NCBI GenBank assembly: GCA_965235115.1
Contig: OZ249439.1
Location: 14,942,001-15,006,000, forward strand
Length of the DNA: 64,000 nucleotides
Direction of reading: 5' to 3'
DNA from: Laetmonice hystrix
Lineage: Eukaryota
The position numbers and the translations under genes were made by a program. Positions within the stretch are counted from its first letter, which is position 1; every line of letters starts with the position of its first letter. Under the pieces are notes generated by a model. That model had not been told where the DNA came from. It did no database searches and worked only from the letters and a program-made list of their open reading frames with translations. Below, piece after piece: positions 1 through 64,000 of the stretch.

Positions 1-482
1 CTGGGCATTACATCCGGGGTTATTTCTAACCTGACGGAAACAGCCGGAAATGGCCAAGGGTTCCCGAATCTCCTCATGTATGGCCCACAGCAGAGTAAAC
101 GAGATTTATACGCCCTTTTACAAGATTATAATACATATTACATCGAAAGACATCGTCAGTTACTCGTCTCCGATGGACACATAATTCTATCATGTCTCCC
201 AAACCTGGGTCGTTTTTCTAATACAGACCACCATGTCGTTGCTACTAACTACACCAACTTACACCTTGATTTAGACATCAGTTTTATCAGTAAACAACAG
301 TTGTTCAGCATTGCCCCCCCCCCCCCTGCTCTAGGAATCAGATATCTATCGTTTCTCTATCGATCACCATTTCTCTATGTAACACTCATCACGTCAGAGA
401 GGAAGATTAAGGAAGGAAGTGTGAGAAATGCGAACGTGTCAGGGTATAGTTGTAGACGTAATAACGTTATTGTAGATAACCT

Positions 483-1040
483 AGCCCGACTGTTTGTGGT
501 GGGCCGGTGAGAGTTATACGTTTGAGCTGCCCCCCTCCCCCAGCCCGACTGTCTGTGGTGTGCCGGTGAGAGTTATTTTGAGCTGGTCCCCCAGCCAGAC
601 TCTCTGGGGTGGGCTGGTGAGAAATACGGTTGAGCTGGTTCCCCCAGCCCGACTGTCTGTGGTGGGCCTGTGAGAGTTATTTTGAGCTGGTCCCCCCAGC
701 CCGACTGTCTGGGGTGGGCCGGTGAGAATTATTTTGAGCTGGTCCCCCCAGCCCGACTGTCTGTGGTGGGCTGGTGAGAGTTAGACGTTTGAGCTGGTCC
801 TCCCAGCCCGACTGTCTTTGTTTTAACTGGTCCACCAGCCTGACTGCCTGAGGTGGGCCAGTGAGAAATACGTATGAGCTGGTTCCCCACGTTTAGACCT
901 ACCACCAGGTTGCCAGTGAGAGTTGTTATATGTTTGAGCTGGGTTCCCCAGGTTTACCGTCAGCTGGCCGGTTAGAGTTATGTTTGAGCTGGCTCCCCAC
1001 CATTGCTGAGTGAGAGTGAGAGTTGCTATGTTTGAGCAAG
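483..1040. repeat. Degenerate minisatellite, ~52-bp unit, ~10 copies
   Basis: Recurring AGCCCGACTGTCTGTGGTGGGCCGGTGAGAGTT...GAGCTGGTCCCCC with anchors near 483, 542, 593, 646, 698, 750, 804. It decays after ~850. Confidence 0.85.
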
Positions 1041-3898
1041 GGCTGAGCAACAGCTGTGCCGCACTGTAGACGTTTATTCAAATACATGTATAGTATAAAG
1101 AACGATATAAAGAAAGCAGAATGTAGTCTGGGTAACCATCTTAGGTGAGATATATTGCTACTTTCCACAAAGTTATCGAATTACATGTCGTCAGTTAAAT
1201 GCATGTAAAAGTGTGATCAATCTTATAGTCCCCTTTATGTCAATATTTTCAAAAGCGCTAATCAAATAAATGCCTCTTATTCTGAGAACGAAACCAGTTG
1301 TGATTCGGCATAATTATGTTGATATTATAACTCACAGGCAGATGTGTGAACTACTGAAAATATCAATATTAAAAATAAAGATTGATCGAGACATGACGCT
1401 CGCTGCCTGATCACATATTGAAAACAACTTTCAGAGACAATGGTTATCCTGCCTGAGAATGAGCGATAATGCCCCCATCAGAATAACTTGATTTGGCGTT
1501 AACCCTGATAACGCACAGGAAAGGTCATTTTCCAGAGTGTAAAATTTACACAAGCAGCATAACATAATGGATTATTGCGTTGGTTTCTGAATGTTCTCTG
1601 CCATACTGACGGGACAGTCTGATCCTTACCCGAGGTATTTCCTACAATAGAGTAGTATTTGTCTTCTGTGGCATCATACATATGATATGGAGGTCTGCAT
1701 GGTTAGACATATATACGTCACCGCATATTCATGAAATTCCGATGATCTACAAATACAAGATACACATCGGAAGGTCGGTATTCTCTTCACCATTACAGCC
1801 TTTATAAACCTTTATGTGAGGGAACAAATATAGTCACTAAAGAGATTTAGGGGTTAAAGGGAATCGTTGAAATTTGACGATACTGACTGATAGATGTGTA
1901 ATAGCTCTAGAGTAACAGGCCGTGCTCTCATTTCAGCAGCTCGTTACGACCGGTCAGATCTTATTTCAAGCCGCCGCGCAAGTGGTACAATATAAACGAC
2001 CAGCGTAATGTTTCCAGACCATGTCGAGCGAGGAATTTCAAGCAAAAGTTTTGAATGGCGCAACCAAATATGATCTTAGATAATATGCATGCAGCTTACA
2101 AGTGCATCGACCATGGCATGGTATCCATTGTAATGGTGATAAATAATGACAACTGCAGCTGCCACGTTCTAGATAAAAGAGAAAGTTATGAAAGCCCAGA
2201 AGGTTCATACAGAATGCGAGATGCGAATTTCTGAAATGTGAAACAACCAATCGTAGGCCGTGTTGGTCTTGATCAATCGTGCAACAACTTTTAATTATAC
2301 AGGAGATTAAGACAAAGATGGCGACCATCTCGGTCGGGAAGAAAATGTTTAGTCACGGCTACTAGCTTAACTAGTTAGCAGTCTTCTCTTGTGATCTCCT
2401 ACCCAGCGGGTGCTTTCTATAACGTCCGCGCTCATCCCATTTAACGCCTGGCGCCTTTGAAGACGCAGGCACTTCCCAATGCATATAAAGTCCTGTCTAT
2501 GTCTTTTAGTGGTCGATTCTTGGTGATGCCAACGATATATCAGAATCACATAAAACAACATCTATAAAACGTCTTTCTCAGGAGGCCTAAATCATTACAA
2601 AAATTACATCTATTACACATCTTTGCCGTTGTTGTCCTCAACCAGAGAAACCTCCGAACACAATCTTTTTACAATCAGTGTAGAAGGCAGTTTTTAATTG
2701 GATGTTGAGAGAAAGTAAGTAACCTTTAATCTTACTGTCCAGGTTTTTTTTTCTAGCATTTCACATTTAGCATGAGTCAAGACCAACATAGTCTAGGATT
2801 GCCTGTTTTACATTTCGCATGAGCCTTCTGGGCTTTCATAGAAAGTCAATCAAACCAGCGATAAGAGAAATTCAGTTAGATCGTTTGCACAGGACTTGAC
2901 TGCGGGGAAAGCGGGCGAATTGTGGCCGACCTCCCGACAACAGAGCCATCACCAATCCTGAGATCGCGGGTATTCTCAGGAATAATTCAAAGGCACTTTT
3001 ATGAAAACCTTCGTCGGTGTCGCAAATGCATCTCACCCGACCGGCCAAACAGAAATTTTGTTTTCTCGGTTCTCTCAACATTTCAATTTGCTTGATGGTC
3101 TGTTTGAGGCTGGGTTTTTTTTTCAAAAAATGTTATGCAAGGAAAAAGGTGATACTAGGCAGGTGGTATGCAGAGATGAAAAGCTTAGTTGTGGGCCAGC
3201 GAGTTTATCCTTATTTGGTTTTCTCGGAATTCTGTCCATGAAATGAGATCATTTGGATTAATGAAGGAAATTTGTGATACAGTTTGGATATTTATCAGAG
3301 GATTGCTGAAGTGGCAATGTGGAATAACTATTTCAGATTGCTGTTATCGGACGTCCATGCTATCAATTTGTGGTCTAACAATTATTAATTTTTTTCGCCG
3401 TTAATTGGTATACTTTCCATGCGTCCCCGTTTTGTGTGCATGGATACCACCGCAATGCCATGCCCGTCATAATACCGAGTTCGGGTATAGGTACCAATGA
3501 AGCTTCTACTTTGGTATGACAAAGTGGTCTTAAGTCAGATTTACTATTCCGCAGTAATCGCCCAGCAAACGCATCCCTCCTAAATAGCGGTGTCTGCGTG
3601 ATTTGAATCTTTAATAACTCTCATATTGGTTCTCTCGCTCTTGCAGTCCATTTGCTGACTCGACCGTATAGTGGTTGACAACCGTGGTGCCTACCGTCGA
3701 CCAGACTTCCATTCTCTCACCATTACGGCAACGAACGCCTGCTCTCGGATAGGAGACCTACAACAAGGCGTCCCAGCCAGCGTCCCAGCCGGAGTCCCAC
3801 CCAGGAGATTCCGGCTTGAAGAATCCTTTATAACGCTGCATGGGGCATCACCACAGCGAGTATTATACATGCTGATAGGGCCATAGAAAGGAGTAGTA

Positions 3899-5203
3899 AT
3901 GGATGACTACAGTAAGACCATGGAGCCCACTACATCTGAGTGGGCGCTCGCTAATGCCTCAAACATGTCCTCGACCACGAACGGTAATCTGACGGGGGAC
4001 GGCGCTCAGATTCTCTCCCAGTCTGATCTGATGTTTCAGCAGGCCGTCCAGAAACTGAACATGTTTGGAATACCGATGATTATTCTAGTTGGTGTGTGTG
4101 GCAATACGTTGTCGTTTGTGGTGTTCGTGTGCACCCAACTGAGGTTCCAGTCGTGCAGCGTTTACTTAGCCTTCCTAAACATCGTCGACATTGGCTTCCT
4201 CCTCTGTCTTGGTATCATATGGTTCGGGTGGATTCAAATTAACGTTTTGAACAGACAGGTGATCTGCCAGTGTGTGATTTATCTGTCGTACGTCTGTGCC
4301 TTCCTCAGCTCGTGGACTGTGGTAGCCTTCACAATGGAACGATATGTAGTTGTGTTTTACCCTCTGAGAAAAAACGTCCTATGTAGTCCTCGTAGAGCGA
4401 AATTTATAGTTTTGGGGCTCTGTGGTACAGCGATGATTCTATACTGTTTCTCCACGTGGATGACAGGAGTGATGTCATTTGGAGACCAACGAGCGTGCGT
4501 CTACCTGCCTCAGTTTGAAACGGCCTGGAAGGCTATAGTCCCCGTCGATACCTTAATAACTTTCATCGTCCCGTCTCTGCTGGTCATACTCCTCAATGTT
4601 GGAATCACCGTCAAGATTTATGATTTCATTCACCATTGTGATGGTATGGCGGTTTCTATGACGTCAGATGACGTACACCTACCGAATCATGACGTTTGCA
4701 TGCGTCGATTCAGCCAGACGTTCGGCAGTGGACAGAACGTGTGTAAATCTCCAAGACCCGTCCCGCACAGACACCCTCGTTTGAACTGTCAAAAGCGTAA
4801 AACAAGCTTTGTCTTTAATGCGATCTCACAACATTCCAACTACGTGTGTATCCGCCATAATTACCAGATCCGAATTACCCGGACTCTGGTAGTGGTGTCC
4901 AGTGTGTTCGTTCTCCTGAATCTGCCCAGTCACGCTTTCCGTACCTACGCCTGCATGGTATATCTAATTCATGGCGAGACATCATTTACGTTAAACGCAT
5001 TGCTGTGGCAGCACATTCTTCAACTGGTATATTACATAAACTTTGCGAGTAATGTATTTTTATACTCTTCAAGTAGTCGCTCTTTTCGAAGTGCTCTCAA
5101 GCGACTTTGCAATCGCTGGAAGCAAAAGGCAAGAGCTGCATACATAACTATCCGACAACCATTCAAAATGTCCTATCCACGACTGAAGAAGGAAGGCGTA
5201 TGA
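3899..5203 (+). CDS. Intronless class A (rhodopsin-like) GPCR, FMRFamide/TRH/sex-peptide-receptor-like orphan peptide receptor, 434 aa
   Basis: ATG-to-stop ORF with seven hydrophobic segments. Motifs: TM1 GN (VCGNTLSF), TM2 LAxxD-like (YLAFLNIVD), TM3 ERY (FTMERYVVVFYPL), ECL2 Cys, TM6 LLNLP, TM7 INFASNVFLY. N-glycosylation sequons lie in the N-terminus, and there is a splice acceptor for the 5' UTR near 3646. Confidence 0.95.
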   Translation: MDDYSKTMEPTTSEWALANASNMSSTTNGNLTGDGAQILSQSDLMFQQAVQKLNMFGIPMIILVGVCGNTLSFVVFVCTQLRFQSCSVYLAFLNIVDIGFLLCLGIIWFGWIQINVLNRQVICQCVIYLSYVCAFLSSWTVVAFTMERYVVVFYPLRKNVLCSPRRAKFIVLGLCGTAMILYCFSTWMTGVMSFGDQRACVYLPQFETAWKAIVPVDTLITFIVPSLLVILLNVGITVKIYDFIHHCDGMAVSMTSDDVHLPNHDVCMRRFSQTFGSGQNVCKSPRPVPHRHPRLNCQKRKTSFVFNAISQHSNYVCIRHNYQIRITRTLVVVSSVFVLLNLPSHAFRTYACMVYLIHGETSFTLNALLWQHILQLVYYINFASNVFLYSSSSRSFRSALKRLCNRWKQKARAAYITIRQPFKMSYPRLKKEGV

Positions 5204-6149
5204 CTATAATAATCTGTCGTCTTTAAAAACGACAGGATAACTTTCATGATCTAGTGTCCTTGTTATCCGTGCTCAGATCTATTACATCAGACAGAAAGTC
5301 AGCCAGAGAAATCACGTCCGTAAATGATGTAAGAACGAGCCGCTAATATACATGATATATCTCTGAGCAGACGAAAGTTGATTTCCTTATAATATCCTTC
5401 TGCTAGACGCCAATTCCTTCTTCATGTTCCGCGCTGTGATTCTGTAAGAGTATAGACCGTGGTAAAGTAGCTTAGAGTTCCGTACTGCATTTACCCATAA
5501 GAATAGCCCGGCTACGAAAAAGCTCACCACAATACCCCGTGTTATTGGCATACGAGGGAGAAAGCCGGAGGCGGAACCCTCTACTGTGATGTTTTGGGCA
5601 TTGCAAACGGTGACGGGAAGTGATTGAAACGTTTCTGGTCAAACTGTTGAGATACACCTACAGATGGCGTTGTCACCACGACACCTCCAGTATGATTTGA
5701 CATGGTTGTGCCTTCAACAACATACTCGCAGCCACCGTCAAAAACAATCGAACTGGTAAACCGTCACCGTCTTTAGAAAAAAATAGAATAACACGAATTG
5801 AGTGTGCCTTATTTACAAATGGTTCCTTCCTGATTTCCTAGCTAATTTTTAATTCGGTGCTGTAAAAAAGATGCAGAAATTACGTATTAATAAAGGCATC
5901 AATATAAAAGCAACGTGAAACAGTTTTACTTCGGTTTATACTACGAACAGCAGATCGACAGGTTAGAACCGCCGATTGTTGCTTCAAAATGTAGGCCTAC
6001 ACTTGGCTTCGCAATGATAGATTATATAGGTAATTCGAAAGGTAAGGGATTCCTTTTCTGTTGATTTAGTTCCTCATGGTACATTTCTGTTTTAAGTTTT
6101 ATAGTCAGGGTTTCTCATAGAATTTTGAGAAAACGCCAACTGCAATCAT

Positions 6150-6243
6150 TCGTCCCCATGACGTCATGGGCGCAAGGATATTTTTCCCAATCCCAATCCT
6201 GAACAGAGCGAAGCGCTTCGCACTTGTTGGGCATGAAACTAGT
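6150..6243 (+). mobile_element. Possible 3' terminus of a non-autonomous Helitron-like element
   Basis: Perfect palindrome GCGAAGCGCTTCGC (6208-6221), then CTAG (6239-6242) followed by T, the Helitron 3' signature. I could not identify a 5' end. Confidence 0.35.
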
Positions 6244-7590
6244 AGATTAAATTGTCCTACTAGTGTGGTTATTCATGCTGATGGTCTTTAAAGATGTCCA
6301 TTCATGGTTCAGAAACTGGCAAGCGTGCGTGCTGGGCGACAATACAAGTTGGACGGCGACATACTGCTTACACCGATCGGGTTGCACGACACAAGGTGTC
6401 CTTTCAAAATTTCCATCCTTTGGAATAAGAATATCTGGCAGAACGCGGAGAGGCTCACAGGATCAAGGATTTAGTTATGGCTAACAGCTTTGCCTCCGGG
6501 ATTTTGGGTCTTCAGGGTTGACAGAGACTGTTCCCCGCACCAATGGCGTAAAGCTATTACTTGGTGGCATTGGATTTCAACGATTGTCTGTTGGTTATGG
6601 TAAGTCAGCCTGTCCAAATTGGTTGTAAATGCTTCCTTAATGAGTCGATATCACTTTCTGAATTGTTCGTCATTCCTGTCTTTATCAGGTTTCACATAAA
6701 TCACATGACGGATTCTACCTGGACAGACATTGTTCATATCTGGATTCCGCCTAATGGTACCAAGGCGGTTAACGTACTCACCCTTCCGTCCCGGAGGAAG
6801 TTTGAGGCAACATGACCGAGTTAATCATGTAAGGACGCTCTCGAGGAAACCCCAGACCATCATTTTCTATAAACAAAATCCTATCCAAAAATAACGTACA
6901 CCTTCACCTCAATGAGCGTTCTAAAATCAACCTTACCTTTATCTTAGCAAACGATTTGAAGGAGACATTAACGAGGAAATAAAGGTTGATTCTAAAATAA
7001 CTTGTGGCCACCTTAGAAATCAAGAAATCCTTTGCCTTAATCTAAAATATGGCCCTTATCTATCCATCTAAATACACCATTTCGTATTTTACTGAAATGC
7101 TTCTTGATTTATTGTTTTTGTTGTATGTAATGAATTATAATATTCTATTGCTAGCCACCGCCTTTCTGGGAATAGGCTTTTACTATTTTTGATCATGTAT
7201 AATGTGTGCAGAGATGAACGGGAGTGACAGTCCATCGCGCCGTGGCGAAATGGTGGTATTGGATGTCCTCGGGCAGAGATTTTAAAATAAAACCACCGAA
7301 AAGAATGGATTGAACGTGACGTTGGAGCGCTCATTACATTAGTTCTTGGCTCGCCTCCAGGAGGCGCTGCCATCGCCAGGTTCGCCGTCTGATTGCGAAC
7401 TACTATTAGAGCCCCAGATTAGATGAGCCGGGTGAGGGGTTAGGGGGCCAAGCGGTAAATATCTGCGGGATACACCAGGATAACCGAGATTATCTAATTG
7501 TAACAGGCAGATATGGAAAATAGCATTCTCCCACGTTCAGAAAGGATTTAATTACTCATCACTGATCGGCGGGATTCACCGCCAACAGAT

Positions 7591-8590
7591 CATGGCAAGG
7601 ACCACTGTGTCCCTTCACGTACCAACCCCCACCAACAGAACATGGCATGGACCACTGTGTCCCTTCACGTACCAACCCCCACCAACAGAACATGGCATGG
7701 ACCACTGTGTCCCTTCACGTACCAACCCCCACCAACAGAACATGGCAAGGACCACTGTGTCCCTTCACGTACCAACCCCCACCAACAGAACATGGCAAGG
7801 ACCACTGTGTCTCTTCACGTACCAACCCCCACCAACAGAACATGGCATGGACCACTGTGTCCCTTCACGTACCAACCCCCACCAACAGAACATGGCAAGG
7901 ACCACTGTGTCCCTTCACGTACCAACCCCCACCAACAGAACATGGCAAGGACCATTGTGTCCCTTCACGTACCAACCCCCACCAACAGAACATGGCATGG
8001 ACCACTGTGTCCCTTCACGTACCAACCCCCACCAACAGAACATGGCATGGACCACTGTGTCCCTTCACGTACCAACCCCCACCAACAGAACATGGCATGG
8101 ACCACTGTGTCCCTTCACGTACCAACCCCCACCAACAGAACATGGCAAGGACCACTGTGTCCCTTCACGTACCAACCCCCACCAACAGAACATGGCAAGG
8201 ACCACTGTGTCCCTCACGTAACAAACCCCACCAACAGAACATGGCAAGGACCACTGTGCCCCTTCACGTACCAACCCCCACCAACAGAACATGGCATGGA
8301 CCACTGTGTCCCTTCACGTACCAACCCCCTCCAACAGAACATGGCAAGGACTACTGTGTCCCTTCACGTACCAACCCCCACCAACAGAACATGGCATGGA
8401 CCACTGTGTCCCTTCACGTACCAACCCCCACCAACAGAACATGGCAAGGACCACTGTGTCCCTTCACATACCAACCCGGCGCCCCACCAACAGAACATGG
8501 CAAGGACCACTGTGAAACGTCCCTTCACGTACCAACCCCCACCAACAGAACATGGCATGGACCACTGTGTCCCTTCACGTACCAACCCCT
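7591..8590. repeat. Homogeneous minisatellite, 50-bp unit, ~20 copies
   Basis: Unit CATGGC(A/T)... = CATGGCAWGGACCACTGTGTCCCTTCACGTACCAACCCCCACCAACAGAA with exact 50-bp periodicity. Two main variants differ at one base. Confidence 0.97.
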
Positions 8591-9534
8591 GACCGTAAGT
8601 GAACGAAGGACTATCGCTGGTTCACGTACATGTTGAAGAAAGACAGGCCTTGCCCTGATGGCGACTTGATAAGAAGCTCGTTGTGAAGGGCTCATAGTTG
8701 GGCGTTACCATCACGCGGGGAATTCTGTAAGTCGACTCCCCCCTGGCAGCTGGGACGTCAGTGAAATTAACTGTAAAAATACGCAATAGTTTTTTACAGC
8801 GATGTTGGCTATCACCTCATTCCTCTTCCCCGTTCTCTTTTCTTCCTTTCTTTATCTCTTTTTTAAATATCATGAAATATTATAGCAGAGCCCGTCAGGC
8901 TGTTTTCACGGTCTCTGCCTGGTTCTCGGTGATTGAGTAATCAACACCTGCCCGGAGTGTAGACAATACTCTATTAATATACCAACAGTTTGAACAACAG
9001 AAGGAGAGGCAACACGGCACCCCGCCCTAAAAAGGGTCTGGGAAGATCCCTTGGGTGATTCTTACACTGACAGATTCAGGGCTTAGCTAATTCCTTACAT
9101 GCATTTAAATAGTATGCAAACGAGATAATGGGATGTTTTCTTACAAAGTAATTACACGAAGCACAAAGACGGTTAACATTTGTGTTGTGGATTACCTGGT
9201 TATTGAGTAACGACTAAATCAGTATCACTGGCATGATGTTTTCGAGGAGGTATCTTAGAGAGCAGGTGCTTGCAGCAGGTGCTTGCTCAAAGATGAACAG
9301 CAAGGATCAAGTATCAGTGATCGAGGAGGTCATTTATCAACTGGAAGAAGTATTCGTCGATTGACTCCGAGCAGCACGAACGTCACAATAAATAATCTTT
9401 GTTACGCCTTCATATCTAAATAAGGAGGGGGAGACGAGTGAAAGACACCAATAACAACCGTAAGAACAAGACCAAACTCATCTGATGTAATTGTCAATCG
9501 TAACATTCTGCCTTGTTGAGGCAAAAACATGTTC

Positions 9535-9688
9535 AGAACTAGACACGTTGTGGTGATACCACAATGGATCCCATCCCCTGGGTGTCCCGTCTGACATCTT
9601 GGCTGACGATACCTGTACCTATCTTATCTATAGCTTACCATCTCTTACCTTGAAGGCCTACCATCATCAGGTCATTACTCAACCGTAA
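9535..9688. repeat. Dispersed repeat fragment, second copy at ~40014-40600
   Basis: CAGAACTAGACACGTTGTGGTGATACCACAATGGATCCCATCCCC occurs at ~9535 and ~40014. TCAGGTCATTACTCAACC follows at ~9667 and ~40580. Confidence 0.7.
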
Positions 9689-10125
9689 AGGGAGATGTGA
9701 GTGTTCGACGGAATTTGATTGACCACTGGAATTTTCAAAATACATGTATTTTTATGGGGGATAGCCTTTGTCCTTAGGAGTTCAAAAAAATCATATGTCA
9801 CCGAATTAGTTTTTTTTATACAGGCCTCCGTAAAAAATGCGTCTTTACTATAGGTTTCAATAGGGGAAAACAGGATTTTTCAGACATTTTGACTAATAGT
9901 TAAAAAATGACCACCAATTTTTTCCTGAAACTCGGTGACAAGATATAGTGGATCAGGACTAATATTTTAAAACAAAAAAAATTGGGGGTCGCCGAATCAA
10001 ACAAAAAGTTACAGCCTGCCAAACATTTTTCTGTTAAAGCTCACTACGCGGCGATTTGAACTCACATTTCCCCAGTGGCACCAACGCGACTCACTAGGTG
10101 GCGCTTTGAACACTCACATTTCCCT
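9689..10125. mobile_element. Kolobok-like MITE (TTAA target, AG termini)
   Basis: 18-bp terminal inverted repeats AGGGA(G/A)ATGTGAGTGTTC match at 17/18. Right flank is TTAA (10126-10129) and left flank is GTAA (9685-9688). No coding capacity. Confidence 0.7.
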
Positions 10126-10129
10126 TTAA

Positions 10130-10630
10130 GCCTATATGCTCCACTATGAGAAACCAGCTCCCGAAGTCCCGCTGCCGAAGTACTTCGGGAGCAGGACTTC
10201 GGGAACGCCCCCAAACGGCACTTCGCAGCAGAAAAATTTTGCACGCAGTGTTCGCGAAGATGGTTCCCAAAGGTACTACCGAAGTCGGTTTGCGGACAGC
10301 GTTTGTCACGATCCATCATGGCGGACATGGCGCCTTGGTTTGGCATTCCAACCCCGGTATTTTCTGAAATAATAAACGATGACGAGGTGGAGATCTACCT
10401 TCTGAGGAAAATGACACGAAGGAGGATTCACAGATGGTGGGTGCGACCATGGATTCAAAGGCCAGAGAGCAGCCCCGTTTATATTACAAAAAAATAAGGG
10501 TGCTCGGTCCGGACCGAGAACGGTACCCCTAAAAAAGTGGCAATGTAAATTTGTCAGTCTGGACCTAAAGTGGACCGGTCCGAGACCCCCCAAAAGGGAC
10601 AGAGGACGATACCTCGGCAGTGTAAATTAA
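10130..10630 (+). mobile_element. PIF/Harbinger-derived relic(s)
   Basis: The short ORF 10303-10497 contains RRRIHRWWVRPWIQR, which resembles the N-terminal R..WVxPW motif of Harbinger transposases. Harbinger-like terminal sequences (AGCCTATATGCTCCACT, AGCCCCGTTTATATTAC ... GCAGTGTAAA) and internal palindromes are present. Confidence 0.4.
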
Positions 10631-11739
10631 ACACTTCAAGGGTCTCATAAGTGTACTAATATGCACAACTTACCTTATTGATACCATTAGAGGGTGATGG
10701 CCGTTTATGTCAAGCCTTGGGCCGAGCAGGGGCCCCGTTCTGAGGTCATAACACCAGCAAATATACCGCAGCGGAAGGTAACGCCTGAACCGTTCGAATC
10801 AGGAAAGGCTTAAACAAAAACAAATTACGGACTTCAGCTCAATTGGAACTCAGAATTAACTAAATAAAGCGAAAGATTGCTCCAACTCACAATCAGATTG
10901 GCCTACGTGTGACTTATCATTCCCGTCCAAATCAAAATTTGACAAATATAGGCTGTTACATACATCCAATGCCTACCTATGAACACTTTTTGTCGAGCAC
11001 TTTGTCGAACTCGTCCGATAGGCACTTGGTTCTGAGATCATCCGCAGCGCCATCTATGGAGAAAGCATTGAACAAAAGAACGTCATGTTTTGCAGATTCA
11101 GCGTGGAAATAGAGGGTGAATTTATATACCATTCAGTGGGGTTGTAATTTATGACGTAGGAGATATTTTCTTTGGTTGGTGACTATTTCAATGACGACTA
11201 CGACCATCGCTACACACAGATTCGATCTGCAACCTCACGTTGTAGTCTTTTTACATTTTGCGATGTGTCATTGATTTCATCAGCACCGCTTTTAGAATAA
11301 TCTTATAAAAACTATACATGTGTCCATATAAAGGTCTTTCACACTCGTGAGCTTGTACGTACCTTTCCTGAAACTAATATACACAATGCTCGACGTAGTT
11401 GTGAGAAAGACCGATATCGATGGCCACGAGTTCTACGGTTACACCAAGCCATTAATAGTATTTCACAGGCTAGAGATCCGAAAGGGCCTGTTTCTTGAAA
11501 CATGACTCGGTAATTTGCATGCATTCTAAAATTCACTTAAATCCCAAAGTGTCAAAATCCGAGCTTATCCTCAGTCCAAATTTTGAAGGGGGGGGGGAGT
11601 TGGTTGACAGTCTTAGTGCTCAAACTAGCTGTCCAAATTAGATCTAGGCAATGTTATCAGTATACACACTTGATTCCATAGTAAACCACCTGCAGTTGGG
11701 AAAAAGTCACAGTACGCCACATAACTGGCTAAATGTGGG

Positions 11740-14700
11740 CAAAGTGAAAATAATCCATCCAGTCAGTGGACTATTAGACTAATATACCTGTGCATGGGAC
11801 AAAGATAAGCCATTTTGATACCTTTTAATCACCTGTATAGGGGCAAAGATAAGATATACTGAAACAGCCTTGGCTGTATCAGTGAATCACCTGTGTATGG
11901 GGGAGGAAAAATATAACATTTTTAAAGGCCTTGACGGTATCAGTGAAAACCTTGGTTGTAAAGGTGATTCACCTGTCTATGGGGCAAAGATCAAGAATAC
12001 ACGTAGATCAGCTCAGTATCAATGAATATAGACGTTTTTCAGCATAAACACGGCAAACCCGTGATTCGTTCATGAAAACAGTTGGGTACACACCACTAAA
12101 AACCTGCTTACATTCTAAAGCCAGTAAGCAATATAACCTTCCTATGTGCCATTTTGAAATTGGAACTACCTGTAAAGGGGTAAAGATCGGACGTTTCACT
12201 TGTTGAATAGGTGAACCACTTTTGTATGACACAAGTAAATATTATACGTCACAACATTGTGTAATCAGGATGATTATATATATGTATGATTGTATATGAT
12301 GTCAAAAGTCATATTTAGACAGCCTTGGCTGTTTTAGCAAACCACCTGTATGTGCATGGGTAAAGATATATTAGCCAGCCTTGGATGTATTATTGAAACC
12401 ACCTGTCACGTGGGTAAAGCCATGACTGTCAAACTAACTGTGAATGGGGTAGGACACCACCTGTGAATGGGGTACAGATTAGATAGATTTGACAGCCTTG
12501 GATGTATTTAGCCACGTGTGTATGTACGTAATGGTCGGTCGACAGTTGTTCATATCACAAGATCACACATTTTGACAGCATTAGCTGTCTAGTAAACCAC
12601 ATCGGTAAAATCAGATTATATTTGGCAACCTTGGTTGCACGCCTGTCGACGCAACTGGGAGATATTAGGGATCTTTGATTATCTCAAAACTGTATCATAT
12701 GCAAAGTTCCGCACGTTTCACGAAATGAAATAGTCGGAAAATGTACGCGATGGAGGAAAATACCTGTACGCGAAATGGCACATAAAATTAACGGTGTTCA
12801 GTATTATACCCGTTACTTGGCTAAAGGTAAGCAATGCACCATTTGAACTACATGTGCATGGGGCAAACATCAGACACTTGAGCCTGAATCACCTGTATGG
12901 GGACAAAAATTGGACATTTGACAGCTGTATCAGAGAATCCCATGTGCATGAAGCCATAAGTAAACATTGTGGCAGCATGGGCTGTCTCAGTCAAGATTTC
13001 TTTAAAACAGCCTTGGCTGTTTTAGTAAACCACCTGTGCGTGGGTAAAAAATTATTACAGTCTTGACCCTGTTTTCAAACCACCTGTGTATGGGTGAATG
13101 TTAATTACACAGCCTTGGCCGCGTTTTCAAACCACCTGTGTATGAGTAAAGATTTAATATCACAGTCTTGGCTGTGTTCTCAAACAACCTATGTATGGGT
13201 AAAGATGTGGGCAAAGACTAATCCAGTCAGTTAAATATTAGAATACTATACTCTGTGTGGGGTGAAAAGATCAGGCATTTTTATAACTCTGAATCACCTG
13301 TATCGGGGCAAAGATAAGATATACGCGGCCTGGTGGTGTTTTCAAACCACCTGTGTATGGGTAAAGATTTAATATCACATCTTGGCTGTGTTCTCAAACA
13401 ACCTATGTATGGGTAAAGATGTGGGCAAAGAGCAACTAATCCAGTCAGTTGAATATTAGAATACTATACACCTGTGTGGGGGGAAAAGATCAGACATTTT
13501 TATAACTCTGAATCACCTGTATCGGGGCAAAGATAAGATATACGCGGCCCGGTTGGTGTTTTCAAACCACCTGTATGTGGGTAAAGATTAATATTACACA
13601 GCCTTGGCCGTGTTTTCAAATCACCTGTGTATGGGTAAGATTAAATATTACACAGTCTTGGCCGTGTTTTCAAACCACTTGTGTGTGGGTAAAGATTAAA
13701 TAATACACAGCCTTGGCCGTGTTTCCAAACCACCTGTGTGTGGGTAAAAATTTAATATTACACAGCCTTGACCGTGTTTTCAAATCACCTGTGTATGGGT
13801 AAAGATTAAATATAACACAGCCTTGGCCGTGTTTTCAAACCACCTGTGTATGGATAAATATTTAATATTACACAGCCTTGGCCGTTTTTCAAAAGCTTAG
13901 AAACCTGTGTATAGGATGAATATACATTGTTCAACTAACTGAATGGGAAGTCCCACCACTCGTGTAGTTCGTAAAGTTCAGATATACAAGGCGGCATTTT
14001 GCTGTATTGTGAAACCTGTGTATATGGTAAAGATTAAATTTATGTATGAAAGAGCCTTGCATGTCTGATGACATTCCTATGTATGGGTAAAAGAACTATA
14101 TCAGACGATCTTGGATGTATCATGAAACCCCCATGCATTCTCCACCCCAATCTCAGAGTAATCCTTGATCCATATATCATAATGTGTAGGAGCACTTGTA
14201 AAAATAATGATCGCACCTTTTGACAGCCTGGCCGTCTAAGTGTAAGATAAGATATTTGGCAAGCTTGGTTGCACGTTCGAATCACCTGTGTCTAGGGAAA
14301 AGAATCAACAATACATGTACAGTTTGGAGAGAAATAAGCAGACGCGAATTGATCTAAAATCTGGAATACATGTCCCAGAAAATGACCCACGTGTGTATGA
14401 CGTAACTAGATATATGCCGCAACCTTTTGTCAGGAGAATCCCCATACAATATTAGTCAAATTTCTGTTACAGCCTTGGTTGTTTTAGCAAATCACCTGTG
14501 CAGGGGTAAAGATACATTAGCCAGCCTTGTCAAGTGGGTAAAACAACGACTGTCAAAACTACCTGTGAATGGGCTAGGACACCACCTGTGAATGGGGTTA
14601 ATTGTAGATTTGACAGCCTTGCATGTATTTAAACCACGTGTGTATACGTAAAGCTCGGTCGATAGTTTTGTTCAAGACCACACATTTTGACAGCCTTGGC

Positions 14701-17600
14701 TGTCTAAGTAAACCACATCAGTAAAATCAAAGTTTATTTTGCAACCTTGGTTAGACACAAAGATCAATGGTCGCCAATAAATGCATGTGCACGTCCCGTT
14801 ACACCAGTCCGACACAACTGGGAGATATTAGGGATCTTTGATTATCTCAAAACTGTATCAAATATGCAACATTTGTAAAACATTCAAAATTTCCGCACGT
14901 TTCACGAAATGAAATAGTCGGAAAATGTACGCGATGGAGGAAAATACCCGTACGTGAAATGGCACATAAAAGTAACGGTGTTCAGTATTATACCCGTTAT
15001 TTGCCTAAAGGTAGGCAATGCACCATTTGAACCATTTGTGCATGGGGCAAATATCAGACAATTTCGACTGTGAATCACCTGTATCGGGGACATTTGAAAC
15101 TGTATCAGAGAATTCCATGTATATGAGGCCAAAAGTAAACATTGTGGCAGCCTGGGCTGTCTCAGTCAAGATTTCTTTAAAACAGCCTTGGCTGTTTTCG
15201 TAAACCACCTGTGCATGGTAAAAAAATAATTACACAGCCTTGGCCGTGTTTTCAAATCACCTGTGTATGGGTTAATGTTAATTACACAGCCTTGGCCGTG
15301 TTTTCAAACCACCTGTGTATGGGTAAATATTTAATATTACACAGCCTTGGCCGTGTTTTCAAACCACCTGTGTATGGGTAAAGATTAAATATTACACAGC
15401 ATTGGCCGTGTTTTCAAACCACCTGTGTATGGGTAAATATTTAATATTGCACAGCCTTGGCCGTGTTTTCAAACCACCTGTGTATGGGTAAAGATTAAAT
15501 ATTACACACCCTTGGCCGTGTTTTCAAACCACCTGTGTATGGATAAATATTTAATATTACACAGCCTTGGCCTTTTTTCAAAAGCTTAGAAACCTGTGTA
15601 TAGGATGAATATACATTGTTCAACTAACTGAATGGGGAAGTCCCACCACTCGTGTAGTTCGTAAAGTTCAGATATACAAGGCAGCATTTTGCTGTATTGT
15701 GAAACCTGTGTATATGGTAAAGATTAAATTTATGTACGAAAGAGCCTTGCATGCCTGATGACATTCCTATGTATGGGGTAAAAGAACTATATCAGACAAT
15801 CTTGGATGTATCATGAAACCCCCATGCATTCTCCACCCCAATCTCAGAGTAATCCTTGATCCATATATCATAATGTGTAGCAACACTTGTAAAAATAATG
15901 ATTTCACCTTTTGACAGCCTGGCCGTCTAAGTGTAAGATAAGATATTTGGCAAGCTTGGTTGCACGTTCTAATCACCTGTGTCTAGGGAAAAGAATCAAA
16001 AATACATGTACAGATTGGAGAGAAATACGCAGACGCGAATTGATTTAAAATCTGGAATACATGTCCCAGAAAATGACCCACGTGTGTATGACGTAACTAG
16101 ATATATGCCGCAACCTTTTATCAGGAGAACCCCCATATAATATTAGTCAAATTTCTGTTACAGCCTTGGTTGTTTTTAGCAAATCACCTGTGCAGAGGTA
16201 AAGATACATTAGCCAGCATTGTCAAGTGGGTAAAACAACGACTGTCAAACTACCTGTGAATGGGCTAGGACACCTGTGAATGGGGTAAATTGTAGATTCG
16301 ACAGCCTTGCATGTATTTAACCACGTGTGTATACGTAAAGCTCGGTCGATAGTTTTGTTCAAGACCACACATTTTGACAGCCTTGGCTGTCTTAAGTAAA
16401 CCACATCGGTAAAAAAAAGTATATTTGGCAATCTTGGTTGCACTTTGGGAATCACCTGTGTCTAGTACAAAGATCAATGGTCGCCAATATTATGCAAGTG
16501 CACGTCCCGTTACACCGGTCTGACGCAACTGGGAGATATTAGGGATCTTTGATTATCTCAAAACTGTATCAAATATACAACATTTGTAAAACATTCAAAA
16601 TTTCCGCACGTTTCACGAAATGAAATAGTCGGAAAATGTACGCGATGGAGGAAAATACCCGTACGTGAAATGGCACATAAAAGTAACGGTGTTCAGTATT
16701 ATACCCGTTATTTGCCTAAAAGTAGGCAATGCACCATTTGAACCATTTGTGCATGGGGCAAATATCAGACAATTTCGACTGTGAATCACCTGTATCGGGG
16801 ACTTTGAAACTGTATCAGAGAATCCCATGTATATGAGGCCAAAAGTAAACATTGTGGCAGCCTGGGCTGTCTCAGTCAAGATTTCTTTAAAACAGCCTTG
16901 GCTGTTTTCGTAAACCACCTGTGTATGGTAAAAAAATATTTACACAGCCTTGGCCGTGTTTTCAAATCACCTGTGTATGGGTTAATGTTAAATACACAGC
17001 CTTGGCCGTGTTTTCAAACCACATGTGTATGGGTAAATATTTAATATTACACAGCCTTGGCCGTGTTTTCAAACCACATGTGTATGGGTAAATATTTAAT
17101 ATTACACAGCCTTGGCCGTGTTTTCAAACCACCTGTGTGGGTAAAGATTAAATATTACACAGCCTTGGCCGTGTTTTCAAACCACCTGTGTATGGATAAA
17201 TATTTAATATTACACAGCCTTGGCCGTGTTTTCAAACCACCTGTGTATGGGTAAATATTTAATGTTACATAGCCTTGGCCGTGTTTTCAAACCACCTGTG
17301 TATGGTAAAAAAATATTTACACAGCCTTGGCCGTGTTTTCAAATCACCTGTGTATGGGTTAATGTTAATTACACAGCCTTGGCCGTGTTTTCAAACCACC
17401 TGTGTAAAGGTAAAGATTAAATATTACACACCCTTGGCCGTGTTTTCAAACCACCTGTGTATGGATACATATTTAAAATTACACAGCATTAGCTGTGTTT
17501 TCAAACCCCCTGTGTAAAGGTAAAGATTAAATATTACACAGGCTTGGCCGTGTTTTCAAACCACCTGTGTATGGGTAAAGATTAAATATTACACAGCCAA
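11740..17600. repeat. Satellite block: 55-bp monomer arrays inside three higher-order repeats (~2.2 and ~1.7 kb periods)
   Basis: Monomer ACACAGCCTTGGCCGTGTTTTCAAACCACCTGTGTATGGGTAAAGATTAAATATT forms arrays at ~13000-13890, ~15180-15575 and ~16890-17600. The unique anchor GCAACTGGGAGATATTAGGGATCTTTGATTATCTC recurs at ~12651, ~14815 and ~16525. Confidence 0.95.
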
Positions 17601-20600
17601 TGGCTCATTGCGTATATATTTGTAGGTACAAATGGTTGTTGGATATGAGGCATTTGTAAAAAATGAGAAAAGACAATTAATATGCATATTACACAGAACG
17701 AGAATCAACGTTACCTTTGCGAGATGGAAACCGAGATACTCTTGAGGGGTTTGAGAAATCCATCTGTGATCCTCTTATAACTGTACCAAATATACAGACA
17801 TTTTGCCAAGGATGACATTTGAAACTGAATCACCTGTAGAGTGTAAAGAAAGGCGAAGAAAGCATTACCTTATCAATGAAAACATTTGTTTGGAAATGGT
17901 ACCTTGTCTAGAAGGAAAGTGTATGTCTATAATGATCGACCACCTAGCTCCACCTATTCACTCTTGCCGCCTGAACAATATTGTTTTTGTCTGAAGTTAT
18001 AGGCCTAGTGCCAAGTCAACAATCAGAGTTTTTACGCGTGTGCACAATTCGCATCGAGATCTGCGTGACAGATTTCTGTATCGCAGTAATCATTTAAGCG
18101 CATTTAGATCATCATCTTTATGTATTCACCAGGGCTATCACTGTCCCCAATGAATACGTCCGTCATTAAATAGACCAATTTTGGCCTAGTTTCCTTAAAC
18201 GAGATATACCTGGACGTCTCCAGATGTATCTCTAGCTAGTACTAGAAACCGGTCCTACCTGTCGCTGAGGCATGGCACATACTGTCAAACAAAAAAAGGA
18301 GAAATTTTGCCATTAATAGTTCTGGAATAAATTACTTTATCGATTCGATACTACGTTGTTGGGCGAACCAGGAGTTAAAAATAATGAAGCCAGATGAACT
18401 CATATATACTTGAATCGATGATAACGTTATCTACATTATTAAAATCAAATTAAGTCAAAAATATCAAAATACCGCACTTACTGATCCAGTGTCCAGGTGC
18501 CGCTTCTTGTAGCTGATGGGAACCTGGTTGATGGGAGCCTGGTAAATGCCACACGGCATATAAAGTCATGCCACACGGCATATCAGTTCATCAGGCTTAT
18601 CAGTTCATCAGGCTAAAGTCCACCAGGATGCCATACATCCTCGGCTCACAACAAAACACAGATTTCGCAGGTTCATATCCATGAGACACCTCACACACTC
18701 CAGGTAATCCGTGCGGAGAAGGGCAGGAATAACACGCACAGATGGCAGCACATGTGACGCGCCGTGTCAGGTTTAGGTCATTACCTCAGACATGGCGTCC
18801 TCAGTGAAACGCTTGCTCGAAAACCTAAGGGTAAAAAGGGAAAAACATATGAAAAAGTAATTGGAAAAGTAAAGGGTCTTCCAGTCTCACTATATACTAG
18901 GTCTAGGGCGAGTTCCAGAGATATAGAAAGTAGGCTTACAATCACCTTTGTGTAAATGTCGCTGCCCAGAGTAGTTGGGCAATTAAATCTGAGCATTGTG
19001 ACTGGGCAAGAGTAGCTAACAGGTCACATTACACCACTGGGCAAAAGTATCTAGGAAGTCACACTGAATTTCTGGGCAATAGTATCGAAGATGCCACATT
19101 ACATGACTGGGCAATATCTTTAGCCATGTTACAATGGCTGTGCAGTGGCATGGTCAATCCACAACGGATGACGGCATAGTCGTCATCCAACCTACTTTGA
19201 ACACACTATATGACAGATTTGAATTTTAAGTAAATTCTTACCTTAATGTACATTCATCAAGTACATCTTGTGGGATAACCCTGAAGCCCTTCTCCAAATA
19301 ACTGCATGGAGAGCGAGGAGATGATCCAGGAAAAATCCCTGAAAATCCAAACCGAAAGTTAAGTTTTGCAGACTCGCAGAAAATGAAATATTACAATACA
19401 CTATTTTGTACATTTTTGGCCTTGAAACTACAAATAAGACCAAAATTAAAATACAACAAAATTACAATTATAACCAGGTTCATATCCCGATGTTACAGGG
19501 AATGTTACGCTGAAATCCGGGAGATAATTCCCATCCTTGATTTTTCCCCTATAATTTACCAGTATATTAATTTGTCAGCACGGAACTTCACTGGACATTT
19601 TGAGAGCTGAAGGGCCCCAAAAACACCCCTGTAGCTAGGGCCATATTAATTTACGAACAGCTTCCCGAGAGTTTACAGGGCTGTCAGACCTCATGCCGTT
19701 ATAGCTGCTAGTGACCATCGGTTACAGTTTGTCAAGCAAGGAGGCGTAATGTTAATAGAAAATAAATCAAACTACATTATTATAGTACTGAATAAGGTAT
19801 ATTAAATAGACCCATCAACCAAAGCAAGAATACAACTATAGGCATGTGGCGTTATCTTGCAATGTACGAATGTAAGGAAAGCAAGTGCAAAGAAGCGCAT
19901 TGTATACTCGGTATGTTTTGTAACATTTACCAATTCGGACAGAGTAAACAAGTACGCATAATGTCTCAAGTTTGCGGATAATACCTGAAAGAATATAGAA
20001 CTGTATTTTTGGGTTGGTTGGTGTGTATACTTCAAGAGCCTCATACGTGTGTATTCTGCACAACTTACTGTTGATCTATGACTGGAGGCTGGTCGTTTTA
20101 GTAGTGCATATCACAGCAGCCAATACACTATAGCCGTTCGACTCGGGAAAGTCTGCAATAAATAAAATAAATAAATTTCAGACTTAGTTAAACTGGTACC
20201 CTAACTCGGAATAACCTCGGAACTCGAAAAGAATTGGGCCGTTCAAATTTTTCCAGTAGTGAACGCAGTCGTGCAGAATCAACTAAATCCAGTGGAAATC
20301 TCCAAGACCAAACCCCATAAGGTAGATACGTTGATTTCTAAATTTGCAAATCTTGAGTTGGTCATAAATGAGTAAGCAAGACTTCCCAATTCATTTGAAA
20401 TTTTCACACGGTTGCACAAACATTTTCAATTGTTTAACATAAGAACCGAAATTTACACAAGCATGTTTTCGCATGTTCCCCTTCTACCTATCGAGTAACC
20501 GAGGAAATGATTATATTTCCTTTTTATCCAGTCAACACTTTTACGTACCATGCCGATAATTCTCTGCCGCAATTCCTTGCTTTCAACATTTCATTCGCAC

Positions 20601-22406
20601 ACCTGTACAATCCTCTCTCGAATGAGCACAGCTGAACTTTAAATAACTCTTTTATACCACACAGCGTTCTCAAGAGCCAATCTGATTGGACTGCTTGTCC
20701 AAGGGATGTAAACACACGTTTTCGTGCCACGATACGCTTTGGTGTCCGTACCACATCGCAAGTTCAAGGTCGTCAAGGCCTTGTTTCCAGTCATCAGCAT
20801 ATTGCACGGATACATGCGTAATTTCAGCCCACTTTTTTGATTATAATTTGTGATGAAATGCCACCATTTTGCGTAAAGTGTAAACAATGACTATGTCTAA
20901 TTAAAAAAAAACGAAAATCCTGAAATTGGCGGGGCTGAATATTCCATGTTTTACTTTGAAAAAGATAAGTTTGCAATGCTGTCGAACCCCGACTGCCCGG
21001 TTGATTCACCATCGCGTCCTTGAATTGAGATGCTAAAAATGAGGTCCCCTATTATTAATTACTAAGCTCACGTACATAAGTCAAATGCATCTAGATCTAT
21101 TTCCACCCCCCTGCCCCAGTCTAAAGCGATTCTGTTCTCAAAACAGTTAAAGGGAGCCTTAATTTTAAGCATGACACATGCTTGATTATAGCACCATAAT
21201 GGGTTTTGGAAATTCTTAACGAAACATCAACAAAGTTACAAGACTTGGTAACCCTTTTAAGTCTGTCGATCCAATACAATTAAGTTCGTATTAAATAGTA
21301 GGCCTACACACATTCGCACAAAGATCGAATGTCAATGTGTGATTCGCTTGCCGACAGTACATTATGGGTTCCCTTAAGCAGCTCGTTGTGCAGTAAACTG
21401 TCTGCCTTTAATTCGTATTCCAGGCGGTATAACGGGAGGCGAACGACACCATATGGAAATCGACTGTTCACGACGCCGTATGGAAATCGATTGGTCTCCA
21501 GGTTGTTCCTAGGCACGCATGCGCCGTAACCATTTCCTGTCTCACGTGTTTTGGCATATTTCCCCATGTGAGGTCGTTGCGTGGAAACGGTTTAATGCCC
21601 AGAAACACGGTATCAACTTTAGGTGTACGCGCGCTCTCTCCATCACAAAGATATGTCAGTCGAAATGGGCTTAAATTTACATAAGTTAGTGGCGGCAGAC
21701 GTCGGATTCGCCTCCGATCAAATGAGCAGATCTCACTACTTTCTCACATTAGCGCGGAACAGATATGTTGGTTAAACTGAACAAAGATACAGAAAGATGG
21801 TTGAAGATAACATCATTCCAACGTCTATAAATTACTCCGAAGAGATACTCTTTCTTTTATCCCCGCCACAACAAAAGATGATCAATTGCGTCTATCCCTA
21901 TGTAATTGACAAAGCATAATCCTGATTGTGGTGTATCATTATTCTAAATCATAATTTAATTGTAGAATCCTGTAAAGCATCATGTGTAATGAGATTAATC
22001 CTGACTGATCGAGATTTCATGTGGAGAGAGTTATAGCATATCAAAATTTTTGTCGTATACTTAGTTAGAGCAGAATATAAGCATCATGGTATGAAGAACA
22101 CGACCTCCATTTCTGAAAAATCTCAAGTAGGCTATAATATAACATTTGATTTGAGGCAATGACGGTAACGATTCTAAAGGTGTAGTTTTGCAATGGGGGT
22201 GTTTGAATCTACCAGCAAGGGTCAGTTACAGCAGGTATGGAGAAGGCAGCGATTTTCCTTGCTTGATTAGTAGATTAACGAGACGCTTGGAACAATTGGA
22301 ACGATTCCAGTAACTCATGAGGCAGCTTCCATAACTGATCGCCTCACCGGAAGCACTTTCAACAGCCTACCGGATCGCTTGAACTAACGTCACAACAGTT
22401 CGTCTG

Positions 22407-22948
22407 GACCAACTGCCCAGCAGATCGCTTTGACCAACTGCCCAGCAGATCGCCTTGACCAACTGCCTAGCAGATCGCCTTGACCAACTGCCCAGCAGAT
22501 CACCTCGACCAACTGCCCAGCAGATCGGTTTGACCAACTGCCCAGCAGATCACCTCGACCAACTGCCCAGCAGATCACCTCGACCAACTGCTCATGCAGC
22601 AGATCGCCTTGACCAACTGCCCAGCAGATCACCTCGACCAACTGCTCATGCAGCAGATCGCCTTGACCAACTGCCCAGCAGATCACCTCGACCAACTGCT
22701 CATGCAGCAGATCGCCTTGACCAACTGCCCAGCAGATCGCATTGACCAACTGCCCAGCAGATCGCTTTGACCAACTGCCCAGCAGATCGCTTTGACCAAC
22801 TGCCCAGCAGATCGGTTTGACCAACTGCCCAGCAGATCGGTTTGACCAACTGCCCAGCAGATCGGTTTGACCAACTGCCCAGCAGATCACCTCGACCAAC
22901 TGCTCATGCAGCAGATCGCTTGACCAACTGCCCAGCAGATCGCATTGA
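22407..22948. repeat. Minisatellite, 25-bp unit with a 28-bp variant, ~21 copies
   Basis: GACCAACTGCCCAGCAGATCGCCTT repeated, with some units containing CTCATG. It ends ~80 bp upstream of the GPCR pseudogene ATG. Confidence 0.95.
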
Positions 22949-23029
22949 CCGTCTAATCGTCTGGACTGGGCCAAATTACGGAAGGCTACTCCAGTAGCCT
23001 GTAAGGCCGTCCAGACTGTCCCGTCTGAT

Positions 23030-23451
23030 ATGAATAGGGCAAACCGTTCCCTTGTCATGTACAATAGGACGGGATTGAACACAAGCGCCGTGTCGGATGA
23101 CCTGGAGTTTTTACACGATGTCGTAAAGAATTTGAACAGGGTAGGAATAGCCGTGATTGTTCTTGCTGGTGTGTGTGGCACGTTGTCGTTTGTGGTGTTC
23201 GTATGCACCCAACTGAGGTTCCAGTCGTGCAGCGTTTACTTAGCCTTCCTAAACATCGTGGACATTGGCTTCCTCCTCTGTCTTGGTATCATATGGTTCG
23301 GGTGGATTCAAATTAACGTTTTGAACAGACAGGTAATCTGCCAGTGTGTGATTTATCTGTCTGTACCTTCCTGAGATCATGGACTGTGGTAGCCTTCACA
23401 ACAGAGCGCTCTGTTGTGAGTTTCTATCCCTTGAGGAAGAAGGTGCTTTGT
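23030..23451 (+). pseudogene. Truncated, frameshifted paralog of the 3899-5203 GPCR (N-terminus to just past TM3)
   Basis: It has its own N-terminus, then 23168-23361 matches 4091-4287 with 3 substitutions and a 3-bp deletion that removes the TM1 Asn. A 7-bp frameshifting deletion follows, then a diverged TM3/ICL2 segment (ERS instead of ERY). Homology is lost after ~23451. Confidence 0.9.
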
Positions 23452-25674
23452 TTAATGTTTCCATGCTATAATTGTGGCATTTCTGAGTTATTGCTTTCCC
23501 ACATGGATAAACATTTGACTTTTAAACTTATAACCACTCCGATAGATACCATGTAAAGCAAAGCAAAATAGCTTGGTTCTCAGCGATGACACAATAACTA
23601 TAACAGAACATAGAAAAGTTGCGTTTGATGAAAGCTGGACAAACAGACTAACGTCAAATACAGAAAACAAAAAAGAAGAGCTGCCCCAGGTGTAGGCCGA
23701 CAGTGTGGCAACCAACAGCGGGAGAGGAGAAACCCGCAAGCTCAAATGAAATGGGTTATCTTAGAGTTTGGCTGCTGGTGTTCGAGCAAAGATTCTCAAC
23801 CCTGGCTGTGTATTCTGGGTCAGGACAAGAGGAACGTATTTAGAACTTCGACACACTTTTTGAGTGTGTGTCCAGAATATGGTAACCTCGAATTCCAATC
23901 TGACTTGAATGATAAACGATCTGTAAACGATACACTCTGGCCAGACATTGAGTTTTCTATGTAAACAGCATGTTAGAAAGGTGTTGAATACTACCTTCGA
24001 ATTCATCAAGATGATTCATGATCGGACAGCCTCTCAGCCCTCAACACACGTCCACGTCAATACAATGTATACTGCATGTCAACGTACGGCCTATCTGATG
24101 TTCTGAGAAATGGTTCATACACAATATTGCTCAGCCTATACTGCGGCCTGCTGACTGTAGGGATACAAATCTTATAAAAGAGAAATGTCCAGGTGACTGT
24201 GATAGTTCTTCTACATTTCTTTCTGAATACCAGCATAGGTGAGACACGTGATTCTGTCAGGTCCGGGATGTCAACACTCCCATCAGACATCAGCAGATCG
24301 GAACCGGAAACCAAACGCCGTCATTGACATCTTTAAATGATATTTGTTATACACTCAATATAATACCGGACGGGAAAACGTTCAACTCTGGATCCTTACT
24401 TCTCCCCCGCTGATAGGTGGAATGGAAACCCAACCGCAAACAATGCATCGATGGTGGGTAGTTGTGAAACATCATGATGGAAATGTAAGGTAGGAATGTG
24501 AAGTGTTAGGATTGATCACCATCGCATTCAGAGGAAGCGAGGGAAGGGCTCAGGGTTCCTGTAGCGTTCTATCCCGGAATATCAACATATCCAGGAGGGC
24601 AGGGAGAGAACTGAGGCTGACTTGAGGTGCATCTCCTGCTAGATATGCCGTGATTAATTGTTTGTGAGATACTGCAGCTTTCCAGCTGAGTGTGAATCTA
24701 CTGGGAGGAATCAGACAGGAATTAGACATTTACATTACTGGCTGTTGGTACCAGAAGAATTTTAACACCTTCATGTGATGTACGCGGAGCCGTAGGCTCT
24801 AAAAGGTTCCTCTACGTGTTCAATAATTTCTTTGCTGGTGTGAGTGATTGAGTCTTATTTCCTCCCAACCAGTTTCAATATACCAAATCCTAACAAATAC
24901 GTGTCTGCCTTATTTTTACCCGACTACTCATTGTAAATCGGTATCGTCGGGCATGTTTGCATGCCTTGGTAGGTTAATGTCGGGTATATATGGTAATAAC
25001 ATACGATGGTATCTGTTTAACCTCGAAATCCCGAGAGGCTGACAACTGACAGTTGTGCATCGGATGCATCCGTAGGCAGTGTGTCTGGATTCATTTGCAA
25101 TTACGTGGGGTTACCGTGACTACTATAACAAATCCATAATTCTGACAAGCAAATTTCATATCCATATTGAGGGAAAGGTAAATGTCGGAGCAATGGGAAA
25201 ATATTACAAGACAACAGCTTGAACAATCAGCAGGCTAACATAATCCGTCTTTATTATAATTGACGTAATCCATTCAACTTGACTATTGTCCGACTCAATG
25301 ATCCATTAAACGAGTCTGAGCTGTCGATGTGGAGCACAAAACCATTGCCCATACTGACAAGCTTCTCTGGTCCTGACGCCATCAGTTTGAGTACAAAATG
25401 GCATGACCATAGCGTGCCGACCCACTGACTCTCACATTCCCTGGTGGCAACTCGTCGGCAGACCGCAGTCTTTTCCCTTCGGTAAACACACAAAAAGGTT
25501 GATCAATTGCATCGGCATGAATATGGCCACAAATGAGCCTCTCGGCCGAAAAGAAATATCGAAAAATATCAGTGCAAAACCTTCAATTTCGTCCGGATAA
25601 ACCATTTATGGTTTTAATAAAGGACTTTTTATTTAAATGTGGATGTTTCCTGGGATATATGATATGTAAAGGAC

Positions 25675-28600
25675 TTAATTCACTGTTACTTCGCACACTT
25701 CTATCGACTGCTTCAGGAAGGCCGCCGGGTGAATGGCTAACATCACGCTACACGGAGGCTCAGCGCAATTGCATTCATATTCACATAGAGAGGGCAATGC
25801 AGACGAGCTTTGCGAACAACCGTTTGCGAAAAACTTCCTCCCAATCGGGTGGGCTTTCGTCATTGGCACCATTGTCTCCAGTGTTTTCCGTCTCTTGCCA
25901 TCTTGGACTATAAAACATGTCAGGTTTGACCCTTTAATGGCCACTTTTGTTTCCTGTGAATCTAGTGCTTGATTTAGTACAATGAACATGCCGCCAGGTG
26001 GCACCAGCGGTCGCTCAAGTGGAAAACAGGTGCTTGGATTGCCGTCCCCGACTCTTGTCACGTAACGTTTTACCTCGGACGTGTACTGGTTCGACATCCA
26101 AAGACTGGTGCTAGGATCCACAGCTGAAATCGGTAAGGACATTATTCCTGTTATGAACAAAAAAACAACAAATGTCCCGGACACGTGTGTATTTTCGTCG
26201 CTAACACGGTCATGCACTCACCCACACATTCACTCACCAGAACATCCAGCGGATATTCCCTTCCAGTAACCAAGGTGTCTGTGGTCGGGGTTTACGTCAC
26301 ACCGTAAGGTAAATAGACCGCCAATGTCACCAGGCGTGGCGTACCCATCGTCACAAAAAAACCTGGCCTCACTCCCATACACAGCCTCGTGTTCATCCAG
26401 CAACGTGGCGTTGGCCATCACTGGAGGCGGGTCGCAGACGACAGCTAGGAAATAAACAGAAACATGATCTTCATTTTGAGCAGATGTTCACAAATAAGGT
26501 AACCAATATTGTCAATATTGTCATTGTTAGGCCACCGGAAATAGCACAGGTTACAAAAGACTTGCACGCACTCAGTTTTTGTTTTAAAAAAGGGCAAAGC
26601 AATTTCCGGATCCAATCTAATTCCTTGTTTTTCTATATAATCATTATGCTGTGGGGCCCGTGTAATAATATGCCCTCTATCAACAGAGACTCAGTATCGT
26701 TTATGCGTCCACGTGGGACCTATGTATACTCAATATTGATATAAATCTTAATGTATTACTGGCATGGAATTGGCTTTGTTGCTTACAACTGCTATCCACA
26801 CAATAATATTGTCTAAGTGATGACCGAAAGTCCCTCTCCCGGTACTCGAGTCTGTTACTGAGTTACACCTTTACCTTCACACGCAGAGGGCGTCCCTCTC
26901 CAGGCCCCACGCGTGGCATCGGTTGTCATGACGTCACATACGGCGCTTTCCTCGACTGACCTCCCGTCCAAACTGTACCCCATGTGACACGTGTAGGTAA
27001 CTGTGGAGCCAACCGTCACGTTATATCTGTCGTCGAGTGTACTGTTACCCACCTCGGGAGGGGGGCTACAAATAATACCTTAAAGGGAATAAAATAATTA
27101 GTCACGTCGAAACAGGTTCCATGAGTTACGGTTTCATGGCTTGCATACATGGAGGCATCTGCCCCCCCCCCCCCCCCCCACGGCACTCTTGATAGCATAG
27201 AATTTGTTTTTAAGAGCTTACCTTGGCAGTCGGAGAAATTCTTCACCCACTGACCCGAACTGGGGACTTGGCTGTCCAGGTCGCATACTGCTGATTTATT
27301 TAGAGTCCCATCATCAAAAACATATCCATGATAACAACTGTAATTAGCCATTGTTCCATAGACAGTATCGCCATATCCGACGGTCGCCCTGTCTGTGTCG
27401 GGTGGAGGTCCACAGTCAACAGCTGAGCGATAAAAAAGGTGATCATATACCTCGACTTTCCATACGACGAAACAGTGCTCCAACAATTCAGCACACTCAC
27501 AATTCGCTCACATGTCCGGTTACAATTGTGAAGGATTGAAACCCAATTTAATGTTCCTACCTGTACAATTAACGTGAAAACCTTTCCATATTCCAGAAGG
27601 CATGATAGTGGAGTACTCGATATCACAGGTGAGTGTTGTATTAACTGACTCGTTGTCAATCCGGTAACCTTTTACACAGGTGAAGGTTACATTGGTTCCA
27701 AACAAATAGGATGGTCCCTCTATAATTGTTATTGAACCGTTCCTGATTGTCCCTGGCTTGCCACAACTAACCGCTGGAAATTGTAAAAGTGGAAAGCTTT
27801 GAAAAATTAGCTTCAAAATATATAAAGACAGAGAAATAACTGCTTTTCATAATCTTATTTTCAGCTTAACATCATTCTGGCTGTCATTAAGATAATCCTA
27901 CTCAGACCGATCATAAAACAACTAATCCTTCCTTTCACTACTAATCTAATGCGGCGTGATAATGCTTTTGTTATCCCATAAATATAGCCTCCATATGTTA
28001 TAAGATTACGTTGGCACGTCGTGAATGTCCAATTGCCGTCTGCCAAGCATCGCGCTGTGTACTCCGTTTCGTTTGCCACCGTCACAAAACCCCGTATGCA
28101 GGTCATGGTGCGGTTGTCGCCGAAGACACCGCGTAGACTTCCTTGGTGAGTGGTATTTTGTGGGACACCTTCACAGGGCACGGCTAAAGAGTTTTAAAAT
28201 GGCAATTAAGGTGCATGCATACCAGGTTTCCATTTTGCTTCAATGAAACAGAAGAAAAATCCGACGTTAGTCCATTATCTTGCTAAATGGTTCTGAGAAT
28301 TAATCTTCAGTGTTTCAGAACAACGTGGGTGTAAGCTCAACCATGGAGGCGTCTCAACCGATATCTCCAGAGTGGAGTAATTTCATCAGGCTCTTTCGAC
28401 CGGAAAACAGACTCGCTGATGGGTTTGACATAGACAATGTTACAAGATGAAATGAATGGAATAATTAACCCTTACTCAAATATTGGTATTTCAAGTAATC
28501 CACTGACCTTCGCAGTCGGTGAAGTTCTTAACCCATCGACCAACACTTGGTACCTCGCTGTCAACTTCACAGACTATAGATTTGTGAAGAGTTTTGTTAT

Positions 28601-31600
28601 TAAACCTGTATCCGAGTAGACAGCTGTAAGTAGCTACTGTTCCATAAGTAGTGTTGTCGTACACTACGGTACTCCTATCTGTTTCAGGAGGCGGTCCACA
28701 ATTAACGGCTGAAAATAATTTTAAAAAGGTTCACAAATAAGGAAAGACTAACTTAGAAATTGCTAATTCCTATTGCTAATATTTATTCTTACAGCATATT
28801 AACAGTAATAAAAAGGGATATAAAATACCTACCTGCACAGTTAGCAGGAACACCTGTCCAGACTGCTGACGGTGAAGTTACATTAGAATACTCGATGTTA
28901 CAGGTGAGTGTTGTATTTACTGAGACGTTGTTAATGCTGTAACCTTCTACACAGGTGTAGGTGACCTTTGTATCATACAAATACGATTGTCCCTCTATTA
29001 ATGTAATCCAACCGTTTATTATTTCCACTGGTTCGTCGCACTGAACCGCTGTGTTTAAAAAGAAATCACTTGATGAGCAATATACTCCTGACATGTGGCA
29101 CACAGACCGGCACCCCTCACGGTATCAGGCGCTTTCCCCGCCGGCGTTTTCCCCCCGGCGTTTTCCCCGCGGCGTTTTCCCCGCCGGCGCTTTCCCACCC
29201 CACCAAGTTCCCCGCCGGCGTATTCCCCCCGGGCTTGCCCCTACCCCCGGTCTATTCCCCGTCATAATGTCCCTGCCAGGGGCCTGGGGGATTCCCAGAC
29301 CAAATTACACAAATTACACAAAGAATTCAGAGGGGGAAAAACGTCCACAAACGATTTTATTTAAGCAAGGTTGACATGATAGGAAACATGTGAGACTTTC
29401 AAAATAAATCATTAGTTTAAAAGGTGGTTGACCCCTGACCATTTGACCATTGACCTTTGACCATTCCAAAAAAAGAATGATGTTTTTTTTATCCCGTATC
29501 CTATACGGGATACGACTGGGAAAGGTTTACACATATAACAGTTCTTCATGTAAGGCAAAAAAAAATTCGTTTCTTGTCCCCGCGCGCGTCACCTAACCCC
29601 CCCCCCCCCGCGTCAAGTCTTTTTTTTTTATTCGACTGCTTCATATGGTGGGCAGTGTAGCGCTGTGAGAGAACGTTGCAACGGTTCTTTGGCGTTGGCG
29701 TTTTTCTGTTAGTCGTATTACTTTATATGTCAGTTTTACACATTCTTTAATGAAAACATTGAACATCATTGCATTAGTTTTTTCTTCAAGATTTCTCCAT
29801 GTACCAAACAGCAATTGCATTCCAAGAATCGGCCGTTGTCTGGTTGTACCCCCCCCCCCCCCAAAAAAAAGATGGAAAAAACAGGAAGTTTAAGGATATA
29901 GGCGGACCTATATATGTGTGTGTTAATGTATGTTCTGATATGCCTTAGTTCACAAGTAAAAACTAAAATAATACCGTGCCTCGTGTCATTTATTTCCATT
30001 GCCGAGGGGAAGCCCGGGGGGGGGGGGATACGCCGGCGGGGAACTTGGTCGGGTGGGAAAGCCCCGGCGGGGAAAACGCCGCGGGGAAAACGCCGGGGGG
30101 GAAACGCCGGCGGGGAAAACGCCTAGACCCACACCTCACATATTGTGGCCTTCAAATATAACAACGACATATCGGCTATTCCATGTTAAAACGGACACAA
30201 TATATAGATAGTTTGTTAATGTCTGCAACAGCTATATCAGAGAACATTACGTTGGCACGTCGTGAATGTCCAATTGCCGTCTGCCAAGCATCGCGCTGTG
30301 TACTCCGTTTCGTTTGCCACCGTCACAAAACCCCGTATGCAGGTCATGGTGCGGTTGTCGCCGAAGACACCGTGTAGACTCCCTTGGTGAGTGGTATTTT
30401 GTGGGACACCTTCACAGGGCACGGCTGAATGGAAAGGGGTAGATGTTGGTTAATGGGAACTGAAGTACGATTGATACGATTGGTATGAGTCAACCAAATA
30501 AGACGGTGACGTCATCAACTAAATTAATGCGATGCATTCAGTTCTGGTAGAGTTATAGAGTTATGATTATAGGTATAATGTTAAAATTTGGGTGATACAG
30601 GCATATTCTGACCTCTGCCCATCCGGTCACACGGTCTTGGTTATCACGGCAACTGTGGTAAACTTACGATTGCATGCGATATCGGTGGGTTCAATGTGGC
30701 TTAAATCCCTCGTACAGTCACAGTTATAAGTAACCGAAGCATTGCCGTTGAAAAGGAGGAATCCCCTCCGACATGTGTAAGTTACCCCGAACGAGGTTGG
30801 CGTCTTCATGCTGTTGTTACCTTCAGGGGCCTTCGTACATATCTCCTCTGGAACGTAGTATCAATTATAACACAAGAGATTTCTTTATGTAAGGAACGTA
30901 ATATCAATGATAACACAATGGATTTCTTTATGTTTAACAGACTATGTTAGAACAATCAAAGAACAACACCAGGCATCTTAGGAAAATTCTAAATCTGTAT
31001 CATTGCTAGTTTTACAAACTTGACCATTCTCTAAAAGGTTGCCTATAATCTTCTCTCTTATTGGAGTAAATATGAGACTGGCACCTCTGCCATGATTATA
31101 AACTCAAGAAAATGGTCCTAACCAATAGTTAGCTCGCACACATATGGATACAGGCTATTGTATGCATGGTTGGACCAATGACCGGTCGAGCTGATGCGAA
31201 GGCCGTCAATGTGAGTGTAGGAAGGTTGCCCTCCTTCCCAGTTGGTCCAGCCAACCCGAGACCCGTCGGTCCAGTACCACTGGTTATTGGAGATACTGGT
31301 CCGTGTCCACACGTAATTAACGTCTGCCCTGTCAGACAACACGTCATACCGTACGTCATCAGACGAGGAGTGGCGACACCCAATCATGAAGTCATTCAAC
31401 ATGGGAGAGAAATGGTGAAACTAATTGATACCAATTACGATTAGTGCCATTACGAAAGCTGTTGCCAAAAATGGCGATACTCTGATGGTCAGAGCCGTCA
31501 CGTACATTAACTCGACGATTCGTTCATTCTCATCTTGGTTGAGAATTTTAACAGGACGTGTGCCATTGGCTGCGCACTTAGAGGTCACGTGGCTCCAGTG

Positions 31601-34600
31601 TATGGATTCGTTGTAGAAATAAAAACACGCATCTGGATGGCGGTGACTTTCTGCAACGGTCAGGGCTCATGTTAACAAGTAAATCCACACCTTTGGGAAT
31701 TATACAGATATGCGTAGGTAGACAAGGTCGACTTTGTATCATACCTACACTAAATGTCTAACTAAGAAATGCAATGCATTATCAGGGGCCAATCCAGGTT
31801 TTGATGGTCCTCTAGGAGCATCAAAAATAGGTTGATTCATGAGGGAAAATAGACGAAAATAGGTCTTACGGGAGGTAACTCAAACGGGTGTTAACGAATA
31901 AGCAGGGGTCGGCCGTTGATTGTCCCCTCCTGTAGTGGAACCGGTCACAGAAGGGTGGAGAAGTAGACAATAGGAGAGTAATTACCTGTACAGAACAGCA
32001 GTGATCCGAGGGAGGAGCAGGACCGGGAGAACGTCTTAGTACTTGATCCGTCTGGGAACGCGTGCTCGGATTGGCAGGTGTACGTCACGTGACTCTGATT
32101 GACGAGGGATGTGGCAAACGGAACATCCGGTACGGGTTTGACACCAGACATGTCTGTAAGGGAGTCGGAGTGTATACTTTCTTCGATATTAGAATTTTTC
32201 TGGTCAAATATGATTTATTTTTGTGACGAGTCATCTTTTTGGGTAATGATTCAGGCACACTATCAACGAACGTTACAGCTCTACTGTATAGTTCGTAAAA
32301 CAATAAGAAGAAAGTTTCAAACTTCAGATTACTTGGTTCTTATATAAAATTACTCAAGCACACAGTTTTTTCTAGCATGTCATTTAGAAAGTCTGTAATT
32401 ATCCCTACCTGGGATTGCCTCGCAGACTCCTTTACGTGGCCAACTATAGTATATATCAAACCACGTCCCTTGGCTGGTGATTGCTATTCGCTGCTTCTGC
32501 CAGTGAGGTGAGCGATTCGTAGTCCACCAATTAGACCAACCGACAATTGTGCCGTCGGGCCACTGCCAAATGCTATCAGTGTCCTCGTCACTGGCACCAA
32601 TGAAGGTTTGGCTTCCTGTGCTGACAATGTGACATCAAGCTACGATCAAACCATTATTAAACACGGTTCATATACACCAATCACGTCTATTACCATTATA
32701 TTTGGGGGAGAAAAGACTACTCGAGACTTAAGGCCCGGCCACACAGCCCTTACGACCCGATCGTCGGGCATAAACCAGCAGAGTCCGACGGGTAAAGACG
32801 ATTCGGAATGCCAGTGATGCCCCATGCGGAATAGTTGATAAACGACGCGTGAACCCTCTGCATCTCTGCAGTTTAACGCCCGCTGTGCACTGCCGACGGA
32901 ACCGTCGCGTCGCAAATGTTCAACATCTCAACATTCCCGACGCGACGAATTCGTCGGCTGATTTGGCCCGATGCGCGCCCCGGCCACACAGACCGATGCA
33001 TACCGACCTGATCGTCGCAGACCATCGGGTTGGTCTGTTTCGCCAGGCCTTGAAACTAGTGATATTCTACTGTCATTATTGGGAAACGGAGTGGGGGAAG
33101 ACTGTTTTGTGTTGATAGTTACAATATTTCGACAATCAGCTGGTTTTCAGTGGCGTTAAGGACCATCGCAGGTTGGAGGCCGCGGGATTCGCAGTAATCT
33201 GCGAAATCGGTCGACTTCATGTAGGTGAGGGTCTCTCCAAAACATACGTCTTCCCTGCTAGCACCTGGAGTATGAGTGAGTGAGTGAGTGAGTGAGTGAG
33301 TGATTTTCTTTTTAAATGCACGGGCATCAGGCGTCACCCAGTTACTTTGAGAATATCGGGAAAGAGCAAAGTTGTATACTGCCGTGAAATGACAAAAGGA
33401 AGGGTTACTTTCATCAAAATCGACTTAAGTGTAAATTTGGATTCAGGGAAGTAAGTCCTATCTATCAATGGGTGTATTTCTGCTAAACATCCTTCTATGA
33501 AGCTATCAGTCACATGACAGAAGGAAGCATGGCCATCCAACTGCACTGTATAGAGACAACTTGTTTATGTCCATTTCTCGAAACTTGAACTTTTGGACTT
33601 GCTTCCTTTTGTCATTTCACGGCAGTATAGTCCTCTACTGGAATTGACCCCCGGCGCCAAGATTACTGCACCCATTCGCATAGCATAAGGTATCAACACC
33701 CATGCGTGCGTGGGTGAGTGAGTGAGTGGGTGAGTAAGTGAGTAATGGTGGTTTTACGCCGGGTAGGCCTGGAGTACGAGCACCATCGAGGTATTCAGGA
33801 GGTTCCACTGCCAACAGCTTTAGGGAAGACTTTGTTCAGTGCCGTCTGAGACTATCAACACCGGTATACATACGGAAGCATGGTGCTGTATTGGCCATTG
33901 AGACAACAGCTCGGTGGTATATTCTGCTGTCTGAACCATCACTGAAGGCGAATCCTGAGTCACACGTGTACGTCACGTGAGAGGAATTGGAGGTGAAGGT
34001 CGCATTAGGGAGTAACGGAGGGGTCACCTCCGTGTTATTGTCTGCTAAATAGAAAATCTCTCTCGGCGTTTGTTTCATTTTACAGGACTTCATGCTCTTT
34101 CGAACAACCATAATCTATCTAAAATCAAACACAGATATGCTGTATAACACCATCCGCCTTGACTGAATACCCATACATGTATCTACACCTAGCCTGAAGG
34201 TATCTCTCTCGCGTCATCTTTGTCTGACGTTGCTAAGCAACTTGCGAAAAGAACCACTTATCCATTTCGTGGATAATTAAGTATTATACTGACCTGATAT
34301 CATCTCGCACATAAATTGTCTGACTAGATATGTGTCGGCAAACCAGCGGCCATTATGGTCCACAAGGAGGTACCCGCCATAGCCGGCAAGTACGGATGTC
34401 CAGTTGGCCCAACCTACACGGTAGCCATCCGACCACCACCACAACCCTATCCTCGCACTTTCCTTGGCACTAACCCGTATGTAAGGAGCCCTTCAAACAG
34501 AAGGCGCAGGTCCACAGGCTCATACGGGGTACCCCCACCCCACACAAACACACAATAAAATAGTGCAGTGTATTGAGATAGTTGTACATGCAAACAGTGC

Positions 34601-37600
34601 GTATTACTTGGAATTACAGGGGTATCTACATTATACAGAGCACATTATAATAAGTGCAGCATGTTCGCTCAAAGGAATCATTCAACGAAGATTTAGTGGG
34701 GATTTTGTTATAATTAATACAAAGGATAACTTGTCCTTCGCTGTAACTTACGTCATTGCCTTTAGAAGTCTGGTGTTTTCGGCGGCATTATAGATGCTAG
34801 CAAGCGTACCATTGCCCTCTCTACAGAGCTTCAGTGCCGTCACGTAGGAAACATGAAGGCCAGACTCGACGTAATACACGTATTCCCTCTCCCTGCCTTA
34901 AAACATATTCCTACCTTCATTAGTTACATATAGTTTGTATAGGTTCTCTATAACTGACCGATTCCTACTCCCGGGACATAGTGACGTCATGGCAGATCTT
35001 CGGGAGGGAGAGGGGTGATAAGAGGGATACTGCTGATTAGACCCCAGAGCTTGGTGTATGTAAAATACTCACGAAAACAGGGCGACAGATTAACAAGCGA
35101 GGTACAGGAGCGGTTGACGAGTCTGTTTGTTGAACCATCATCAAAAGTAAATCCCTGGTCGCATGTGTAATTCACGTACGACTCGTTGTAATCTACAACG
35201 GTTGCGTTTAGCATCAGCTCCGGTGGTTCAGTAACAATGGCTGTCGGGACGAGATGGTTCACTACCATTACATGCCATTCTGGTACGGGATCAAAATATA
35301 CTGGACCGTAATCGTTGAAAAACAATCCACTAGATGGTGCCGTCATAAAAACCACTGGGTAATTCCTCGACATAAGCCCGCACAAATAAACGGGGGTTAT
35401 TGAGATATTTATTACTGTATACTTTTATATTTAACTCGACTTCAATCCACCTCCCACCCCTCAACCTCCGGAATGTTTAATCAATGTGAAGAAATGATTG
35501 GGCACTCAACCCTAATACTGCATGTCGACCATTGTCCCTGTCGAAACGTTTTGACGCCATCTGGTGGATCGTTACTAGAATTCGGCCCAGTCGTATTGCA
35601 TTAATTCTTCACTACTTAAAGGGACTCAGATGTCAACATTTGGAATCGTAGGCTGCAGATCTGGTAGGTACTGTACGGTTATTGAGGACTAAACGAGCTT
35701 GACTGTGCAATAATCACCTGGTGTCTTTTCGCACAATACCCTGCCCACGTGGTATATTCTTACGTCAGTCACAGACTGGGTGTCCTTCCAGAAGATCAGG
35801 TAGTCTCTGGGGTACCTGTAGCCAGGGTAGTCGTAATGTGGCGTATTGGGCGACCAGCTGGAGAAACCAATGTCCCAGTTGTTGGACCATCTCCAGCGTC
35901 CTTCAGTGGCCACATCATTGCCATCAATGATGGCATGCGCGGTGTACCTGTCCGGGTGACAATGGTAGACATTGTGTCAATAACTACGCGTCATTTGGGC
36001 CTGATGGGTTATCAATTGTTGATTCGTGGAGCCTTCACAAAGGAACCGATGGGGGACTGGTTCACGCGTAAGTTATGGGTCAATGTAGCCGGTCAATCCC
36101 TATTACATGTAATGGACGAACAAGAAACTAGAGAGACGTCTCTCGAGTCTCATTTGGATCAACAAAGCGATCCCTAAACATAACATAAATCCTGGTATCT
36201 ACTCTAATGAAAAGATCATCAAGTTTTGTTTTCTCTAATTAATACTAGCGTTTGTAACACTAGCGGTTTCTGAAACATCAATGAAACAGGTCGATTTCTG
36301 TTAAACGTTAAATAACACTACTGCTGGAGACTCACATTATCTGCGCCAGGTAAGAACTCTCTTTGTGATTCACGACCCTGGCCAGAGTTGTGCCGAAATC
36401 AACACACAGTCCTGGCGCATAGTTAGGTCTCGTTGAAAATGCAGTGTGTATCGCGCATTTCTCCTCTCGTGAAATCCCTGCACAAGTTAGCAAACCAAAA
36501 TCTATGTTGTATTTTATCGACTCCAAACCAAAAGCTTTTAAAGTAAAACACGTGATTGTATGATCTATATCCCGCCCATCAATTCATTTTACATGTTGCG
36601 CCTTTCAACTATAGAACTACGAAGAATATTAGATGAAGACCCCACCTGTTTCGAAGGAAAGTGATGTTTTTCTTTCCAAATTGTCTTGTGATACATATTT
36701 TCAAGTTTCAACCCCTCAAACAGTAATAACCAATATTGCTAAAATAAAGCAAACAACGCGTATATAGGCCTAACTGAGGCATGGAGGGCTACCCATAGAG
36801 TTTGAGTGAAGTTTCACGTGACATACACAGGCAGTGGACTGTCTGTGCCAGTGAGGCACAGGAACACGGGTACGTGATGTCCTTTATCTCCTCTGTGAAG
36901 CCATAATCCTCGTCACACGTGTACGTCACATGGGTTCCATTGTTCACTTGGACGGCGTTCGCCACCTCCGGCGCGTCTTCGCAAGGTCTGTCGTCTAGGA
37001 ATGTGTAAGTCACAACATACCCGCGGTTAACTAGGGTTTTTATTATACGCGCATTCTGCCAATGCCATTCAGGGAGTGTCATAGGGTGGTCCGTATGGAA
37101 CGCGTGTTTCATACGGACTGATTTGCTATTACACTCGGTTGTTCCAACAGCAAGCCCCATCCCCTCAGTTTGCTGCCACTTTGTGAGCACCGTGTAGAAA
37201 AAATGGGTGGAGGGTGTCCACGAGGGCACCCCACCTTCGGCGTCGTGTCATGTCATGCCGTCTGTCTATATCTCTCTGTACTCACCAGGTTGTTTTTCAC
37301 ACACGAATCGGAGCACTTGTCTGCACCAGTCGTCCACCCACCGTCCATCGGATCCTACCAGGGAGCAGTTCATCCCCATGTGATACGGTTGCGATCCGAC
37401 CCAGTTCGTATAGTTTAGGATGTGTCCAGTTGAGAATCTCCATATACCGGTCTCAAGGGCGTCGCTAGCGTCCAGGTAAACAGGGTACCCACCCCTGTCA
37501 GCGGTACACATACCAATGTATTAATTTGCTTACATGTATGACTCTATTTTATGTAGGTGTTTGTATTATGTACCTATATAGCCTACATCTCGTCTACAGC

Positions 37601-39832
37601 CCCCCCCCCCCCCCCATTGTGGACCCCTGAATCTTACGTGACGCCAAGAACTCGATCATTTTCTTGCTGATTGACGATTTTGACAAGGTCCCCGCCCGCC
37701 TCCTGGCATTCCCTTCTGGCGTCATGCAGCGGCCTTATGTAGGATGATAAACTCAGACACATCTCCTCTCGACTTGTGACTGTCAGAGTAATCATACATG
37801 GTATCACTGATACTTTCACTGAAATATACCAGTTGATGATCACTAGACTTTCACTATACAAGGATGGCTGCCAGAAAAGTCTCCACTTACTCGTACATGG
37901 GATCATTTTGATAACTTACTCGTACGTAGGATCATTTTGATAACTTACTCGTACATGGGGTCATCTTGATAAGGCCAGCACATTCGCACGGAAAGGTCTT
38001 CTGGACTTCGCCGTCCACAAAGGCAAACCCACTATTACACGTGAAGGTCAGGGAGTCCCCTGGGCTGCTGACTTGTCCATCACTGAAGATGAACGGCTCC
38101 TGGGGACAGGACCCTTCTGCGGATGGTAAACAAAAGAAATACACTTTCTACCATAAAAGCCTGGATCAACCCCCGAGTGTCAGGCTAACTCTGACGTTCA
38201 AAAATTAGGGTGATGACGGCCGCACCCCGAAACAAGTGGCCCATGTTATTAAATACAATATGTGTATCAAGATACTTACTGAAACTGCAAAATAACTATG
38301 TTATTTGCAATCAATTCACCTGCTGGTATTTCACAGGTGAAGTGAAGTTGTGTATTACAATGAATATCCTGCCAGAAGCCGGTCTGAGTGCGGGCGAGGC
38401 AGAGGTTGGCCGTGTCTCCGGCCACGTAGTCGGGGGCCCAGTTTATCCACGTGACAACCGTCCTGTCTGACCACCTCCACGTCCCGTCATACCGGCCGTC
38501 TATCCACACATAATCTGCCGCCCTGTCAATGTACGTAACTTACACTAAGTAACCCTCCCGACCTGTCAATAATATACTTAACTTACACTAAGTAACCCTC
38601 CCGTCCTGTCAATAATGTACGTAACTTACACTAAGTAACCCTCCCGTCCTGTCAATAATGTACGTAACTTACACTAAGTAATCCTTCCAGTCCTGTCAAT
38701 AATGTACATAACTTACACTAAGTAACCCTAACGACCTGTCAATAATGTACGTAACTTACACTAAGTAACCCTTCCAACCTGTCAATAATATACTTAACTT
38801 ACACTAAGTAATCCTTCCGTCCTGTCAATAATGTACGTAACTTACACTAAGTAACCCTTCTGTCCTGTCAATAATGTACGTAACTTACACTAAGTAACCC
38901 TTCTGTCCTGTCAATAATGTACATAACTTACACTAAGTAACCCTAACGACCTGTCAATAATGTACGTAACTTACACTAAGTAACCCTCCCGACCTGTCAA
39001 TAATATACGTAACTTACACTAAGTAACCCTCCCGACCTGTCAATAATATACGTAACTTACACTAAGTAACCCTTCTGTCCTGTCAATAATGTACGTAACT
39101 TACACTAAGTAACCCTTCTGTCCTGTCAATAATGTACGTAACTTACACTAAGTAACCCTTCTGTCCTGTCAATAATGTACATAACTTACACTAAGTAACC
39201 CTCCCGTCCTGTCAATAATGTACGTAACTTACACTAAGTAACCCTTCTGTCCTGTCAATAATGTACGTAACTTACACAAGGTAACCCTGGCTGATCAAGT
39301 CACCATCCCAATAAATTCAGTTGGAAGAAAACTATCACTATTACACCCGAACTTGACCTTTTCCCCCTACCCCCTGGCTACCAGAATACCTAGGCCTATC
39401 CATGCCGCTAACCCCAATCCTTGAGGCCAGTTCCATGTCGAGTTTACCATGCTAGACCCCATCAGGTATCATAACGTAAGCCAATCCTTTATTTCGGTAC
39501 TATATAAGGAAGTATAACCCCTGTTCGGTCATGTTGTTTTCCTCGGCGTTCTGTATCCGTGCCAGTGAGGCCCCAGTTTGAGAACAGAAGTGGATCGCTC
39601 CCTCATGGCTGGTCCGAACAGTCGAAACCAGTCGACATACATCACGGGCTCCACCTACAAGGTCGTACAGAAAAATGTTCTGTTTCGTACTTATAGCCAG
39701 CACTTGACGGGTGGCTGAACTTTTATAATTATGAAGCATTCTTTTCTGGGAGAATAAAGAATTATCCGTGGATGAAGATTTCCGAAACTCACTTAGTGTT
39801 AACAATACAGAGACGGTCAACAGAAGCAGCAT
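25675..39832 (-). CDS. Secreted multidomain protein: signal peptide-(C-type lectin-like + short sushi-like)x6-(sushi/CCP)x8-Cys-rich terminal domain; 27 coding exons, 1782 aa
   Basis: Exons in minus-strand order: 39832-39519, 38522-38320, 38116-37949, 37779-37638, 37494-37286, 36994-36827, 36477-36336, 35947-35718, 35240-35073, 34896-34752, 34490-34294, 34044-33874, 33264-33123, 32620-32409, 32153-31986, 31650-31506, 31328-31123, 30847-30668, 30424-30251, 29048-28833, 28708-28508, 28183-28010, 27773-27561, 27422-27222, 27078-26875, 26444-26238, 26123-25675. All introns are GT-AG with consistent phases (total 5349 nt, no internal stop). CTL motifs (W.D.G.W.W.D, W.NW, CE) and CCP motifs (C..PP, TYTC..GY, W...C) are present. 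The exon 1 donor (GTTATA) is weak and is the least certain junction. Several exons are missing from the ORF track. Confidence 0.88.
29127..30124. mobile_element. Foldback-like non-autonomous element with ~120-bp GC-rich modular TIRs, in an intron of the lectin/sushi gene
   Basis: Left arm AGGCGCTTTCCCCGCCGGCGTTTTCCCC...ACCAAGTTCCCCGCCGGCGTATTCCCCCGGGCTT is the reverse complement of 30004-30124. Each arm is built from GGCGTTTTCCCC submodules. I found no convincing TSD. Confidence 0.8.
33377..33627. mobile_element. 251-bp MITE with TA target duplication (Tc1/mariner-type)
   Basis: Perfect 26-bp TIR TACTGCCGTGAAATGACAAAAGGAAG at 33377-33402 and 33602-33627, with TA on both flanks (33375-76, 33628-29). 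Confidence 0.85.
35553..35567 (-). promoter_or_regulatory. CTCF-like motif CCACCAGATGGCGTC
   Basis: Close match to the bilaterian CTCF core consensus, located in an intron. This is a motif match only. Confidence 0.4.
37886..37972 (-). repeat. Triplicated 29-bp unit, each copy carrying a GTAAGT splice donor (end of exon 3)
   Basis: On the minus strand ...TGTACGA|GTAAGT repeats with 29-bp period; GT at 37948, 37919 and 37890. Confidence 0.85.
38523..39287. repeat. Intronic minisatellite, 43-bp unit, ~18 copies, abutting the exon 2 acceptor
   Basis: Unit ACTTACACTAAGTAACCCTCCCGTCCTGTCAATAATGTACGTA with period 43 (38581, 38624, 38667...). The last unit supplies the real acceptor TTGACAG. Confidence 0.95.
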
Positions 39833-41075
39833 CTCTTGTCTCTTGTGGCGCCCTCTATCTGTAAAACAAGAAAGGATCTGAAACAATAGTATTTTCATTA
39901 CTCTTCGCTTTAAAAAAAGTGTTATCCCAACCTACAGTAATGTCCTCGTGCAAAACTGGGATACAATATAGGCTCGTTATTTAAATGATCTGAATTGGCA
40001 CGAACCCAATGCAGAACTAGACACGTTGTGGTGATACCACAATGGATCCCATCCCCAGGGTGTCTCATGTCTGTCATGTTCTGACTTCACTATGTATATG
40101 GCTTCCTATTCATGTTCAATACTAACTAGGGTTCTATGTTGCACACTTTGCTACTTAAAAGTCTTAGAATATGCTTATGACGTCATACGTCGCTCAACAT
40201 AATAAATAATGCTTCCAATTGAAACAGCATGCATGACTTCCTATTCGTGTGAAATTACTGAGAAAACGTATGTTAACAATTGCTGCAAACAATTTCAAGA
40301 TCCAACCCCCCTTGATGGGGGATGGGATAATAGGCCTAACCTTACTAGTAGAGTCATTTAACAACAGAAATTGAGAGAGGAAAGTAGGCGATGGACGAAG
40401 TGAGAAAGGGTCGGTTTGTTACGCTCCATCCATCGTGCCTGCCGAACTCTTCGGCCATGATGGAACTGCCCACATCTAGGCTGACGACTTGTATCTTATA
40501 ACTTAGCAGAGCATAGGCTAGAGATACAGATATTCAAATATGTGTCCATGATAGCAAACGAGACATAGCTCATGGGCCCGTCAGGTCATTACTCAACCTT
40601 AGATCTACCAACGCCAGTCTCTGGTTCTTCATCCTGATGTGAATGCTAACATAAAACTGATAAAGTTTCAGATATAGTGTCAATGCAATACATTTAAGAC
40701 ATAATGACTTGTCCAGTGTAAGACCAATAGGAGCGTGTTCTGGTACTTGATACAAAAGTTTAGGCTATACCTGTTTTTGTGACGAATGTTCCAATGGACG
40801 CAGTCACGTCTTCGTGCAAGAAGAGATATCTCCACACAGTCCCCAACTGTATACATCATTGAGAAATATCGACGTTTGTCTTTCGTATGGAAGGGTAAAC
40901 TGCTTTAAATATGTAGGAACCACCGAAAAAGTCTGTCTAGTTACGTCTGGATTACAATAGGCTCCTCCTGCATCATACATGTCGTTGTATGCAGACAACT
41001 GTAGTTTTAGTTGATAGCAAGGTTGCCAAGGATTTTGTTTAAAGGTCAGATCAGGCTATACACTGGCTAGGTAGA

Positions 41076-41637
41076 GGCCCAGGACTGATTTTGTACTACA
41101 GTAGAAAACGCCTAGTCGGGGACGCCCAAAAGTCGGAAAATCGCACATCTCGGATGACTTCAAGACGTCCCGATTTTATGTAATGTTAAAAAATGTTATG
41201 TCTATTATAAAATAATAAAGTTGGACACTACAAGTCGGATCTCGGATGAAATGTCATGGTCCCGTTTAATACATTTCCAATAAAATTTCACTGCGTATGT
41301 CGGACGTGTTGTTATTCACCCCCCCCCCCCCCTCCCCGCTCCGCCGCACTTCGCTTAATTCTAGCCTAATTCTCTTCGCCACCGTCAGATGTCGTGTTTG
41401 GTTGGTATCGAGGAAGTTTGCCGTTGTTTCTCGGAATCTTTGCTGGGTTGCTTTGCTCCTGTTCAGGAAAACATGCCATAGGAGACGACCCTTTGGAGGA
41501 TCAAAACAGGTCCAGAAGTCGGATTTCTCTCCGACTTACGTATAATTCGGATTTTATCCGACTTGCACACAACTCCGATTTTTTCCAACTGATACATAAA
41601 TCGGATATCTTGTAAGTCGGATAAAAATCTCTGGGCC
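41076..41637. mobile_element. Possible MITE with imperfect GGCCCAG... termini and internal AAGTCGGA motifs
   Basis: Left GGCCCAGGACTGATTTT versus right reverse complement GGCCCAGAGATTTTT. At least six AAGTCGGA/TCCGACTT motifs occur in both orientations. Confidence 0.4.
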
Positions 41638-42373
41638 ACTTGAATCCAACGTTTTCTACTTTAATAATAATAATAATTTTTCATTTTAATGAAGTTAGTG
41701 GCATTGCATCATAACCAGGCTGAAGCCAGGACGGGCGTATGTGTTTGGGCGGGTACCTTTAAGAACATTATTATTTACTGATAAGTGCACAATAGGCCTT
41801 TGTGGTGTTCAACACGATAAAAACACATGTCAACACCAGTCCTAATACAATTCATGTACAGTGTATATGGCAACTAATGTATGTGCACAGGTGTGTCCTC
41901 AAGATTCCTTTCTGATAATTAAAATTCATCGGTGTTTTACTGGGATGGTTGCCCAGTGATTTTATTCATGGTAATTACGAATAACATTATTTGGAAGTAC
42001 AACTGAGGGGGTTATAATATAATTTAGATTGCGGAGACACTTTCAATACACATCAGTTTCTTATGAGAGTTACTTTCCTGGCTTTCTATATATAAAATAT
42101 ATTATATATAAATCAGTTGAAAAGTAAGATTTATTGTATATTTCGATGATAATAGGATAATCAACTAGGTTTGACCTGTAATGTTTTCTCGGGACTGGCA
42201 GTGTTTTAAGCCACATGACCGGTGCACAATAGACCTATGCGGTGTTCAACACGATAAAAACACATGTCATCACCTAATACACAAGTGATATATACCGACA
42301 CATACCTACCCATCCCTGGGCATGTATTGTGTACGTTATGTGTCCTCAACATTTCTCGGTGAGAATTACAGTT

Positions 42374-43426
42374 TTACTTGTCTTCCTTAGTCAAGTTACC
42401 AGGTGAATTGTTGACATTTCCTATGCCAGGCTGGCTGTCTGTGGCTTCCACCCGGAAGTAATGTGTCAATCCTTGACTCCAGTTTCTGTATTTCTGTATA
42501 GGGTTTCTCACTCGGCGGTGGATGGCCGGTTTTGTCGCTGCTATCTCGTTGTCGCCATCCAAGTTGTCCAGGAAGTCAATTGCATCCTGGAACTTCCGGC
42601 TGACTCTCATTTGCTTGCTGATATCACAGCGTGTATTAGCACTCGTTTGCTCCTCTCCCTCAATCAATTCATCCAAATGTTTGTGTTTCTTGTCTTTCAT
42701 CACCACGCGGCCGGTGTTGGGCGTGCGAGCCCGGAGAGATTCGATTGCTGACTCCGGGTGTTTGTCAGTAAGGTTCTCCACCAGTCGATCCTCGTAACCC
42801 TTCATCATGGCGTACTGAGCTTCCGGAGACAATGTGGCACAGAACCGTGGTGAATCGGTCACAATCTCGCTGTCATCATCCGAGTCATCGTCAACGTATT
42901 CTCCCTCGGCGTGGTTCGCGCAATACCAAATCCGGCCCAAGGCGACATTTTCGCCTTTTTTACCTTCTTTCTCTTCTCTTTCTGGTTGCTTCTGCTGGCG
43001 AGCGGACTGTTTTACAGTCTGCGTTACCCGCTTGAGGTTTGCCATGTAGAGTTTCCTAAACATGGTCATTCCAATTACTGAGGGTAACGGGGGCAGTCTG
43101 GACCTAAACTTTGAATCGACCCCATTGGTGAGCACAGCACAGACGGGGCGTCGCGGTGACCTTGGAGAGGTCAGGTTGGAAGGACGAGGGCCATCCGATC
43201 GTGACGCCATGTAGGTGGGCGGAGGAGCAAAGGTGACACGCTTCTGATGGGTTCTGCCTCTGGTCGACCGACCTGCCTTACCACCGGGTTCTGCATTCAA
43301 ATGAGGTGGAGATGAACTATCGGCAGAAATATTGCTGCTACATGCAACAAGCGTCTTCTGTGCCACCACCTCAGACCAAACCTGCAATGTATCGCTCTCA
43401 AACTTTCCTCGTAATCTTTTATCCAT
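42374..43426 (-). CDS. Intronless uncharacterised protein, family member P1 (350 aa)
   Basis: First ATG is at 43426 (the ORF track starts on an upstream TTG). It shares ordered motifs with 46787-47842 and 49208-50293: F...TLQVWSEV, RLPPLPSVIGMTMFRKLY, LSPEAQYAMMKGYEDRL, RTP, FQDAIDFLDNL, NPIQKYRNW. Confidence 0.85.
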   Translation of the reverse strand: MDKRLRGKFESDTLQVWSEVVAQKTLVACSSNISADSSSPPHLNAEPGGKAGRSTRGRTHQKRVTFAPPPTYMASRSDGPRPSNLTSPRSPRRPVCAVLTNGVDSKFRSRLPPLPSVIGMTMFRKLYMANLKRVTQTVKQSARQQKQPEREEKEGKKGENVALGRIWYCANHAEGEYVDDDSDDDSEIVTDSPRFCATLSPEAQYAMMKGYEDRLVENLTDKHPESAIESLRARTPNTGRVVMKDKKHKHLDELIEGEEQTSANTRCDISKQMRVSRKFQDAIDFLDNLDGDNEIAATKPAIHRRVRNPIQKYRNWSQGLTHYFRVEATDSQPGIGNVNNSPGNLTKEDK

Positions 43427-44912
43427 GGTCGCTAGATCTATGGCCGTCCTACTTGACTTCAAGTGTAGGACAATTGGCAGTATAATTTTGTTTCCTTGAA
43501 TCCGTTGTTCTGTGGCATCATTTACTAAATCACACTCAAGGTCATGGTACGGTGAGACCTTTTATTGGCATTTGTCAGTTTTGTATTCTTGGTGAATCCT
43601 ATGTGTTCGCCCGCGTGGTAACTATGCACACTTTGAATAGAAGAAGCGGGCGAGAGAAGGATGTCACAGGTTGCCCTGTGGTTGTATCCGGGCCAGTGCA
43701 TCCAGGCGATGGAGGTGTGTCGTTGCTGTTGATCAGATTGTGTTCAGACGAATACTAAGTTCTTATTTTGCACTAGCTTACTCCCATGTACAATAACCAG
43801 AACCAATATAAACTTATGACCCGTATTGCCCGTTGAAAACTCCAGGAGACATTCATCTGTTGGGATCAACCAATAAGCTGATCCGATAGTTTCTGCTGTG
43901 CCACCGGTCTTGTTGATCAAAAATTATTGTGATGTTGGAGGCCTACTTTACAACATGTGGCGTGGGATCTTAGCCAAATCTTAGGCTACACCATGCAGAT
44001 TAACTTGGTGATATTAAACATTGTAAGGCTTTCAACAAACATTGACCTCAGTGGGGTATTGGCTGGATCTGGCTGGTTGTCCGATTTAATATAACCCTTA
44101 GTAACACAAAATAACTGGCGTATACAACGAGAGAATAAGTCTGATACATAAATTTGTTGTATCCGCAGCTATCTTATTTGTCACAAGCACACACCATTGT
44201 AGCATGGTTTAGACCAAGGTTCAGATACACGCCTGGAATGACCAATATGTATGCAAGGTCGGGGTCCTTTAACTATTGGATAGAATTCGTATACAGAGCA
44301 AGGCAAGGGTAAAAGTAATCCAAAATGACGGCAAAATATTGAAGTATACATGTATATTGAGTACCTCAACTTGCTCATCTTTTAAGGCTTTGAAGTGAGC
44401 CGGATGTAAGTGTATTCCCAGATCAGAGGGTGATGCGGCCCTGTATTGAGCGCTAGTTTCAGTAAGTAATAACTAGCGCCATCTGTTAAGCGTGTACATT
44501 GACGTTTTATTTTTATTTAGTTCCATTAGAAGGCGCTCGGGGCTCTCTCAACGAAGCCTTTGCTCCCAGCGATCTCAAGGTGTAACAGCTAGTGGTAGAC
44601 TTTCCCATTAGATACAATTTGTATGGTAGACACAGCTGGGTAGATTCCAAGTATAATATCCTTCTACAAGTCAACAAGTATATGACAGGTAATTTATTAT
44701 GACAATATCAATATTGAAGTATGTTGATTCCCGGGATACTGCCTCAATAGATGGCGCCAGTATCCCCCATGCCCATGCTGTCCACCAGCTGAAAGGTTAT
44801 TGATATTGTGTAAAGGTGTAATATGTACTGTTGTTGCATTCAGTTGAGGGTAATAGAATGTGTTCCCTTGGCAGCATAGCTATGACCGTGAAGTCCGGTC
44901 CCGTAGCCACTG

Positions 44913-45836
44913 TCAGCTCTTCTCATTCAGTGAGATATTGGATACTAGTCCAGCAAGCAGGGGGAAGGACATGTTCAGACCTCTGGTGACCGCCTCATTA
45001 GAACCGTTGGAAGATTTATCGTCATGTTCGTTTGGGCTTGTCATCTTCGCCTCTTTTCGCGCTTCCCACATCTTCATTCCAAAATCAACGTTCTTCAGAC
45101 GGTAATCTCTCAGGTTGCTACTGTCCTCTTGAAGCAGAGGATGCCTATTTGATGGAACATCGACAAAAGGTCTTACCGAGGGCTGTTCTTTCTCCGCCAT
45201 CACGGCCTCGCTAGCCTTGGGCACGTTATGAAGAGGTCCAAGTATTCTGTGCAGGCCACAAACAGCCGGTGGTCCTGGGGTGTGACCCGCAGGCAATTGG
45301 ACGTTGTTTCCTGTGGTGTGACCCGCAGGCAATTGGACGTGGTTTCCTGTGGTGTGATCCGCAGACAATTGGACGTTGTTTCCTGTGGTGTGACCCGCAG
45401 GCAATTGGACGTTGTTTCCTGTGGTGTGACCCGCAGGCAATTGGACGTTGTTTTCAACACCGCCTGTCGATTTTGGCGGCGTCTCTGCCCTCGTATCTGT
45501 AGCCTCTCCTGAACTTTCTTCCCTGACAGAAGATTCGAGATCTGTTTGAAAGGTCTGACGCTTGACATTCCCCTTGTGTCGGAGTTTCCTGGCCTTACGT
45601 TTGGGCCGATATTCCAGGCTCTCTAGAATTCCGAATCGGCGAATACTATCGGATGTGATCGGTGTCTCGCGTAACTTCCGGCCAGGAGCGTTCCTGGACA
45701 TGTCTAAACGAAACTCGGTCTGCGATATTAATGTTTTGTCTGAAGTACACAGACCGACTCCAGGTGGCACTTCCACTAAGTACCTTAAATCTTTCCGAAC
45801 CGTTACGTCACTGTGGAATATCCCAACTTCAGTCAT
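44913..45836 (-). CDS. Intronless uncharacterised protein (307 aa) with five in-frame 12-aa repeats
   Basis: ATG-to-stop ORF with natural composition. NNVQLPAGHTTG occurs x5 in frame. No recognisable domain and not alignable by eye to P1-P3. Confidence 0.65.
   Translation of the reverse strand: MTEVGIFHSDVTVRKDLRYLVEVPPGVGLCTSDKTLISQTEFRLDMSRNAPGRKLRETPITSDSIRRFGILESLEYRPKRKARKLRHKGNVKRQTFQTDLESSVREESSGEATDTRAETPPKSTGGVENNVQLPAGHTTGNNVQLPAGHTTGNNVQLSADHTTGNHVQLPAGHTTGNNVQLPAGHTPGPPAVCGLHRILGPLHNVPKASEAVMAEKEQPSVRPFVDVPSNRHPLLQEDSSNLRDYRLKNVDFGMKMWEARKEAKMTSPNEHDDKSSNGSNEAVTRGLNMSFPLLAGLVSNISLNEKS
45273..45452 (-). repeat. 36-bp coding tandem repeat x5
   Basis: Period 36 (e.g. TGTGACCC at 45281 and 45317); frame-preserving within ORF 44913-45836. 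Confidence 0.9.
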
Positions 45837-46786
45837 GGTATTCTGTGATCCCCAATACTAATCAACTGCAGGGTGGGTCTGCATCACCTGTAAATTGCCA
45901 AGTTCGTTCACAGTGCAAGTACTTCTGCCAAGAACATCTTTATCACAAATCAAAAAGATGCGTGTTGAGACGATTTGTTTTATACATGCTTCGAAAGCGT
46001 TAATCCTTACCAGTCTTAATCCGAAATAAACAGGCTTAACGGGAATTAGGAAGGTCCGTATCCTGGCGCCAAGTAGACTACTTTAAACGGGTGCTAATGA
46101 CTCCACAGATTTAATTTCCAATCAGAAGTCGGATTAGTGACGCTTTCTCTCTTACACATCAGACCGGGACAAGACGCTTCATAACACGCTGATCGAGTAT
46201 AGTTACCCTCCATGGGGTTGTCGCCACAAAATATTAACTAGTTACTAATTAATAAAAATTGTTAAGAGCAAGGAGCATACGACTACTATTCATTTACCAA
46301 TTCTGGATGTTCTTTATTATAAAAATCACAAATCAAACCTATGGGCACATAAGTATGCAAGTATCTCAAGTCGACGCTCTTACGCGTCTGCCCTATCCAA
46401 GGCGGCTGCGGCTTTTCTTATCTCTTGCAATCTTCCGCGAATTAAAAATTAATCAATAGAAAATAAAGTATAGAGATAAAATCGAATTTGCTTCAGTAGG
46501 AAACATATAAACACTCTGCTTAACTTATCAAAGTCCATGCACGTCACATTATCTTGTTTGTTGTAGAAAAAACTATAGAAACGCCGCCAAAATATGTCCA
46601 ACTCCTATCTATAGATTGACGCCTCTTACATCCACCCATGATGTATGTTAAAAGTGCACGGTCACTATCCTAGTAAGACAAACGATATTCCGGATATAAT
46701 GAGGATGCCCCCATACCTTGTAAACTACACTTATCATCACGCATGGTGTATCTCGAGTAACCCTCCATGTGGTCAGTTGGTCCCCC

Positions 46787-47842
46787 TCAGAACCTGTTGG
46801 TGTTCAGGTCAGAAAGGTTGGCCGTATCGAAGTCACTCATCCATTCGTTACACCAGCGTTTGAATTTTAAGATTGGGTTGTCGTGTTTCTTGACCCGGTA
46901 GCCGTGCTGGTCCCGGCGCAGGTCTGGAGGGGCTTCTTGTTCAGGATGTTCCCGGAGACTGTCCAGGAAGTCGATGGCCGCCTTGAAGTTTCCACTAATC
47001 TTGGCCCGCACAGATTGGTGGCCGACACAGGGGTTGAGTGACACCCGCCGGTTTCTGGGAGTACGCGGGCGGAGAGTGTGCAGGCCGGACCGGGGATGTA
47101 TTTGGCTCAGCTGCTGGATCAACATATCCTCGTAACCCATCAACATAGCGTACTGCGCCTCGGGGGACAGTCTCGCTGTGGGTCGCTGAAGCAACGATTT
47201 CTCGTCTTTTCGGTCAGCAGGTTCCTTTTTCTTTTCTCCTTGTTGCTTTTCTTCTTCTTGCATCATTTCTGACATTCGCTGAAAGAGGACAAGTCCGACG
47301 AGAGACGCTAACTGAGAACTAAAATCGCACTCGGTGTCGTCATTCAGAATGTCGTCACTCAATGTTTCAATTGTGTTATCAAAATTGCCTTCTGCTGGGG
47401 CTGAGGGGTCCAGCTTGGCCTTGGCTCGGGCAAGCGCCCTTCTCCGGGAAACCTCAGCCCAGACTTTCATAGCCACGTCCCTGAATGCCCGTCTCTTGAC
47501 TTTAACAGGGACCGAGTGCTGGTTTGCCGAGTCGAACCGAGGCTTCCAACCGTTGGTCATAAATGTTACCCCCTTGCCTGTGCGGGACGGAGGGTTCCAC
47601 TTCCTACTACTGTCACCCTCGGCTGTGGGGGTTGACCTGCCACCGGGTGTGTACGTCAGCCGCCGGGTGGGTGTGCAAGCCGAGCGGACCGTTGTCACGG
47701 CCATTGTCGACCGACGACGGCCCTCATGGGGGAACAACTGCCCGGTCCGAGAGACTAGTTTAGGCAGACGTACTCCCGCTGGTCCGACCGATTCTACACC
47801 TACTCTACCAGCAACATTGTGGGGTTTCAGTACAGACAACAT
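46787..47842 (-). CDS. Intronless uncharacterised protein, family member P2 (351 aa)
   Basis: ATG-to-stop ORF with motifs AFRDVAMKVWAEV, LASLVGLVLFQRM, LSPEAQYAMLMGYEDML, RTP, FKAAIDFLDSL, NPILKFKRWCNEW. Confidence 0.87.
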   Translation of the reverse strand: MLSVLKPHNVAGRVGVESVGPAGVRLPKLVSRTGQLFPHEGRRRSTMAVTTVRSACTPTRRLTYTPGGRSTPTAEGDSSRKWNPPSRTGKGVTFMTNGWKPRFDSANQHSVPVKVKRRAFRDVAMKVWAEVSRRRALARAKAKLDPSAPAEGNFDNTIETLSDDILNDDTECDFSSQLASLVGLVLFQRMSEMMQEEEKQQGEKKKEPADRKDEKSLLQRPTARLSPEAQYAMLMGYEDMLIQQLSQIHPRSGLHTLRPRTPRNRRVSLNPCVGHQSVRAKISGNFKAAIDFLDSLREHPEQEAPPDLRRDQHGYRVKKHDNPILKFKRWCNEWMSDFDTANLSDLNTNRF

Positions 47843-49207
47843 TATGTCTTTCTCCTTAGTCCAAGCTACAAATATGGACGCTATCCTTTACAGTGATCGT
47901 CTCCTGATTGTGTAGTGAGATTGTGAAAGTCGATGGGCACAGGTGATTGCTGGGTAGTTGGCCCCCTCTGTACCTCTCCTACCGGTGCAATGTTTAAAAT
48001 GTATAATTAGGAATAAAAGTCATATTACGACAGATGTCAATTAACAGGTCCTTGCTTCAAACAGCTTCCAAAATAACAATGTCAAATGACGTCACTAGTA
48101 AGCGGATACAAGGATTATAACGCAGGTAGGTCGAATACATACCTGAATTAACCGTGGGCCTAGCAACCTCAAATTCTTTTCTGCGCTACATAATCCCGTA
48201 AGTTTTTGCTCAAACACCATCACGACTTTTTGAAAGGTAATTACTGATTAGTAACACACATATAGGTGTCACCCCAGATGAAAGCTTTATTATTTCTACA
48301 AGTAAGGGTTGGCACTTCTTTCATTTGGCCCCTGTTCCTAAACGGTATCAGCTATGCATCAATTATACATGTATGTCGGGCTGCACTACTGGCACAGTTG
48401 TGACACAGACGTTATATCATACAATTAATTACTATCCAGACGTGTCGATACAAAGCCTGTCCATGTACTGATATCCATGTATACGATCGGTTTCCCTACA
48501 TCCTGGCACAATTCTTGGCTATATCTATGGTCCTGTCTGTATAGAAATCTATCTCTCTCCCGTCTGACCATTACCTCTATGTTTCACTGCCACTGATTCT
48601 ATAGGTTTCTCTTACAAGGTGGCACGACGAGTAAATGACCTTTCGAGTTAATATGTACTACACTAAACAATTGTCGATGGTGATTATATGGAGACCGATG
48701 GGTCCATTTAAACCGAACTTTCTTTTCTTCACTGTTAAAAAAACATTGATGAATGAGGATATCGGCTTATAGGTTAAATGCCATTGTTTGTTTCAGCCTC
48801 ACGGCTCAAATTATTAAGTGCAGCTGAGCTAAGTGCACGTAAGTTGGTAACGCTGAGCCGAGGTTTCTGGTTCGTGACTGTGGTTAAAAGGCGACAAATG
48901 AACTCGAGATTAGAATCTGTAAAAGGTACTGCTATACCGTGCTGATTAACAAACGGGGCAAACAATGTAGAGTCTGCATTGTTTTATAAGTAAAACGATT
49001 TTTTTGTTCTCGAAAGCAAGGGCAGGTTCTGTGTGGTATTGGCACGTTGACAACAAGAGGCAGCATGTGATGTACTGACGTGTATCTTGCATGTGACTTC
49101 AAAGGGACTTTGATACTGAAAATGGTGTGTCCCATGGTGTGAGGCTGAGGGATAAAGTAACGTTCTGGGTCCCTGTCTGAGAACAATCGGCGAGCTGTTG
49201 TCGAGGT

Positions 49208-50293
49208 ATGGCACCATCAACGTCTCCGCTGCTGGATGGCACCTGCTCCGTGCCGCTCTGTCTCCCGGCTATCGACCGGCAACAAAAGTTCATCGTATGT
49301 GTCAGTCCACGTCAGCTTCCAGGTCATGTCGACGACTCTCGCCACATGGAGGACGAGGAGGAGGAGAGGAAGCAGGAGGAGGAGGGGAAGCAGGAGGAGG
49401 AGGTGAAGCAGGAGGAGGGGAAGCAGGGGGAGGAACGGAAGGACCAGAAGAAAGACAAGGAAAGAGAGGATAACCCAGGGGACGCGGCCGGGGGCAGGGT
49501 TCGCTTCCGATCAACTGCCCTCAGGGTCTGGGCGGCCGTGGCCATCGACAGAAACACCCTCCACCCTGACAATCACCAGACCAGGCCCCAGTTGGACACG
49601 GCCCGTCACAGTGAGTTGACTTGCCCAGACCCACACGATGCTCCCGACGGACAAAGCAGTTCCCCTAACAAGTCTCTCGGAGACGGCAAGAGACCTCAGC
49701 TCCAAACAAGAAAATCTTACATGAAGATTACCCCCTGGAAAACCCGGCTTCCTCCGCTCCCGTCTATAGTCGGCATGCACGTGTTCCGACGTCTCTACAT
49801 GGCGCAGCTTTCGGGAATCCACGGCAGTACGAAAAGTGAGCGACGTTCATCAGTCAGGGACAGTGACGAGGACGAGTTGATTGAGCAGGAGGATGGCCGC
49901 TGGACCGAGCCCCGTCTGGGTGCCGATCTATCCCCGGAGGGACAGTACGCCACCCTCCGTGGCTACCAGGACCGACTCCAGCAGAAACTCACCCAGCGAC
50001 TCCCAGAGATCCGTTCCCAGATCCCGCGGCTCGAGACCCCGGCCGTGGTGTCCCGGCTGGTGGTGACGGCAGCACGTCCGGAGGTAGCCAGGACCCGAGT
50101 CCAGCGCTGCCTCCAGGCCGCCATCGACCTGGCTGATTCCCTGGAGGTGGACGGAGAAAACCACTTGTCGGACGTGAAGAAATCCCGCATTAAACTAACC
50201 ACCAACAGTCCACTGAGGACGTACATAAGATGGTGTCGGAGTTGGGAACAAGACTTTACAACTGACAACGAATCAACTGTGCCTGCCACCTGA
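49208..50293 (+). CDS. Intronless uncharacterised protein, family member P3 (361 aa)
   Basis: ATG-to-stop ORF with motifs RFRSTALRVWAAV, RLPPLPSIVGMHVFRRLY, LSPEGQYATLRGYQDRL, LQAAIDLADSL, SPLRTYIRWCRSW. There is an E/K/Q-rich short repeat near the N-terminus. Confidence 0.87.
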   Translation: MAPSTSPLLDGTCSVPLCLPAIDRQQKFIVCVSPRQLPGHVDDSRHMEDEEEERKQEEEGKQEEEVKQEEGKQGEERKDQKKDKEREDNPGDAAGGRVRFRSTALRVWAAVAIDRNTLHPDNHQTRPQLDTARHSELTCPDPHDAPDGQSSSPNKSLGDGKRPQLQTRKSYMKITPWKTRLPPLPSIVGMHVFRRLYMAQLSGIHGSTKSERRSSVRDSDEDELIEQEDGRWTEPRLGADLSPEGQYATLRGYQDRLQQKLTQRLPEIRSQIPRLETPAVVSRLVVTAARPEVARTRVQRCLQAAIDLADSLEVDGENHLSDVKKSRIKLTTNSPLRTYIRWCRSWEQDFTTDNESTVPAT

Positions 50294-50547
50294 TGCTTTC
50301 CATCTCTATAACGGACACGTTGAGCTTTACAACCGCTAAATCATTTATTGTACATGTTACCTCACAGAAGTGTACAGCTGACAGGCGGCTTTACAACCGA
50401 TTAGAAACCACTAACCGTGCCTGTCACGTGATGACCCAATATATTTAATTACAACCAACACACAGGACTTTACAACTGAGAACAAATCGACCACGCCTGC
50501 CACCTGATGGCACGCTGAACTTTACAACTCATGTGGGAATCAACTGT

Positions 50548-50562
50548 GCTGCCATCTGGTGG
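50548..50562 (-). promoter_or_regulatory. CTCF-like motif CCACCAGATGGCAGC
   Basis: Near-perfect match to the bilaterian CTCF core, just downstream of P3. This is a motif match only. Confidence 0.4.
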
Positions 50563-51693
50563 CTGACTGCGAATGACCTGCTCTGTCGTTTGTAAATCGT
50601 TTGTAAATCGTTTTGTTGATGTGATGTTGCATGGGTACACATACTAAAATTGTTGTTACGTTACAGCGATAAGAGAATGGGCATTATTTTATATAATTAT
50701 GAAGATATTATATCTTGTGAATATGAAATAATGAAAATTAAAGTATTTTTCTATAACTATTTTAATGTCTTTCTGTCTGATCCGTAAACAAGAAGGCAGG
50801 TAAATGACGAAGGGTGATAGAGTCGGCCGTGGTTTACAGGATTGGGGGAGGGGGTGTGCCCTCAGTTGAGGTTAGGTTCGAAAATATCCACAGTTGGCGG
50901 GTACCAAGATCCGATTCAACCCAATCAATCCAGTTTAAAGGTTAGAGAAGCTCTGCCCCCCCCTTAACGGTAGCTGATTAATTCTAGAATTTAAACTTCA
51001 GTTGTCCATGTCTACTCCAGTGTGAAACGTTCACATGGGGAGGGCCGCTGATTATGATTATGATTATGTGCCACATAAGGGGCCGTGAATTTCAGTCACA
51101 TGTATAATTACAGACTGTAACAACGTGCAACCTTTTGACCCCGGAGATGAAACGAATTATGTACGCACCTGGATGAGAAGTACGATGTCTTATTTTTTGT
51201 TTACTTACGGTATTTCTTTAGCTTTGTTAGCAGAGATCAGTGGGTCCCTTGTTTTCACCGATACTTACAGATCCGATGGAATGCCTTCCAGGGAACTCTA
51301 GCGGTAAACATGTTGACGTTGTTACACAATCGATTCCCGGAAAAGAGTAGGTTGTGTTAATAATGGATTGAAAAGCTTATAACCGCGCTACATGTTATTT
51401 TCCCGTGTATAAGAGACCAGAAAACAGAACAGATATAACCTCGATTCAAGCAATGCTGCAGGGAATGCTTTCCATCTTCCACGTAGAGCAGTTACAACTC
51501 AGAAAGAAAGATTGCGCTAATGGTGATCGGGAATACCTCCACAAAGACCGAAGTGGTGGTATGATGATGATGAAACGTCACAACTATTGAATAGCTCCTT
51601 CAGGTGACTTATTTTATTTCCCACTAACAACCTTACAGGAGCGTTGCAATATTTATTGGGCTTCTTCCCGCTGAACGACTTGTGAGGTACACA

Positions 51694-52638
51694 ATGCCGC
51701 ACAGACTGCCGCCTATGGCTGACTCGCCCCGGGATCCTGGCGGAGTTCCCTGTGGTTCGTGGCCGCCGGGGATGGGTGGGGGAAGATGGATGAGAGAGAA
51801 GTTAGTGGTCGAGGAGCCGTCCAGGACCCACTCCCTGGAGGTAACGGTTACAGGTGAGGTTCGGCCTGGACCGTGGATGAGAGAGAAGTTAGCGGTCGAG
51901 GAGCCGTCCAGGACCCACTCGCTGGAGGTAGCGGTTACAGGTGAGGTGAGACACTCCCTGGAGGTAGCGGTTACAGGTGAGGTTGAGTCTGGACCGTGGA
52001 TGAGAGAGAAGTTAGCGGTCGAGGAGCCGTCCAGGACCCACTCCCTGGAGGTAACAGTTACAGGTGAGGTTGAGTCTGGACCGTGGGCTCCCAGCACGGA
52101 CGAGGGTGGGAGCGGCCTCGATTCGGACCGTCACATCACGGGTGTCAACCGGAACACCTTGCCCCCTCTCTCACCCCTTACAGAGGCTACCCTCACCCGC
52201 AAACTCTCCACAGCGGGGTTAACCGGCTCACCCTGCCCCCTCAACCGGCACCCTCTGCCCGGTCTCAGAGACAGACACCTGTCAATCAAATCGGAACCAA
52301 TATCAACCAACCCGGAGCAACTGTCAACCGGTCCCGAACAGCTGTCAATCAACCAAAATATGGTGTCAACCGATCCTGAGCAGATGTCCATGGATTCAGA
52401 CGAAACTGTCAACCAGGACGATTCTCTACAATTACACTTACAACAACCGGCGCACACCGCTGACTCTCTGGCCCCAGAACTAGGGCATGATGACCTAATT
52501 AACCCCACAATGCCACGCCCTTCTCGTGTTTTTCTTACCCCACTACCGCGATCGAAGAAACGTCCCAACCTGTACCTCTCACGGCCAAGTATAGCCCGCA
52601 TTGCTGCATACACTGTCAGTGACGGAGAGGGAGAATGA
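51694..52638 (+). CDS. Intronless low-complexity uncharacterised protein (~314 aa) with three 29-aa repeats
   Basis: First ATG is at 51694 (the ORF track starts on GTG). It has in-frame 87-bp repeats (WMREKLxVEEPSRTHSLEVxVTGEV..GP) and a basic Pro/Arg-rich C-terminus. No recognised domain. Confidence 0.5.
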   Translation: MPHRLPPMADSPRDPGGVPCGSWPPGMGGGRWMREKLVVEEPSRTHSLEVTVTGEVRPGPWMREKLAVEEPSRTHSLEVAVTGEVRHSLEVAVTGEVESGPWMREKLAVEEPSRTHSLEVTVTGEVESGPWAPSTDEGGSGLDSDRHITGVNRNTLPPLSPLTEATLTRKLSTAGLTGSPCPLNRHPLPGLRDRHLSIKSEPISTNPEQLSTGPEQLSINQNMVSTDPEQMSMDSDETVNQDDSLQLHLQQPAHTADSLAPELGHDDLINPTMPRPSRVFLTPLPRSKKRPNLYLSRPSIARIAAYTVSDGEGE

Positions 52639-53194
52639 AAGGCCAAGTATAACCCGCACTGCTTCATACACTGTCAGTGATGGTCAAGTATAACCCGCAC
52701 TGCTTCATACACTGTCAGTGATGGTCAAGTATAACCCGCACTGCTTCATACACTGTCAGTGATGGTCAAGTATAACCCGCACTGCTGCATACACTGTCAG
52801 TGATGGTCAAGTATAACCCGCACTGCTTCATACACTGTCAGTGATGGTCAAGTATAACCCGCACTGCTTCATACACTGTCAGTGATGGTCAAGTATAACC
52901 CGCACTGCTGCATACACTGTCAGTGATGGTCAAGTATAACCCGCACTGCTGCATACACTGCCAGTGATGGTCAAGTATAACCCGCACTGCTGCATACACT
53001 GTCAGTGATGGTCAAGTATAACCCGCACTGTTGCATACACTGTCAGTGATGGTCAAGTATAACCCGTACTGTTGCATACACTGTCAGTGATGGTCAAGTA
53101 TAAGCCGCACTGCTGCATACACTGTCAGTGATGGTCAAGTATAACCCGCACTGTTGCATACACTGTCAGTGATGGAGAGGGATAATGAAAGGCC
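52587..53194. repeat. Array of 12 x 41-bp units bracketed by two 58-bp units, the first of which is the end of the CDS 51694-52638
   Basis: 52587-52644 and 53137-53194 are near-identical 58-mers. 52645-53136 is exactly 492 bp = 12 x AAGTATAACCCGCACTGCTTCATACACTGTCAGTGATGGTC. Confidence 0.95.
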
Positions 53195-55039
53195 ATCAGG
53201 ATGCTGACTCGGAGCCTGTATGGAAGAGTTGTATACGTAAAAGAACGATTATGATTTATTGTATCATATGTATAATCATCATCGCCATCATCGCCACCAC
53301 CATTATTATTCGAGTGAATAATTATTAAAAGACGTGTTCTGTTGGGCAACATTCATCACCAACACCACCTGATTCAGCAGGTCGAGCTGCTGATAGTCAC
53401 CAAAGACCAGCAGACCGTCCCGCTCCCTACCGTCAGTTTTTGATTCCAGTAGTTCTACTCGCCTGCTCAGGGAAAAGTTTATGCTGCTTAGACGTTAGAT
53501 GCTAGCCTTAAAAGGCCCTACACTGTCGTGGTTTTTCTTTGTACTTCCTTTGGTCTCAATTTTTGACAGCGGCTCTTTCATTTTGTTTAGTGATGGAACC
53601 TCACGATAGATGACACTGGAGATAACGCTAGATGGCGCCTCAAATTCTCAGTCCTCGGAGCTTGAGTTTCTCTACGATACCGTTCTGTCGCCGTACGTGA
53701 AGCATACAATGTTAAATATATAGACACACGAATTTGGATTCAGTGGGATAATTCTTACTTCTATAAGGTATGTTAATGCACGATCAAATGGAAACTAAAA
53801 TACGTGGTCTTAATAATTTATTGTATCCGCAATTCGACACCAGTTGGCGACAGAGAGAATACATCAAATATCTTTGATATATAGGCTATACATAATTCTA
53901 TATCAATCGCAGGTCCATCTCGGGGGCTGATCGTGGGCAACCGGAAGCCCCCCCCCCCCCATTCTTTCCTTTCCGTGCATGAAATCCAACATATTCTCTT
54001 TCTGATTATTGAACTGAATATCGTAAATCATACTGTGACTCCTTATTTTCGTGTGGCTTGGTCAAAACTCACCTGCCCGCCCCATCCCCGACAGGTAATA
54101 CAATAATGTAATTAGGTATTCTTCGATTACGCACATATTATATACAGACAGGTGGGCCAACACACCAGCCCCCCACCCCCACCCTCCTGTCCCACGTGCC
54201 CTGAATTAAAGCGACACAGTTGAAAGGCTTCTAAAAACCTTCTCACGTTTGGGGTAGCAATCTGACACTATCTTCTATTGGTTAATTTGTTGTAACGGCT
54301 CTGAAGATGGTCGTTGAGATTGGGCGAGCAGCGCGTTTGTTTCCACTCGAGTAGTTGTCACCAACTGATGACATTCGGAGAGAATCCTAAGCTTACCGTG
54401 AGGTCTGCATCCTTTAGTTCTATTTTTGGTTCACAAAAATTATTGTCTACGGTTTTGATGACCTTGAGCTGAATGCAGACGAGTATGAGGACAGTAACGA
54501 TGGGTCGAAGGTCATTGAAGGAGGCCGGTATATCACTGAGTTCTTCTAAACGAGGGACGGTCAGTCTGTAATCATTGTATAGTGGTGTAATTAGTTCTTT
54601 GAAATAACCGCTTTGTGAGTGGAGAACCCGCTGACAGCAATTTACATATCTTACTACATCTCGGCCAGCCATCTTGACCGCTTTTGATTTGACGAAGAGA
54701 CTGGTCATGATAAAGTACCTGTCCATCCCTGGAGAGGCATGCATAGAGGGTCTTGATAAATTCAGAACCCAACTGTATGAATGGCGCGGCCAGCGGCCAT
54801 CCCTTGGGGTGTGCGTGTGAGACCGGGGGTGGGGGTACGGGGGGAGGGGGTGTGTAGGGGGTGACGGGCGCGTGGTATACCACCCTACACTACACCTGCT
54901 TACCTGGAAACACGCCTTTTGTTAACAGCGTGCGACTTTTTCCGGTTAATGAACGCGGGAGGATGAGTCAACCGTCATTCACCGAGAGCTTTCAAAATCT
55001 ACCGTCACCCACGTCTGTCTACACCACTAGGGATAGGTT

Positions 55040-55160
55040 ATAGGCCTGGTTCTGTGCAGGGGCAGGCCTGGTTCTGTGCCGGGTATAGGCCTGGTTCTAT
55101 GGAGGGGTAGGCCTGTTTCTGTGCCGGGTATAGGCCTGGTTCTGTGCAGGGGTTCTGTGC
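55040..55160. repeat. Short degenerate ~22-bp tandem repeat
   Basis: AGGCCTGGTTCT(G/A)TG recurs five times. Confidence 0.7.
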
Positions 55161-56500
55161 ATTGTGGAAAACTGACGACATTGTATGCATTAATATTGTG
55201 AAACAAAGCTAAAGACGCGATATACTGCACTATTAACTATTGCTATCTATATGAGTTTTATGAAAGAATGGTGTCTTCTCCTTCGTCGAAAGCAGAAAGA
55301 AGACAAGAAAAGAAAAACATGGAAAATATGCTTGAGCGGTTGTGGGATACTGTACGGTCAGCCGTTCTCTATAAGACGATTTCCATAACAAACCGAAGAT
55401 TTTGAAACCCGAGCTCGGGCCGGCGCTCGACGGCTGCCTCAAGGTGGGAGAAGGTGGGACAGATGTTCACACGACAATGGCCTCTATACCATTGTTGTCG
55501 TCATGGTACGTGACCTGACCTCAAGTAAATGACGAGAAGAACCCACACTGATATCGATAGGTAATGGAAATATAGGTAAGAAACAAAACAGGAGCAAAAA
55601 TAAACGAAAACCATAAAGACAAACAAACAGAAAACGAGCGAATTTAGGGTTGACGATATTATGAATAGAGGTCTACGTTAAAAGACAGCTGCATGAAGAT
55701 AAACGTTCCTCGATATTTGGGAGCAATAAACGTCAGTAAAATGAGCCTATATTACGTCATAATAAACCGCCTCGACTATGCAGTCCCATAATCCGGAGAC
55801 GGTTCAATGAGGTGGACAAAGCTCACACCTCCTTGGCCCTCACGGTCAGCCCGGCCCAAGGCAGGACACTGGGCGGCGCCGTGGGGGTCCACGGTCTCTC
55901 CGTGTCCACTTGTGGCGTCCATCACAACGCAGGAGCGCTGTCAATCAATGGCCACTTGGTCCCGCCCCCCGGCCGTCCGTTAGAGGAGCCCGCGCTGGCA
56001 GCAGTCCGAGGGTGGGCGCCAGATTTGGTTTGTCTGTCCGTCCAGACACGACGCTGTCAGCTAACCGGGCGGACTGTGGATTACCACTGACAACTCACGT
56101 CAAACTACAACTAAGTTTGTACAATGGATTACCCAGCGTCTATAAAGTGAAGGATATCAACATGAAGATTATTATACTGCAGACGTTGTGACAGATGGTG
56201 AACCTGTAGATCTAGTACTATAGGTTATTGACCAGGAATATTTTACACTGGGTATTTGCTGCTTTGTGTTCATCTTCGGTTCACAGGATGAGGACTTGTC
56301 AGCGATATTGATTTCCTGCAGTTCTTATTGAAAACTTCCAAACTTCCGAAGACGGATGTACTATAACACCAGCGTGGTCACCTGTAGAAGATAGTTGTAT
56401 GTTAGAAATCGCCGCTAGTGACCAGAGTGACCTGACGGATTCTCCTGTCTCCGGATGCAGCCGTCCGTTATTACACTGACCACGTTTGAATGAGTTTGAG

Positions 56501-56833
56501 ATGGAGCCATCCACAGTGAGGAAGGTCGTAGGACGGGGGGTCGGCGGACCACTCCCCGCGGGGTGTCGGTACGGTCTGATAGCGGTCCTAGTGCTAGCCG
56601 TAACGGCCGCCGCCGACCCTCACCCCCTGGGGGTAGACGTACTCGTCCTACTCCCTCTGACCGGACCCGAGGAGGTCCGAGGACGGGCTCAGGCAGCCGG
56701 AGTCCGGCTGGCCCTGCGGGGGCTTGGCCTCAACCCGGCGGGCCTGGAAGTGGGTCGGACTGGCCGGGGCAGGGAAGACGACCACGGGAGACTGATTGGA
56801 ACTGACCTCCGCATCTTCTACAATGATACCAGG
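56501..56833 (+). CDS. First coding exon of a probable ANF-receptor (periplasmic-binding-fold) ectodomain receptor, e.g. natriuretic-peptide receptor / receptor guanylyl cyclase; rest not found in window
   Basis: Hydrophobic signal (YGLIAVLVLAVTAAA), then VDVLVLLP ... AAGVRLAL ... LIGTDLRIFYNDTR, the pattern at the start of ANF_receptor domains. It ends at a phase-0 consensus donor AGG|GTAAGT. GC-rich context. Confidence 0.55.
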
Positions 56834-57219
56834 GTAAGTGCCATACTCCCACGGTGGAGAATGGGGAGGGGTGTAGCGTTTCCTGAACCTTCCAAATCAA
56901 AGGTTTGACATATGGCCAAAATGGTCGTGTTATCAGGTCCGATATAAATACCCCCTCCCCCGTTGCCATGTCAAAATAACCCCGATAACCTGCAGTGGTA
57001 TGACAAAGAACGGGAAATGGTAGATTTTTAACCATTTTTCCATGGATATGGTTAATTCTTATAGGTTTCTGCACAGGGTCTTCACGGCCATAATTGCAAA
57101 CACAAGTCCATGCAAGTTTACACTGATTACGTAGTATTTGATAACAAATAGTCCAGTATTACAAACCCGTCTGTGCGAGCAGTAATTGGACAGTTGACAG
57201 GTCCGTCAGGAGGTGGACT

Positions 57220-57772
57220 GAGGTTGACTGAGAACCAAGATGACTGACCGTTATTTCCATAGTTATTTTATTACCATGCATGAGGTTGACTGAGAACCAA
57301 GATGACTGACCGTTATTTCCATAGTTATTTCATTACCATGCATGAGGTTGACTGAGAACCAAGATGACTGACCGTTATTTCCATAGTTATTTTATTACCA
57401 TGCATAGGTTGACTGAGAACCAAGATGACTGACCGTTATTTCGATAGTTATTTTATTACCATGCATGAGGTTAACTGAGAACCAAGATGACTGACCGTTA
57501 TTTCGATAGTTATTTTATTACCATGCATGAGGTTAACTGAGAACCAAGATGACTGACCGTTATTTCGATAGTTATTTTATTACCATGCATGAGGTTGACT
57601 GAGAACCAAGATGACTGACCGTTATTTCCATAGTTATTTTATTACCATGCATGAGGTTGACTGAGAACCAAGATAACTGACCGTTATTTCCATAGTTATT
57701 TTATTACCATGCATGAGGTTGACTGAGAACCAAGATGACTGACCGTTATTTCCATAGTTATTTTATTACCAT
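57220..57772. repeat. Minisatellite, 62-bp unit, ~9 copies
   Basis: GAGGTTGACTGAGAACCAAGATGACTGACCGTTATTTCCATAGTTATTTTATTACCATGCAT with period 62 (57220, 57282...). Confidence 0.95.
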
Positions 57773-59750
57773 GACATAACATTTCCCCCCTCTAGGATAC
57801 CTTCATGACCAGGCGCCAATATACCAAGTGTGGTGTCCTGTCGTTATCGCCTTATCTATAGGTTAATCCAGGGAATTATCCCCGTCAAATAACGTTACAT
57901 CAGAACGGCTCCCTGCTCACCAAGCTGTGCATGGTGGGTGCTGGTCATGGGAAATATCACCGTCATTTTTACCGGCGCCTGCCAAAAAAATGAAGGTGGG
58001 GGGGGGGGAAGCGTCATGTGTGCAAAACATATAGACCCCTGCGGATAATGGTTTTTCTGGGTAACCAGTTATCTGGTCAACCGTGAAGAATTAGGTCGGG
58101 ACGATACGGCCGCCATTTTCTAAAGGATATTATAAAAAAATGGGGGAAAAAGTTGCTGGTAGACTGTTGGAGCGGAATGGGTGAAGAGGACGCGACCTGA
58201 CCCCCAGAGTTCACCCTAAGATACCCCCTCCCTCACCCCCGACCCATGGGGGTAGGTGGTACAAGGGGCGTGGGCTGGGGTGGGGGTCAGCGACAGAGGG
58301 TATTGTGTCTGTCCACCCCTGTCCACCCCTGTCATCGTGGCGGTCTGTCAGGTTGAGATGACCGTTTTATCACAAACCGATCTGTCCCCACAGGTGGCAG
58401 CACACGTCGTACCCAAGTAAATCCAAGATTGTGTCTGGAAGGGCATCCCGACATCACTCACTCACCCACCCCCCCTCCCCATCCCCACTATAGAGGTAAA
58501 CAGGAGACGATCAGGACATTGTCCACATGTTGAACGTGACAGACGGACAGCCACATACTCTGCCTGGTATAAACCGAGGGCCAGACATTCTGCCAGCACC
58601 ATTGTATACATATATGGCATATATGAACGTAATAAGATAAAGCAGTGGTATGGAGTGCCTGTTTCTCCCTACTCATGGAATGTACATGTACGTGTATTGT
58701 TAAACCACTCCATCCACGTGGTACGTGACCCATCCATGTCCCTCACCCCATCCCGTGAGACGGTAGTCGTGTGTCTCCGTGCACCAGTTGACGCCTTCGC
58801 CTCACCGTGCACTCCTGACGTCACTAAATATAATCACACAGTCAGAGGCATGTACGGTAATCACCAACATCTGGTATATATATTGTGCAGTGAATAGTCA
58901 TTACCAAACACCAGGCGTAGTATTTCTCCCACGTACTCATCTAGTCATGTACCGACATGTTGTCAAAGTCTAGACCCCCTACCATAGAACATTCACTGTG
59001 TATTGTTGACGTAGGTAATATAAGCCCGTGTCAGCCAAGGGGGTAGGGTTCTCAGAATGCAAGCGATAACAACAGAGTGGTCCGTTTACGTAGATATAGG
59101 GAACCTAGTGATGCAATAGGATATAAAATTAGAAATTCTTATTTAAAAGTCAGTGATTATGTTGATCGTACCGCGGTGTTAAATGAGCATATATAATCAA
59201 AGAAAACTGCAATCTCACTAACATTTTTCTTGGTAGGTCTACGTGATTTTTTATTGCCCTTCCATAATGCGACTCGATGCATGCACATCAAATTTAGCTA
59301 TGTTTTAATTATGTCTGGATGTTTAATAGTTATTCCTCCTCGCACCTAGAGCTCCCCCTCATACAGTTTATATTATGGTTTGTCTACAGTTATAAATACA
59401 CAGTTATAACCTAAGAGGGAAACTGACACTGGCCTTAATATACATAATCTTTTAATACCCTCCTCTCCATCCCTCCGTATAACACATCAAGTATCTCCAC
59501 AGTACGATCGAGTTTCATTCTAAGCTGCTTACTGTATTCCCCTGACAATGTCAGCCAAACAGACTGATCCATAAGGATGTGAATGGGGTGCCGGCATAAA
59601 TATGTCATCCTCCAGAGGGCGCTCCGAGCAAGTAGACCGGAAGTGGCGGCCGGTAAACAAGCCATCCACGCTGCCACGCTGTTTACAGTCGAGTGCACAT
59701 GTGCGTTTACGGTCCGGTGCACCTTTTCAAAAGGCTTGGTAGCATATATA

Positions 59751-61862
59751 ATGCCACAATGCTCAGCTCTTGGATGTACAAATCAAGGAGGCCATAGGTT
59801 CCCCACCAGCAAGCCTAAACTAATGAGGCAATGGGTTGTGGCTGTGAGACGAGAGGAGCCAGGGAAAAGGGGTAAGCTATGGCGCCCTGGACCAGCTGCA
59901 AGAGTCTGCTCGGACCACTTTGATGAAAGAGACTACAAAACAATGAACTATTACGGTAGGTATTTTTCCAGTAATGATGGCAGAATAATAATATTGTAGG
60001 CCTATAGATGTTCATTGACTCTGTTATATTGTGAAAAGTGGAATGGTATTAATTAATGAAGTACAGTGGCAATGTCAGTCTCGGTCACTCAACTATCTTT
60101 AGGCTTGATCAAGACTGTGGCAATGTTGGCTGTTGAGTGTTGTCTCGGCCTACGACAGACAGGAAAGTTCAAACTGTGTTACAAATATTTCAAGTGTGTA
60201 TTTCCCCTCCCCCCATTCATTTAGGTAACAAACCAGCCTACAAGCAGCTTAAAGCCGATGCAGTTCCTCATATTTTTCCGTGCTTGGGGAATAGTGCATC
60301 ACCAAGTAGCAGTGGTAGGGCTATCCGAGCTCAAAGGAAAGACATAAAAGAAAAAGAGAGAGACAGAGAAGGACAAGAAGCATGGCATGACATTGGCATG
60401 GAGGAGGAGGTATCGACCACACACGACGAGGAACCTAATGGTACAAATAAGTTTTTATTCTTGTTAAATACATGGAAAAAACATGTTAATGATCAGCCAT
60501 TGTGACAAGTTTTTCCACTTTCTCACAACTTGGCACATACACCACAGTAAACAACTGATTTGACAAATGCATTTAATTGTGATGTAAAGTAGATTCAAAT
60601 TTTAATTACTATTTACTAAATTCTGCCCACACTTTTTATTAACAGAAATGTACAAGAACACAATGATTATAATTTTACAAGTTGTATTGCTTGATGTAAT
60701 AACCGTACAATGCTAAATAACTGTCCAGAGTCTTATCCTGTTATTACTGCCTTCCAAACCATCAATTGTATCACTACACTCTATATACTCATGAACCAGA
60801 AAAATATATTTTCTATGACTTTACCAGATTTTTGTTCAGGATTTCACGCACCTGCAAGAACTACTATTTTTCGCTGAAACCCCTCATTTCCTTGTTACAG
60901 AATCATACGAAGTACAGGAAAGCCATTCTACTTCTGTAGCTGTTCAGACGGATTCCACTTCAGTGCGTCAGTTGTACAATGCCAAGAGATTTGATGACGA
61001 CACTATGCATTTCTATACTGGACTAGAAACTTATGAAAAATTTAGAATGGTGTTGGATAGCCTCGGTCGTGCTGCTCACGTTCTAGTCTACTACTACGGT
61101 GTGGAACCGCCCATCTCAGTTGAAGATCAGTTTTTCTTAACACTTATTAAATTAAGAACTCATCCAACAAACAAGGAGCTGGGAATATTTTTTGGCCTCA
61201 ATGAAAAGCAAGTGAGCAACGTTTTCATAACCTGGATAAATTTCATGTTTTGTCAGTGGGAAGAAATCGACTGGTGGCCTTCACGAAAGTTAATACAGTA
61301 TTATTTCCCTTCAGACTTTCGTTTAAAATTTCCTGCCACAAGAGTTATTGTTGATGGAACTGAGTTTCCTATAAAGAAACCCAGACAACCCGTTGCACAG
61401 CAAGCCACCTTTTCCACATACAAGAACAGAAATACCATGAAAGTTTTAGTTGGTGCAAGTCCAGGTGGTTTGGTGACCTATGTCTCACCAGCCTATGGTG
61501 GGTCAGCTAGTGACCGACAGATAGTGGAACGGTCAAGTCTCCCCCGTATGTGTGACCCTGGGGATGAAATTATGGCAGACAAAGGCTTCAACGTTGAGGA
61601 CATGTTCATTCCATACTATGTTGCTATTAATATCCCTACCTTTTTCAAGAAAAAGAACAGGATGTCAAATGAGACTGTCATTAAAGACAGGAAAATAGCA
61701 AGCAAAAGGGTCCATATTGAGAGGATTATCGGTTTGGCAAAAACATACAAGATACTTCGTGATCCTATGGTGAACATGGAATCGTCTCTTGCATCTCGTA
61801 TTGTAAGAGTTGTTTTTATTTTATGTAATTTTCGCAAGTGTATTGTACCAGAAAATGCCTAA
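59751..61862 (+). CDS. THAP-domain DDE transposase (Harbinger/ISL2EU DDE_Tnp_4), 3 exons, 460 aa
   Basis: Exons 59751-59955, 60225-60440 and 60901-61862 (phase 1/1, GT-AG, 1383 nt). THAP C2CH motifs: PQC..GC..FP..W..VCSDHF..LKADAVPHIF. HTH region: FFLTLIKLR...LGIFFGL. Catalytic motifs: VIVDGTE, MADKGF, RVHIERIIG. Confidence 0.92.
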
Positions 61863-61966
61863 CTGCAGTTTAGTTGTGCCTGTCAAAAAGTCAAAAAGTT
61901 TTAACATTAACGAAAATTAAGAAATGTCTAAATATATAGGTTGCAGAAAAGAATATTATGGTCTAA

Positions 61967-63847
61967 CTAAAAGTACTGATCATAGAACTTGTAAACATGT
62001 TTTTGCAGTAGAGCAGGCCTGAAGTAAGTGTGATAAAAGGTGTTAAGCTTGGTGACCATGTCTGTGATGAACTCCTCATCTCTTGTTATTTTACATACTT
62101 TAAAGTCCTTTAAGGTGAAAACACAAAAGTAGCACATTTTTCTACCTGAGCACAAAAGCTGGCCTTGCACTTGATAAAAGTACACGTGATTTCTGTCAAG
62201 GGTAAGCCCAGAAGTACACTTCTTTAGATATGGCACAGTGACGTGGTCGATTTGCTTGTCCTTGGCAGTGTACGGACACTTAACCTCGACAATGACTTCA
62301 GAATCAATGACTCTGTCAGGTGATGCTGCCAACCACGGAAAGTTTTCTTTTATGTATAGTCCGCATTCTTGTGTTTTTCCATGCACCTTTTCGAAATACT
62401 CCACAGCGACAGACTCGTATGCTCGCCCATAGCTTGTCGCACGACTCCTGAATTCCTTGGGCGATAGCATTTGAGTCGCGAGCTTTGCCAAATCCCTTCT
62501 TACTGTCGATTTTGCAATGCTTCCAAAATTAGAAGACGTGATTCTTTTGGATCTTTCCACCTTCCACAACTTGTTTCCTGCCTGTCCACGTGTTTTCTGT
62601 TCTATTTCTGTAGTGTCAGCCTCTGTGATATGTGATATCTGAATAAAAAAATTATTGTGGATGAGAAACATGTATAGGCCTATTCGCAACGACCTTCATT
62701 AGTAGATCTAAGACAATATATTCAATGGAACAAAATTTCCATATGAATAGGCAAACTTGCTAGTCCTACCTAATTTAGATTTCATGCATTAGTGTATGAG
62801 TGTAATGTAACAAAATTAATCTACCAGTAGATATAAAGTCATTCTATTATTTCATATCACTTGCTGTAGCCAGTAAATCAACCTGATCATAATATTAAGC
62901 CTATAAGGCGTGTTAAAAAGTACCTTTTCTCTTTTTAAAAAGGCCTCTTCAGACGACATGTCATAGTCATGCATAGTGTTGTAAGCATATGGATCCGCAG
63001 GCTGGTAGAGTTGCAGCACAGGCATCTTTCCCTCACCCTGAAAATCAATTTTCATACAAGAATCATTCAGGAAAACCTTGAAATAATTTTAATGTCTTCT
63101 ATTGCAGAGTGGCTATATATAGTAAAACCATAATTCACAGGTCAAGATTCTGATGTATTTGTTACACTATTACAATTCATACTATGTACTAATTTTACCT
63201 GGAAATTGAGTACTGTGTTTCTGAAATGGTCTGGATAAGCTGGTTGCTGCCTATAATTCTGGGGTCTTGGGTCATATTCAAACTTCTGGTTGCGCATTTC
63301 TTGGATGTGGCATGCTTTCATTGGGGAACCTTTGTAGGGTTTCGTCTGGTGGAAAGTTTGCAATCTCTGAAATATAATTTATAACAAGGTGAATAAAATG
63401 CGTGTCTATGTTGCTTTCCTTTGAGATATTTAGACTCTAAACATAGATCTATATGAAAAGGCTTATTCCAACAAAAGAATTTACTGAGAAAAAGGATAAT
63501 TTGACCAAAATCATGCAAAACAAGTGGGTTACTTTAAAAAAAAATATATTTCATTGTCCAGAGAAGTATAGGCTAAATTTACCTGTGTACATGTTTGCTC
63601 AGTGATTATGTCTCCCTGAGAAGTAAGGCAGTGTATGCCATACAGAACACAGGCCACATGTTTACAGTGTGCTGCAGGACCCTGACCAGCCGCACACTCA
63701 CACTGTGCTTCCTGGATCACCTGGTGGTCATCTACAGCCACATCCACCTTATAGGCTACACTCTTTTTCATTTCAGCCCATATGCTTCCAGTTAGGTAGA
63801 AAATCCCTTTGGCATTGGTTGGTGACATGCGAACAAATCTGAGGTAT
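61967..63847 (-). CDS. SWIM zinc finger + YqaJ (lambda-exonuclease-like) protein, 5'-partial, at least 4 exons
   Basis: Exons 63847-63583, 63366-63199, 63037-62924 and 62638-61967, all GT-AG and in frame. SWIM motif CECAAGQGPAAHCKH. YqaJ motifs: W..ERSKRITSSNFG, YGRAYE, PWLAASPD, VEVKCP, YFYQVQGQL. Confidence 0.9.
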
Positions 63848-64000
63848 CTGTAGGAAGAATACAGTGGCAATTATTGAATGTACCCATCTCAACCATGCAA
63901 GTATTTTTTACCAGGAGAGTTGATGACCCAACAGGTGTCATTTTCATATATATATGCAAAATTATGTAAGTAAAGTTTTTATTTTAATTTTGAAATACAC

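Follow-up and report, generated by a model that had tools for sequence, protein, structure and literature searches.

Lophotrochin (CGI_10008733) and trochin (CGI_10005224/5) are ciliary-band genes that are restricted to Spiralia (PMC7441323). Both came from a screen whose 37 unnamed ‘spiralian-specific’ genes, strongly conserved in Spiralia and undetectable by BLAST outside them, also include the oyster gene CGI_10016852 (Supplementary Data 1; Wu et al., 2020, Nat Commun 11:4171; PMC7441323); the same screen found the family of this oyster gene in flatworms. The oyster protein is the closest described relative of P1, P2 and P3, the three proteins considered here. It carries, in the same order, the blocks PRFSSSMSPEAQFAMMKGYED, RRNKTP, LTYRLQSAMDMLD, SPR and P..F..W...W..EF, is of comparable length (325 aa) and is likewise disordered in its N-terminal half. 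It differs in a long serine-rich loop with RRxS and RxxSLP, where P1–P3 have a loop of ∼28 residues without these motifs, and in reading AMDMLD where P1–P3 read AIDFLD. Lophotrochin, with its DUF4476 domain and AGGHQGYAALGGLYTQ motif, and trochin, a protein of ∼180–215 aa with a YGYGYHE motif, belong to the same class of genes but, as read from the published alignments, have no sequence resemblance to the present family.

The window analysed is a stretch of 64 000 nucleotides from the annelid Laetmonice hystrix (assembly GCA_965235115.1, contig OZ249439.1, positions 14,942,001 to 15,006,000 of the forward strand). The ORF listing places three intact frames in it, with the positions, strands and lengths given in the preliminary description: P1 (42374–43426, minus strand; 350 aa plus stop), P2 (46787–47842, minus strand; 351 aa plus stop) and P3 (49208–50293, plus strand; 361 aa plus stop). 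P3 and P2 are divergently oriented with 1365 bp between them, and the open frame of P1 extends upstream of its ATG to a TTG at 43462. Pairwise identities are 26–35%, and the pairwise tblastn matches (E values of 2e-20 for P1/P3, 1.8e-15 for P1/P2 and 6.5e-14 for P2/P3) are far beyond chance. In the alignments all six conserved blocks described earlier were seen in each protein, in a common order. Block 1 is FESDTLQVWSEVV in P1 (43364–43402, minus strand), where an amphipathic helix is predicted, FRDVAMKVWAEVS in P2 (47447–47485, minus strand) and FRSTALRVWAAVA in P3 (49505–49543, plus strand). Block 2 is RLPPLPSVIGMTMFRKLYMA in P1 (43040–43099, minus strand; predicted basic helix), SQLASLVGLVLFQRM in P2 (47273–47317, minus strand) and RLPPLPSIVGMHVFRRLYMA in P3 (49745–49804, plus strand); these positions, like those of block 1, are computed window coordinates. 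Blocks 3–6 make up the C-terminal domain, which spans residues 186–328 of P1 (42443–42871, minus strand; columns of alignment A4), residues 214–342 of P2 (46817–47203, minus strand; the sequence used for AF2 modelling) and residues 228–354 of P3 (49889–50269, plus strand; domain alignment).

The source genome has five family paralogues, P1–P5, all on one chromosome. A profile search along the lines proposed in the preliminary description, run with a family profile built from P1–P5 and two orthologues against cluster representatives at 50% identity, found 266 representatives at E ≤ 1e-3, of which 171 reached E ≤ 1e-10. Among the best 150 of the 266, most of which carry no taxon, the named matches are all ‘uncharacterized’ proteins of annelids (including Owenia and Paralvinella) or molluscs (including Lottia, Mytilus, Pecten and Lymnaea). 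One match, P0061 (E of 9.8e-25), is nearly identical to Crassostrea gigas CGI_10016852. The latter is probably UniProt K1QXY5, given the matching length and the accession prefix; going by its own accession prefix, a weak AlphaFold DB match, A0A7D9I0X0, may be cnidarian. The Swiss-Prot part of AlphaFold DB gave no match to the family. A word-indexed protein search with a 150-sequence alignment recovered members poorly because its words derive from unalignable N-terminal columns, and the matches of a protein search limited to the domain were all bivalve members.

Against a 141-member domain profile that includes P1–P3 themselves, P1 scores 135 bits, P2 60 + 33 and P3 54 + 38. All four ordered motifs of the family, PRF...LS.EAQ(Y/F)A..KGYED, R..(T/S)P, A(M/I)D(I/F)LD and P..(Y/F)..W...W..(E/D)F, are found in P1–P3, with GYQD in P3, the second tryptophan changed to leucine in P1 and PR changed to RP in P2 as deviations. 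Judged by these sequences, P1–P3 are ordinary members of the uncharacterized CGI_10016852-type family, which has never been named or studied, the oyster member having only been listed in the 2020 screen; literature searches by motif strings, locus and accession identifiers gave no match. The family is thus unnamed, as first proposed, but the three paralogues do not define it: there are at least 266 representatives, five paralogues in this genome and many deposited entries. Nor is it wholly undescribed, since an oyster member was already listed by Wu et al. (2020), although it has no name, Pfam model or known fold.

Within the N-terminal half, which is disordered, lie two conserved helices, block 1 (F..AL.V(W/L)..V) and the basic block 2, and an acidic stretch. 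P1–P3 have no signal peptide or membrane segment. In an AF2 model of full-length P1, pLDDT values of 80–90 are confined to the C-terminal domain and fall below 50 at 206 of the 350 residues, so that the description of these proteins as mostly low-complexity is roughly correct. The C-terminal domain, built of PRF...LS.EAQYA..KGYED, R..TP, A(I/M)D(F/I)LD and P..Y..W...W..F, is confidently predicted to be compact, with three helices and two short strands; the P2 domain modelled with 141 homologues (pLDDT of 84.3, pTM of 0.76) has helices at 14–35, 62–85 and 110–122. The absence of a named domain was borne out by Pfam scans of 20 whole family members and 141 C-terminal domains (E ≤ 10), in which no match came near the gathering score and no Pfam family was matched by more than two members. 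Structure comparison likewise assigned no known fold: no Foldseek match in the PDB had an E value below 1, and in AFDB clusters and AFDB Swiss-Prot this program matched nothing beyond presumed family members; a shape search of the ESM Atlas had no significant match other than to presumed family members, and feature searches of the same atlas were empty. The best Z in a wide VIA-align comparison was 6.5, inside the noise range for helical models. Helical bundles from the PDB (VANGL2, the SS18/BRG1 complex, the DAXX 4HB and the Cbl four-helix bundle) have a common up–down packing with the domain (VIA-align Z of 5.2–6.5 over 76–98 residues), but the sequence identity is 3–9% and the Z values are within the range that the tool itself gives for unrelated helical models. 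When PDB sequences were searched with two profiles, the best E values were ∼0.7–1, for one helix of a DUSP and one of an SMC protein; these were taken as chance. A dual-specificity phosphatase was rejected, as the match is a ‘FQEAIDFID’ helix only (33 residues, E = 0.7–0.8) and the HCxxxxxR catalytic loop lies outside the alignment.

Short basic–serine motifs are common among disordered proteins generally. In this family RRxS/T occurs 2.55 times per protein, compared with 0.73 in shuffles (a 3.5-fold enrichment in typical members), and RxxSxP 0.59 times, compared with 0.19. In the long domain loop, RxxSxP is carried by ∼37% of mollusc-type members, by ∼12% of those in the P4/P5 clade and by no member of the P1–P3 clade, and an Rxx(S/T)P site is present in 62–95% of members in every clade. 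The loop between helices 1 and 2 has a median length of 28 aa in the P1–P3 clade, compared with 91–102 aa in the two main clades. A long serine-rich loop with RRxS/RxxSxP is therefore typical of the family but not universal, and P1–P3 lack it; they retain the RxxTP site and the fold. In block 2 they read RLPPLPS, where the consensus of the other members is RRPSF.

On the strength of this motif enrichment and of the architecture, the family might tentatively be read as a kinase-regulated intracellular adaptor, a possibility that we hold to be clearly less likely than not. On this view the C-terminal helical domain would be a docking module for a conserved partner, and basophilic kinases (PKA/PKG/CaMK type) would act as switches on the disordered parts; the conserved RRxS/T sites of typical members suggest this step. 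P1–P3 would then probably be variants with less or different regulation, because their loop is cut to ∼28 residues and RRPSF is replaced by RLPPLPS. The resemblance to DARPP-32 and inhibitor-1 is one of working principle only: these too are largely disordered intracellular proteins with basophilic-kinase sites, including R-x-x-T-P, but they have no folded C-terminal domain, and the family has no sequence or Pfam match to them and is not enriched in RVxF.

Another reading makes the family a ciliary-band or multiciliated-cell gene, with P1–P3 acting in larval or adult ciliated cells and perhaps coupling ciliary beating to cAMP/PKA signalling. CGI_10016852 comes from the 37-gene list that yielded lophotrochin and trochin (PMC7441323), and eight more genes of this list, four of them named, occur in oyster ciliary-band clusters (Piovani et al., 2023; PMC10396302). 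The RRxS enrichment would also suit regulation by PKA. However, the prior for this family being among the eight is about 8 in 35, and in Tritia ubiquitous expression was found for 18 of 20 genes tested (Wu et al.; PMC7441323). RFX X-boxes are also absent near P1–P3: nine matches occur in the window, where chance would give 13, and the part from 41.8 to 64 kb has none. We therefore regard a ciliary role as rather unlikely.

The account of P1–P3 as a triplicated subfamily of single-exon genes draws on their relatives in other genomes. P1–P5 are continuous ORFs. With an annotated gene span equal to 3 × (aa + 1) as the test, the Lottia member (1245 nt; 414 aa plus stop) and the Owenia member (1920 nt; 639 aa plus stop) each have a single coding exon in their annotations. 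The intronless coding sequence is therefore ancestral to the annelid–mollusc family and not a local event, which leaves unsupported the retroposed founder that had been proposed in view of the neighbouring 27-exon gene. The local duplication that was to follow it stands, P1–P3 forming one clade with linked orthologues. It is improbable that each ORF is only the final exon of a larger, multi-exon gene that encodes a longer protein: stop-to-stop frames do reach 9–45 codons upstream of the ATGs, but the Lottia and Owenia members are single-exon in eukaryotic annotations and the methionine of the orthologues shortly precedes block 1. P1–P3 may nevertheless have an additional upstream exon, non-coding or with a short coding part.

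In the tree P1–P3 form a single clade (96% SH-aLRT) on long branches. P1 groups with P0001 (domain identity of 49%), P2 with P0083 (98% SH-aLRT) and P3 with P0005 and P0009 (99% SH-aLRT), and an orthologue of P1 is also present as an open frame in L009. A separate orthologue of each of the three thus exists in two other assemblies, from which it follows that the local triplication is old. The orthologues of P1 and P3 lie ∼23 kb apart on a single contig of ERZ26168297, and in ERZ25767047 those of P3 and P2 form a tandem pair separated by 6.4 kb. No P2 orthologue was found in the parts of the ERZ26168297 contig examined, which leave out ∼3.1 kb between the P1 and P3 orthologue loci. P1–P3 are a fast-evolving, locally triplicated and well supported subfamily.

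RVxF-like strings occur in P1 (KRVTF), P2 (KGVTF) and P3 (RVRF) and in the P1 orthologue P0001, and could be taken to mean that P1–P3 are regulators that dock on protein phosphatase 1. Over 150 members, however, RVxF occurs 0.24 times per protein, compared with 0.26 in shuffles, and is present in 18% of them; the site moves from after block 1 in P1 to before it in P2 and is fused to it in P3, and P4 and P5 have none. With the motif neither enriched nor conserved in position, we rejected a role as a PP1 regulatory subunit as very improbable.

That P1–P3 are functional protein-coding genes is evident from the intact frames and the pattern of selection. Synonymous divergence (dS) between P1–P3 and their orthologues is saturated, so that dN/dS is inestimable, and the analysis relied on dN and on how the domain compares with the linkers. 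In these comparisons dN is 0.27–0.53 within the domain and 0.5–1.0 elsewhere, and all the orthologue frames are open despite the saturated dS. The stretch was found in no RNA run, and X1–X3 are DNA contigs from one sample that span intergenic DNA; the only coding indel seen among within-sample variants is an in-frame 6 bp deletion. The P3 domain has three synonymous variants and one non-synonymous variant, and the remainder of P3 has eight non-synonymous and three synonymous. Decaying or drifting copies (pseudogenes or young retrocopies with frames open by chance) are scarcely credible and largely refuted, because the long branches, the family-profile scores of P2 and P3 far below those of P4 and P5 and the non-synonymous excess outside the P3 domain are set against three frames longer than 1050 nt that are open here and in the orthologues of two assemblies despite saturated synonymous sites, conserved blocks, a domain dN about half that elsewhere and a sole coding indel that keeps the frame. 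The proposal of old paralogues under selection thus holds, with distinct linked orthologues elsewhere, conserved blocks and open frames.

We consider it fairly probable that, overall, P1–P3 are best explained as a functional triplicated subfamily of an unnamed protein family; the adaptor role proposed for this family is less probable. A wider combination, in which a new spiralian-only C-terminal domain with its own partner characterizes a ciliary-band family and P1–P3 are an annelid offshoot without the kinase-regulated loop, seems doubtful. If it were true, P1–P3 and the other members would offer a natural comparison between unregulated and regulated versions of one module. Beyond the published list entry, the analysis defines the domain and its consensus, models its fold with confidence, counts five paralogues in one annelid, shows that the coding sequence was ancestrally a single exon and identifies an old linked three-gene subfamily that lacks the predicted regulatory loop. 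The family is large, and its core of roughly 130 residues, strongly constrained, has had no domain model, structure or name. Genes that are confined to one clade and have been conserved for ∼500 million years are candidates for functions specific to that clade; lophotrochin and trochin were drawn from the same list.

The three intronless paralogues P1 (positions 42374–43426, minus strand), P2 (46787–47842, minus strand) and P3 (49208–50293, plus strand) encode proteins of 350 (counted from the ATG), 351 and 361 residues, respectively. The P1 frame remains open upstream of its ATG as far as a TTG at 43462. Our ORF listing and MAFFT alignments agree with the preliminary description on coordinates, strands and six conserved blocks in identical order. 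Pairwise identities are 26–35%, and tblastn E values of 2e-20 to 6.5e-14 for the paralogue pairs show that the resemblance is not a matter of chance. In P3, an imperfect tandem repeat of 18 bp (or 33 bp) at 49356–49434 encodes a segment near the N-terminus that is rich in Glu and Lys. Depth is doubled at this repeat and public contigs show loose ends at the same place, a pattern that suggests variation in its length or related repeats at other sites.

Several other ORFs and repeats lie in the window. A 307-residue ORF between P1 and P2 (44913–45836, minus strand) does not resemble the P1–P3 family and has only a weak cuticle-repeat match in Pfam (E = 0.023). It contains five copies of a 36 bp tandem unit (45273–45453, 95% matches) that encodes NNVQLPAGHTTG units, and public contigs end at this repeat. 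The segment 51633–52638 contains tandem repeats with units of 87 and 123 bp (94–95% matching). These give rise to long ORFs that overlap on opposite strands (154 residues on the minus and 318 on the plus strand) and are probably repeat artefacts and not genes. A 41 bp unit is present in 13 tandem copies (97% matching) at 52644–53175.

P1–P3 had been thought to define their family, but they are only a small part of it. A word-indexed search returned just two relatives, and an exhaustive HMM search with a profile built from seven sequences identified 266 representatives at E ≤ 1e-3, of which 171 also pass E ≤ 1e-10 and 31 pass E ≤ 1e-30. All matches that bear a name are ‘hypothetical’ or ‘uncharacterized’ proteins; named members come from the annelids Paralvinella palmiformis and Owenia fusiformis and from the molluscs Lottia, Plakobranchus, Lymnaea, Mytilus spp., Pecten, Mizuhopecten, Ylistrum, Tegillarca and Pinctada. 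In the 627 Mb L. hystrix genome, the chromosome that holds the window (C4:14.94–15.01 Mb) also carries two additional paralogues: P4 (C4:20743411–20743884, locus L005, at 20.74 Mb; 374 residues from the ATG) and P5 (C4:22556150–22556788, locus L006, at 22.56 Mb; 385 residues). Both are continuous single-exon ORFs, located 5.8 and 7.6 Mb from P1–P3, are nearer to the family consensus than P1–P3 and keep a long Ser-rich loop. A second search of this genome with a 141-member profile revealed no copy beyond P1–P5.

The family-wide core consensus is LP..PRF..TLS.EAQYAMLKGYED.L...L....P.....L.R.(K)TP ... L.LTYRFQ.AMDILD ... G...TSPR ... PV..YN.W...W..EF. In an AlphaFold2 model of full-length P1, based on seven sequences, 206 of the 350 residues have pLDDT values below 50; helices are predicted at blocks 1 and 2, and the C-terminal part is better defined. 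The model of the P2 C-terminal domain, based on 141 homologues, has a pLDDT of 84.3 and a pTM of 0.76 and consists of three helices (residues 14–35, 62–85 and 110–122) and two short paired strands. Foldseek comparison of this domain with the PDB gave no match with E below 1. Among AlphaFold DB clusters, ranks 1, 6 and 10 (the first two with the highest probabilities, 0.92 and 0.51) are uncharacterised proteins of 294–353 residues, including K1QXY5 (325 residues), that match at their C-termini and are presumably family members. Fold searches of AlphaFold DB Swiss-Prot and shape searches of the ESM Atlas returned nothing, and the best VIA-align Z score was 6.5, to assorted helical bundles, a range flagged by the tool as ordinary for helical models. 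Apart from the presumed members, no fold search gave a significant match. PDB sequence searches reached E values of ∼0.7–1 at best, for single helices only. No Pfam family was matched by 20 whole members, and none recurred in more than two members when 141 C-terminal domains were scanned at E ≤ 10. The preliminary description was therefore right to regard this as an unnamed family without a known domain; neither a characterised Pfam family nor, in the AlphaFold and Foldseek analysis of the C-terminal domain, a characterised fold was matched.

In a maximum-likelihood tree of the domain, P1–P3 and their orthologues form one clade with long branches (96% SH-aLRT), in which P1 pairs with P0001, P2 with P0083 (98%) and P3 with P0005 and P0009 (99%), all cluster representatives. 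P4 (with P0003 and P0004) and P5 (with P0006) fall within a large consensus-like clade. Since P1, P2 and P3 each have their own orthologue elsewhere, the triplication is older than those speciations. Linkage is retained in other assemblies. A single contig of ERZ26168297 carries the orthologues of P1 and P3, separated by ∼23 kb and oriented relative to one another as they are in the window. ERZ25767047 has a tandem pair of P3 and P2 orthologues, with a spacing of 6.4 kb, on two contigs resembling haplotigs; its P1 orthologue is on a separate contig. P2 and P3 are divergently oriented in the window, which implies an inversion in one lineage. The Lottia member (L013 8652–13245) adjoins an FCH/SH3 gene (PACSIN or FCHSD-type) that is not seen in the window, and thus synteny is not conserved on that side. 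Annotations of the Lottia and Owenia genes show one coding exon each; an intronless coding sequence is therefore ancestral to the family, and the earlier suggestion of a recent retrocopy beside a 27-exon gene is unsupported.

Every orthologue frame is open. Synonymous sites are saturated between orthologues (NG86 dS above 1.5 or not computable), and dN is 0.27–0.53 within the domain versus 0.5–1.0 elsewhere. Three public runs contain the stretch, all as DNA contigs from one sample that span intergenic DNA. Alternative alleles comprise three synonymous and two non-synonymous changes in P2 and six and nine in P3, of which three and one lie in the C-terminal domain and three and eight outside it; one 6 bp deletion in a P3 linker is in frame. 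These small counts are compatible with a constrained domain and nearly free linkers. P1–P3 are a real, selected three-gene cluster, and we hold the statements on their identity and selection with very high confidence. Between 44400 and 50390 the one-sample contigs carry ∼40 differences from the assembly over 6 kb, ten of them in the 1365 bp P2–P3 spacer, which indicates high heterozygosity (∼0.7–1.4%) of the individual or population.

The consensus string occurs in Crassostrea gigas CGI_10016852 (Supplementary Data 1 of Wu et al., 2020; PMC7441323). The profile search had recovered a near-identical representative of this oyster protein, P0061 (325 residues, E = 9.8e-25). CGI_10016852 belongs to a set of 37 genes for which Wu et al. 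report conservation in molluscs, annelids and flatworms and no detection outside Spiralia; they neither name nor describe it (PMC7441323). No further paper on the family came up in literature searches by motif string, locus tag or accession. The family has thus been listed before but neither characterised nor named, and P1–P3 are new, diverged members. CGI_10016852 is distinct from lophotrochin (CGI_10008733) and from trochin (CGI_10005224/5, CGI_10014227), whose published alignments are quite unlike it. Piovani et al. (2023; PMC10396302) assign eight further genes of the 37-gene list, four of which they named, to oyster ciliary-band cell clusters. A ciliary-band role for the family is a serious, if less likely, alternative to the adaptor role proposed below. 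No X-box lies near P1–P3. Of 20 genes hybridised in situ by Wu et al., 18 were ubiquitous, and CGI_10016852 is not stated to be among the 20 (PMC7441323).

By inspection, P1–P3 contain neither a signal peptide nor a membrane segment; Ser, Thr, Pro, Arg, Lys, Asp and Glu are abundant in them. In 150 family members, RRxS/T averages 2.55 copies per protein (0.73 in shuffled sequences; at least one copy in 84% of members) and RxxSxP 0.59 (0.19). A role as PP1 regulators was dismissed, as RVxF is not enriched (0.24 versus 0.26). An Rxx(S/T)P site directly after helix 1 is kept in 62–95% of each clade. Helices 1 and 2 are separated by a loop with a median length of 91–102 residues in the two main clades, where it contains many of these motif sites; in the P1–P3 clade it has 28 residues and no such sites. 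In block 2, P1 and P3 have RLPPLPS in place of the RRPSF of the family consensus. From these sequence features we tentatively propose that the family may act as intracellular adaptors, in which the helical C-terminal domain would dock on a partner and basophilic kinases acting on the disordered parts would serve as the switch; P1–P3 may then be variants with less or different regulation.
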